Made by a program: the position numbers and the translations under genes
Shown here: positions 1 to 36,097 of the stretch, piece by piece
Layout: every line of letters starts with the position of its first letter
Position numbering within the stretch: the stretch's first letter is position 1
Assembly (NCBI GenBank): GCA_047611885.1
Contig: JBLFWT010000001.1
Location: forward strand, 1 to 36,097
DNA: 36,097 bases
Source of the DNA: Candidatus Saccharimonadales bacterium
Lineage (GTDB): Bacteria > Patescibacteriota > Saccharimonadia > Saccharimonadales > SZUA-47
Direction of reading: 5' to 3'
The notes under the pieces: generated by a model
The model's database searches: none
Told to the model about the DNA's origin: nothing
Seen by the model: only the letters and a program-made list of their open reading frames with translations

Positions 1-1220
1 AAGGAAAACTATTCACTACAGAAATTGCAGCAGGAATAGATGCAGATGAGTCATTAGACAACATCAAGATAATGAGCGTATTGTCGGTACCGTCACTAAG
101 AGGTATACCTGTTAAGAGTTACGGAACAGATCCAGCTACAGGTAACCTAGTACAGCTTTACCACCCAGTAGGAGTTATTGCAGCACAAAGTATCGGTGAG
201 CCGGGTACACAGCTGACCCTACGTACATTCCACTCAGGTGGTACTGCCGGAGAAGACATCACTACTGGTCTACCGCGTGTAGAAGAGTTGTTCGAAGCTC
301 GTACTCCTAAGGGAAAAGCATTCCTATCAGAAGTTACTGGTACAGCAAAAGTTTGGGAAGAGGGCGAAACGTACATGCTACAGATCGACCCATCCGAGCA
401 AGAAGTACATGAACTTGATGCTAGCCGTAAAAACATACTAGTAGCAGCAGGCACAGAAGTACAGCGTGGCGATCTATTAGCTAGCAAAAAGGACGGCAGC
501 GATGCAATCACTGCTCCAGTAGCAGGTGTAATAGAGCTATCTGGCAAGACTATAATCCTTACTCCAGGTACCCAAGAAGCAGCTAAGTATGAGATCCCAG
601 GATTCAAACAGCTTACAGTAAAAGACGGCGACAGTATTGTAGCCGGAGACAGACTTACAAATGGTTCAATCAGCCTGCAAGAGCTCATGGCTCTATCAGG
701 CGTAGAAGCAACACAGCGCTACATCATGAACGAAGTCCTTCGTATCTTTGCAGGTCAGGGTCAGAACATTGCTGACAAGCACCTAGAAGTGATCGTACGA
801 CAGATGTTCTCTCGTGTTCAGATAGAAGAACCAGGCGATAGTGAATATGTAACTGGTGACATAGTAAGTAAGCAATCAGTACTTGAAGCTAACGACAAAC
901 TAGCTCCAGTTAAGGGTAAGAGCTTGGTACGCTACAACCAGCTACTGCTTGGTATTACAAAGGCCAGCCTTTCTACGGAGTCGTTCCTTAGTGCAGCGAG
1001 TTTCCAAGATACTACAAGAGTATTGATTGGCGCAGCGACTAGCGGTAAGGTTGACAATCTATTCGGACTAAAGGAAAACGTGATCCTAGGTCGTCTCATA
1101 CCAGTAGGTACCGGAGCTATAGTGGAAGAGCCTGAAGTTGAAGAAGTAATAGAGGTGGCTCCTGAAGAGTCAGAAGTGACTCAAGAAGAAGCTGTAGCAG
1201 AAGAAGTTGCAGCACAGTAA
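1..1220 (+). CDS. rpoC: DNA-directed RNA polymerase subunit beta-prime, C-terminal part (5' end lies outside the window)
   Basis: The frame is open from nt 3. The translation has beta-prime C-terminal hallmarks (GEPGTQLTLRTFHSGG, SFQDTTRVL, GLKENVILGRLIPVGTG) and an acidic tail. It is followed by rpsL-rpsG-fusA. Confidence 0.95.
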   Translation, partial: GKLFTTEIAAGIDADESLDNIKIMSVLSVPSLRGIPVKSYGTDPATGNLVQLYHPVGVIAAQSIGEPGTQLTLRTFHSGGTAGEDITTGLPRVEELFEARTPKGKAFLSEVTGTAKVWEEGETYMLQIDPSEQEVHELDASRKNILVAAGTEVQRGDLLASKKDGSDAITAPVAGVIELSGKTIILTPGTQEAAKYEIPGFKQLTVKDGDSIVAGDRLTNGSISLQELMALSGVEATQRYIMNEVLRIFAGQGQNIADKHLEVIVRQMFSRVQIEEPGDSEYVTGDIVSKQSVLEANDKLAPVKGKSLVRYNQLLLGITKASLSTESFLSAASFQDTTRVLIGAATSGKVDNLFGLKENVILGRLIPVGTGAIVEEPEVEEVIEVAPEESEVTQEEAVAEEVAAQ

Positions 1221-1372
1221 GTTACCTGTTAAAGTAAGTACATTAAATTAACTAAGTCCGAGCCGTTCAAGAAAAGCTTATGTAGGCATGCATAAGTAAC
1301 CAAAGCAGCATACTATGAGCTTTGCTCAATGTTGTACGGTACTTGATCGAAGCGGTAGACAAGGAATATTAA

Positions 1373-1786
1373 ATGCCAACGATCAATCAATTGGTGCGAA
1401 AGCCCCGAAAAACTGCAAAGGTGAAGACAAAATCACCAGCGCTACACAAGGTTGTTAACAACCTTAAGACTACTAACTACGAAAAGCCAGCGCCGCTAAA
1501 GCGTGGGGTTTGCGTTAAAGTAACTACTAAAACACCTAAAAAGCCTAACTCTGCGCTACGTAAAGTAGCACGTGTACGTCTAAACAACGGATATGAAGTA
1601 TGGGCATACATTGGCGGCGAAGGACATAACCTGCAGGAGCACGCTGTTGTTCTAATTCGTGGCGGTAGAGTAAAAGATCTTCCTGGTGTTCGATACCACA
1701 TCGTTAGAGGTTCTCTAGACCTTCAGGGTGTAGAGGGACGCAAAAATAGCCGTTCTAAGTACGGTACCAAGAAAGCAGGAAAATAG
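1373..1786 (+). CDS. rpsL: 30S ribosomal protein S12
   Basis: 137 aa with [15 protein letters not shown] and [13 protein letters not shown]. An AAGGA SD lies 8 nt upstream. Confidence 0.98.
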
Positions 1787-1788
1787 AC

Positions 1789-2265
1789 ATGCCACGAAAG
1801 ACCACAAAAGCCTTAGTACGACCTAAGCTTCCAGACCGCAGATACGAATCAGAGATGGTTCAAAGACTTATCAACCGCGTTATGCGCCATGGTAAAAAGC
1901 AGCTTGCAGAACGTATCGTTTACGATGCAATCGAAGAAGCAGCACGAATGGTTAAGAGCGATAGCCCTATCGAAGTATTCGACAAGGCCATGAAGAACGT
2001 TACACCATTTATGGAAACTCGCTCCAGACGTGTTGGTGGCGCAAACTACCAGATTCCTTTCGAAGTTAAGGGTCAAAGACAGAAGCACCTTACAATCATG
2101 TGGTTCTTGCAGGCTGCAAGAGCTAAAAAAGGCATGCCAATGTACAAGCGTATCGCTCAAGAACTAGTAGATGGTTATAACCAAACTGGTACGGCATTCA
2201 AGAAAAAAGAAGATACGCATAAAATGGCAGAATCTAACCGAGCCTTCGCTCACTTTGCACGTTAA
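1789..2265 (+). CDS. rpsG: 30S ribosomal protein S7
   Basis: 158 aa with RRVGGANYQIPFEV. It starts 2 nt after rpsL. Confidence 0.98.
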   Translation: MPRKTTKALVRPKLPDRRYESEMVQRLINRVMRHGKKQLAERIVYDAIEEAARMVKSDSPIEVFDKAMKNVTPFMETRSRRVGGANYQIPFEVKGQRQKHLTIMWFLQAARAKKGMPMYKRIAQELVDGYNQTGTAFKKKEDTHKMAESNRAFAHFAR

Positions 2266-2274
2266 TAATGCTGA

Positions 2275-2294
2275 ACGCGCATTGTCGCGTTTTT
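2275..2294 (+). terminator. Weak hairpin plus T-run after rpsG (possible attenuator)
   Basis: AACGCG (2275-2280) pairs with CGCGTT (2287-2292) and runs into TTTTT. It sits in a 162-nt rpsG-fusA spacer. Confidence 0.35.
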
Positions 2295-2427
2295 AGCTCC
2301 AGTACTCGTAAAGCAGTAGCTAGTACCTACAACTTTTCGAGTGCTTCACTGAGAATCACAACACTGCATCGATCAGACATAATAAACGCAGTAAAGTAAT
2401 AACTATAAAGAACATTGAAGGAACAAG

Positions 2428-4515
2428 ATGGCAGACAAGAAAACAGCAATGAAAGACATTAGAAATATCGGAATTATCGCGCATATTGACGCTGGTAAGA
2501 CTACAACTACTGAGGGTATTTTGTACCGTACAGGGCTAAACCACAAGATTGGTGCAGTTCATGATGGCGAAACTACTACTGACTGGATGGATCAGGAGCG
2601 TGAGCGTGGCATTACTATCGTGTCTGCTGCTGTAACTTGTTATTGGAAGGGTCACCAGATCAACATTATCGATACACCGGGTCACATCGACTTTACTGTA
2701 GAGGTTGAACGATCTCTACGCGTCCTAGACGGTGCTGTAGTGGTATTCGACGGTAAGATGGGTGTAGAATCACAATCTGAGACAGTATGGCGTCAGGCTG
2801 ACAAGTACTCAGTGCCTCGTATATGTTTCATTAACAAAATCAACCAAACTGGTGGAGACTTCTACAAGTCACTTGATACTATCCACGCACGTCTAACTAA
2901 GGCTGCATTCCCTATACATATTCCTATTGGCTTCGAACAAGAAATTAACGGAATTGTTGACCTAGTTTCAATGAAGTCGTATACATATAAAGATTTCATG
3001 GACTCAGAACTGGTTGTAGGCGAAATACCTGAAGATATGATGGAAAAAGTTAATCGTTACCGAAGCCTACTTATTGAAAACGCTGTTGCTGAAGATGAAG
3101 AAATGCTTGAGAAGTACCTAGAAGTAGGCGAAGAAGGCATGACCGAGGACGACGTACGTGAGGCTATACGGCGTGCGACTCTAGGCGGTAAATTCTACGC
3201 TGTAACTGGTGGAGATGGCCGTGGAGTTATAGTAGAAAAGGTGCTAGACCTAGTGAACGAACTAATGCCTAGCCCAGAAGATCGTGGATCAACATGGGGA
3301 ACAGATGCAAAGTCTGGTGATAAACTAGAGCGTAAGCCTACAGAAGCTGAGCCTATGTCAGGACTAGCGTTCAAGATCACTACCGACCCATTCGTAGGTA
3401 AGTTAGCATATTTCAGAGTTTACTCGGGTAAGCTAACAGCTGGTTCATACGTATTGAACAGTTCAACGGGTGTTAAAGAACGTATCGGACGTATCGTTCG
3501 AATGCAAGCTGACAAGCGTGAAGAAGTATCAGAAGTTACTGCCGGAGACATAGCAGCTATAGTAGGGCTAAAAGCGACTACAACAGGTCACACACTAAGT
3601 GACGTTGCTAATCCAATCGTTCTAGAAAGTATTACATTCCCAGATCCTCCAGTTAGTATCGCTATCGAACCAAAAACTAAGTCAGACCAAGAGAAAATGG
3701 CGATTGCGCTGCAACGTCTTGCAGAAGAAGACCCAACATTCATTGTTCGTACAGATCCTGAAACTAGCCAAACCATTCTAAGAGGAATGGGTGAGCTACA
3801 CCTAGAAATCTTAGTAGATAGAATGAAGCGAGAATTCCAGGTAGAAGCGAACATCGGTGCACCACAAGTTGCCTACCGTGAAACTATCCGTAAGGATGAC
3901 GTTGAAATCCAAGGTAAGTTCATCAAGCAGTCCGGTGGACGTGGTCAGTATGGTGACGTATGGCTTAGACTTTCTCAGAACGAAGCTGGTAAAGGCTTTG
4001 AATTCATCAACAAGATCAAGGGTGGATCAATCCCTCAAGAATACATTAAGCCTGTACAACAGGGTATTATTGAAGCTATGAGCAACGGTGTACTAGCTGG
4101 TTACCCAGTAGTAGACATCACAGCAGTTCTATACGACGGCTCATACCACGATGTTGACTCTAACGAAATGGCGTTTAAAGTAGCGGGATCAATGGCTCTA
4201 CAAGCTGGTGTACGCGCCGCTAAGCCAGTAATACTAGAACCAGTCATGAAAGTAGTAGTTGTAACTCCTGAAGAGTTTATGGGCGACGTCATAGGGGATC
4301 TGAACTCTAAGAGAGGTCGAATCGAATCTATGGAAGACCTATCTGCAGGAACCAAGGAGATTACCGGATTTGTCCCACTAGGTGAAATGTTCGGATACAC
4401 AACAAACCTACGTTCAAGCACTCAAGGTAGAGCTAGTTCTTCAATGGAACTAGACCACTATGCAGACGTACCAAGTCACGTAGCTGAAGCAATCATAGCC
4501 AAAAACGCCAAGTAG
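2428..4515 (+). CDS. fusA: Elongation factor G
   Basis: 695 aa with AHIDAGKTTTTE, DTPGHIDF and a full five-domain length. An AAGGAA SD lies upstream. Confidence 0.98.
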   Translation: MADKKTAMKDIRNIGIIAHIDAGKTTTTEGILYRTGLNHKIGAVHDGETTTDWMDQERERGITIVSAAVTCYWKGHQINIIDTPGHIDFTVEVERSLRVLDGAVVVFDGKMGVESQSETVWRQADKYSVPRICFINKINQTGGDFYKSLDTIHARLTKAAFPIHIPIGFEQEINGIVDLVSMKSYTYKDFMDSELVVGEIPEDMMEKVNRYRSLLIENAVAEDEEMLEKYLEVGEEGMTEDDVREAIRRATLGGKFYAVTGGDGRGVIVEKVLDLVNELMPSPEDRGSTWGTDAKSGDKLERKPTEAEPMSGLAFKITTDPFVGKLAYFRVYSGKLTAGSYVLNSSTGVKERIGRIVRMQADKREEVSEVTAGDIAAIVGLKATTTGHTLSDVANPIVLESITFPDPPVSIAIEPKTKSDQEKMAIALQRLAEEDPTFIVRTDPETSQTILRGMGELHLEILVDRMKREFQVEANIGAPQVAYRETIRKDDVEIQGKFIKQSGGRGQYGDVWLRLSQNEAGKGFEFINKIKGGSIPQEYIKPVQQGIIEAMSNGVLAGYPVVDITAVLYDGSYHDVDSNEMAFKVAGSMALQAGVRAAKPVILEPVMKVVVVTPEEFMGDVIGDLNSKRGRIESMEDLSAGTKEITGFVPLGEMFGYTTNLRSSTQGRASSSMELDHYADVPSHVAEAIIAKNAK

Positions 4516-4527
4516 ATCTAAGTAAAA

Positions 4528-5079
4528 ATGCTAGACATATGCCGTGTCCAGAGGGTAGGAATCTCGGATTTAGTACCAGAGCATCTTCGGGTGATTAGCG
4601 AGATAGGATTTCTAGAAGTTCATCACGAAGGTTACAAAGGTTCTGTACCGCAGGCTTTAACGGAAGCTTTAGTGGCTGATCAACAAGACATCATGAAACT
4701 CAGAGAAGGTGACTACTACAGAAATGCTCCGTCCGATTGGCACACGGATGGAGGAAACGAGTGTACTGTAAATATTCATGAAACTAAATCAGGCATCAGT
4801 ATTGTCTTGCTTGCAGTAGCTGTAGACCCGATCATGACCCAAGCAAAATACGCAGACCTAACCTTCACGGACATTATGGCGCGCGCCGAAGAGTTGACCA
4901 GGAGTGGCCAAATAGTTCCTGGATTATCTCTAGGCTTCTCAAGAAGAAACTCTACGCTGCTTTGGAGACAACAACGAAGCGAAGAAGAACCAGCCGACAT
5001 AGCACATGCAGTAACACAAGGAAAAAAGCCAAGGCACTCAGTTATCAGTGAACTAGTTCTAAAAGAATGGCCTAGCTAG
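4528..5079 (+). CDS. Hypothetical protein, candidate small 2OG-Fe(II) oxygenase (P4H-like double-stranded beta-helix)
   Basis: 183-aa ORF starting 13 nt after fusA with no obvious SD. It has W71-H72-T73-D74 (HxD), a hydrophobic strand ISIVLLAVA, IVPGLSLGF...STLLW, then H160 and R169 nine residues later (AHAVTQGKKPRHSVI). That order matches the HxD...H...R pattern of prolyl-hydroxylase-like oxygenases. The function is recognised by eye only. Confidence 0.5.
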   Translation: MLDICRVQRVGISDLVPEHLRVISEIGFLEVHHEGYKGSVPQALTEALVADQQDIMKLREGDYYRNAPSDWHTDGGNECTVNIHETKSGISIVLLAVAVDPIMTQAKYADLTFTDIMARAEELTRSGQIVPGLSLGFSRRNSTLLWRQQRSEEEPADIAHAVTQGKKPRHSVISELVLKEWPS

Positions 5080-5111
5080 CAGCTACAATTACTAAAGCTA
5101 TACATTTACAC

Positions 5112-5140
5112 TTGATGAGACAGAACAAATAGAATATAAT
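5112..5140 (+). promoter_or_regulatory. Sigma-70-type promoter for tuf
   Basis: TTGATG, a 17-nt spacer, then TATAAT, in an AT-rich 250-nt spacer. It implies a 5' UTR of about 180 nt. Confidence 0.6.
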
Positions 5141-5329
5141 CATAGTTGTATCTCGCGTGAGGGCTTTTGCTATGTATGTCAAATTACGAACTGCAAATAT
5201 GGATCGCGATAAACAATATATAATTCATTAAACCCTTAAAAAGTGACTAGCAATCACACAAAATAAGTAGCATTTGAGGATATTCTATCTACAAATAGTT
5301 ACTAAAATTTCGGAAAGGAAATTTTTAAT

Positions 5330-6514
5330 ATGGCAGATTTTGACAGAAGCAAACCGCACGTCAACGTCGGAACTATGGGGCACGTTGACCATGGTAAGAC
5401 AACATTAACAGCAGCTATTACAGCTGTACTATCAAAGAAGCTTCCAAGTGATGTAAACAAATCAGTAAACTACGACGAGATCGACAACGCTCCAGAAGAA
5501 AAAGCACGTGGTATAACCATTGCTACTTCTCATCAAGAGTACGAATCAGAACTACGTCACTACGCACACGTTGACATGCCAGGACACGCGGACTATGTTA
5601 AAAACATGATCACAGGTGCTGCACAGGTTGATGGTGCTGTATTGGTTGTATCTGCAGCTGATGGCCCTATGCCACAGACACGTGAGCACGTTCTACTTGC
5701 TAAGCAAGTTGGTGTTCCAAAAATCGTTGTATTCCTTAACAAAATGGATATGGCTGATGAAGAACTAGTTGAACTAGTTGAAATGGATGTACGTGAACTA
5801 CTTTCTAAGTACGACTACGATGGTGATAACGCTCCGATTATCAAGGGCTCAGCTCTAAAGGCAATCGAAGGCGACCCAGCATATGAAGACGCAGTAATGG
5901 AACTAGTTAAGGCTATGGACGAGTATATCGAAGAGCCAAAGCGTGAGCTAGACAAAGACTTCCTAATGCCAGTTGAAGACGTTTTCTCTATCAAGGGGCG
6001 TGGAACTGTAGCTACAGGGCGTATTGAATCAGGTGTTGTTAACGTAAACGACGAAATCGAAATCGTTGGTATCAGAGACACTCAAAAATCAGTTGTAACA
6101 GGTATTGAAGCATTCAAGAAATCTCTTGACCGTGGACAAGCTGGTGATAATGCAGGAATTCTACTACGTGGAATTGAGCGCGATGACATCGAACGTGGAC
6201 AGGTATTGGCTAAGCCAGGAACTGTTAACCCACACACAGAGTTTGACGCAGAAGTGTATATCCTTACAAAAGAAGAAGGTGGACGACACACTCCTTTCTT
6301 CAAGGGTTACAAGCCACAGTTTTACTTCCGTACTACGGATGTAACAGGTGAAGTAGAACTTCCAGCTGACAAAGAAATGGTTATGCCAGGTGACACAATC
6401 ACTTTCAAGGTGACATTGCAGTCTGCGATCGCTATGGATCAAGGTCTACGTTTTGCTATCCGTGAAGGTGGACGCACAGTTGGTGCAGGTGTTGTTACTA
6501 AAATTACTAAATAG
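5330..6514 (+). CDS. tuf: Elongation factor Tu
   Basis: 394 aa with [25 protein letters not shown] and switch-[26 protein letters not shown] lies upstream. Confidence 0.98.
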
Positions 6515-6541
6515 TAATTAACTAACTCCTACTAATCACTA

Positions 6542-6570
6542 AGAGAGTCGAGCAATCGACTCTCTTTTTA
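6542..6570 (+). terminator. Rho-independent terminator after tuf
   Basis: A perfect 10-bp stem, AGAGAGTCGA / TCGACTCTCT, with loop GCAA, followed by TTTT. Confidence 0.85.
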
Positions 6571-6586
6571 ATTCTGTTGATCATTG

Positions 6587-6595
6587 TGGTATAGT
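6587..6595 (+). promoter_or_regulatory. Extended -10 promoter (TGgTATAGT) for rpsJ
   Basis: A TGn-TATAGT motif lies directly downstream of the tuf terminator and about 110 nt upstream of rpsJ. Confidence 0.45.
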
Positions 6596-6703
6596 ATATT
6601 TATCAACAAATTTAAATCGTAATGAATAAAAGTTCTACTGTTAGCCAATCGTAGAATGTTACATTACTCCAGAAATATCTGGAACTCATAAAGGAGTACA
6701 CTA

Positions 6704-7048
6704 ATGGCAGATACTAAAAAAGCAGCAGCACCAAAGAAAGATCAGAAACAGCGTATACGTATACGTCTAAAGGCATATGACCACAAGGTTATTGACCAGT
6801 CTTCTAAACAGATCGTAGACACGGCACTGCGTACCGGAGCTAAAATAGCAGGGCCAATCCCCCTTCCAACTCGTAAGACTACATACACAGTAGTTAAGAG
6901 TCCTCACGTATTCAAAAAAGGGCGCGAACAGTTCGAGATGCGAGTACACAAACGTCTTATAGACGTTCTAGAGCCGACACCTAAGACTATAGATAGTCTT
7001 ATGAACCTGTCTCTACCTGCAGGTTGCGACGCCGAAATCAAAATGTAG
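6704..7048 (+). CDS. rpsJ: 30S ribosomal protein S10
   Basis: 114 aa with [16 protein letters not shown]. An AAGGAG SD lies upstream. Confidence 0.97.
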
Positions 7049-7117
7049 TACGCTGTCCAGCAGAGGTATCTAGTATTTAGAAGTTCGTATTTAGTATAAG
7101 AACAACAGCCGCATCAC

Positions 7118-7150
7118 AAAAAAAACTACTGGAAAGTCCAGTAGTTTTTT
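7118..7150. terminator. Bidirectional rho-independent terminator after rpsJ
   Basis: An A-run, a 10-bp stem AACTACTGGA / TCCAGTAGTT, then TTTTTT. Confidence 0.85.
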
Positions 7151-7170
7151 AGATTGTACTTGTGTAGAAT

Positions 7171-7509
7171 ATGCTTATGGCTAAAAAAACACGCAAAACT
7201 AATCTATCCAAGTCCAAGAAGACTTCTAAGGCCAAGAGACCTGCGAAAAAGATAGCTTCTATAATCGGTATAGAACCGGATTCGGTATTTTTTTTAAAGA
7301 TAGTCATTTTCCTTATCCTAGGAACGCAGTGGATATATATTGAATCGCTACCTAATTGGCAAGCACCCATTCCAGTAGGACTAATCCTGGGTCTAGTTTT
7401 CGCAACTCACGAGCATTTCCAAATAGACAGAAAAATAGAATATGCAGTACTATTAGTCGCAACATTCATAGCTTTCTGGCTACCAATCGGTATAACTATC
7501 TCGGTTTAG
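7171..7509 (+). CDS. Hypothetical small membrane protein (basic N-terminus, about 3 TM helices)
   Basis: 112-aa ORF with a K/R-rich N-terminus (AKKTRKTNLSKSKKTSKAKRPAKK) followed by three hydrophobic segments. The likelier start is the ATG at 7177, which lies 6 nt after a TAGAAT -10 box (7165-7170) and so may be leaderless. I recognise no family. Confidence 0.55.
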   Translation: MLMAKKTRKTNLSKSKKTSKAKRPAKKIASIIGIEPDSVFFLKIVIFLILGTQWIYIESLPNWQAPIPVGLILGLVFATHEHFQIDRKIEYAVLLVATFIAFWLPIGITISV

Positions 7510-7545
7510 CTTTGTAGTAATTGCTTAACATGCTAATATCCGTCT

Positions 7546-8097
7546 ATGGATAAATTGAATAAATCTATGATCACAGAACCTGGATTCCACGGTGCAAAAA
7601 GGTTCATACCCAGTGCGCTGATTATTACATTCGTAGCAATAGGAACATTTTTTATACCTGAAGCAGATGATACTACTGTAGCTAATCGGCAAATGACAGA
7701 AGATCAGGCAGATAATGAGCTGCATTGGCAGCATGTGCATGCTATTAGAACACAGTCAAGTATAGAGGGGGCGTATAAAATGCAATTTATGTCTTCAATA
7801 TATACCGATCCTATAGAAGTTGTGGATGAACATGATGGTAGTTATATTCGAACCATAAGTCAGGTATCTCAACCATGTTTGTTGAATGAGTATAATATCG
7901 ATTCCCCAGAAGTGAACATACATGAATCTCCAAGCGGTGATCAGGCTAGAATAGTAAGCTCTATAGGGGAGCCAACACTAAATTTTGAGTTGTTAGCTGG
8001 AATATTTGTAGCCATTGACGAAGTGACTGAACGTACACTGAAGCGCAACTTATGCAACAATGATTTAGGGAGCACAGCATTAGCATTAGCCGAGTAG
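7546..8097 (+). CDS. Hypothetical membrane-anchored protein (one N-terminal TM helix plus a soluble domain)
   Basis: 183-aa ORF with TM segment IPSALIITFVAIGTFFI. The C-terminal VNIHESPSGDQARIVSSIGEP stretch faintly resembles a bacterial SH3 strand pattern. There is no SD and I recognise no family. Confidence 0.5.
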   Translation: MDKLNKSMITEPGFHGAKRFIPSALIITFVAIGTFFIPEADDTTVANRQMTEDQADNELHWQHVHAIRTQSSIEGAYKMQFMSSIYTDPIEVVDEHDGSYIRTISQVSQPCLLNEYNIDSPEVNIHESPSGDQARIVSSIGEPTLNFELLAGIFVAIDEVTERTLKRNLCNNDLGSTALALAE

Positions 8098-8119
8098 TCA
8101 TTGTAGAATTGTCTACATG

Positions 8120-8149
8120 TTGACTTCTTAGAGCAACTCGTGCTAAGAT
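8120..8149 (+). promoter_or_regulatory. Promoter for the rplC...rplO unit
   Basis: TTGACT, an 18-nt spacer, then TGcTAAGAT (a -35 box plus an extended -10). Confidence 0.5.
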
Positions 8150-8164
8150 GTAAGTCAATCGCTT

Positions 8165-8222
8165 ATCTTGGTGAATTTGTAAGTCCCGTAACAGGGATAC
8201 TACATATCACCGAGATTTTTTA
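8165..8222 (+). promoter_or_regulatory. Leader hairpin plus U-run upstream of rplC (candidate L4-type attenuator)
   Basis: A long imperfect hairpin with base ATCTTGGTGA / TCACCGAGAT and apex GTCCC-GTAACA-GGGAT is followed immediately by TTTTTTAT. It lies 75 nt before the rplC ATG. Confidence 0.4.
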
Positions 8223-8297
8223 TGTCAAAGACATACCCGCGATATCGATATCACAAAATTAAACGAAAGGTTCAGGGCGAAAGTCCGGAATATCACT

Positions 8298-8918
8298 ATG
8301 AAAGCACTCATCACGAGAAAACTCGGCATGACTAGTACCATCTTAGAAGACGGTACAGTTGAAGCCGTAACACTGCTTTCCGCTAGTCCTTGTGTAATCA
8401 CACAAGTCAAAGACACTGATACAGATGGCTATAAGGCTGTCCAGGTAGGATTTGAAGAGGCTAAGCGGGTAAATAAGCCACAAGTAAATCACTTCAAGGA
8501 CTCAAAGGCACTCCCAAGAGTCGTACGAGAATTCAGAACAGAATCAATCGATCTACCAGAAGACCTCACTGTCGGCAGCAAGCTTACAGCAGAGGTTTTT
8601 TCAATTGGTGACGTTGTAGACGTAGTTGGAACAAGCAAAGGTAAGGGCTTCGCTGGTACTATCAAGCGACACAACTTCCATAGACAACGTGAGACGCACG
8701 GTGGAAATGGTGCTACAAGAAAGCCAGGTTCAATCGGATCTATGTACCCACAGAAAATTTTCAAGGGCAAGAAGATGGCCGGACGTATGGGTGCAGACAG
8801 AGTTACAGTTAAGAACCTAAAGATCGCGATTGTAGACGCTGAAAAAGGAATTATCGCAGTTACAGGCGCTGTTCCAGGGCCTCGCAAAAGCATCGTTCTA
8901 GTGAAGGGAGTCCTATAA
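8298..8918 (+). CDS. rplC: 50S ribosomal protein L3
   Basis: 206 aa with KGKGFAGTIKRHNF. Confidence 0.97.
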   Translation: MKALITRKLGMTSTILEDGTVEAVTLLSASPCVITQVKDTDTDGYKAVQVGFEEAKRVNKPQVNHFKDSKALPRVVREFRTESIDLPEDLTVGSKLTAEVFSIGDVVDVVGTSKGKGFAGTIKRHNFHRQRETHGGNGATRKPGSIGSMYPQKIFKGKKMAGRMGADRVTVKNLKIAIVDAEKGIIAVTGAVPGPRKSIVLVKGVL

Positions 8919-9706
8919 TGGCTATCGCAACTTACACAAAAGCAGGAGCTAAAGCTACTGTTGCAGCGAAGCTTGATAAAAGCGTTTTCGAAGTAGAGGC
9001 AAAGAACCACGAACTACTAAAGCAGGCTTACCATACATACCTAGCTAACGGCAGAGAGAACCTTTCTAAGACTCTACGCCGCGGTGAAGTACGTGGTGGT
9101 GGTAAAAAGCCTTGGAAGCAAAAGGGTACAGGACGTGCTCGTTTCGGTTCCATCCGTGTCCCAATATGGCGTGGTGGTGGTATCACTTTCGGCCCACTAG
9201 GTATCGAAAACTACTCAAAGAAGCTAAACGGCCCTGCTAAGCGAACTGCTATCAGACAGGCACTAACTCTTAAGTCTCAAGCTGGCGGCATCATTGTTAT
9301 AGACGATATCCAGGTAAAGGACGGCAAAACCAGTGCTGCTATAGCTCTACTGAAGAAGATTGGTGCGAATGGACGTGTACTCATAGCTGTTGAAAACAAA
9401 ACACCGGAACTAGTCCGCGCGTTTAATAACATACAGAAGACTGACATAACCCAAGCTTCCTACCTGAATACTTACTCTATTATGAACGCAGATACTTTGA
9501 TCATAACAACTAAAGCACTAGATCGCGTTCACGAGTGGTTAAGCAAGAAGAGCGTATCCGCTAAGTCAGATGCTAAAGCAAGTGTTAAACCTGCTACAAA
9601 GACTGCTACAAAGTCTGCGACTAAGTCTGCTGCAAAGTCTGCTGCAAAGCCAGTAACTAAAACTGCTGCAAAAACAGCTTCTAAGGCCAAGGAGGGCACT
9701 AAATAA
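8918..9706 (+). CDS. rplD: 50S ribosomal protein L4 with a roughly 55-aa K/A/T-rich C-terminal tail
   Basis: 262 aa with GGGKKPWKQKGTGRARFGS. The tail reads ATKTATKSATKSAAKSAAKPVTKTAAKTASKAK. It has a TAATG overlap with rplC. Confidence 0.97.
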   Translation: MAIATYTKAGAKATVAAKLDKSVFEVEAKNHELLKQAYHTYLANGRENLSKTLRRGEVRGGGKKPWKQKGTGRARFGSIRVPIWRGGGITFGPLGIENYSKKLNGPAKRTAIRQALTLKSQAGGIIVIDDIQVKDGKTSAAIALLKKIGANGRVLIAVENKTPELVRAFNNIQKTDITQASYLNTYSIMNADTLIITTKALDRVHEWLSKKSVSAKSDAKASVKPATKTATKSATKSAAKSAAKPVTKTAAKTASKAKEGTK

Positions 9707-10083
9707 TGAGTGCTATTACACTTAAGCCACGAATGAGCGAAAAATCTTATGCGATGAGCGATACAGGAGTCTACGTATTCGATATAGATCCTAGATACAA
9801 CAAGCATGAGATATCAGATGCTATCCAGTCCACATACGAAGTTACAGTCGTCAATATCCGTACTATCACTGTTAAGGGTAAAGTTAAAAGACTATACCGA
9901 AACCGACGTTACGAAACAGGGTCTAGAGCAACCTACAAGAAGGCGTATGTAACGCTAAAAGAAGGCGATGCTATACCTATATTTGCAGCTGTAGAAGAAC
10001 AACAGGAAAAAGCTGATAAAACAGCTAAACTAGTTGAAAAGTCCGCTGAGAAAAAAGCTAAAAAAGAGAAGAAGGATAAATAG
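9706..10083 (+). CDS. rplW: 50S ribosomal protein L23
   Basis: 125 aa in the canonical position between L4 and L2, with a Lys-rich tail. Confidence 0.93.
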   Translation: MSAITLKPRMSEKSYAMSDTGVYVFDIDPRYNKHEISDAIQSTYEVTVVNIRTITVKGKVKRLYRNRRYETGSRATYKKAYVTLKEGDAIPIFAAVEEQQEKADKTAKLVEKSAEKKAKKEKKDK

Positions 10084-10085
10084 TC

Positions 10086-10943
10086 ATGGCAGTAAAACTA
10101 TATAAACCAACTACTCCTGGCCGCAGAGGCATGACAACTCGTGATTTCTCTGAGATCACGACAAGTAAGCCGCTAAAAAGCCTACTAGTAACGAAGAAAA
10201 TTACTGCTGGTAGAAACAACAAAGGTAGAATTACCACTAGACATAAGGGTGGTGGCGTAAAACGGCACATCCGTAACCTGAACTTCAACCTAGCCGCAGG
10301 AACAGTAGCAACAATCGAACAGATAGAATACGATCCAGGTCGAAGTGCTAACATTGCTCGTATCAAAGACCAAGAGGGTGAGTTCCACTACATACTTGCT
10401 GCTAAGGGCATGAAAAAGGGAATGAAGATTGAATCAGGCGCTGAAGCTCCAGTATCTGTAGGTAACAGACTTCCTCTTAACAAGATCCCTGCAGGTTCAG
10501 TTATACACGCTATAGAGCTAACATCCGGTAGGGGCGCTCAAATGGTACGATCAGCTGGTAACAGCGCGCAGTTAATTGCTAAAGAGGATGACTACTGTCA
10601 AGTAAGACTACCTAGTGGTGAAGTACGTAAAGTATTATCTAACTGCATGGCTAGCATCGGTAACCTTGGAAACGAACAACACCAGAACGTTAAGTACGGT
10701 AAGGCTGGTCGAAAACGACTTATGGGAATCAGGCCTTCAGTACGTGGTGTAGTTATGAACGCAGCAGACCACCCGCACGGTGGTGGTGATGGTGGTAGAC
10801 ACGGAATCGGTGGTGGAGTTAACCATGGATCAGCTCCAAGAACACCTTGGGGACAGAAGACCCTTGGTTACAAGACACGTAGCCGTTCAAAGACAAGTAA
10901 TAAATTCATCGTGAAATCACGTCATGAAGCGAAGAGGAAGTAA
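10086..10943 (+). CDS. rplB: 50S ribosomal protein L2
   Basis: 285 aa with [19 protein letters not shown] and HPHGGGDG. Confidence 0.98.
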
Positions 10944-10951
10944 GGGATTAT

Positions 10952-11218
10952 ATGTCTAGATCATTAAAAAAAGGTCCATTTATAGATCCAAAGCTAGCTA
11001 AGAAAGTAGCAGCTCTGGCTAAAGAAGACCGTACAATTATAAAAACTTGGGCTCGTGCATGTACAATTCCTCCGGAATTTGTGGGTCGCACAATAGCCGT
11101 TCACAATGGTAAAGTTCACGTTCCAGTATTCGTTACTGAAAACATGGTCGGCCACAAGCTAGGTGAGTTCTCACCAACACGTAAATTCCGTCGACACGGT
11201 GGAAAGATGGCTAAATAA
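10952..11218 (+). CDS. rpsS: 30S ribosomal protein S19
   Basis: 88 aa with [25 protein letters not shown]. Confidence 0.98.
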
Positions 11219-11220
11219 TC

Positions 11221-11616
11221 ATGAGTAAACCAGTACTATCACTAGCTAAGGGAGTTTCACACAGCCCACGTAAGGTTTCAGAAGTAGCTTCTCTAGTTCG
11301 CAACCGAAGCGTGTCAGATGCTTTAACTATCCTAGAACACACACCGCGTCGTTCTGCTATTGCTGTATATAAAGCAATTGCCAGCGCAAGAGCTAACGCT
11401 GAACACAACCACAACTTCAAACCAGACACGCTACATATTACTGAAATTACTGTTACTGCAGGACCTAGAATCAAACGATTCCGACCAGCAGCTCACGGTA
11501 GAGCACTACCTTTCCAGCGTAAAACTTCTCACATTCGAGTTATTGTAGACGGCGAACAGCGTCAGAAAAAGACTAAAACAGCTGAAAAACCAGCAGTAAA
11601 GAAGGAAGGTAAATAA
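11221..11616 (+). CDS. rplV: 50S ribosomal protein L22
   Basis: 131 aa in the canonical position, with an L22-like core and a K-rich tail. Confidence 0.93.
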   Translation: MSKPVLSLAKGVSHSPRKVSEVASLVRNRSVSDALTILEHTPRRSAIAVYKAIASARANAEHNHNFKPDTLHITEITVTAGPRIKRFRPAAHGRALPFQRKTSHIRVIVDGEQRQKKTKTAEKPAVKKEGK

Positions 11617-11617
11617 T

Positions 11618-12247
11618 ATGGGCCAAAAAGTAAACCCAATTAGCATGCGCCTTCAGGTCAATAAGAACTGGCGTAGCAAGTGGTTTGCCAGTAAGCGAGA
11701 CTTCGCGTCTAAGCTGACTGACGACCTGAAAGTACGTAAACTTATAGATAAGAAAACTGGTACTCGTGCAGCTATCAACAAGGTAGAGATTGAACGTTCA
11801 CCAAACCAAGTTACTATAACTATCCAAACCGGTAAAGCCGGTGTAGTTATCGGTAGAGGTGGTTCTGGTGTCAACGAAATCAAAGCCGAAGCAGAGAAGA
11901 TTTACGACACACCTGTTAGAATCAACATCGAAGAAATCAAGAAGGCTGAGTTATTTGCTAAGCTAGTAGCTGAAAACATCGCTAACTCTATCGAACGCAG
12001 AATCGCTTTCCGTAGAGCTATCAAGCAAGCAAGTGCAGCTACAATGCGCTCAGGTGCCAAAGGTATTCGTATCGAAGTAGCTGGTCGTCTTAACGGAGCC
12101 GAAATGTCCCGTAAAGAAAAAGAAGTTCAAGGAAGCGTTCCACTACATACAATCCGTGCAGACGTAGATTACGCTCATGCAGGAGCACAAACACCTGCTG
12201 GAGTTATCGGTGTCAAAGTATGGATCTATAAAGGGGAGGCACTATAA
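11618..12247 (+). CDS. rpsC: 30S ribosomal protein S3
   Basis: 209 aa starting [12 protein letters not shown], with a KH-domain segment. Confidence 0.97.
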
Positions 12248-12248
12248 T

Positions 12249-12662
12249 ATGTTAGTCCCAAACAAAACTAAATTCAGAAAAGTACGAAAAGGTAAGAATA
12301 CAGGAGTTGCTACTAGGTGTAACTACATCGCACATGGTGATTACGGAATACAATCCCTTAGTAACGAACGTATTACTAGCAGACAGATCGAAGCTGCACG
12401 TCAAGCGATGACTAGGTACATCAAGCGCGGTGGACAGATCTGGATCAGAATTTTTCCTCATACACCTGTGACTCGTAAGCCACAAGATGTAAAAATGGGT
12501 AGCGGTAAAGGCAACCCTGAATACTTTGCAGCTAAAGTTCAGGCAGGAACAGTAATGTTTGAAATAGCCGGAGTTACTGAAGAACAAGCCCGTGAAGCAA
12601 TGAGACTTGCATCACACAAGTTGCCCGTAAAGACACGTTTCATATCTAGGGAGGTTGCTTAA
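12249..12662 (+). CDS. rplP: 50S ribosomal protein L16
   Basis: The start is moved to the ATG at 12249 ([16 protein letters not shown]), 1 nt after the rpsC stop. The ORF-track start at 12177 overlaps rpsC. Contains [10 protein letters not shown]. Confidence 0.96.
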
Positions 12663-12663
12663 C

Positions 12664-12867
12664 ATGAGTAAAATCGAAGAGATCAGAAACATGGATACTA
12701 CTAAGTTGGTAACGGCTAGCACTGCTCTAAGAGACGAGATAGCCGAAATACGACGTAGAGTTCACATGGGCGAAATGCAGAATACTCGTACATTACGTAT
12801 GAAGAAGAGAGAACTAGCTAGAATGCTGACAGTTCTAACAGAACAATTAAGTAAGGAGAACGCATAA
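12664..12867 (+). CDS. rpmC: 50S ribosomal protein L29
   Basis: The start is moved to the ATG at 12664 (MSKIEEIR), just after the rplP stop. It is in the canonical position. Confidence 0.9.
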   Translation: MSKIEEIRNMDTTKLVTASTALRDEIAEIRRRVHMGEMQNTRTLRMKKRELARMLTVLTEQLSKENA

Positions 12868-12868
12868 G

Positions 12869-13258
12869 ATGGCACGATCAATCGTAGGTACAGTTGTATC
12901 TGATAAAGCCGATAAGACTATCGTGTTGTCAGTTACTGTGCGTAAAACACACCCTATATATAAGAAGCAGTATTCCAGAAGTACTAAATATATAGCTCAC
13001 GACGAAAACAATGAAGCTAAGGTAGGCGACAAGGTGGAGGTAGTTGAAACACGACCAATATCAAAGCGCAAAAAACTGACTCTAACTAAGATTGTTGAAA
13101 AAGCAATGTTAACGGAAGCAGACCTAGTAGAGAACGTTACCTCTAAGGACGACGAAAAAGTAGCAAAGGCTACTGAAAAGATCGCTCCAGTGGTAAAAAA
13201 GGCTAAAAAAGCTGTTAAAGCTACTAAGGCCGACAAAGCTGAAGGGAGTGAAGCATGA
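12869..13258 (+). CDS. rpsQ: 30S ribosomal protein S17 with a K/A-rich C-terminal tail
   Basis: 129 aa with [16 protein letters not shown]...HPIYKK. It has the only TGA stop in the window, as an ATGA overlap with rplN. Confidence 0.95.
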
Positions 13259-13623
13259 TTCAACAAGAGTCACGCGTATCTGTCTGCGACAACAGCGGTG
13301 CTAAGGAGATTCTATGTATTAGAGTCCTTGGCGGTACGAGAAAGCGATATGCAAGAGTTGGCGATACAATAGTAGCGACAGTCAAGCAAGCAGCTCCAAA
13401 TGGAACTGTTAAGAAGAAATCTGTTGTCAGAGCCGTTATCGTAAGAACTAGAGATACTATCAGACGTAAAGACGGTTCTACAATAACTTTCGACGACAAC
13501 GCAGCGGTTATTATCGATGAAGATAAACTACCAAAAGCAACACGTATTTTTGGCCCAGTTCCACGAGAACTAAGAGAGCAAGGTTATTCTAAGATAATCA
13601 GTCTTGCGCCGGAGGTACTATAA
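13255..13623 (+). CDS. rplN: 50S ribosomal protein L14
   Basis: 122 aa starting [17 protein letters not shown]. Confidence 0.98.
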
Positions 13624-13976
13624 TGACTACCAAGCAAAAAAACGAAAAGACTACAGTATTTAACATCCGTATTAAAAAGGGTGACACAGTAGTAATCAGA
13701 AGCGGTAAATTTAAAGGCCAGACAGGTAAAGTCACTATGACTCACCCGAAGGAAAATAAAGTTACTGTAGAAGGCATCAACATAGTCAAAAGACACGTTA
13801 AGCCAACACAGCTAAAGCCACAGGGCGGAATAATTGAAAAAACTAAGCCAATGTGGGTGTCTAAAGTAGCTTTGATTGATCCAGCAGATAAGAAGCCTAC
13901 TAGAGTCGGATTCAAGTTCGATAAAGCAGGCAATAAGGTTCGTATATACAAGCGAAGCGGAAAGGAAGTGAAGTAA
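13623..13976 (+). CDS. rplX: 50S ribosomal protein L24
   Basis: 117 aa with a KOW motif, IKKGDTVVIRSGKFKGQTGKV. Confidence 0.95.
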   Translation: MTTKQKNEKTTVFNIRIKKGDTVVIRSGKFKGQTGKVTMTHPKENKVTVEGINIVKRHVKPTQLKPQGGIIEKTKPMWVSKVALIDPADKKPTRVGFKFDKAGNKVRIYKRSGKEVK

Positions 13977-14590
13977 TGGCTACCAAGACTACGGCGAAAG
14001 CTAAAACGACTACAAAAGCTAAAGTTACAGCTACTAATACGGATGTATCTCGTCTAAAGACACAATATACTGACACTTTCCGCGGCGAACTTGCTAAAGA
14101 ACTTGGCATAAACATCAACGAAGTTCCAAAACTACGGAAGATTTCAGTGAACGTAGGTATTGGACAAGCAAAGGACGACAAGAAGCTATTAGTTATTGTT
14201 GCTAACACACTTGCTAAAATTACAGGACAACAGCCAGTACCGACTACATCTAGGCTATCTATCGCAACATTCAAGCTACGTGAAGGTAGCAAAATTGGGA
14301 TGATGGTTACTCTAAGAGGAGACCAGATGTACGAATTCATGGACAGAGTTGTCAACATTGTACTGCCGAGACTTAGGGACTTCCACGGTGTTTCTAATAA
14401 GTCATTTGATGGGCAAGGAAACTTCAGTATCGGTTTTAGAGATCAGAGTGTATTCCCTGAACTAACATTTGAAGAAACTTCAACTCCTCACGGACTACAA
14501 GTAAACTTCGTGATCGATGCAGTTAAACCAGAACACGCAAAAGCACTATTAGATAAGTTTGGAATGCCATTCATGAAAGAAGGTAAGTAA
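13976..14590 (+). CDS. rplE: 50S ribosomal protein L5 (K/T/A-rich N-terminal extension)
   Basis: 204 aa with LPRLRDFHG. Confidence 0.96.
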
Positions 14591-14591
14591 C

Positions 14592-14861
14592 ATGGCCAGA
14601 AAATCAAACATAGCACGCGACCTTAAACGCGATAAAATGATCAAGAAATATGCAGCAAAGAGAGCTGAGCTAAAAGCCGCAGGAGATCTAGATGGACTTC
14701 ATCTACTACCTAAAAACAGTAGCCCATCAAGACAAAAAAACCGTTGCTCTGAGACAGGTAGGCCAAGAGCATACATGCGACAATTTGGACTATCTAGACT
14801 CTCATTCAGAGAGCACGCAAGCAAGGGTGAAATACCTGGCATAACGAAAGCAAGTTGGTAG
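14592..14861 (+). CDS. rpsN: 30S ribosomal protein S14 (long, zinc-independent type)
   Basis: 89 aa with [34 protein letters not shown]. Confidence 0.96.
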
Positions 14862-14869
14862 GAGTAATT

Positions 14870-15256
14870 ATGGTATCAACAGACCCAATAGCAGATATGT
14901 TAACAAGAATCCGTAATGCGATAGCAGTTCAGAAGACTGAAGTCAGCCTACCGCACAACGGTATCAAAGAAGCTGTAGCTAAAATCCTTAAGGAAAACGG
15001 CTACATTGCTAACATTAGCGTAAACAAAGAAGATTTCCGCAAGGAAATGACATTAGTACTACCTGAAATCGTTACAATAAACGAAATCAGCAGGATAAGT
15101 AAGCCAGGCCGTAGAGTATACGCAAAGGTTAACGATATACCTGTAGTTAAACAAGGACGTGGAATAGTAATCGTATCTACATCACAAGGCGTTATGGCCG
15201 GTGCAGATGCTAAAAAACAGAAACTTGGCGGCGAAATACTCTGCCAAGTATATTAA
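14870..15256 (+). CDS. rpsH: 30S ribosomal protein S8
   Basis: The start is moved to the ATG at 14870 (MVSTDPIADMLTRIRNA), with a GGAG SD upstream. Confidence 0.96.
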   Translation: MVSTDPIADMLTRIRNAIAVQKTEVSLPHNGIKEAVAKILKENGYIANISVNKEDFRKEMTLVLPEIVTINEISRISKPGRRVYAKVNDIPVVKQGRGIVIVSTSQGVMAGADAKKQKLGGEILCQVY

Positions 15257-15272
15257 GAAAAGGAATAGATAA

Positions 15273-15809
15273 ATGAGTCGTATAGGAAAACAGCCAATAG
15301 CAATCCCAGCTGGCGTGGTAATCACTGTCGACGAGAATGCCATTACGGTCAAAGGACCTAAAGGTGAACTCTCGCAGTTTACAATGCCCGGAATTATAGT
15401 TAAACAAGAAGGTGAAAACGTTCTTGTATCAAGGGAAACTGACGAGAAAGTACACCGTTCTAAGCACGGTCTAATGCGTACTTTAGTAAGCAATATGATC
15501 GATGGAGTCACTAAAGGCTTCGAAAAGAATCTAGAAATCAACGGAGTTGGTTTCAGAGTAGCTCTAGTAGGAACTACACTAAAGATGTTCCTAGGGTTCT
15601 CGCATGAAGTTGTATATGCACTTCCAGAAGGCATCGTAGCTAAAGTAGACAAAAACACTATAGCAATCAGTGGTATCAGCAAGCAACTTGTTGGACAGGT
15701 TGCAGCAGAAATTAGAGCATTGAAGAAGCCAGAGCCGTATAAGGGCAAAGGTATTCAATATGTAGGCGAACGTATACTACGTAAGTCTGGTAAGTCAGGT
15801 AAGGAATAA
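15273..15809 (+). CDS. rplF: 50S ribosomal protein L6
   Basis: 178 aa starting MSRIGKQPIAIPAGV. Confidence 0.97.
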   Translation: MSRIGKQPIAIPAGVVITVDENAITVKGPKGELSQFTMPGIIVKQEGENVLVSRETDEKVHRSKHGLMRTLVSNMIDGVTKGFEKNLEINGVGFRVALVGTTLKMFLGFSHEVVYALPEGIVAKVDKNTIAISGISKQLVGQVAAEIRALKKPEPYKGKGIQYVGERILRKSGKSGKE

Positions 15810-15811
15810 TC

Positions 15812-16165
15812 ATGAGTGAGTTAAAAAACAAGGCATTAAATGCCATCCAACGAGCATCACGTACACGATCCAACATCAGAGGTACAAAAGATCGACCAAG
15901 ACTAAGTGTCAATATTAGTAACAAGAATATTAGTGCTCAAATAATCAACGATGAGGACGGGACTACACTAGTAGCAACTTCAACAATTGGTGTTAAAGCT
16001 ACTGGTACAATGACTGAAAAAGCAGCGGCAGTGGGTGCGGAAATCGCTAAGAATGCTAAAACGAAGAAGATTAAGCTAGTAGCATTTGATAGAGGAAGCA
16101 AGAAATACCACGGAAGAATTAAAGCTCTTGCTGATGCAGCACGAGAGAATGGATTGGAGTTCTAA
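15812..16165 (+). CDS. rplR: 50S ribosomal protein L18
   Basis: 117 aa with RPRLSVNISNKNISAQIIND. Confidence 0.96.
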   Translation: MSELKNKALNAIQRASRTRSNIRGTKDRPRLSVNISNKNISAQIINDEDGTTLVATSTIGVKATGTMTEKAAAVGAEIAKNAKTKKIKLVAFDRGSKKYHGRIKALADAARENGLEF

Positions 16166-16167
16166 TT

Positions 16168-16728
16168 ATGCCTAAAAGAGAACAAAGAATGCCTAAGGAA
16201 GAAAAACAATTTGACGAGCGCGTAGTTGCTATCGACAGAGTTGCACGTGTTGTTAAGGGCGGACGCCGATTTAGATTTAGGGCACTAGTTGTCGTAGGTG
16301 ATCGTAAAGGTATGGTTGGAGCTGGTACTGCTAAAGGTACTGATGTAACTGCAGCTGTAGCTAAGGCAACAGATGTAGCGAAAAAGCAGATGTTCAAAGC
16401 ACCTGTTGAAAAAGGAACAATTCCTCACGAGCACGAAGCTAAAGTTTCAGGTGCAAAAATACTTCTCAAGCCTGCAGCACCAGGTACAGGCCTGATAGCA
16501 GGCGGTGTAGTGCGAGTAGTGCTAGAAGTAGCCGGAGTACGCGACGTATTGTCAAAATCACTTGGTTCAAGTAATAAGATCAACCTTACATACGCTACAT
16601 TAGAGGCACTAAGACAGATACAGCCAAAGGCTCTATGGAACACTACTGCTGTAGCAGCAGCAAAGAAAGCATCCAAGACTTCTAAAGCAGTACCTAAGAC
16701 TGCAGCGAAGAGTAAGGGGACTAAATAA
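16168..16728 (+). CDS. rpsE: 30S ribosomal protein S5 with a K/A-rich tail
   Basis: 186 aa with VVKGGRRFRFRALVVVGDRKGMVGAGTAKG. Confidence 0.97.
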   Translation: MPKREQRMPKEEKQFDERVVAIDRVARVVKGGRRFRFRALVVVGDRKGMVGAGTAKGTDVTAAVAKATDVAKKQMFKAPVEKGTIPHEHEAKVSGAKILLKPAAPGTGLIAGGVVRVVLEVAGVRDVLSKSLGSSNKINLTYATLEALRQIQPKALWNTTAVAAAKKASKTSKAVPKTAAKSKGTK

Positions 16729-17192
16729 TGAAGTTCAACGAACTAAAAACAACAAGAGCTAAAAAACGCATCAGGGCTGGACGTGGAATAGCAGCTGGAC
16801 GTGGAAAAACGGCTGGACGTGGAACTAAAGGACAACGAGCAAGAGCCGGAAATGGTAAAAAACCTGGATTTGAAGGTGGACAAAACCCTCTATACAAGAG
16901 AATACCTAAACTACGTGGATTTACACCATTTTGGGATAAACCAACTACGGTAACTACGTTGCAGCTAAGCCAGTTTAAGGGAGTAGTAGATAACTTCACC
17001 CTATACGAAGCACGCATACTTGCAGACCCATCCGACATTGCTAGAGTTGTAGTTCGCGGTGACTTGACTACTAAAGTAGACGTAAGGCTTCAAAGTGCAA
17101 GTGAAAAGGCTATAGATATCATTACTAAAGCTGGTGGATCGTTTCAAAAAACTCATAGAGTTAAAGCTGTCGGCAAAAGCGAAGATAAATAG
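16728..17192 (+). CDS. rplO: 50S ribosomal protein L15
   Basis: 154 aa with GRGIAAGRGKTAGRGTKGQRAR. Its ATG shares one base with the rpsE TAA, so no L30 gene lies between them. Confidence 0.96.
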   Translation: MKFNELKTTRAKKRIRAGRGIAAGRGKTAGRGTKGQRARAGNGKKPGFEGGQNPLYKRIPKLRGFTPFWDKPTTVTTLQLSQFKGVVDNFTLYEARILADPSDIARVVVRGDLTTKVDVRLQSASEKAIDIITKAGGSFQKTHRVKAVGKSEDK

Positions 17193-17211
17193 ATAATATA
17201 TCAGGACTGCC

Positions 17212-17220
17212 TGCTATAAT
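17212..17220 (+). promoter_or_regulatory. Extended -10 promoter (TGcTATAAT) for secY
   Basis: The motif lies in a 182-nt rplO-secY spacer. Confidence 0.45.
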
Positions 17221-17374
17221 TAAGTCATTCGAACAGGTAACTTTAAATTTTGAGGGTGTGTGATCTCCAAGACTTTCAGTGTCTCTAGCAAGACGTAAGC
17301 TACAAAAATATGTTGCGAACAGTCGATCGAGCCACACTAGTCAAGCAATCATACATATATAACGGGGTAAAACA

Positions 17375-18877
17375 GTGAATTGGAAAATAATCTGGAAATC
17401 ATTCAAGCATAGCGATATGAGAAATCGTATTCTAGGTGTATTGGGTATGTTGTTCATATTCAGAGTCCTAGCTCAAATACCTATTCCACTTGCTGATCCT
17501 ACTACACTTAAAGACCTGTTAAACACACTATTTACTGCTACACAAGACACGCAATTGTTCAGCTTCCTAGACGTAATTTCCGGTGGTGCGCTAGCTAACT
17601 TCTCGATAATGTTGATCGGACTAGGCCCGTACATTAATGCGAGTATCATCATGCAACTTCTTACACAAGCTATACCCAAGCTTGAAGCATTAAACAAAGA
17701 AGGCGAATTCGGGCGTAAGAAGATCAACCAATACACAAGAATGATCACGTTCCCATTAGCTATAGTTCAATCTGTAGGTGCCCTATTCTTAGTTAGGCAA
17801 CAAGCACAGAGTCTATCAGGTATAGATATAATTGCCGGAGCTGGTTTAGGTACGTGGATACTTATGATTTCTGCTTTAACTGGTGGAGCGATGCTACTTA
17901 TGTGGCTAGGAGAACTGGTTACCGAACAGGGTGTTGGAAATGGTATAAGTCTGTTAATTACAGCTGGTATAGTGTCTCAGCTTCCATCTACTATCGCTTC
18001 TATAACTAGCAGTATATTTACTGGTGAAAGTTCAGTGGCAATATTCGGAAAGACTATTAGCTATAGACCAGAATCTCTGTGGATAGCATTAGTCATATTG
18101 CTTTCAGTGATCGCTACTACATGGATAGTTGTCAAGCTGAACGAAGCTGCAAGAAATATTACTATTAACTACGCCAAGAGAGTTCAAGGAAGCAGAACAT
18201 ACGGTGGAGTTACGACAAAGCTTCCTGTGAAACTTATAACTGCAGGAGTGATACCAATTATCTTTGCTGTAGCGTTTTTGAGTCTACCGACGTTCATAGG
18301 CCAGATTATGGCTAATGACCCTAACTCACAGTGGTTTGAATTAGGCAACAACCTGCTGCTTTGGTTCGCACAACCTACATCTCAAACGTTTGCACTCCCT
18401 GGATTTACACCGTTTGTCTATCCAGTTGTTTATTTTGTATTGATCGTAGCGTTTACGTTCTTCTACACCAGCATTACATTCAATGCTAAGGAGATCGCGG
18501 AGAACCTGCAGAAACAAGGCGGCTTCATAGAGGGTATCCGGAGCGGCAACGACACAGAGAAATATCTAAGAAAAGTTGTGAACAGACTAACTCTGTTTGG
18601 GGCATTCGCACTAGGCTTCGTCGCTATGGGGCCTATCATAGGCAACTACTTCCTAAACACCAACATCACTATAGGTGGTACCAGTGTATTGATCCTTGTA
18701 GCTGTAGCGTTGGAGACCCTACGTCAAGTAGAGTCTAGAGCACTAATGGTCACTTATGACGACTATTCTACACCTGACTTCGTGTACGGTCCTGACAATG
18801 CGGCAGAAGCTGCTACAGGCGCTAGAAGACTGAAGCTACCGTCACTTCCAGCTCGTAAGAAAAAAGATAAGAAATAG
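17375..18877 (+). CDS. secY: Preprotein translocase subunit SecY
   Basis: 500 aa with a GTG start, 10 TM segments and GGALANFSIMLIGLGPYINASIIMQLL. It has a roughly 50-aa C-terminal extension ending in KKKDKK. Confidence 0.96.
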   Translation: MNWKIIWKSFKHSDMRNRILGVLGMLFIFRVLAQIPIPLADPTTLKDLLNTLFTATQDTQLFSFLDVISGGALANFSIMLIGLGPYINASIIMQLLTQAIPKLEALNKEGEFGRKKINQYTRMITFPLAIVQSVGALFLVRQQAQSLSGIDIIAGAGLGTWILMISALTGGAMLLMWLGELVTEQGVGNGISLLITAGIVSQLPSTIASITSSIFTGESSVAIFGKTISYRPESLWIALVILLSVIATTWIVVKLNEAARNITINYAKRVQGSRTYGGVTTKLPVKLITAGVIPIIFAVAFLSLPTFIGQIMANDPNSQWFELGNNLLLWFAQPTSQTFALPGFTPFVYPVVYFVLIVAFTFFYTSITFNAKEIAENLQKQGGFIEGIRSGNDTEKYLRKVVNRLTLFGAFALGFVAMGPIIGNYFLNTNITIGGTSVLILVAVALETLRQVESRALMVTYDDYSTPDFVYGPDNAAEAATGARRLKLPSLPARKKKDKK

Positions 18878-18900
18878 ATTTTGCTTTATAGAGGTCAGTC

Positions 18901-18909
18901 TGTTATAAT
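18901..18909 (+). promoter_or_regulatory. Extended -10 promoter (TGtTATAAT) for infA
   Basis: The motif lies 20 nt upstream of the infA ATG. Confidence 0.4.
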
Positions 18910-18928
18910 TCATCTTTGAATATAAGAT

Positions 18929-19150
18929 ATGGCAGCTAACAAGGAAGTAATTGAACTAACAGGGGTAGTGGTAGAGACTCTACCAGGAACCCAGTTCAAG
19001 GTAGAACTTGAAAACGGCCATCATATTATAGCCCATGTAGCCGGTAAGATGCGTAAGTATTACATACGCATAGTTCCAGGAGACAGCGTGACAGTAGAAT
19101 TGACACCTTATGATCTTACTAAGGGTCGGATTACTTACCGCAAAACCTAA
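18929..19150 (+). CDS. infA: Translation initiation factor IF-1
   Basis: 73 aa with [49 protein letters not shown]. Confidence 0.98.
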
Positions 19151-19328
19151 GATTAACATGTAGACCATTTTGAGCGTCGAGCGCTCGGATACAGCAAAGC
19201 CGTATTATACATACGGCTCGCTGTAAACTCAGAGCTCACAATCTCAAACTGAAACTACATGAAAATTTAGGATTTATATAAATTAAGCAGTGCGTCACGC
19301 GCACCAAAAAAGAAGGAGCGTGATCCGT

Positions 19329-19445
19329 ATGAAAGTACGTGCAAGTGTAAAAAAGATTAGTCCTGACGACAAGATTGTTCGTCGCAAAGGAAGAGTCTAT
19401 GTTATTAATAAGTTTAAACCTAAACATAAGCAAAGGCAGGGATAG
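19329..19445 (+). CDS. rpmJ: 50S ribosomal protein L36 (not in the ORF track, zinc ligands lost)
   Basis: My manual translation is [38 protein letters not shown] (38 aa). An AAGGAG SD lies upstream. The TAG stop is 2 nt before rpsM. Confidence 0.93.
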
Positions 19446-19447
19446 GC

Positions 19448-19834
19448 ATGGCTCGAATATCAGGAGTTACTATTCCTAATGAAAAGCAAGTTTTATTTGC
19501 GCTTCAGTATATATATGGAATAGGGAAAACAGTTAGTGTAGAGATCATCGAAAAAGCTAAGGTTGAGCCTACAGTTAGAGTAAAAGACCTGACTGACGCA
19601 GAAATATCTCGAATTCAAGATGTAATCAATGAGAGACATATTGTTGAAGGTGAACTTCAAAGGATTGTTACCTCTAACATCAAGAGGCTTAAAGAAGTTA
19701 AAACCTACAGAGGATTGCGTCACGCACTGAACCTTCCATCTAGAGGGCAGAGAACTAAAACGAACGCAAGAACAAGAAGAGGTAAAAAACTTACTGTTGG
19801 CGGAACGGCGAAGAAGGCGCCTACTAAAACTTAA
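19448..19834 (+). CDS. rpsM: 30S ribosomal protein S13
   Basis: 128 aa starting MARISGVTIPNEKQVLFALQYIYGIG. Confidence 0.97.
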   Translation: MARISGVTIPNEKQVLFALQYIYGIGKTVSVEIIEKAKVEPTVRVKDLTDAEISRIQDVINERHIVEGELQRIVTSNIKRLKEVKTYRGLRHALNLPSRGQRTKTNARTRRGKKLTVGGTAKKAPTKT

Positions 19835-19839
19835 TCGAT

Positions 19840-20262
19840 ATGGCTGAAGAAACAACAAACGAAGTAGTTGAAGTAAAAACTGCTGCACCAAAGAAAAAGA
19901 AGAACAAAAGAAGTGTTCCCTATGGTCAAATGCATGTTAATGCTACATTCAACAACACAATAATTACTTTCACTGACAGCAGCGGAGCGGTTTTATCTGC
20001 ATCTAGCGCTGGTGCATGTGGATTCAGAGGATCTAAGAAGGGCACTGCATACGCAGCCCAGATCGCAGCGGAAAAAGCAGCAACAACAGCAAAACAACAA
20101 CACGGACTTGTTAAAGTCGACGTTATTGTTAAGGGTGTTGGACAAGGACGAGATACAGCTATAAGAGCATTAATCGGAGTTGATGTTAGCGTCGAAGGCA
20201 TAAAGGATATAACTCCAATTGCACACGGCGGAACAAGACCGAAGAAAGCTAGGAGAAACTAA
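19840..20262 (+). CDS. rpsK: 30S ribosomal protein S11
   Basis: 140 aa with GQMHVNATFNNTIITFTDSSG. Confidence 0.97.
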   Translation: MAEETTNEVVEVKTAAPKKKKNKRSVPYGQMHVNATFNNTIITFTDSSGAVLSASSAGACGFRGSKKGTAYAAQIAAEKAATTAKQQHGLVKVDVIVKGVGQGRDTAIRALIGVDVSVEGIKDITPIAHGGTRPKKARRN

Positions 20263-20264
20263 CC

Positions 20265-20882
20265 ATGGCTAGAGATACACAATCAATTGTAAAGATGAGC
20301 AGACGCGAAGGCTATGCGCTACACCCTAAAGCTCACAAGGCTTTAGCTAAAAGAACATCTATGCCGGGACAGGCCGCTAATGGTAGATACAGAAATAAAC
20401 CTAGTCAGTACTCTCTACAGTTGCGAGAAAAGCAGAAAGTTAAGAGATTATTTGGGCTTCTTGAAAAGCAATTTTCAAGATTAATGAAAGAAGCATCAAA
20501 GGGCAAAGGGCAATCAGGGCAAACATTACTCCGACTGCTAGAACAAAGAGCAGATAACGTAATATACCGAGCCGGATTCGCAACAAGTAGAAGAGCTGCA
20601 AGGCAGTTAGTAACACATGGTCACTTTGTATTGAACGGTCAGAGAATCGACGTTCCTTCACATAGACTAAACCCAGGTGACGAAATGGTTGTAAGGCCAC
20701 AAAGTATGAAAACTGATTACTTCAAGAGACTTGACGAAGTTAGCCCAGCTGGCGAAGCCACAGTATCTTGGGTAAAAGTTGATCGCAAGAAAGTACAAGT
20801 TAGCATAGTGGCATTACCTGTACGCGAAGAAGCTGAACCAGACATTAACGAACAACTAATTGTCGAGTATTACTCGCGCTAA
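20265..20882 (+). CDS. rpsD: 30S ribosomal protein S4
   Basis: 205 aa with an S4 domain, RADNVIYRAGFATSRRAARQLVTHGHFVLNG. Confidence 0.97.
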   Translation: MARDTQSIVKMSRREGYALHPKAHKALAKRTSMPGQAANGRYRNKPSQYSLQLREKQKVKRLFGLLEKQFSRLMKEASKGKGQSGQTLLRLLEQRADNVIYRAGFATSRRAARQLVTHGHFVLNGQRIDVPSHRLNPGDEMVVRPQSMKTDYFKRLDEVSPAGEATVSWVKVDRKKVQVSIVALPVREEAEPDINEQLIVEYYSR

Positions 20883-20901
20883 TCATAAGGAAAGAGAATA
20901 T

Positions 20902-21849
20902 ATGTCAAACCACATAAACACACCTACTATCACGAGCGTTACTGATGATGCCGACAACACAGCTACTTTTACAGTAGAGCCTCTTCATAACGGATACGGG
21001 ATGACTTTAGGTAACAGTATCAGAAGAGTACTACTTTCTAGTATCTCTGGTGCAGCAGTTACATCATTCCGCATAGAAGGTGTAACACACGAGTTTACAG
21101 CAATCGATGGCATCAAAGAAGATGTAGTAGATATCATGCAAAAACTTAAGAGCATTAGGTTCCAGGTACACAGTGACGAACCACAAACGCTAACAATAGA
21201 AAAGAAAGGTTCAGGAATAGTTACTGCAGGAGACATCAAGACAAACGCTGATGTTGAAGTAGTGAACAAAGACCTAGAACTTGCTACAATTGACGGCAAA
21301 GTTAACTTCAGAGCTGAAATAGTCGTTGAAGTTGGACGAGGCTACAGAACAATTGAGGAAACTAGCAACAATCGTCAAAGCACAGATTTTATCGCTGTAG
21401 ATGCAATCTTTAGCCCAGTGCTAAGAGTACGTTATAAGGTAGAGAATACTCGTGTTGGTCAGATGACTAACCTTGACAAGCTACTTCTAACTGCTGAAAC
21501 AGACGGAACTATAACACCAAGAGACGCATTCGAAGAAGCAAACGCACTATTGGTCAACCAATACACAGCTCTAGCAGGTAAAACAACAGTAGAAGCAGCT
21601 CCTCTGCAACTTCACGTTCCAGCTAGCGAAGCAATGGCTAACGCAGAAGACGAAGAACGAGACGCGCTAACAACATCTATCGAAGATCTAAACTTCTCAG
21701 CTAGAACTACAAACGCACTTATAAACAACGACATTCAGACATTGAAAGACTTGTTTAGCCTTACAGACGCAGAGCTAAAGGACCTTAAAGGGTTTGGTAG
21801 CAAAGCTCTTGATGAAGTACGCGAAAAACTAGCGGAATTGGAGCTATAG
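20902..21849 (+). CDS. rpoA: DNA-directed RNA polymerase subunit alpha
   Basis: The start is moved to the ATG at 20902 (MSNHINTP), with an AAGGAAAGAG SD upstream. It has an alpha NTD and a CTD (LNFSARTTNALINNDIQTLKDL). Confidence 0.96.
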   Translation: MSNHINTPTITSVTDDADNTATFTVEPLHNGYGMTLGNSIRRVLLSSISGAAVTSFRIEGVTHEFTAIDGIKEDVVDIMQKLKSIRFQVHSDEPQTLTIEKKGSGIVTAGDIKTNADVEVVNKDLELATIDGKVNFRAEIVVEVGRGYRTIEETSNNRQSTDFIAVDAIFSPVLRVRYKVENTRVGQMTNLDKLLLTAETDGTITPRDAFEEANALLVNQYTALAGKTTVEAAPLQLHVPASEAMANAEDEERDALTTSIEDLNFSARTTNALINNDIQTLKDLFSLTDAELKDLKGFGSKALDEVREKLAELEL

Positions 21850-21852
21850 AAA

Positions 21853-22320
21853 ATGCATCGGCACGGATATAAAGGACGTAAGTTCGGCAGAGAGCGAGAC
21901 CAGAGAGCAGCTTTAATTAAAAGCTTAGCTGAGAGTCTGATCAAACACGAATCTATCGAAACTACGCTTGAAAAAGCAAAGACACTAAGACCTTATGTTG
22001 AAAAACTAGTTACTAAGGCTAAAAAGGGTGGACTGCACAACAGAAGACAAGTGATTAAGTCGCTTCAGACTCTAGAGTCAGCTCACAAGCTATTCGATGA
22101 AATAGCACCTAAGATTACACGAGATAGCGGATACCTTAGAATTAAGAAAACCGACACTCGACGCGGTGACAATGCTCAGCTTGCAGTTATCTCATTTGTA
22201 GATGACCTAAAAGCAACAGCTAAGTCAGCGGAAAAGAAACCAGCTAAAGCAGTAGCAAAGAAGGCCAAGCCAGCAACCAAGAAGGCTGCAACAGCGAAAA
22301 GCACTGGAGACAAGAAATAA
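21853..22320 (+). CDS. rplQ: 50S ribosomal protein L17 with a K/A-rich tail
   Basis: 155 aa with RERDQRAALIKSLAESLIKHESIETTLEKAKTLRPYVEKLVTKAK. Confidence 0.95.
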   Translation: MHRHGYKGRKFGRERDQRAALIKSLAESLIKHESIETTLEKAKTLRPYVEKLVTKAKKGGLHNRRQVIKSLQTLESAHKLFDEIAPKITRDSGYLRIKKTDTRRGDNAQLAVISFVDDLKATAKSAEKKPAKAVAKKAKPATKKAATAKSTGDKK

Positions 22321-22763
22321 TGAAGACTTACTCAGCAAAACCAACAGAAGTAACCCGTAAATGGTACGCAGTAGACGCTTCAGAAGCTCCTGTAGGCCGT
22401 ATGGCTACTAAAATAGCTACTCTACTAACAGGTAAGGGTAAGCCAATGTTTACCCACCACATCGACTGTGGAGATTTCGTAGTAGTTACTAACACTGACA
22501 GCACTGTATTTACAGGACTAAAAGAAGATGACAAGAAGTACTATCGTCACTCAGGATACCCTGGTGGGATCAAAGATAGAACTGTTAAAGAGCAGCGTGC
22601 ACGAGACTCTACTAAACTTATTGAAAAGGCAGTCTACGGAATGCTACCAGTAAATAAGCTTAGACCAGAGCGCATGAAGAGATTGAAACTTTATGCTGGT
22701 GCGGATCACAACCATGCAGCTCAAAAACCTGAGACTTTAAGTTTCAAGAAAGAGAGTAAATAA
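22320..22763 (+). CDS. rplM: 50S ribosomal protein L13
   Basis: 147 aa with RKWYAVDASEAPVGRMATKIATLLTGKGKPMFTHHIDCGDFVVV. Confidence 0.97.
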   Translation: MKTYSAKPTEVTRKWYAVDASEAPVGRMATKIATLLTGKGKPMFTHHIDCGDFVVVTNTDSTVFTGLKEDDKKYYRHSGYPGGIKDRTVKEQRARDSTKLIEKAVYGMLPVNKLRPERMKRLKLYAGADHNHAAQKPETLSFKKESK

Positions 22764-23158
22764 TGGCTGAACAACACTATACATACGCTATTGGTAGACG
22801 AAAAAGCGCTACAGCAAAGATCCGCCTAACTAACGGTAAAGGCAACATCACAGTAAACAAAGTAACGGCTGCTGAATACTTTGCTAACGCTAATATGCTG
22901 CTAGAAGACCTACAGACTCCATTTAAAGCTATAGACGACAACAAGTACGATGTATCTGTTGTGGTCGACGGTGGTGGACATGCTGGACAGATCGACGCTA
23001 TCAAGCTAGGCATCTCTAAAGCACTAGTTCTGAAAAACGAAAGCCTAAAGGATACGCTTAAAAAAGCCGACCTACTAGGAAGAGACCCAAGACAACGCGA
23101 ACGTAAGAAGTTCGGTCTTAAGGGCGCAAGAAAACAAAGACAGTTCACAAAACGTTAA
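22763..23158 (+). CDS. rpsI: 30S ribosomal protein S9
   Basis: 131 aa with GRRKSATAKIRL and RDPRQRERKKFGLKGARKQRQFTKR. Confidence 0.97.
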   Translation: MAEQHYTYAIGRRKSATAKIRLTNGKGNITVNKVTAAEYFANANMLLEDLQTPFKAIDDNKYDVSVVVDGGGHAGQIDAIKLGISKALVLKNESLKDTLKKADLLGRDPRQRERKKFGLKGARKQRQFTKR

Positions 23159-23181
23159 TTGGTTTTATATAATTAGCGATT

Positions 23182-23236
23182 GAGAGCCTCCTGATTAATG
23201 GTATGTATACTATTAATGAAGGAGGCTCTTTGATTT
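23182..23236 (+). terminator. Long hairpin terminator ending the ribosomal block
   Basis: GAGAGCCTCC (23182-23191) pairs with GGAGGCTCT (23221-23229). The upper stem is imperfect and AT-rich, and a T-rich tract follows. Confidence 0.7.
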
Positions 23237-23272
23237 CTACTGATATGTAACTAACCATTTACCCTTTAAAAG

Positions 23273-23281
23273 TGGTAAACT
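23273..23281 (+). promoter_or_regulatory. Extended -10 promoter (TGgTAAACT) 8 nt before the trpS ATG (probably leaderless)
   Basis: A TGn plus -10 motif with no SD between it and the ATG at 23290. Confidence 0.4.
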
Positions 23282-23289
23282 TAGACTAG

Positions 23290-24321
23290 ATGAGTAAACA
23301 AATTGTACTAACTGGAATTAGATCAAACGACGAACCCACTCTAGGGAACTATATTGGGGCCTTTAAGCCCATGTCCGATATGGCGAAAAAGCAGTCGAAA
23401 GATTACAATGTTCACATGTTCGTTCCTGACCTACATAGCTTTACTACCCCTATTGAATTTGGTAAGTTTTATGAGCGCACGATGCACAACCTACGGTTAT
23501 TCGTTGCATGTGGATTACCCTTAGACAACGACTCAATCTTTATCTATAGGCAGAGCTTTGTTCCAGCGCACAGCGAGCTGACTTGGATTTTAGACAACTT
23601 TACTGGTTTTGGAGAGCTTAGCAGGATGGTAGAGTTCAAAGACAAATCAACTAGACTAGACACTGACCGTGTAAGTGTAGGGCTATTTAACTACCCGGTA
23701 CTAATGTCCGCTGATATCCTTTTATACGGAGCTACATGGGTGCCAGTAGGCGAAGACCAGCGTCAACACCTAGAATTCACCAGGACAATTGCAGAAAGAC
23801 TGAACAACAAGTTCAACTTATCATTAGTAGTTCCTGAAACTATTGAGAACCAGCAGAAATTCGTAGGGCGCAGTGAAGCCCCTAGGATTCGTAGCCTACG
23901 TAACCCATCCAAGAAGATGAGTAAGAGCATAGATGACCCTGCCGGAACAATACTGCTTTCAGATACACCAGAATCAGCCTCTAAAAAGATTATGTCTGCA
24001 GAGACTGATAACCTAGGCAAGATTAACTACGACTGGCAGAACCAACCTGGCGTAACCAACCTATTGGCAATATTGGGTGCGTTAACTGATCAACCTCAAA
24101 AATCGGTTAATGCTGAATGGGTAGGGAAAGAACGATATGGAGACCTTAAAAAGGCCGTATCTGACGTTTTAAGCAACTTTCTGCAGGATCTGCAGACGAA
24201 ACTTAGTGCAGTTGACGACGAAGCCTTAATAAAGCACCTTGAAGCTTCAGAGACGCGCATGAATATAGTTGCTAACGAAACACTTCTCACTATCCAAAAG
24301 GCTATTGGCCTTAGGATTTAA
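23290..24321 (+). CDS. trpS: Tryptophan--tRNA ligase
   Basis: 343 aa, class I. It has the TLGNYIGA variant of the HIGH motif typical of TrpRS, and KMSKS. Confidence 0.9.
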   Translation: MSKQIVLTGIRSNDEPTLGNYIGAFKPMSDMAKKQSKDYNVHMFVPDLHSFTTPIEFGKFYERTMHNLRLFVACGLPLDNDSIFIYRQSFVPAHSELTWILDNFTGFGELSRMVEFKDKSTRLDTDRVSVGLFNYPVLMSADILLYGATWVPVGEDQRQHLEFTRTIAERLNNKFNLSLVVPETIENQQKFVGRSEAPRIRSLRNPSKKMSKSIDDPAGTILLSDTPESASKKIMSAETDNLGKINYDWQNQPGVTNLLAILGALTDQPQKSVNAEWVGKERYGDLKKAVSDVLSNFLQDLQTKLSAVDDEALIKHLEASETRMNIVANETLLTIQKAIGLRI

Positions 24322-24322
24322 C

Positions 24323-25174
24323 ATGGCAAAAGAGTACTTAGAAATAACAGAAGAAATAGGCGTCGCGAGAATAGACAAGCTTATTGCTGACACTTTCCCG
24401 CAATATTCTAGATCTGCTCTAAGCAAGTTGTTCTTAATGAACCTAATTAAAAGAGACGGGATAAGTCTTAGGCCTGGCGAAAAGGTCAGACCAGGAGCAG
24501 TGATTGAATACGACCTAGGGCCGCTACAAGAAACACCGGATGTTATACCTCTACCAATAATATATGAAGACGACAATATTACAGTTGTTAACAAGCCTGC
24601 TGGCATAATATCTCACGCAAGAGGACGTTTCTGGCAGGAAGCATCCGTAGCTAGCTTCATAAGAGACCGTATTAGCGGCATGGAAGGTGAACGAGGCGGC
24701 ATAGTACATAGATTAGATCGAGCTACATCAGGAGTAATGATTTGTGCTAGAAACGAAGCGTCGCTAAAGTTCTTTCAGAAACAGTTTCACGACAGACTAG
24801 TTCTTAAGTCATACATTGCAATTACTTCCGTATGTCCCAAAGAAAAAGAAGCAAAAATAATTGCTGCTATTGCCAGAAACCTGAAAGATCCGAAGACATT
24901 CCATGTAAATACAACTGGTAAAATAGCAGAGACTCACTATAAGGTACTTAAAGAAGAAAAGAAACGCTACACAGTAGAGCTGAAACCTAAAACAGGCCGA
25001 ACCCATCAGCTAAGAGTGCACCTGAACTATATTAACTGCCCGATAATCGGTGACGAACTATACGGAGGAGACAAGAATGTACGACTCCTGCTCCATGCTC
25101 ATAAGCTAACCATCAAGCTGCCTGACGGAAAATCTAAAACTTTTACTGCACCACTACCAGAAGAGTTTAAGTAG
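24323..25174 (+). CDS. RluA-family 23S rRNA pseudouridine synthase (RluD-like, with an S4 domain)
   Basis: The start is moved to the ATG at 24323 (MAKEYLEI), 1 nt after the trpS stop. It has the catalytic HRLDRATSG motif and a GRTHQLRVH motif. Confidence 0.88.
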   Translation: MAKEYLEITEEIGVARIDKLIADTFPQYSRSALSKLFLMNLIKRDGISLRPGEKVRPGAVIEYDLGPLQETPDVIPLPIIYEDDNITVVNKPAGIISHARGRFWQEASVASFIRDRISGMEGERGGIVHRLDRATSGVMICARNEASLKFFQKQFHDRLVLKSYIAITSVCPKEKEAKIIAAIARNLKDPKTFHVNTTGKIAETHYKVLKEEKKRYTVELKPKTGRTHQLRVHLNYINCPIIGDELYGGDKNVRLLLHAHKLTIKLPDGKSKTFTAPLPEEFK

Positions 25175-26007
25175 TGCTACTCCACCCAAAGACCAAAGAC
25201 TCAGTAAATGCATATATAGGTAAGCCAAACTCGACACTACTAATCGAAACGGCAGGGGATGAACTGAGCTATTCAGTTGACCTTGCTAAGCACATATACA
25301 GCAGCATAGCTGGCTCAAGCGCAGATCCTGTACTGGAAGTGCAATCAGACAAGTCGATAGGTATTGAGGCGATTAGAGACCTTATCCATACGATGTCACT
25401 TAGCGCGAACAAATCCGACAAAGTATCTAGAGCTGCAATCATACATGATGCACATTTGTTGACTCGTGAGGCACAGAATTCACTATTGAAACTTATTGAG
25501 GAACTACCATCTAGTACTCAGGTCATGTTAGTAGCTTCGAATTCGAATAATCTATTTTCTACTATTAAGTCTAGATGCTACAGCATATCTATACTACCGA
25601 TCAACAAGTCCGATGCCGCTACTTATGCAGAGAAAGACGCTATTGAAGCGAGTAGGATCGATCAAGCCTATCTAGTATCCGAAGGAAAGCCTGGCTTATT
25701 CCTAAGATTAATTGCGGACGATGAGGATGAGTACTTCAAATCTATCAACGTTGCAAAACAGTACATAGGATCTACCGTTTTTGAGAGACAGCAAATGGCT
25801 AAAACTATCACTGACAAAAAATTCAATCTTGATCTATTCCTTCAATCGCTAAAAGTTATAGCAAAATCCGGGCTACATAGATCCAAAACAACAGAAGCAA
25901 AACTAAGATGGAGTTCTACTCTAGAGCAAGTCCTAGATTCTAAAGACAAAATCGACAGGAACGTGAACAAGAAGCTAGCATTACTAGAGTTAAGTGTACA
26001 TTTATAG
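25174..26007 (+). CDS. holB: DNA polymerase III delta-prime-like AAA+ clamp-loader subunit
   Basis: 277 aa with a GTG start overlapping the upstream stop by 1 nt. It has a degenerate P-loop plus AAIIHDAHLLTREAQNSLLKLIEELP...STIKSRC (sensor-1 / SRC motif). Confidence 0.65.
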   Translation: MLLHPKTKDSVNAYIGKPNSTLLIETAGDELSYSVDLAKHIYSSIAGSSADPVLEVQSDKSIGIEAIRDLIHTMSLSANKSDKVSRAAIIHDAHLLTREAQNSLLKLIEELPSSTQVMLVASNSNNLFSTIKSRCYSISILPINKSDAATYAEKDAIEASRIDQAYLVSEGKPGLFLRLIADDEDEYFKSINVAKQYIGSTVFERQQMAKTITDKKFNLDLFLQSLKVIAKSGLHRSKTTEAKLRWSSTLEQVLDSKDKIDRNVNKKLALLELSVHL

Positions 26008-26028
26008 ATGAGTGGTGTAGCAATACAA

Positions 26029-26037
26029 TGATATACT
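26029..26037 (+). promoter_or_regulatory. Extended -10 promoter (TGaTATACT) 7 nt before the ATG at 26045 (probably leaderless)
   Basis: A TGn plus -10 motif with no SD. Confidence 0.4.
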
Positions 26038-26044
26038 ACAAGCT

Positions 26045-26701
26045 ATGAGTTCATTAGTTTTAATACTTATTTTTGGAGCTATCGCGATCCTTACAGGCAA
26101 ACAGAGAGATACTGAATTGTCTCCTATACCTAGGAATCTTAGCGATCGACTAAGTAAGCTGTGGGAAGTAGCTCACCAAGGCATGAAGGAGAATAGACTA
26201 CTAAGAGCTGAGAAGGCTCTACTAACTATCCTGAATATCGACGAGAAAAATGCAGCAGCCTACAATCGACTTGGAATCCTATACGCAAAACAAAAAGAGT
26301 TCAAGGATGCTATAGATTGTTTCGAGATAGCTAGCAGTATCGAGCCCTCAGCCTCTAGTCTGCACAACCTAGGATTAATATACTATGAGACAGAAAACTA
26401 CGAAAAGGCTGGTACAGCCTTCGAGCAAGCTATTAAACTAGAGGATGGGCTAGCAGCTAGACATATAGCCTTCGCTAAAGTGCACGAAAAGCTTAGCAAC
26501 CAAGCGCTAGTGATAGATTCGCTAGAGAAAGCTGTTGAACTCGAGCCTACCAAGGAATCACTAAACCTATTGCTGCATGCATACGCTACACAAGGTCTTG
26601 AAACAGAAGCGAAAGCTATACATAAAAGATTAGACAGGCTAGAAACAGCAACGCAGCCTGCTAAGAAAAAAGTAGCTAGACCAAGAAGAGTTGTAGTCTA
26701 G
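26045..26701 (+). CDS. Membrane-anchored tetratricopeptide-repeat protein
   Basis: 218 aa with an N-terminal TM helix followed by TPR-like 34-aa repeats (AAAYNRLGILYAKQKEFKDAIDCFEIA..., LHNLGLIYYETENYEKAGTAFEQAIKL...). Confidence 0.75.
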   Translation: MSSLVLILIFGAIAILTGKQRDTELSPIPRNLSDRLSKLWEVAHQGMKENRLLRAEKALLTILNIDEKNAAAYNRLGILYAKQKEFKDAIDCFEIASSIEPSASSLHNLGLIYYETENYEKAGTAFEQAIKLEDGLAARHIAFAKVHEKLSNQALVIDSLEKAVELEPTKESLNLLLHAYATQGLETEAKAIHKRLDRLETATQPAKKKVARPRRVVV

Positions 26702-26725
26702 AACAGTAGAGTCATTAGTGGTAAT

Positions 26726-26753
26726 AAAAAAAACACCCTAGTTGGTGTTGTTT
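26726..26753. terminator. Bidirectional hairpin terminator (copy 1)
   Basis: An A-run, AACACC-CTAGTT-GGTGTT, then GTTTT. It serves the TPR gene on the plus strand and the tRNA-side transcript on the minus strand. Confidence 0.7.
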
Positions 26754-26868
26754 TGGTGCAGGGTGTAGGATAACTCCGGTATAATCCGCCCGTTAGTCGC
26801 AGGCGCGACGGGGGATTATCGAACCTCGTTCGTTTCACTCACTGAACGGTTCAAATCCTACAACAGCA
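26754..26868 (-). other. Duplicated tRNA-Tyr 3' fragment (T-stem 3' strand, acceptor 3' strand and CCA) fused to a structured insert with a GC-rich hairpin core; att-like scar or tRNA-derived RNA
   Basis: Nt 26754-26771 repeat the tRNA-Tyr 3' end exactly. TGTAGGA (26764-26770) pairs with TCCTACA (26856-26862) and encloses 85 nt. That interval contains hairpin 26781-26819 (ATAATCC.CCC.GTCGC-loop-GCGAC.GGG.GGATTAT). No 5' acceptor strand, D-arm or anticodon arm is present. Confidence 0.5.
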
Positions 26869-26896
26869 ATAAAAAACACCATAATTGGTGTTGTTT
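26869..26896 (-). terminator. Hairpin terminator directly after tRNA-Tyr (copy 2)
   Basis: The minus strand reads AACACC-AATTAT-GGTGTT followed by TTTTAT. It is near-identical to copy 1, and the substitutions fall in the loop. Confidence 0.7.
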
Positions 26897-26982
26897 TGGT
26901 GCAGGGTGTAGGATTCGAACCTACGAAGGCATAAGCCAACAGATTTACAGTCTGTCGTGTTTGACCGCTTCACTAACCCTGC
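26897..26982 (-). tRNA. tRNA-Tyr (anticodon GTA), class II with a long variable arm, CCA encoded
   Basis: Manual cloverleaf: acceptor GCAGGGT/ACCCTGC, anticodon stem ACAGA/TCTGT with loop CTGTAAA, variable stem GGC/GCC, and T-arm GTAGG-TTCGAAT-CCTAC. Confidence 0.93.
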
Positions 26983-26996
26983 TTGTTATAAGTTAA

Positions 26997-27073
26997 TGGA
27001 GCCACCTGTCGGATTCGAACCGACGACCTGCTGTTTACAAAACAGCTGCTCTAACCAGCTGAGCTAAGGTGGC
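26997..27073 (-). tRNA. tRNA-Thr (anticodon TGT), CCA encoded
   Basis: Manual cloverleaf: acceptor GCCACCT/AGGTGGC, D-arm GCTC/GAGC, anticodon stem GCTGT/ACAGC with loop TTTGTAA, and T-arm GTCGG-TTCGAAT-CCGAC. Confidence 0.93.
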
Positions 27074-27085
27074 ATCTATTACTAA

Positions 27086-27094
27086 ATGATTCTA
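27086..27094 (-). promoter_or_regulatory. Extended -10 promoter (TGcTAGAAT on the minus strand) for the tRNA-Thr/tRNA-Tyr unit
   Basis: The motif ends 15 nt upstream of the tRNA-Thr 5' end. Confidence 0.45.
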
Positions 27095-27141
27095 GCAAAA
27101 ATATTGCACAATTACCAGACGTAAATACAAGTACATCACTG

Positions 27142-27171
27142 TTGACTAGTTATTTTAGATAGTGTTAAATA
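27142..27171 (+). promoter_or_regulatory. Promoter for tRNA-Thr(GGT)
   Basis: TTGACT, a spacer of 17-18 nt, then TGtTAAATA. It ends about 14 nt before the tRNA. Confidence 0.5.
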
Positions 27172-27184
27172 GATCGAGTATGTC

Positions 27185-27259
27185 GCCCAGGTAGCTCAGT
27201 GGTAGAGCGCATCCATGGTAAGGATGAGGTCTCGAGTTCAATCCTCGATCTGGGCTCCA
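27185..27259 (+). tRNA. tRNA-Thr (anticodon GGT), CCA encoded
   Basis: Manual cloverleaf: acceptor GCCCAGG/TCTGGGC, D-arm GCTC/GAGC, anticodon stem CATCC/GGATG with loop ATGGTAA, and T-arm TCGAG-TTCAATC-CTCGA. Confidence 0.93.
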
Positions 27260-27318
27260 CAATACAGATTGATAAATATGTTGAAATATAGATTGTTATC
27301 TGTTAAAATGTTTTAGAT

Positions 27319-27525
27319 ATGGGAAAGAAATCAGAAAAACGTAAAATAATTGGACTAGTCTGTGAAGAAACAGGCCAGAGACATTATTACACGAAGAAGA
27401 ACACACAGAACACGCCTGACAAACTAAGGCTTAAGAAGTACAACCCCGTACTACGTAAGCATACTTGGTACGTTGAAACTAAGAAGAACCTTGGTCGAAA
27501 CGAAGTTAAACCCCGAAAGGGATAG
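27319..27525 (+). CDS. rpmG: 50S ribosomal protein L33 (zinc-independent type, extended C-terminus)
   Basis: 68 aa with YYTKKNTQNTPDKLRLKKYNPVLRKHTWYVETK. It is not followed by secE-nusG here. Confidence 0.9.
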   Translation: MGKKSEKRKIIGLVCEETGQRHYYTKKNTQNTPDKLRLKKYNPVLRKHTWYVETKKNLGRNEVKPRKG

Positions 27526-27543
27526 ACACTTAAACAGATCGTT

Positions 27544-27576
27544 AAAACCGTACTATATGTTTATAGTACGGTTTTT
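27544..27576. terminator. Bidirectional terminator between rpmG and the convergent GH15 gene
   Basis: AAAACCGTACTATA-TGTT-TATAGTACGGTTTT, a perfect 14-bp stem flanked by A and T runs. Confidence 0.85.
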
Positions 27577-27590
27577 AAATGTCAATTAAT

Positions 27591-29501
27591 CTATAACAAT
27601 GTGTTGATTAGCTCTGCGTGTGACCATACAAGAGGAGCGACACCAACAATAGACGAGTCTGTAGGATTGATCTGTTCTGACAGCACGCCGCTGTTTGTAG
27701 AGTTGGAGATAGCCCAATCTACATATTTATATGCCTTCTCACGATCTCCACAGTCTGCGTAATACTGAGCAAGCCACAGGGTAGTGACATACCAAGGATT
27801 TCCCTTGAACGCTGGCTCGCTCCTAAAATAGGCATCATCTGCGTATCTTGCGCTTCCGCCTGATGGAGAAATATCCAATAGTTCTGACTCTATCTTCCTA
27901 AGCGTCATTAATAATTGCTGATGGGTACCATAACCGAATTTGTACGCTCCATAGAAACTAGATATATCTAGGGTAGTATCCTCTTCGATTTCTCCATCTA
28001 TGTTAAGGAATCCTTTTAGGTGATGCGATTCGGACTGGCTAAACAACTTATCCGCACCTGTCTCTATAGCTTTTGATGCATCCCACCAAGTATCAGAACT
28101 GTCTAGATCCAAACTATACGCAGCTAGATCAGCTCCTACTGCCAATGCTCTGCACACTACACTGGTAGAGAATGTAGAAGTCAGGAACTTTTCCTCCCAT
28201 AAATCGTACGTTGCATGGGGTAGTTTTGTGTCCTCATCTATGAAACTAGCCATAAAGCTGCATGCTGGCTTAACTAACTTTTCATACATAGTCTGAACGA
28301 ACTCTTCATCTTCGCTATATTTGAGGTACTCTCCAAGCATAAATACGACTAGTGCTGTTTCATCTTCCTGAATTGCCAACTCGCTACTATTGCCATGTTC
28401 TATAGGGTGCCATGTACTACCCACAGCTTGGTCGGGCTGGTACTTATGCCTTAGATAACCATCTTTATGTATAATGCTGGCACAGAACTCAAAGAACTTC
28501 TTGGGCTCTTCTGTATAACCGAGTTTAATCAGCGGCCACATGCTCAGTGCGCCGTCTCTAGGCCAAACGTAGCTATAGTAGTCTCGTCCGTAGTTATAGA
28601 TAGAAGAGTCGCATGATGCGATTATGCCGCCATGTTCGTCTGTGTGTGCCTTAATAATCATTAGCGATTTTCTTAGCATAGGCATGTATTTTTCCGGCAC
28701 ATGTTTTGTCTGAGGAACCGAAATATTTAGCCACTCTTCCCAATGATTTACAGTTTCTTTCATTCTGCTATCAAATCCGTTGCCTAACATCGTCTTATGC
28801 ATTCGTTCTAAATCATCCTGGCTATCAGATGCTGCTATCCAGTAATGAAGCTCTCTGGATCCGTTAGCCTCAACTTCAACGCTGCATCTGATAGTCGAGT
28901 CGACGCTTGCATGCTCTACGCTTGAGCCAGACAGCTCGCCGTCTTCAGCATCCCTAAAAGTACCTTCTTTACCCTCTATGCCTGTATTGCCTACAGCATG
29001 CTGGTCAAAAGGCTTCCCCTCATCATCTTCAGCATATATTAACAAACTAACTCGCCCTTTATAGTCGAGAATGTAGTGATTATCAGGCTCGTATAGCGCT
29101 GTGTCTGCACGTCCTTGTGCACTAATCTCTACTACTTGATGGAAGAACATCCGGATTTCACGGTCATTTTCAGACATATTACGAATTGTAACTTTTCTAG
29201 CAAATATATCAGCGGACGCAACGACGAAATCCTCAAATAATAATGCAACGCCAAGTTCACTATTTACCAGTTCACATTTACTAACTAATGCGTCGTCGCG
29301 AAAGTTAATGTCTTTCTCCCAAGACTGCTCATTGATCCAGCTAAACTTACCATCAACCCATATACCTACATAGTGGGGGTTGCTGCGTGCCGAAGTAAGG
29401 TTTTCTAGCCCCACGTAAGGAAAGTAGAAGTCATGCACCATACCTGATTCATCAAGCCCAACTGTTAGGCCACCGTTTCCTAAGAATACTGGTCTAGCCA
29501 T
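27591..29501 (-). CDS. Glycoside hydrolase family 15 (glucoamylase / glucodextranase-like)
   Basis: 636 aa with YVWPRDGA, the general-acid region YDLWEEKF and the base region GVLSEQI. An N-terminal beta-sandwich precedes the (alpha/alpha)6 part. Confidence 0.85.
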   Translation of the reverse strand: MARPVFLGNGGLTVGLDESGMVHDFYFPYVGLENLTSARSNPHYVGIWVDGKFSWINEQSWEKDINFRDDALVSKCELVNSELGVALLFEDFVVASADIFARKVTIRNMSENDREIRMFFHQVVEISAQGRADTALYEPDNHYILDYKGRVSLLIYAEDDEGKPFDQHAVGNTGIEGKEGTFRDAEDGELSGSSVEHASVDSTIRCSVEVEANGSRELHYWIAASDSQDDLERMHKTMLGNGFDSRMKETVNHWEEWLNISVPQTKHVPEKYMPMLRKSLMIIKAHTDEHGGIIASCDSSIYNYGRDYYSYVWPRDGALSMWPLIKLGYTEEPKKFFEFCASIIHKDGYLRHKYQPDQAVGSTWHPIEHGNSSELAIQEDETALVVFMLGEYLKYSEDEEFVQTMYEKLVKPACSFMASFIDEDTKLPHATYDLWEEKFLTSTFSTSVVCRALAVGADLAAYSLDLDSSDTWWDASKAIETGADKLFSQSESHHLKGFLNIDGEIEEDTTLDISSFYGAYKFGYGTHQQLLMTLRKIESELLDISPSGGSARYADDAYFRSEPAFKGNPWYVTTLWLAQYYADCGDREKAYKYVDWAISNSTNSGVLSEQINPTDSSIVGVAPLVWSHAELINTLL

Positions 29502-30714
29502 TGTCGTCTAACTCTTTCTGGGCAAGTCTATATGTTAGATCCCGGTACGCGTTCATAAAATACCTAAACGCATCGTAAGGAGACTCATAAGGGCTGAAAT
29601 AGGCATGTACGTCACCATCACTAAACCACTTTGTGCACATATAGTAAACGTGGTCGCTAGTTTGCAACCTCCGCCAGTCTTCGATTAGCTTGTCGTCATT
29701 AGAATCTATGATTTTACGTTCTAGGGAATAAAGGCTAGTTATAGCGTCGATCTGCATATCGTTTCCTAGCCATGCGGTTAGGTCTCGCTCAGCATCAGCC
29801 CACGTAATAGTCTGAGGGATGTCTATGAATCCCTTTGGTTCATGAGTTTCGGCTGCCTCAGTAATAGTCTTGAAGTTGTTTCCTTCTGTCTTTAGCCATT
29901 CATTCGGCAGGTTGTGTAGGAAGTTAAATATACCAGTATCAGCCCACTGATGTTCCCCAAAAGTTTCGTAATCCATAAATAGATTAATCAGTTCAGAGTC
30001 AGGATCGCCCTCGTTCATCCAGTGAGTATACTTTTCTGTATCTAGTGGCCACTCAGACCACCCTTGGTTAGAGAAACGAAATGCTACATCATCACTAAGC
30101 TTATAGTTCTTCATTAGCAGCTTTATATTGCTAGTGTAGCTTGGCCTATACAGATAGTTTGGCGATCGCCACTCCAGTATAGGGTCCCAACCTTCAGTTA
30201 TAATAGCTTTATAGCCAGCTTCGTCTGCCCAGTAAGCCAGATCGTTGTTATACGAAAGCTCTGTGTTTCTGAATGCGGTAGGAACAACGCCAAAAATCTC
30301 ACCAATTTTATCTGCATGCTTTGCGACTTGTTTAACAAACTCAGTGCGCGAATAGAAAAAGGCCAATGAGTGATGGTATGTTTCAGCTACTATTTCAACC
30401 TTACCAGTGTCTACTATCCTTTTGAATGACTCAAGTACATCTGGACGCCACATCTCTAACTGATCTATTAGAGTACCCGTTATGGATAGGCTAACTTTGA
30501 ATTCACGGTGATTCTGTAGAAGCTCTAACAATACCTGGTTGGTGGGTAGGTATGATTTTTCTGCCACTTTGTCTATGATGAATCTGTTGTTAGTATCTTT
30601 GTTAGGGGATTCATCGTTGAAGTACTCATGATCATGCCCAGCATTAAATACAGAGTATTTCTTAACCCTCAGAGGCTGATGTGCATGTAGATATAGGACA
30701 ATCGATTTACCCAT
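29494..30714 (-). CDS. Glycoside hydrolase family 57 (amylase-like, specificity unknown)
   Basis: 406 aa. The GH57 conserved regions are LHAHQP, VEIVAETYHH, FRNTEL (candidate nucleophile Glu), MDYETFGEH (candidate acid/base Asp) and QTSDHVYYM. There is an 8-nt ATGGCTAG overlap with the GH15 gene. Confidence 0.85.
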   Translation of the reverse strand: MGKSIVLYLHAHQPLRVKKYSVFNAGHDHEYFNDESPNKDTNNRFIIDKVAEKSYLPTNQVLLELLQNHREFKVSLSITGTLIDQLEMWRPDVLESFKRIVDTGKVEIVAETYHHSLAFFYSRTEFVKQVAKHADKIGEIFGVVPTAFRNTELSYNNDLAYWADEAGYKAIITEGWDPILEWRSPNYLYRPSYTSNIKLLMKNYKLSDDVAFRFSNQGWSEWPLDTEKYTHWMNEGDPDSELINLFMDYETFGEHQWADTGIFNFLHNLPNEWLKTEGNNFKTITEAAETHEPKGFIDIPQTITWADAERDLTAWLGNDMQIDAITSLYSLERKIIDSNDDKLIEDWRRLQTSDHVYYMCTKWFSDGDVHAYFSPYESPYDAFRYFMNAYRDLTYRLAQKELDDNG

Positions 30715-31918
30715 TATATGCAGACTCCATGGATAGACTATATTTATCCTTCATTAATGCCACTGACTTATCCCAAGAGTTGTTCTTGTACTCGGTATAG
30801 CTACTTTCCCACATAGACTCTGCTAGAGACTCATTTTCTACTACGCTCAAGATCATATCGGCCATCTGTTCTGTATCCCAAAAGTCTACCTTGTAGCAAT
30901 TTTGTAATACCTCAGCTACACCAGATTGCTTAGAAACTATGGTAGGAGATCCGAATGCGATAGCTTCTAGAGCAGTAAGTCCGAAAGGTTCTGATACGGA
31001 GGGCATAATAAACACGTCACCAATCCTGAATGAGTCCCTCCACTCCTTGCCGCTTACCCAGCTTTCGAATATAACATTTTTTGAAATACCGTATTTAGCA
31101 GCTAGAGACATAAGCTCATCTTCTTGCTCACCGCCACCTGCCAGGAGGAATAGTACTTTCTCATTCTTGGAGACTACTTTAGCGGCTGCCTCGAGTAGGT
31201 GAGTCAGGCCTTTTTGTATAGTTTTACGACCTATATTGACGACCACTTTATAACCATTGGCTTTCATCATTTCTAGATAGTGATGAGACGATATCCCTTC
31301 ATAAATTTCATGATCTATATTCATTCCGTTATGAACTACGTGTATCTTATCTCTGTCTATGCCGTAATGATCTATCAATACATTTTTAGTGTATTCGCTG
31401 ACAGCAAATATGTAATCAGCCATGGTGAGTCCAGCGTACTCAATCTCTCTTATCTCAGGATTACCGTGTTTGCCAGCAGACTGATCAAACTGGGTTGCGT
31501 GGACATGTGCAATTAATGGCTTTCCTGTCGCCATTTTTGCCGCCATACCAGCCTTGAATGTCAACCAGTCATGTGCATGGATAACATCAAATTCGGCATA
31601 TTTTGCTATCTTGGTAACGTTATGTGTAAATAGGTCGTGCTGTTTACGAAGGTCAAGTGGCTGATCTAGGATTTTTACTGTAGTCTTGCTAAAATATTGG
31701 GAGTCGTATACTCCACCAGCCCACCTAAACTCTTCTTCAGTCTGATTATGCGCAGGGACAATGTTCATAAAGTCTATGTCATATTCGGCGCTGTAAGGCA
31801 GTACGAAGTCTATATCTACTCCGCTAGAAGCAAGCCCTTTACACATTTCATAGCAGGCTACTCCTAGCCCACCACTATGATGTGGTGGCAGTTCCCACCC
31901 TAACATTAATACTTTCAC
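30707..31918 (-). CDS. GT-B glycosyltransferase, archaeal-type glycogen-synthase-like
   Basis: 403 aa with a GTG start. The N-terminus KVLMLGWELPPHHSGGLG resembles the archaeal glycogen synthase KVLLLGFE..GGL motif. The C-terminal half has SVSEPFGLTALEA. There is an 8-nt overlap with the GH57 gene. Confidence 0.75.
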   Translation of the reverse strand: MKVLMLGWELPPHHSGGLGVACYEMCKGLASSGVDIDFVLPYSAEYDIDFMNIVPAHNQTEEEFRWAGGVYDSQYFSKTTVKILDQPLDLRKQHDLFTHNVTKIAKYAEFDVIHAHDWLTFKAGMAAKMATGKPLIAHVHATQFDQSAGKHGNPEIREIEYAGLTMADYIFAVSEYTKNVLIDHYGIDRDKIHVVHNGMNIDHEIYEGISSHHYLEMMKANGYKVVVNIGRKTIQKGLTHLLEAAAKVVSKNEKVLFLLAGGGEQEDELMSLAAKYGISKNVIFESWVSGKEWRDSFRIGDVFIMPSVSEPFGLTALEAIAFGSPTIVSKQSGVAEVLQNCYKVDFWDTEQMADMILSVVENESLAESMWESSYTEYKNNSWDKSVALMKDKYSLSMESAYNG

Positions 31919-32024
31919 CCTGTTAAACTACCTTTTTTTGCGCGTTTAATTTGTCTGATTACTAGTATAGTGCTTATGGTATATAAATACAACAAGAATA
32001 ACAGATGTAATTTATGCAATAACG

Positions 32025-32033
32025 TGCTATAGT
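32025..32033 (+). promoter_or_regulatory. Extended -10 promoter (TGcTATAGT) 9 nt before the typA ATG (probably leaderless)
   Basis: A TGn plus -10 motif with no SD before the ATG at 32043. Confidence 0.4.
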
Positions 32034-32042
32034 TAATAACTT

Positions 32043-33866
32043 ATGAAACAATCAGAAAAAATACGCAACATTGCGATCATTGCACACGTTGATCACGGAA
32101 AAACTACACTTGTTGATGGTTTACTAAAACAGTCTAATACTTTTAGGGATAACCAGTCGGAAATGAGCCAAGAGCTAATCATGGATAGTGGCGATCAGGA
32201 AAAAGAACGTGGTATAACAATTACAGCCAAGATTACTGCGGTTGACCACGACGGCTACCGTATAAATATTATCGACACGCCGGGACACGCCGACTTTTCA
32301 GGTGAAGTAGAGCGGACACTACGTATGGCTGACGGCTGTATCTTAGTTGTTGATGCTCAAGAAGGACCGATGCCTCAGACTAAGTTCGTGCTTAAAAAAT
32401 CACTTGAACTTGGACTAAAACCTATCGTAGTCATAAACAAGATAGATAAGGCAGCACGGCGTATCGCAGAAGTCGAAGATGAACTAGCTAACTTATTCTT
32501 AGAACTTGCAGTTAACGAGGATCAACTGCACTATCCTGTCTATTATGCAATTGGAAGAGATGAAAAAGCGTGGAAAGACATTCCTGAAGATCCAGAATCA
32601 GCAGAAGCTGACCTGTCTGTTATATTCGACTCTATCATAAATGAAGTGTCAGCACCGTCAGTGGACGAAGGTGGATCTCTGCAGCTATTAGTTTCTTCAC
32701 TACGCTATGACTCATTCCAGGGTAAATACGCAGTAGGTAGATTAGAGCGTGGAATTCTGAAGAAAAAAGACCAAATCATCCTATGTGGTGAAAATGGCCA
32801 GACTAAAGGCAAGATCGACCGACTATATAGAACTGTAGGACTAGCTTTTATAGAAGTTGAAGAAGCTATCGCTGGAGATATTGTATCTGTTACAGGATTA
32901 GCAGACGCGAAAATCGGAGATACTATCGCTGATGAAAATAATGCAGAAGCTTTGCCTCGTATTGAAGTAGAGCCACCTACGCTTAAAATCTACTTAGGCC
33001 CAAACACTAGCCCAGTAAAAGGTAACGAAGCAGAGTTCAACACTTCTAGGCAAATTGGCGACCGGCTTAAACAAGAGCTAGAAACAAATGTTGGACTAGA
33101 AATAGAAGAACAAGGAATCGGATTCCTAGTTGCAGGACGTGGTGAACTTCACCTATCAGTATTGATCGAAACCATGCGACGTGAAGGATTCGAATTTGAA
33201 GTAGGACGGCCACAAGTTGTTACTAAGATGGAAGACGGAGCAGAAGTAGAGCCAGTAGAAGAGTTAACCGTAGAGGTACCAGGCGAACACGTCGGTGCTG
33301 TACAGATGGAACTAGGGAAGCGTAAGGCTGAATTAGTGCAGCAAAATAACTCAAATAAGGGCGTAACGGAACTAATTTACAAGATCCCAACACGTGCACT
33401 TCTAGGTGCCAGAAACACGCTTATGACAGCCACTAAAGGGACAATAATTATGAACACGCTCCTTGATTCATATGCACCAGTCAGCCCAGCACTAAATCAG
33501 ATCCGTAACGGAGTACTAGTCGCTTGGGAAACAGGAGTAGCTACGCCATACGCACTTCAGAGCGCGGAAGACCGCGGCGAACTATTCGTCGGTGCTACGC
33601 ATAAAGTATATGCAGGCCAAATCGTTGGACTTAACACTCGTCAGGACGATCTAGAAGTTAACATATGTAAGGAGAAGCACCTAACAAACATGCGTAGCTC
33701 CTCATCTGACGGAGTTGTACAACTAACTCCATACACGCAGTTCAGCCTAGAACAATGCCTTGACTTCATCGAAAACGACGAGTTACTAGAAGTAACGCCA
33801 AAATCTCTAAGACTACGCAAAAAAGAACTCGACCACAACAAAAGAAAACGCGCCGCTAAACAATAG
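32043..33866 (+). CDS. typA: Translational GTPase TypA/BipA
   Basis: 607 aa with [20 protein letters not shown] and NKIDK, plus the BipA-specific C-terminal domain ending in a basic tail. Confidence 0.93.
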   Translation: MKQSEKIRNIAIIAHVDHGKTTLVDGLLKQSNTFRDNQSEMSQELIMDSGDQEKERGITITAKITAVDHDGYRINIIDTPGHADFSGEVERTLRMADGCILVVDAQEGPMPQTKFVLKKSLELGLKPIVVINKIDKAARRIAEVEDELANLFLELAVNEDQLHYPVYYAIGRDEKAWKDIPEDPESAEADLSVIFDSIINEVSAPSVDEGGSLQLLVSSLRYDSFQGKYAVGRLERGILKKKDQIILCGENGQTKGKIDRLYRTVGLAFIEVEEAIAGDIVSVTGLADAKIGDTIADENNAEALPRIEVEPPTLKIYLGPNTSPVKGNEAEFNTSRQIGDRLKQELETNVGLEIEEQGIGFLVAGRGELHLSVLIETMRREGFEFEVGRPQVVTKMEDGAEVEPVEELTVEVPGEHVGAVQMELGKRKAELVQQNNSNKGVTELIYKIPTRALLGARNTLMTATKGTIIMNTLLDSYAPVSPALNQIRNGVLVAWETGVATPYALQSAEDRGELFVGATHKVYAGQIVGLNTRQDDLEVNICKEKHLTNMRSSSSDGVVQLTPYTQFSLEQCLDFIENDELLEVTPKSLRLRKKELDHNKRKRAAKQ

Positions 33867-33897
33867 TCGTTTAGTGCTTACTGGGAATATTAAGCCT

Positions 33898-35484
33898 CTA
33901 AATGTCTTGTACTTGGCCGAAGGCTATGCGGTCTAGGATTTTACCTTGCATTTCCATCATTAGGGCGGGGGTGACTACAAACTCTCCATACCTGTTGTTT
34001 ATCGTATCTACAGCATCACTAATCCTCTTCCCGGTCTCATACGCTCGGTAGGGCGAATCCCCAATCTTCAGTCCCCAATCCCCATTCTGGTCAAACAAGC
34101 TTGTTTGATATGGCTCCAACGGAGCCAACCCGTACACATTAACGGCCAGTATCCTGACCCTAGCAGGTATCTCTGCCGTATACAGTAGTCTTTTGGCTGC
34201 CTGATATATATCCTGTGTGCTGTACATCCTGTGATAGACCTTTTCGCCGCGATGCCAGCTCCGCATTTTGTACATATGCTCAAATGACGCCGGGGCGTCA
34301 GGAGAGACTGAGGTGTGTGGATTGGAGATTGGAGAGGCTGCAGTACTTGTAGCTCTGAATCCTGAATTCATGATTTTCTGCGTACCTGATGTTCTGTGAT
34401 TAATTGGATCATTGTAATTTGGTAATTCATTGGCTATTGCTAATTGGTTATTGTGACTTGGTTCACTAGTGAACCCTAGATATAAATGTATTCCTGAAGC
34501 GTATTGTTTTGTTTTGCGTAGCCGGCGGCCAGCTTTTTCGCATAGCTTCATCAGTAACTGAGATAATTCGTCCAGGTCAGTAGTTTTATGGGGCAGGGCG
34601 TACTGATGGCCTATACTCTTCTGGCTGAACTCTATGGCATCAGCTTCGTAGCCCCTCAACCTCATATACCAGTGATACCCGTTAATACTCTTGAAGACAC
34701 GCTTCTTCAGCGTTGTTAGGTCTGCCTCCAGGAATTCTATCGGTGTGTACACGCCTGCCTCCCGCAAGCGAGCCCTGAAGCGCGTATTAATACCTGGTAG
34801 GTCGACCAAGGCCATACCTTCATACTTTGACCGTAGATTCACGTGATCTATCAGTGTCATTCCGTCTGGCTTGCCAAACCCAGCAGCATACTTAGCCAGG
34901 AACCTGTTGGGCGCTATGCCTATGTTGACCGTCACCCACTCGCCTAAACGCTCGCGTATCTTGCTCTTTATCTCTAGCCCTATCTTTTTCATGGCCTCGT
35001 TATGTCGCAACCGTCGCCCCTCCACCCCGTTACTGTACAAGGTCGGACCTTGTACAGTAGGGTTGTGGGCCAGGGAGGCGGATAGGTCTAGGACGAACTC
35101 ATCTATGGATTTTGGAGTCACGTCAGGGGAGTATTCCAGCAGCACCTCTTTGAACAGTCGGTGGGCTTCTCGGTATTTGGCTGGATCTGGCGTCATTATC
35201 ACTATTCCTGGGGCCATTGAGCGGGCCTGTTCTACGTTGACACCTAACTTTATGCCCTTGGCCTTAGCCTCGTAGCTAGCCGCTATTATCATTCCCCTGG
35301 GAGTATCGTATGCCGGTACACCTACGGGTCTACCACGTAGCAGTCTGTTGGCTTGCTGTTCAATTATCGCAAAGCAGCTATTCAGATCTATGTGCATGAC
35401 GTATGGTAAACCTTTGTTTACCATAGATTGGGGATTGAAGATTGGGGATTGAAGATTATTCTTATCCAGATTTTCTTGCTTCAT
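33898..35484 (-). CDS. Y-family (UmuC/ImpB-like) translesion DNA polymerase with a 20-aa N-terminal extension and a roughly 70-aa low-complexity insert
   Basis: 528 aa. Motif I is HIDLNSCFAIIEQ (the D-x-N variant seen in UmuC). Motif III, SIDEF, is intact. An AAGGA SD lies 9 nt before the ATG. The composition looks slightly more GC-rich than the ribosomal genes by eye. Confidence 0.88.
   Translation of the reverse strand: MKQENLDKNNLQSPIFNPQSMVNKGLPYVMHIDLNSCFAIIEQQANRLLRGRPVGVPAYDTPRGMIIAASYEAKAKGIKLGVNVEQARSMAPGIVIMTPDPAKYREAHRLFKEVLLEYSPDVTPKSIDEFVLDLSASLAHNPTVQGPTLYSNGVEGRRLRHNEAMKKIGLEIKSKIRERLGEWVTVNIGIAPNRFLAKYAAGFGKPDGMTLIDHVNLRSKYEGMALVDLPGINTRFRARLREAGVYTPIEFLEADLTTLKKRVFKSINGYHWYMRLRGYEADAIEFSQKSIGHQYALPHKTTDLDELSQLLMKLCEKAGRRLRKTKQYASGIHLYLGFTSEPSHNNQLAIANELPNYNDPINHRTSGTQKIMNSGFRATSTAASPISNPHTSVSPDAPASFEHMYKMRSWHRGEKVYHRMYSTQDIYQAAKRLLYTAEIPARVRILAVNVYGLAPLEPYQTSLFDQNGDWGLKIGDSPYRAYETGKRISDAVDTINNRYGEFVVTPALMMEMQGKILDRIAFGQVQDI
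34056..34080. repeat. Right arm of a 25-bp inverted repeat (AATCCCCAATCTTCAGTCCCCAATC on the plus strand)
   Basis: It matches the reverse complement of 35426-35450 at 24 of 25 positions. It lies in polymerase codons of about 468-476. Confidence 0.9.
35425..35457. repeat. Perfect 14-nt tandem repeat (2.4 copies) that also contains the left arm of the 25-bp inverted repeat (35426-35450)
   Basis: The minus strand reads AATCTTCAATCCCC AATCTTCAATCCCC AATCT. It lies in polymerase codons 10-20, upstream of an internal Met21. Confidence 0.9.
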
Positions 35485-35535
35485 GGGTGGCTATCCTTTC
35501 TTTGTTAACTAATCTATGTTTTGTGCTACAGTTTG

Positions 35536-35564
35536 TTGACTTTACTTGATCACTGTGGTATTAT
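35536..35564 (+). promoter_or_regulatory. Strong promoter for the small ORF at 35594
   Basis: TTGACT, a 17-nt spacer, then TGgTATTAT. Its -10 overlaps a minus-strand TATAAT (35560-35565) that faces the polymerase gene. Confidence 0.6.
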
Positions 35565-35593
35565 ATACTTAAGAAATAGGAGTTAGAGAGTTT

Positions 35594-35818
35594 ATGCCTC
35601 AGTTTATGTACCACCTTAGAAGTCCTGAAGTACAGCCAGAGAGTGGAGAAGTAGGGCCAGAAACTCCAGTATGTATCAAATCTATCGAGGGATTCTTGCC
35701 TTCAGCTACTGCGCCTTGTGAGCTCGCAGATACATGCACATACGAAGTTGCTACGAACAGGATAGTTTCTGTACAAATGGCTACTGGCACTTGTGCTTTG
35801 GCTGCTCTAGGTGAATAG
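35594..35818 (+). CDS. Hypothetical small protein (74 aa, 4 Cys), divergent from the polymerase gene
   Basis: An AGGAG SD lies 10 nt upstream and a near-consensus promoter precedes it. I recognise no family. An antisense ORF of similar size also exists, so coding status is uncertain. Confidence 0.45.
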   Translation: MPQFMYHLRSPEVQPESGEVGPETPVCIKSIEGFLPSATAPCELADTCTYEVATNRIVSVQMATGTCALAALGE

Positions 35819-35831
35819 TGGTTAATACCTG

Positions 35832-36097
35832 CTAATAGTTGACGTTATTAGAGCCGGCCATCATGTATTCTTGTAGCGTCCAGTTTAGGCTGTTAGCGTT
35901 AAATAGTAATTTAAAGTACGTTGTTTCATCTCTATCGGTAATAGAGAAGTGGTGTAGGACGTTTAGCCCTTTTTTTGTTTTGTGATAGAAGTCTATCTTG
36001 CCTAGACGATAATCTATGCCTTGCCAAGTTAATATTTCTGGCTTGAATATCTTCTTCTGTTTAGAATATATTGATAGAACCGATACAGGTTCGTTTA
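35832..36097 (-). CDS. Hypothetical protein, C-terminal 87 codons (5' end lies outside the window)
   Basis: My manual translation of the minus strand is open from the window edge to a TAG at 35832-35834 (...KIFKPEILTWQGIDYRLGKIDFYHKTKKGLNVLHHFSITDRDETTYFKLLFNANSLNWTLQEYMMAGSNNVNY). It is absent from the ORF track because no start codon lies in the window. Confidence 0.5.
   Translation of the reverse strand, partial: NEPVSVLSIYSKQKKIFKPEILTWQGIDYRLGKIDFYHKTKKGLNVLHHFSITDRDETTYFKLLFNANSLNWTLQEYMMAGSNNVNY

Follow-up and report, generated by a model that had tools for sequence, protein, structure and literature searches.

What is encoded between the genes for elongation factors G and Tu (fusA and tuf) in a Candidatus Saccharimonadales genome, and is its product an enzyme that acts on the translation machinery? 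The question is raised by a 183-aa open reading frame (ORF) on contig JBLFWT010000001.1 of the metagenome-assembled genome GCA_047611885.1, whose product is annotated there as "hypothetical protein". The window, meaning here the whole stretch of DNA that was analyzed, comprises positions 1 to 36,097 of this contig (36,097 nt). A first-pass annotation, made from the letters of the sequence, had described the ORF as a candidate prolyl-hydroxylase-like Fe(II)/2-oxoglutarate (2OG) oxygenase that could modify a translation factor. The analyses described here identify a genuine accessory gene confined to one clade rather than an established translation-factor hydroxylase. The features of the region are as follows.

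2428..4515, + strand: fusA (EF-G, 695 aa), from the ORF list; directly 5' of the 183-aa ORF
4516..4527, + strand: fusA-ORF spacer of 12 nt, in which a Shine-Dalgarno sequence, a promoter and a terminator are all absent
4528..5079, + strand: 183-aa ORF with ATG start and TAG stop; one of the three members of an orphan family
4738..4749, + strand: codons of W71-H72-T73-D74, the candidate HxD metal ligands, invariant in 3/3 members
5002..5040, + strand: codons of A159-H160 to P168-R169-x-S171, the candidate distal His and 2OG-binding RxS
5112..5140, + strand: predicted sigma-70-like tuf promoter TTGATG-17-TATAAT (10/12 matches), 3' of the ORF and 5' of tuf
5152..5210, + strand: conserved two-box element of the tuf leader (5' end of the transcript), outside the ORF and bounding its 3' side
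5330..6514, + strand: tuf (EF-Tu, 394 aa), from the ORF list; the switch-I NAPEEK proline is P55

The ORF list and the spacer bear out the placement of the ORF just 3' of fusA. Position 4515 is the last base of the fusA stop codon, and the ATG of the ORF begins at the 13th base after it. H72, D74, H160 and R169, the residues on which the oxygenase proposal was built, are all correctly numbered in the translation, where YYRNAPSDWHTD starts at residue 63, IVPGLSLGF at residue 129 and STLLW at residue 142. The EF-G proteins of relatives are 82-89% identical to that of the window, and the Pfam EF-G domains are present in an identical locus (L208). This locus comes from an independent Logan assembly and matches the window with 100% identity over 3464 nt, and the ORF is therefore not an assembly artefact.

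Coding status and rate of evolution

The 183-aa ORF is a genuine protein-coding gene, more than a chance ORF. It scored 0.25/0.25 with a frame-specific codon model for which 36 window genes served as the training set, while non-ribosomal genes of the window scored 0.10-0.39 and antisense shadow ORFs scored at most 0.21. Its base composition follows the order GC1>GC2>GC3 with a G-rich first codon position, as in real genes. In the two orthologues described below, the frame of about 180 codons is still open despite saturated synonymous sites. The nonsynonymous divergence (dN) of the ORF is 0.6-0.8, versus 0.05-0.13 for fusA and tuf in the same genome pairs, and lies well below the saturated dS. 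From the open frames in the orthologues and the comparison of dN with that of fusA and tuf it follows that the gene is maintained, yet evolves about ten times faster than its neighbors. One sequence that appeared to be a close relative suitable for dN/dS (P0125) was discarded, its DNA being identical to that of the window.

Transcription and translation context

The ORF had been described as lying upstream of the tuf promoter, and a promoter-like site is indeed found between the ORF and tuf, at 5112-5140. Nine related loci have an equivalent -35/-10 pair in this position. Downstream of it, the two-box element consists of CTCGCGTGAGGGCTTT (5152-5167), a variable hairpin and then AATATGGATCGCGA (5197-5210). 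Rfam gave no match for this tuf-leader element or for the ORF region, and an RNA gene in place of a coding gene at the ORF was rejected, there being no Rfam family. Neither fusA nor the ORF is followed by a + strand terminator, and the spacer that separates them holds no promoter-like site. A Shine-Dalgarno sequence is likewise missing 5' of the ORF ATG; rpsL, tuf, rpsJ and rplD each have one. One orthologue (locus L081) has a spacer of 8 nt after fusA and a GTG start.

The ORF is probably co-transcribed with fusA. It would then be the last cistron of an rpsL-rpsG-fusA transcript, and tuf would be driven by its own promoter, the site of which may mark where the fusA-ORF transcription unit ends. 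Given the missing Shine-Dalgarno sequence and a distance of just 8-12 nt from the fusA stop, translation of the ORF may be low-level, by coupling or re-initiation after termination of EF-G synthesis.

A small family in one clade

When 5.8 billion proteins were searched by word index with the ORF sequence, only the ORF protein itself matched, and the same collection searched with the family profile gave no further members. Exhaustive phmmer against 1.84 billion representatives found two homologues, P0002 (186 aa, 38% identity to the ORF) and P0003 (called as 148 aa, 33% identity), with identity among the three members overall at 27-38%. The locus of P0003 (L082/L083) is in fact full length, as tblastn homology extends over residues 4-181 in one frame. 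However, no canonical start codon is located upstream of the TTG that was called, and an extra 69-aa ORF lies between the family member and fusA. Both P0002 and P0003 sit between fusA and tuf, so that the synteny of fusA, ORF and tuf holds for both homologues. A scan of JGI metagenomes with back-translated motifs yielded no family member. Searches of phages and plasmids with tblastn were also empty, and an origin of the ORF from a mobile element was rejected on these grounds. Three members of the orphan family are thus known; all are unannotated, and all belong to a single clade of Saccharimonadales.

The conserved 16-mer of the tuf leader was used to recover six relatives (L114, L147, L153, L178, L193 and L200), in which EF-G is 76-85% and EF-Tu 81-92% identical. 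The content of the interval in five of these and in two further loci is listed below.

L114: fusA-tuf spacer of 190 nt, no ORF
L178: fusA-tuf spacer of 323 nt, no + strand ORF of at least 45 aa
L147: unrelated 141-aa ORF in the fusA-tuf spacer
L153: small unrelated ORFs in the fusA-tuf spacer, no family member
L193: unrelated membrane-like ORF of 210 aa in the fusA-tuf spacer
L002: unrelated 187-aa ORF and a NUDIX-like gene in the fusA-tuf spacer
L001: tuf does not come after fusA

With filters off (hmmsearch --max), the family HMM matched only the three members among 14,577 six-frame ORFs of the fetched loci. The idea that other Saccharimonadales carry remote homologues at this position was rejected by this search and by hhalign against the L002 ORF. 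Relatives whose EF-Tu N-termini are 93-95% identical are without the ORF, and in a short, poorly resolved tree of EF-G and EF-Tu the genomes with and without it are intermingled. From the sister genomes that lack the gene and from this intermingling, the ORF is dispensable and old within the clade, and the fusA-tuf spacer of this clade is a hot spot of small, unrelated genes. The suggestion of a hydroxylase built into the core translation operon is weakened: the ORF does lie between fusA and tuf in three genomes, but the slot is empty or otherwise occupied in sister genomes.

Conserved residues

In the three-way alignment, 37/183 positions are invariant and these are clustered in motifs. They include W71-H72-T73-D74, N82, H84, T86, G89 and T143-L144-x-W146 and, toward the C-terminus, A159-H160, G165, P168-R169-x-S171 and S174-E175. 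By residue type, four of the seven His are invariant (H33, H72, H84 and H160), as are one of the 11 Asp (D74) and two of the 12 Arg (R119 and R169), with no invariant position for Lys, Tyr or Phe. The four residues that had been named before any homologue was available, H72, D74, H160 and R169, are invariant in both homologues, together with S171. Under residue-type-specific rates the joint probability of all four being invariant is about 0.004, which implies that these residues matter for function.

An HX(D/E)...H motif and an eight-strand double-stranded beta-helix (DSBH) define the Fe(II)/2OG oxygenase superfamily (PMC4543633). The HX(D/E)...H triad is present in the sequence of all three members as H72-T-D74 and H160, with 88 residues between the HxD at H72 and H160. 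In the superfamily a basic residue, Arg or Lys and often part of an RxS, lies about 9-11 residues past the distal His and binds the C5 carboxylate of 2OG. Such a residue is present here as well, in the form of R169 nine residues beyond H160, followed by S171, both invariant.

Searches for fold and family

Scans of the three members against Pfam, NCBIfam, PADLOC and PHROGs, with E values up to 10, returned nothing relevant. In the PDB, phmmer and profile searches gave chance matches only (the SERK1 LRR at E 0.065, a Rieske protein and PrgE) and, at E values up to 10, no 2OG oxygenase. AlphaFold2 (AF2) reached a pLDDT of 30 from the single sequence, and a pLDDT of 48 with a pTM of 0.42 from the 3-sequence alignment. 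The low-confidence strands of the latter model are at 80-86, 89-95, 136-138, 143-149, 157-163 and 172-178, with a helix at 113-125. Their order is compatible with a DSBH and is the one expected downstream of an HxD, and H160 and the residues after R169 fall on the last two strands. Residues 24-79, preceding the HxD, are poorly conserved and modeled with low confidence. When this model (pLDDT 48) was compared with the PDB and BFVD by Foldseek, the best E values were 0.07-0.3 with TM scores of at most 0.25 and a DSBH was absent among the top matches, which were low-confidence alpha+beta and immunity-like folds.

Profile alignments with hhalign were carried out against known 2OG oxygenases. The E. 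coli TauD comparison placed WHTD..ET on H99-x-D101 over 18 columns (P 0.035, probability 1.5%), and the YbiX family comparison placed Y..WHTDG on FHVDG over 16 columns (P 0.05). AlkB gave no match, and RoxA only a 13-column N-terminal stretch (probability 0.3%). Because the matches from a YbiX search were all at least 80% identical to YbiX, and hence too uniform for a diverse profile, a P4H-type profile was built from phage genes, comprising 15 sequences: YbiX and 14 proteins of 192-247 aa from cyanophages and pelagiphages that are annotated as 2OG-Fe(II) oxygenases. Local, global and alternative hhalign alignments against it recovered the Y..WHxD block only (probability 0.9%, P 0.058), and a scan of viral contigs with the YbiX alignment gave no match. 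Overall the alignments to 2OG templates span 16-19 columns at a probability of 0.9-1.5%. HMMER Forward scores of the family against the P4H-type profile, judged by 2000 shuffles, gave P 0.05-0.12, and a gap-free, insertion-tolerant block-chain test against the same profile gave P 0.31.

Membership in the P4H/PHD family, as had been proposed, is not borne out by these results, since PF13640 matches YbiX (55.6 bits) but none of the ORF family members, even at E values up to 10, and the profile tests were non-significant. Nor did the search for a DSBH or a 2OG oxygenase through Pfam, NCBIfam, the PDB, AF2 with Foldseek and hhalign return a match, although these tests were of low power. The positive controls AlkB, TauD and RoxA were also no better than shuffles against the P4H-type profile (P 0.085-0.27, z at most 1.0). 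With a family of three sequences, and with true 2OG oxygenases failing the same P4H-profile tests, the negative results on fold and family are weak. At the level of sequence, the ORF product is not a detectable member of the PF13640, PF02668 or JmjC families, but it may still belong to the superfamily. An ADP-ribosyltransferase of the R-S-E or H-Y-E type was also considered and discarded, there being no supporting match and neither a conserved Tyr nor an ExE.

Comparison with known oxygenases

Pseudomonas PPHD (PDB 4IW3), which acts on Pro54 of EF-Tu, is also a small bacterial protein, at about 207 aa to the 183 of the ORF, with metal ligands H124/D126/H183 (PMC6235002). In both proteins an HxD...H arrangement is present and, some 9-10 residues beyond the distal His, a basic residue, yet no sequence or profile similarity between them is detectable. 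The spacing from the HxD to the distal His is 88 residues in the ORF, 59 in PPHD and 84 in CrP4H. PPHD binds its substrate through a beta2/beta3 finger loop located before the HxD and through a C-terminal alpha4 helix (PMC6235002). The latter helix, which PPHD uses for binding EF-Tu, has no equivalent in the ORF, as the last element of the low-confidence AF2 model is the strand 172-178, a C-terminal helix is absent, and the protein ends 14 residues after R169. The link to translation that has been proposed for the ORF is one that PPHD has too. PPHD genes are not known to be embedded in the str operon.

The P4H-type oxygenases of cyanophages and pelagiphages and E. coli YbiX (PF13640) are near the ORF in size, at 192-247 aa. 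Several of the phage enzymes carry Y-x-WHxD and HRVxPVxxGxRxSLV, where the ORF has Y..WHTD and HAVTQGKKPRHSVI; the likeness of the second pair was judged by eye and has no statistical support. The GGEL block and the FPS-x3-H spacing of P4H-type oxygenases have no clear counterpart in the ORF. In the TauD/TfdA group (PF02668) the iron-ligand tetrapeptide WHTD is identical to that of the ORF and is followed by (I)ET. However, TauD has 283 aa and about 155 residues from the HxD to the distal His, the ORF being 100 residues shorter, and PF02668 does not match the ORF. The TauD likeness is local and confined to the WHTD..ET block, with no full-length match to the TauD domain of roughly 270 residues. 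The JmjC enzymes RoxA/YcfD (PF08007), which combine a JmjC_2 domain with a winged-helix C-terminal domain, have no Pfam match in the ORF.

A possible oxygenase mechanism

Judged from its conserved motifs, the ORF may encode a very divergent Fe(II)/2OG-oxygenase-like enzyme of minimal size, or else a pseudo-enzyme. We regard this as the best single mechanism for the ORF, while holding it only tentatively and short of an even chance. H72-x-D74 and H160 would form a putative 2-His-1-carboxylate Fe(II) site, and R169-x-S171 would be the putative binder of the C5 carboxylate of 2OG. The scaffold would be small, beta-rich and jelly-roll-like, the six low-confidence predicted strands covering most of the jelly roll, and residues from about 98 to 133 would form a helical insert (predicted helix 113-125), at a position where 2OG oxygenases commonly carry inserts. 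The HxD-to-His spacing of 88 residues, which is longer than in PPHD or CrP4H and needs an insert, counts against this mechanism. The best local alignments to two independent 2OG subfamilies, TauD and the P4H-type YbiX/phage group, put WHTD on the iron-binding HxD.

What stands of the oxygenase proposal is the conservation of its motif; the homology, fold and profile searches, of low power, gave no significant match. The invariant H33 and H84 have no role in a canonical 2OG-oxygenase site. Saccharibacteria have a reduced, largely fermentative metabolism in which no TCA cycle is known, so it is not obvious where the ORF product would obtain 2OG or how it would use O2.

Alternative explanations

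The same residues could serve another chemistry. An unrelated fold with a different metal-dependent activity, for example a Zn/Mn hydrolase-type site with ligands drawn from some of H33, H72, H84 and H160 together with D74, would make the 2OG motif a coincidence. The number of invariant His, four and not two, suits this explanation, as does the absence of a DSBH signal from all profile and structure searches. Chance could also have produced the motif, for the pattern [FWY]HxD...Hx(8-11)Rx[ST] is expected, by an estimate based on residue frequencies, in roughly 1/500 proteins, and many ORFs were examined in the first-pass annotation. However, matches to hydrolases or other families are absent as well, and R169-x-S171 at nine residues after H160 on a predicted strand suits 2OG binding rather than a generic metal site, and we consider this alternative unlikely. 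We place a non-catalytic protein in the same unlikely range. Here the ORF would encode a lineage-specific accessory protein for host interaction, immunity or regulation, lodged in a permissive, highly transcribed fusA-tuf spacer, and its conserved residues would be structural. The hot-spot character of the spacer (unrelated ORFs in L147, L193 and L002, none in L114 and L178), the very fast evolution relative to fusA and tuf, the patchy distribution within the clade and the immunity-like and alpha+beta folds that headed the Foldseek results all point this way. Against it, the invariant positions are rich in His, Asp, Arg and Trp and form short motifs of the active-site type, with D74 as the sole Asp, and PADLOC defence models, phages and plasmids were all without a match. 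That the frame is a remnant in decay, or a spurious frame without a selected product, is highly improbable. It would explain the absent Shine-Dalgarno sequence, the L082/L083 copy without a canonical start for the full-length frame, the loss of the gene in several relatives and the high sequence divergence, but not a frame kept open in three lineages, the motif-clustered invariant residues, a dN below saturated dS or gene-like codon statistics.

The more specific proposal, that the ORF is co-expressed with EF-G and encodes a P4H/PHD-type prolyl (or other) hydroxylase acting on EF-Tu, EF-G or a ribosomal protein, is a subset of the oxygenase reading. All of the evidence for an oxygenase applies to it in full, and the ORF is a cistron after fusA in three genomes. 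There is also precedent, in that PPHD hydroxylates P54 of EF-Tu and YcfD/RoxA hydroxylates L16 (PMC4543633; PMC6235002). On the other side, the ORF is not a detectable member of PF13640, and the 14 residues after R169 leave no room for a PPHD-type alpha4 helix. Function cannot be read from a place in this spacer, with unrelated genes found there in relatives, and the gene is missing from relatives in which the N-terminus of EF-Tu is nearly the same. The first-pass annotation had also pointed to the NAPEEK proline, which is present in the adjacent EF-Tu at P55 as it said; this proline is universally conserved in EF-Tu, so its presence carries no information. The link of the ORF to translation is a weak one, drawn from its position and undercut by the variability of the spacer. 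We therefore judge a prolyl or other hydroxylase of the translation machinery to be quite improbable, and the complete proposal, a minimal, extremely divergent 183-aa Fe(II)/2OG oxygenase in translational coupling with EF-G whose substrate would be EF-Tu, EF-G or a ribosomal protein, to be slightly more so.

Implications and related orphan genes

If the ORF does encode an Fe(II)/2OG oxygenase, it would be among the smallest known and would stand outside every current profile model. It would have been found in Saccharibacteria/CPR, a lineage thought to be minimal in oxygen-dependent chemistry, and would offer a handle on the sensing of O2 or 2OG by episymbionts. If the EF-G-coupled hydroxylase in particular were correct, an ultra-small episymbiotic bacterium would possess a modifier of translation that is sensitive to oxygen and 2OG, and a new subfamily of 2OG oxygenases would exist beyond detection by current profile libraries. 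Even if the oxygenase reading is wrong, the conserved translation-operon spacers of this clade are landing pads for fast-evolving lineage-specific genes, and short catalytic-looking motifs in orphan ORFs call for structural or biochemical proof. The ORF would in that case be another CPR orphan, though with an unusually crisp invariant motif.

An LRR-like stretch at residues 12-55 of the ORF accounts for one spurious match (P0004) in the phmmer search. Orphan genes in the str and ribosomal operons of CPR bacteria and Saccharibacteria resemble the ORF in their restriction to a narrow clade, their location in a variable spacer and their dispensability in relatives. Unlike a typical featureless orphan, the ORF has invariant residues of catalytic type in a compact set, and these had been predicted before its homologues were seen.

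Insertions in the core translation operons

The spacer between fusA (EF-G) and tuf (EF-Tu), which in the window holds the 183-aa fusA-tuf ORF, is occupied in different relatives by mutually unrelated ORFs, as listed below for four related loci.

ORFs in the fusA-tuf spacer of related loci
L147: a 141-aa ORF
L153: ORFs of 83-88 aa
L193: a 210-aa multi-pass membrane-like protein
L002: a 187-aa ORF and a NUDIX-like protein

This variety of contents suggests that the spacer is a recurrent hot spot of insertion and turnover beside highly expressed genes. Two further unannotated ORFs were located between rpsJ and rplC, within the S10 operon of the window.

Unannotated ORFs between rpsJ and rplC
7171-7509, + strand: unannotated ORF
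7546-8097, + strand: unannotated ORF

One of these encodes a 112-aa membrane-like protein that is kept 3' of rpsJ in loci L153 and L193 with 50-56% identity. The other (183 aa) has a homologue in none of the fetched loci and matches no Pfam or NCBIfam family. In more distant Saccharibacteria (L004, L041) rpsJ and rplC are adjacent. Like the fusA-tuf ORF, the rpsJ-rplC pair shows that lineage-specific inserts occur within this clade's core translation operons.

The str operon itself is broken in L001, the locus with the closest full-length EF-G relative obtained from the genome scan (82% identical). Here (L001 8089-12046) fusA is followed not by tuf but by ORFs on the opposite strand which, judged from their translations, resemble shikimate-pathway genes: one looks like chorismate synthase, another like a dehydroquinase, and a long fused ORF has parts like EPSP synthase, shikimate kinase and shikimate dehydrogenase. 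Genes of this kind would be out of the ordinary in a Saccharimonadales genome.

A two-box element in the tuf leader

At the tuf transcript start a single layout is common to all nine related loci compared.

Position of the tuf leader layout
Window: 5112-5210
L081: 2397-2597
L082: 1152-1480
Also in L114, L147, L153, L178, L193 and L200

A -35/-10 promoter is followed after about 10 nt by box 1, a hairpin of variable length and box 2. Box 1 (CTCGCGTGAGGGCTTT) is invariant across the nine loci and box 2 (AATATGGAYCGCG) nearly so, reading AATAAGGAGCGCG in L178. A 5-bp stem (UCGCG/CGCGA) is possible between the boxes; it shows no covariation among the nine loci because it is invariant. The element has no match in Rfam. 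It may act as a 5' leader that regulates or stabilises the tuf transcript, or it may bind a protein.

Start, N-terminus and stop of the fusA-tuf ORF

The orthologue of the fusA-tuf ORF in L082, with the same arrangement in L083, departs from the window at its 5' end.

Features of the orthologue region in L082
391-1151: region of the fusA-tuf ORF orthologue (same in L083)
391-600: additional 69-aa ORF, inserted between fusA and the orthologue

No ATG, GTG or TTG is available in either locus for the conserved N-terminal 34 residues. In L082 the frame opens at 576, overlapping the stop of the 69-aa ORF, and the gene caller chose an internal TTG at 705. The lack of a usual start codon could mean that translation begins at a non-canonical codon, that the orthologue is coupled to the 69-aa ORF, or that it is in an early stage of decay.

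In the window, the N-terminal residues 12-55 of the fusA-tuf ORF (nt 4561-4692; ISDLVPEHLRVISEIGFLEVHHEGYKGSVPQAL) show a weak likeness to a single leucine-rich repeat of the plant type (SERK1, E 0.065), and the same residues drew P0004, a 2833-aa repeat protein, in the exhaustive phmmer search (E 2.8e-4). Both likenesses were judged to be chance or low-complexity-like matches.

At the 3' end, the Logan assembly locus L208 (2303-2890, DNA identical to window 4528-5115) carries a called product of 195 aa that runs past the TAG stop of the fusA-tuf ORF (…WPS-Q-QLQLLKLYIYT). The readthrough product is probably a genetic-code artefact of the gene caller rather than a sign of stop-codon reassignment, since fusA and other genes of the window end normally at TAG or TAA.

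Follow-up and report, generated by a model that had tools for sequence, protein, structure and literature searches.

The 178-bp RtT (rttR) repeats behind tyrT and tyrV of Escherichia coli were reportedly first seen in 1978 by Egan and Landy, and Rudd in 1999 and Bosl and Kersten in 1991 are said to be further sources on the RtT/TLR elements of this species. Direct repeats of a tRNA 3' end that run from the T-loop on are also the classic footprint of an integrase. The tRNA-linked repeats (TLRs) are defined by their location behind a tRNA or rRNA gene and by their last 18-19 bp, which are the 3' end of that gene (Stenum et al., 2021; PMC8144298). In E. coli K-12, 22 TLRs are spread over ten loci (Stenum et al., 2021; PMC8144298). 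No function is known for them except for the three 5S-linked TLRs, which bind Hfq and CsrA in vitro (PMC8144298), and the early phenotype of RtT, the sole functional claim for the tyrT unit, has been retracted (Stenum et al., 2021; PMC8144298). In the present analysis, a unit of similar construction was found behind the tRNA-Tyr gene of a Candidatus Saccharimonadales bacterium. It occupies positions 26754-26896 (minus strand, 143 nt) of the window, by which we mean the whole 36,097-nt stretch of DNA analysed. With a probability of roughly 0.72, we consider it a TLR/RtT-type unit, probably a read-through trailer module whose copy number varies by recombination.

The genome assembly searched comprises 606 kb, is 75% complete and contains 30 tRNA genes according to ARAGORN. 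The initial annotation had described a duplication of the tRNA-Tyr 3' end together with its terminator, and the analysis confirmed it. A repeat search gave a gapless direct repeat of 44 nt (26728-26771 and 26871-26914) with 42 identical positions (95%). On the minus strand, each copy is composed of ATCCTACACCCTGCACCA, the last 18 nt of tRNA-Tyr, and an intrinsic terminator. The ATCCTACACCCTGCACCA segment spans A58/end of the T-loop, the 3' strand of the T-stem, the 3' strand of the acceptor stem and ACCA. The distal and proximal tRNA ends are identical at all 18 positions (26754-26771 and 26897-26914), and no further copy of the 18-mer exists anywhere in the 606-kb genome, so chance is excluded for the duplication. 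Some details of the first description have to be corrected. There are two substitutions and not three within the gapless 44 nt, and the supposed 1-nt indel in the A-run is a difference of 2 nt (8 against 6 A). The copies are indeed close to each other, with a start-to-start spacing of 143 nt (given as 145) and a spacer of 99 nt (26772-26870; given as about 97). Both substitutions are located at the top or loop of the terminator hairpin, and stems of 7 bp and 6 bp fold in the proximal and the distal copy.

A collapsed or mis-joined repeat would be a trivial source of such a duplication. Several other units of this genome do sit at contig ends (C14/C49, C18), which indicates that such repeats break assemblies. 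The unit considered here, in contrast, is situated inside a 36-kb contig, 9 kb away from its end. A separately assembled Logan contig of run SRR28416755 is 100% identical to window positions 23045-27230, both copies included, which argues against the assembly artefact that the initial annotation had named as a possible refutation. In addition, nine relatives (G001, G002, G004, G005, G017, G022, G025 and G038 among them) have a like unit at the same tRNA. The probability of an artefact is thus close to nil.

The features of the locus are collected in Table 1.

Table 1. Features of the tRNA-Tyr locus and of the unit behind it, with positions in the window
Feature	Position	Strand	Basis
tRNA-Thr(TGT), first in a two-tRNA transcription unit	26997..27073	-	ARAGORN; Rfam tRNA, 72.5 bits
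tRNA-Tyr(GTA), CCA encoded	26897..26982	-	ARAGORN and Rfam
Part of the proximal repeat within tRNA-Tyr (last 18 nt)	26897-26914	-	
Terminator 1: A-tract, hairpin 26875-26892 (7 bp, loop ATTA), T-run	26866..26896	-	Hairpin/repeat search
5' arm, inverted T-arm copy TGTAGGATTTGAACC	26848..26862	-	Inverted-repeat search; 14/15 to perfect complement
Spacer hairpin GTTCAGTGAGTGAAACGAAC and 5' half of T-arm copy GAGGTTCGA	26819..26847	-	Sequence, folds
Type-A core hairpin, TAATCCCCCG-hairpin-CTAACGGGCGGATTA, inside T-loop copy	26782..26818	-	Model R1, 65.5 bits
Linker TACCGGAGTT (family consensus TAC-Y-N-N-AGT), from core to tRNA-identical segment	26772..26781	-	Alignments
Distal copy of the tRNA-Tyr last 18 nt (A58 to CCA)	26754..26771	-	18/18
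Terminator 2: hairpin 26732-26749, T8; direct copy of terminator 1	26724..26753	-	

In its general plan, the unit is a second copy of the last ~25 nt of the tRNA that is split in the T-loop and has its mirror image in front. Terminator 1, which precedes it, belongs to the proximal repeat copy (26871-26914). The inverted match of the 5' arm TGTAGGATTTGAACC was not reached by any of 300 shuffles. In folds, this arm pairs with ATCCTACA of the distal copy, and the GAGGTTCGA region forms a TTGAACC/GGTTCGA helix with the 5' arm. The 37-nt core hairpin (TAATCCCCCG...CGGGCGGATTA) splits the T-loop of the second T-arm copy just after TTCGA. Terminator 2, with a 6-bp stem and a 6-nt loop in its hairpin, also serves a convergent TPR gene that ends at 26701. 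In the predicted RNA fold, the 5' arm and ATCCUACA form a closing stem, a pair of internal hairpins follows, and the tail CCCUGCACCA is free; the z-score is -4.0 when terminator 1 is included and -3.2 when it is left out. Folding of the E. coli unit and of four units from other tRNAs or genomes gave the same arrangement, again with a closing stem, two hairpins and a CCA tail that stays free. The ORF list of the window contains no ORF or gene remnant in the spacer between the tRNA-Tyr copies. Across 26754-26877, ARAGORN and Rfam gave no match to a tRNA model even at E <= 10. A tRNA pseudogene was rejected because only the T-arm and the 3' end are copied and there is no cloverleaf.

This layout is shared with the E. 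coli elements. The unit lies directly behind tRNA-Tyr on the same strand, and its terminal 18 nt repeat the tRNA end from A58 on (18/18), as E. coli TLRs end with the last 18-19 nt of their gene. As in the tyrT unit, an inverted T-arm copy comes first, followed by a direct T-arm that is split in the T-loop after TTCGA. Both types have a GC-rich structured insert that ends with ..AGT, a closing stem with a free ...CCA tail, and possible tandem units. The E. coli tyrV-rttR unit of 178 bp, read directly from NC_000913, contains a trailer and then GGGGAAGGATGAGAAGCTTCG, in which T-arm and acceptor are copied in inverted form, followed by AC, CAAGGTTCGA, a GC-rich insert of 66 nt with the end GAGT, and AATCCTTCCCCCACCACCA. 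Written in the same order, the window unit is TGTAGGATTTGAACC, a hairpin, GAGGTTCGA, an insert ending with GAGTT, and ATCCTACACCCTGCACCA. The Rfam model of RtT (RF00391) gave a full-length match at the exact place and strand of the unit, with a score of 19.3 bits (E = 0.09 for the whole genome) that falls far below the gathering score of 45 bits and is not significant as sequence homology. The same model had no matches to the other units of this genome. The putative kinship with E. coli RtT is one of architecture, without demonstrable sequence homology.

There are further differences between the two systems. The units here have intrinsic terminators of their own, whereas the TLR units of E. 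coli are terminator-free and co-transcribed. The cargo in the present genome is a lineage-specific 37-nt hairpin, and no tpr-like ORF is present. The TLR load is also unequal, with about half of the tRNA genes in less than 1 Mb here against 10 loci in the 4.6 Mb of E. coli.

In a census of the whole assembly, at least 14 of the 30 tRNA genes have an extra copy of their last 18 nt downstream. These are Tyr, Ile, Met, Lys-CTT, Arg-TCT, Glu-TTC (twice), Ser-GGA, Trp, Arg-CCT, Asp, Leu-GAG and His, together with Gly-GCC and Glu-CTC, whose copies are on other contigs. The units are 85-350 nt long, have their own terminator in most cases and sum up to ~3 kb, or ~0.5% of the assembly. Three types of cargo were recognized, each behind several different tRNAs. 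Type A is the core hairpin, found behind Tyr, Arg-CCT, Glu and Ser and in more units on contigs C14, C18 and C37, while one copy on C40 has no tRNA link. Type B, of ~150 nt, follows Lys(CTT), Arg(TCT), His, Trp and Leu(GAG), and type C follows Met and Asp. The sequence of type B includes GGTGAAAACTGCC..GGCAGTTTGGAAA.GAATCTTCAC and GAAGTTCGGGGGTCGC.GAAAGTGA. Types B and C are conserved families and had no match in Rfam. In about 9 of 13 units, a significant inverted 5' arm begins directly behind the terminator. Substitutions in the 5' arm are mostly G-to-A, which gives A.C mismatches in the sense RNA and thus no sign of selection for RNA pairing.

This census bears on the interpretations offered by the initial annotation. 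A single integrative element that was almost completely deleted does not account for the locus, because units with common cargo recur behind at least 14 of 30 tRNA genes and one decayed island does not fit such a distribution. Among the three readings proposed, that of a small gene reusing a tRNA 3' module came closest.

Some units enclose genes. Unit ends resembling tRNA-Glu bracket a 356-aa ORF with a Fic domain on C18 (C18:329-1399, minus strand; locus L013, C18:1-2440), and in relative G033 (locus L106) units with tRNA-Glu-like ends bracket a 210-aa pilin-like ORF. Such units appear to form the boundaries of small variable cassettes, and their position around genes fits a role as recombination sites better than a role as RNA.

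The core hairpin could be studied as a family with the covariance model R1, which was built from 12 core copies. The model found 11 copies in the present genome and placed the core in 24 of 151 sampled genomes of the order, with 1-4 copies in each of the 23 others; when 300 genomes were sampled from the phylum, it was absent from the ~285 others. In 20 fetched loci of relatives, the core is almost always behind a tRNA and on the strand of the tRNA, the tRNAs being Phe, Arg, Glu, Gln, Met, Asn, Gly and Asp. Its left flank in these loci is (G)GTTCG(A/C), and its right flank is TAC..AGT followed by the A58-to-CCA segment of the cognate tRNA. The outer stem was evaluated on 33 distinct copies; its pairing amounts to 94%, and both partners are changed in 6 of its 10 pairs. 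None of 500 shuffles reached the observed values, and slid controls were 37-50% paired. The inner hairpin varies freely in sequence and retains its pairing. The unpaired AAAC, the bulged C and TATAC are nearly invariant and look like a specific binding site. The asymmetry of G.U and A.C pairs, by which an RNA hairpin can be told from a DNA hairpin, offered too few informative pairs. A search of Rfam with the cargo returned no matches.

The core copy on C40, which is not tRNA-linked, sits at a TCGGA|ATTT junction, and a paralogous element in G009 is without the core. The right flanks of the C40 and G009 elements align and the left flanks are not homologous, so the comparison is at most suggestive of an insertion. 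Another repeat of ~100 nt was observed at C40:650-750, C47:3205-3310 and C19:2305-2410 and at locus L138 of G009. Its motif is GGGAGGTGAG.AGCCAGAG...GCGATGAGAGGAGGA.TCAC.CCTCCTCTC with an TTTCGAATTTATTTCG hairpin in front. This repeat is probably structured, is present in several copies per genome in the bacterial family concerned, and has no Rfam match.

The dispersal of a short imperfect palindrome with a bulged base through intergenic regions resembles the REP/REPIN-RAYT systems, and the genome does encode two RAYT-like Y1 transposases (C23:8532-9266 and C50:252-915), for which the best NCBIfam hit, the REP-associated tyrosine transposase, is below cut-off. In contrast to these systems, the core is nearly always tRNA-linked in one orientation, and the palindromes beside the RAYT-like genes are different from it: GCTGTCAAGGAT(C/G)ATCCTTGACAGC with 5 copies in the genome and TAGAGGCCAGGCCTCTA with 3 copies. 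A RAYT/Y1 enzyme as mobiliser of the core was rejected, since each gene is flanked on both sides by its own distinct palindrome and the co-occurrence of core and Y1 transposases is weak (11 of 24 core-positive genomes against 35 of 127 others). A TnpB/IS605 accessory gene was likewise discarded, as PF07282 is absent from the genome.

It may be asked whether the units are functionless, decaying by-products of local events, in which the tRNA end and its terminator were in part duplicated in tandem and a palindrome around the terminator was extended through template switching during replication. Terminator 2 is a direct 95% copy of terminator 1, the terminator pairs of the Ser-GGA and His units are 100% identical, and the inverted arm stands right behind the T-run, so that tRNA end, terminator and arm make up one long quasi-palindrome. 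Decay is visible in some 3' copies and arms as well (the third Glu unit, the Phe unit, and G001/G004). However, the same cargo with covarying stems is found behind many tRNAs and in 24 genomes, a genome smaller than 1 Mb has retained ~3 kb of units, and a tRNA-Glu(TTC) array is common to the present genome and G004, which belongs to another genus, with an identical 37-nt terminator. The occurrence of this array in two genera indicates that some arrays are old. An origin of the second copy by palindrome extension only was ruled out, because terminator 2 is a direct copy and not a reverse complement. A purely local by-product is, on the whole, very improbable.

The tRNA-Tyr locus was examined in 30 relatives, which represent different genera and have rearranged neighbourhoods. 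In this comparison, which the initial annotation had suggested as a check, the arrangement behind tRNA-Tyr varies between zero, one and two units. Of the 30 relatives, 9 have units and about 20 lack them. Two units were found in G025 and G017, and one unit with differing cargo in G038, G005, G002, G022, G001 and G004. In the unit-free relatives, tRNA-Tyr usually runs straight into another tRNA or gene. The 3' copy of the unit follows the species-specific changes of tRNA-Tyr (ATCCTCCAC.., ATCCTACACT.. and ATCCTTCACT..), which means that the copies are kept identical by conversion, by selection or by their mode of origin. A search of metagenomes for same-species contigs, in which empty sites might be seen, found no such contigs, and a contig scan with the neighbouring holB-like protein retrieved distant taxa only.

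The order of genes around tRNA-Tyr is also variable. In window positions 26897-27259, tRNA-Thr(TGT) and tRNA-Tyr are divergent from tRNA-Thr(GGT)-rpmG, while in several relatives tRNA-Thr(GGT) and rpmG come after tRNA-Tyr on the same strand, and the tRNA pair has accordingly been inverted in the present genome. The repeat units occur where tRNA-Tyr closes a transcription unit.

The patchy presence of units and their differing types at tRNA-Tyr of relatives are also what would be expected if the tRNA-end copies were attL/attR-like sites and the spacer were the remnant of an island or a miniature cassette mobilised in trans. Like att scars and CIMEs, the unit is bounded by direct repeats of the tRNA 3' end that begin in the T-loop. 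The bracketing of single variable genes, i.e., the Fic-domain ORF on C18 and the pilin-like ORF in G033, agrees with such a footprint, and the inverted plus direct arm may resemble the symmetric site of a recombinase. Furthermore, two genes for large serine recombinases, C3:349-2095 (~570 aa) and C13:4450-6052 (~533 aa), are convergent with tRNA genes and read into the 3' ends of tRNA-Glu(CTC) and tRNA-Met, and these loci look like elements integrated at tRNA ends. An exact copy of the tRNA-Glu(CTC) end closes a unit on another contig.

Several observations stand against att sites. A tyrosine recombinase domain (PF00589) was absent from the 75%-complete genome and was found in 14 of 14 control genomes. 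The spacer has no gene remnant, and unlike in att scars and CIMEs there is an inverted tRNA-end copy inside the unit, and the spacer is a conserved structured family across many tRNA identities. At least 14 different tRNA ends would each require a matching specificity, and cargo of types B and C lies between the inverted and direct arms, a position barred for a contiguous att site. The large serine recombinase domain PF07508 is very common in the order (102 of 151 genomes) and was found in 2 of 14 control genomes. These enzymes were rejected as the mobiliser since genomes with the core show no enrichment for them (15 of 24 core-positive genomes against 87 of 127 others), and the core does not clearly track the Y1 transposases either. 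The core is absent from viral contigs apart from two exact matches in phage contigs, which are regarded as chance matches because both are within coding sequence and have no hairpin and no tRNA. An att footprint is therefore an unlikely account of the unit.

A more general form of this idea would be that TLR units are gene-less miniature cassettes, composed of a symmetric site (the last 25 nt of the tRNA, inverted and direct) and a terminator, that insert at tRNA 3' ends and are mobilised in trans, for example by large serine recombinases, whose genes adjoin tRNA genes throughout the order. We hold this to be decidedly unlikely. If it were true, the RtT repeats of E. coli would be a product of the same mechanism and not of common descent, and arrays of TLRs would act as landing pads and take up single genes as well, such as those for the Fic-domain and pilin-like proteins.

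The reading of the unit as a TLR/RtT-type trailer module is preferred. Its anatomy, family, covariation and distribution are matters of observation, and its transcription and processing are inferred from E. coli. Having no promoter of its own, the unit would be transcribed only on read-through of terminator 1 by RNA polymerase, and since this terminator looks efficient (7-bp stem, T6), expression of the unit could be very low. The unit RNA would then adopt a closed three-helix structure in which the 5' arm and the T-stem part of the 3' copy are paired and ...CCCUGCACCA-3' is left single-stranded. With the CCCUGCACCA tail single-stranded in the folded RNA, the 3' end of the unit RNA would carry the processing determinant that is found at the end of the genuine tRNA. 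Such an RNA would be similar to the tRNA trailer sRNAs, e.g., 3'ETS-leuZ (cited in PMC8144298), in being a non-coding RNA derived from 3' external sequence of a tRNA operon transcript, and different in that 3'ETS-leuZ has no tRNA-end copy and a known sponge function. Units would be gained, lost and multiplied via recombination between the blocks of tRNA end and terminator, a process that is partly seen in the genomes. The cargo hairpin family common to units of many tRNAs would either move between loci or be under a common constraint.

The TLRs have been a puzzling part of the tRNA and rRNA operons of E. coli since 1978. Saccharimonadales-type bacteria, which are very distant from E. coli, now prove to share the layout of its units, including the point at which the T-loop is broken. 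That about half of the tRNA genes have units suggests either that the design is useful or that a general mechanism keeps generating the units. For annotation, duplicated tRNA ends of the TLR kind should not, without more evidence, be taken as att sites of islands or prophages. The lineage offers a tractable comparative system, since loci are numerous, the cargo falls into three families, the core covaries and units are often gained and lost, and as some relatives are cultivable, the question of what TLRs are becomes approachable.
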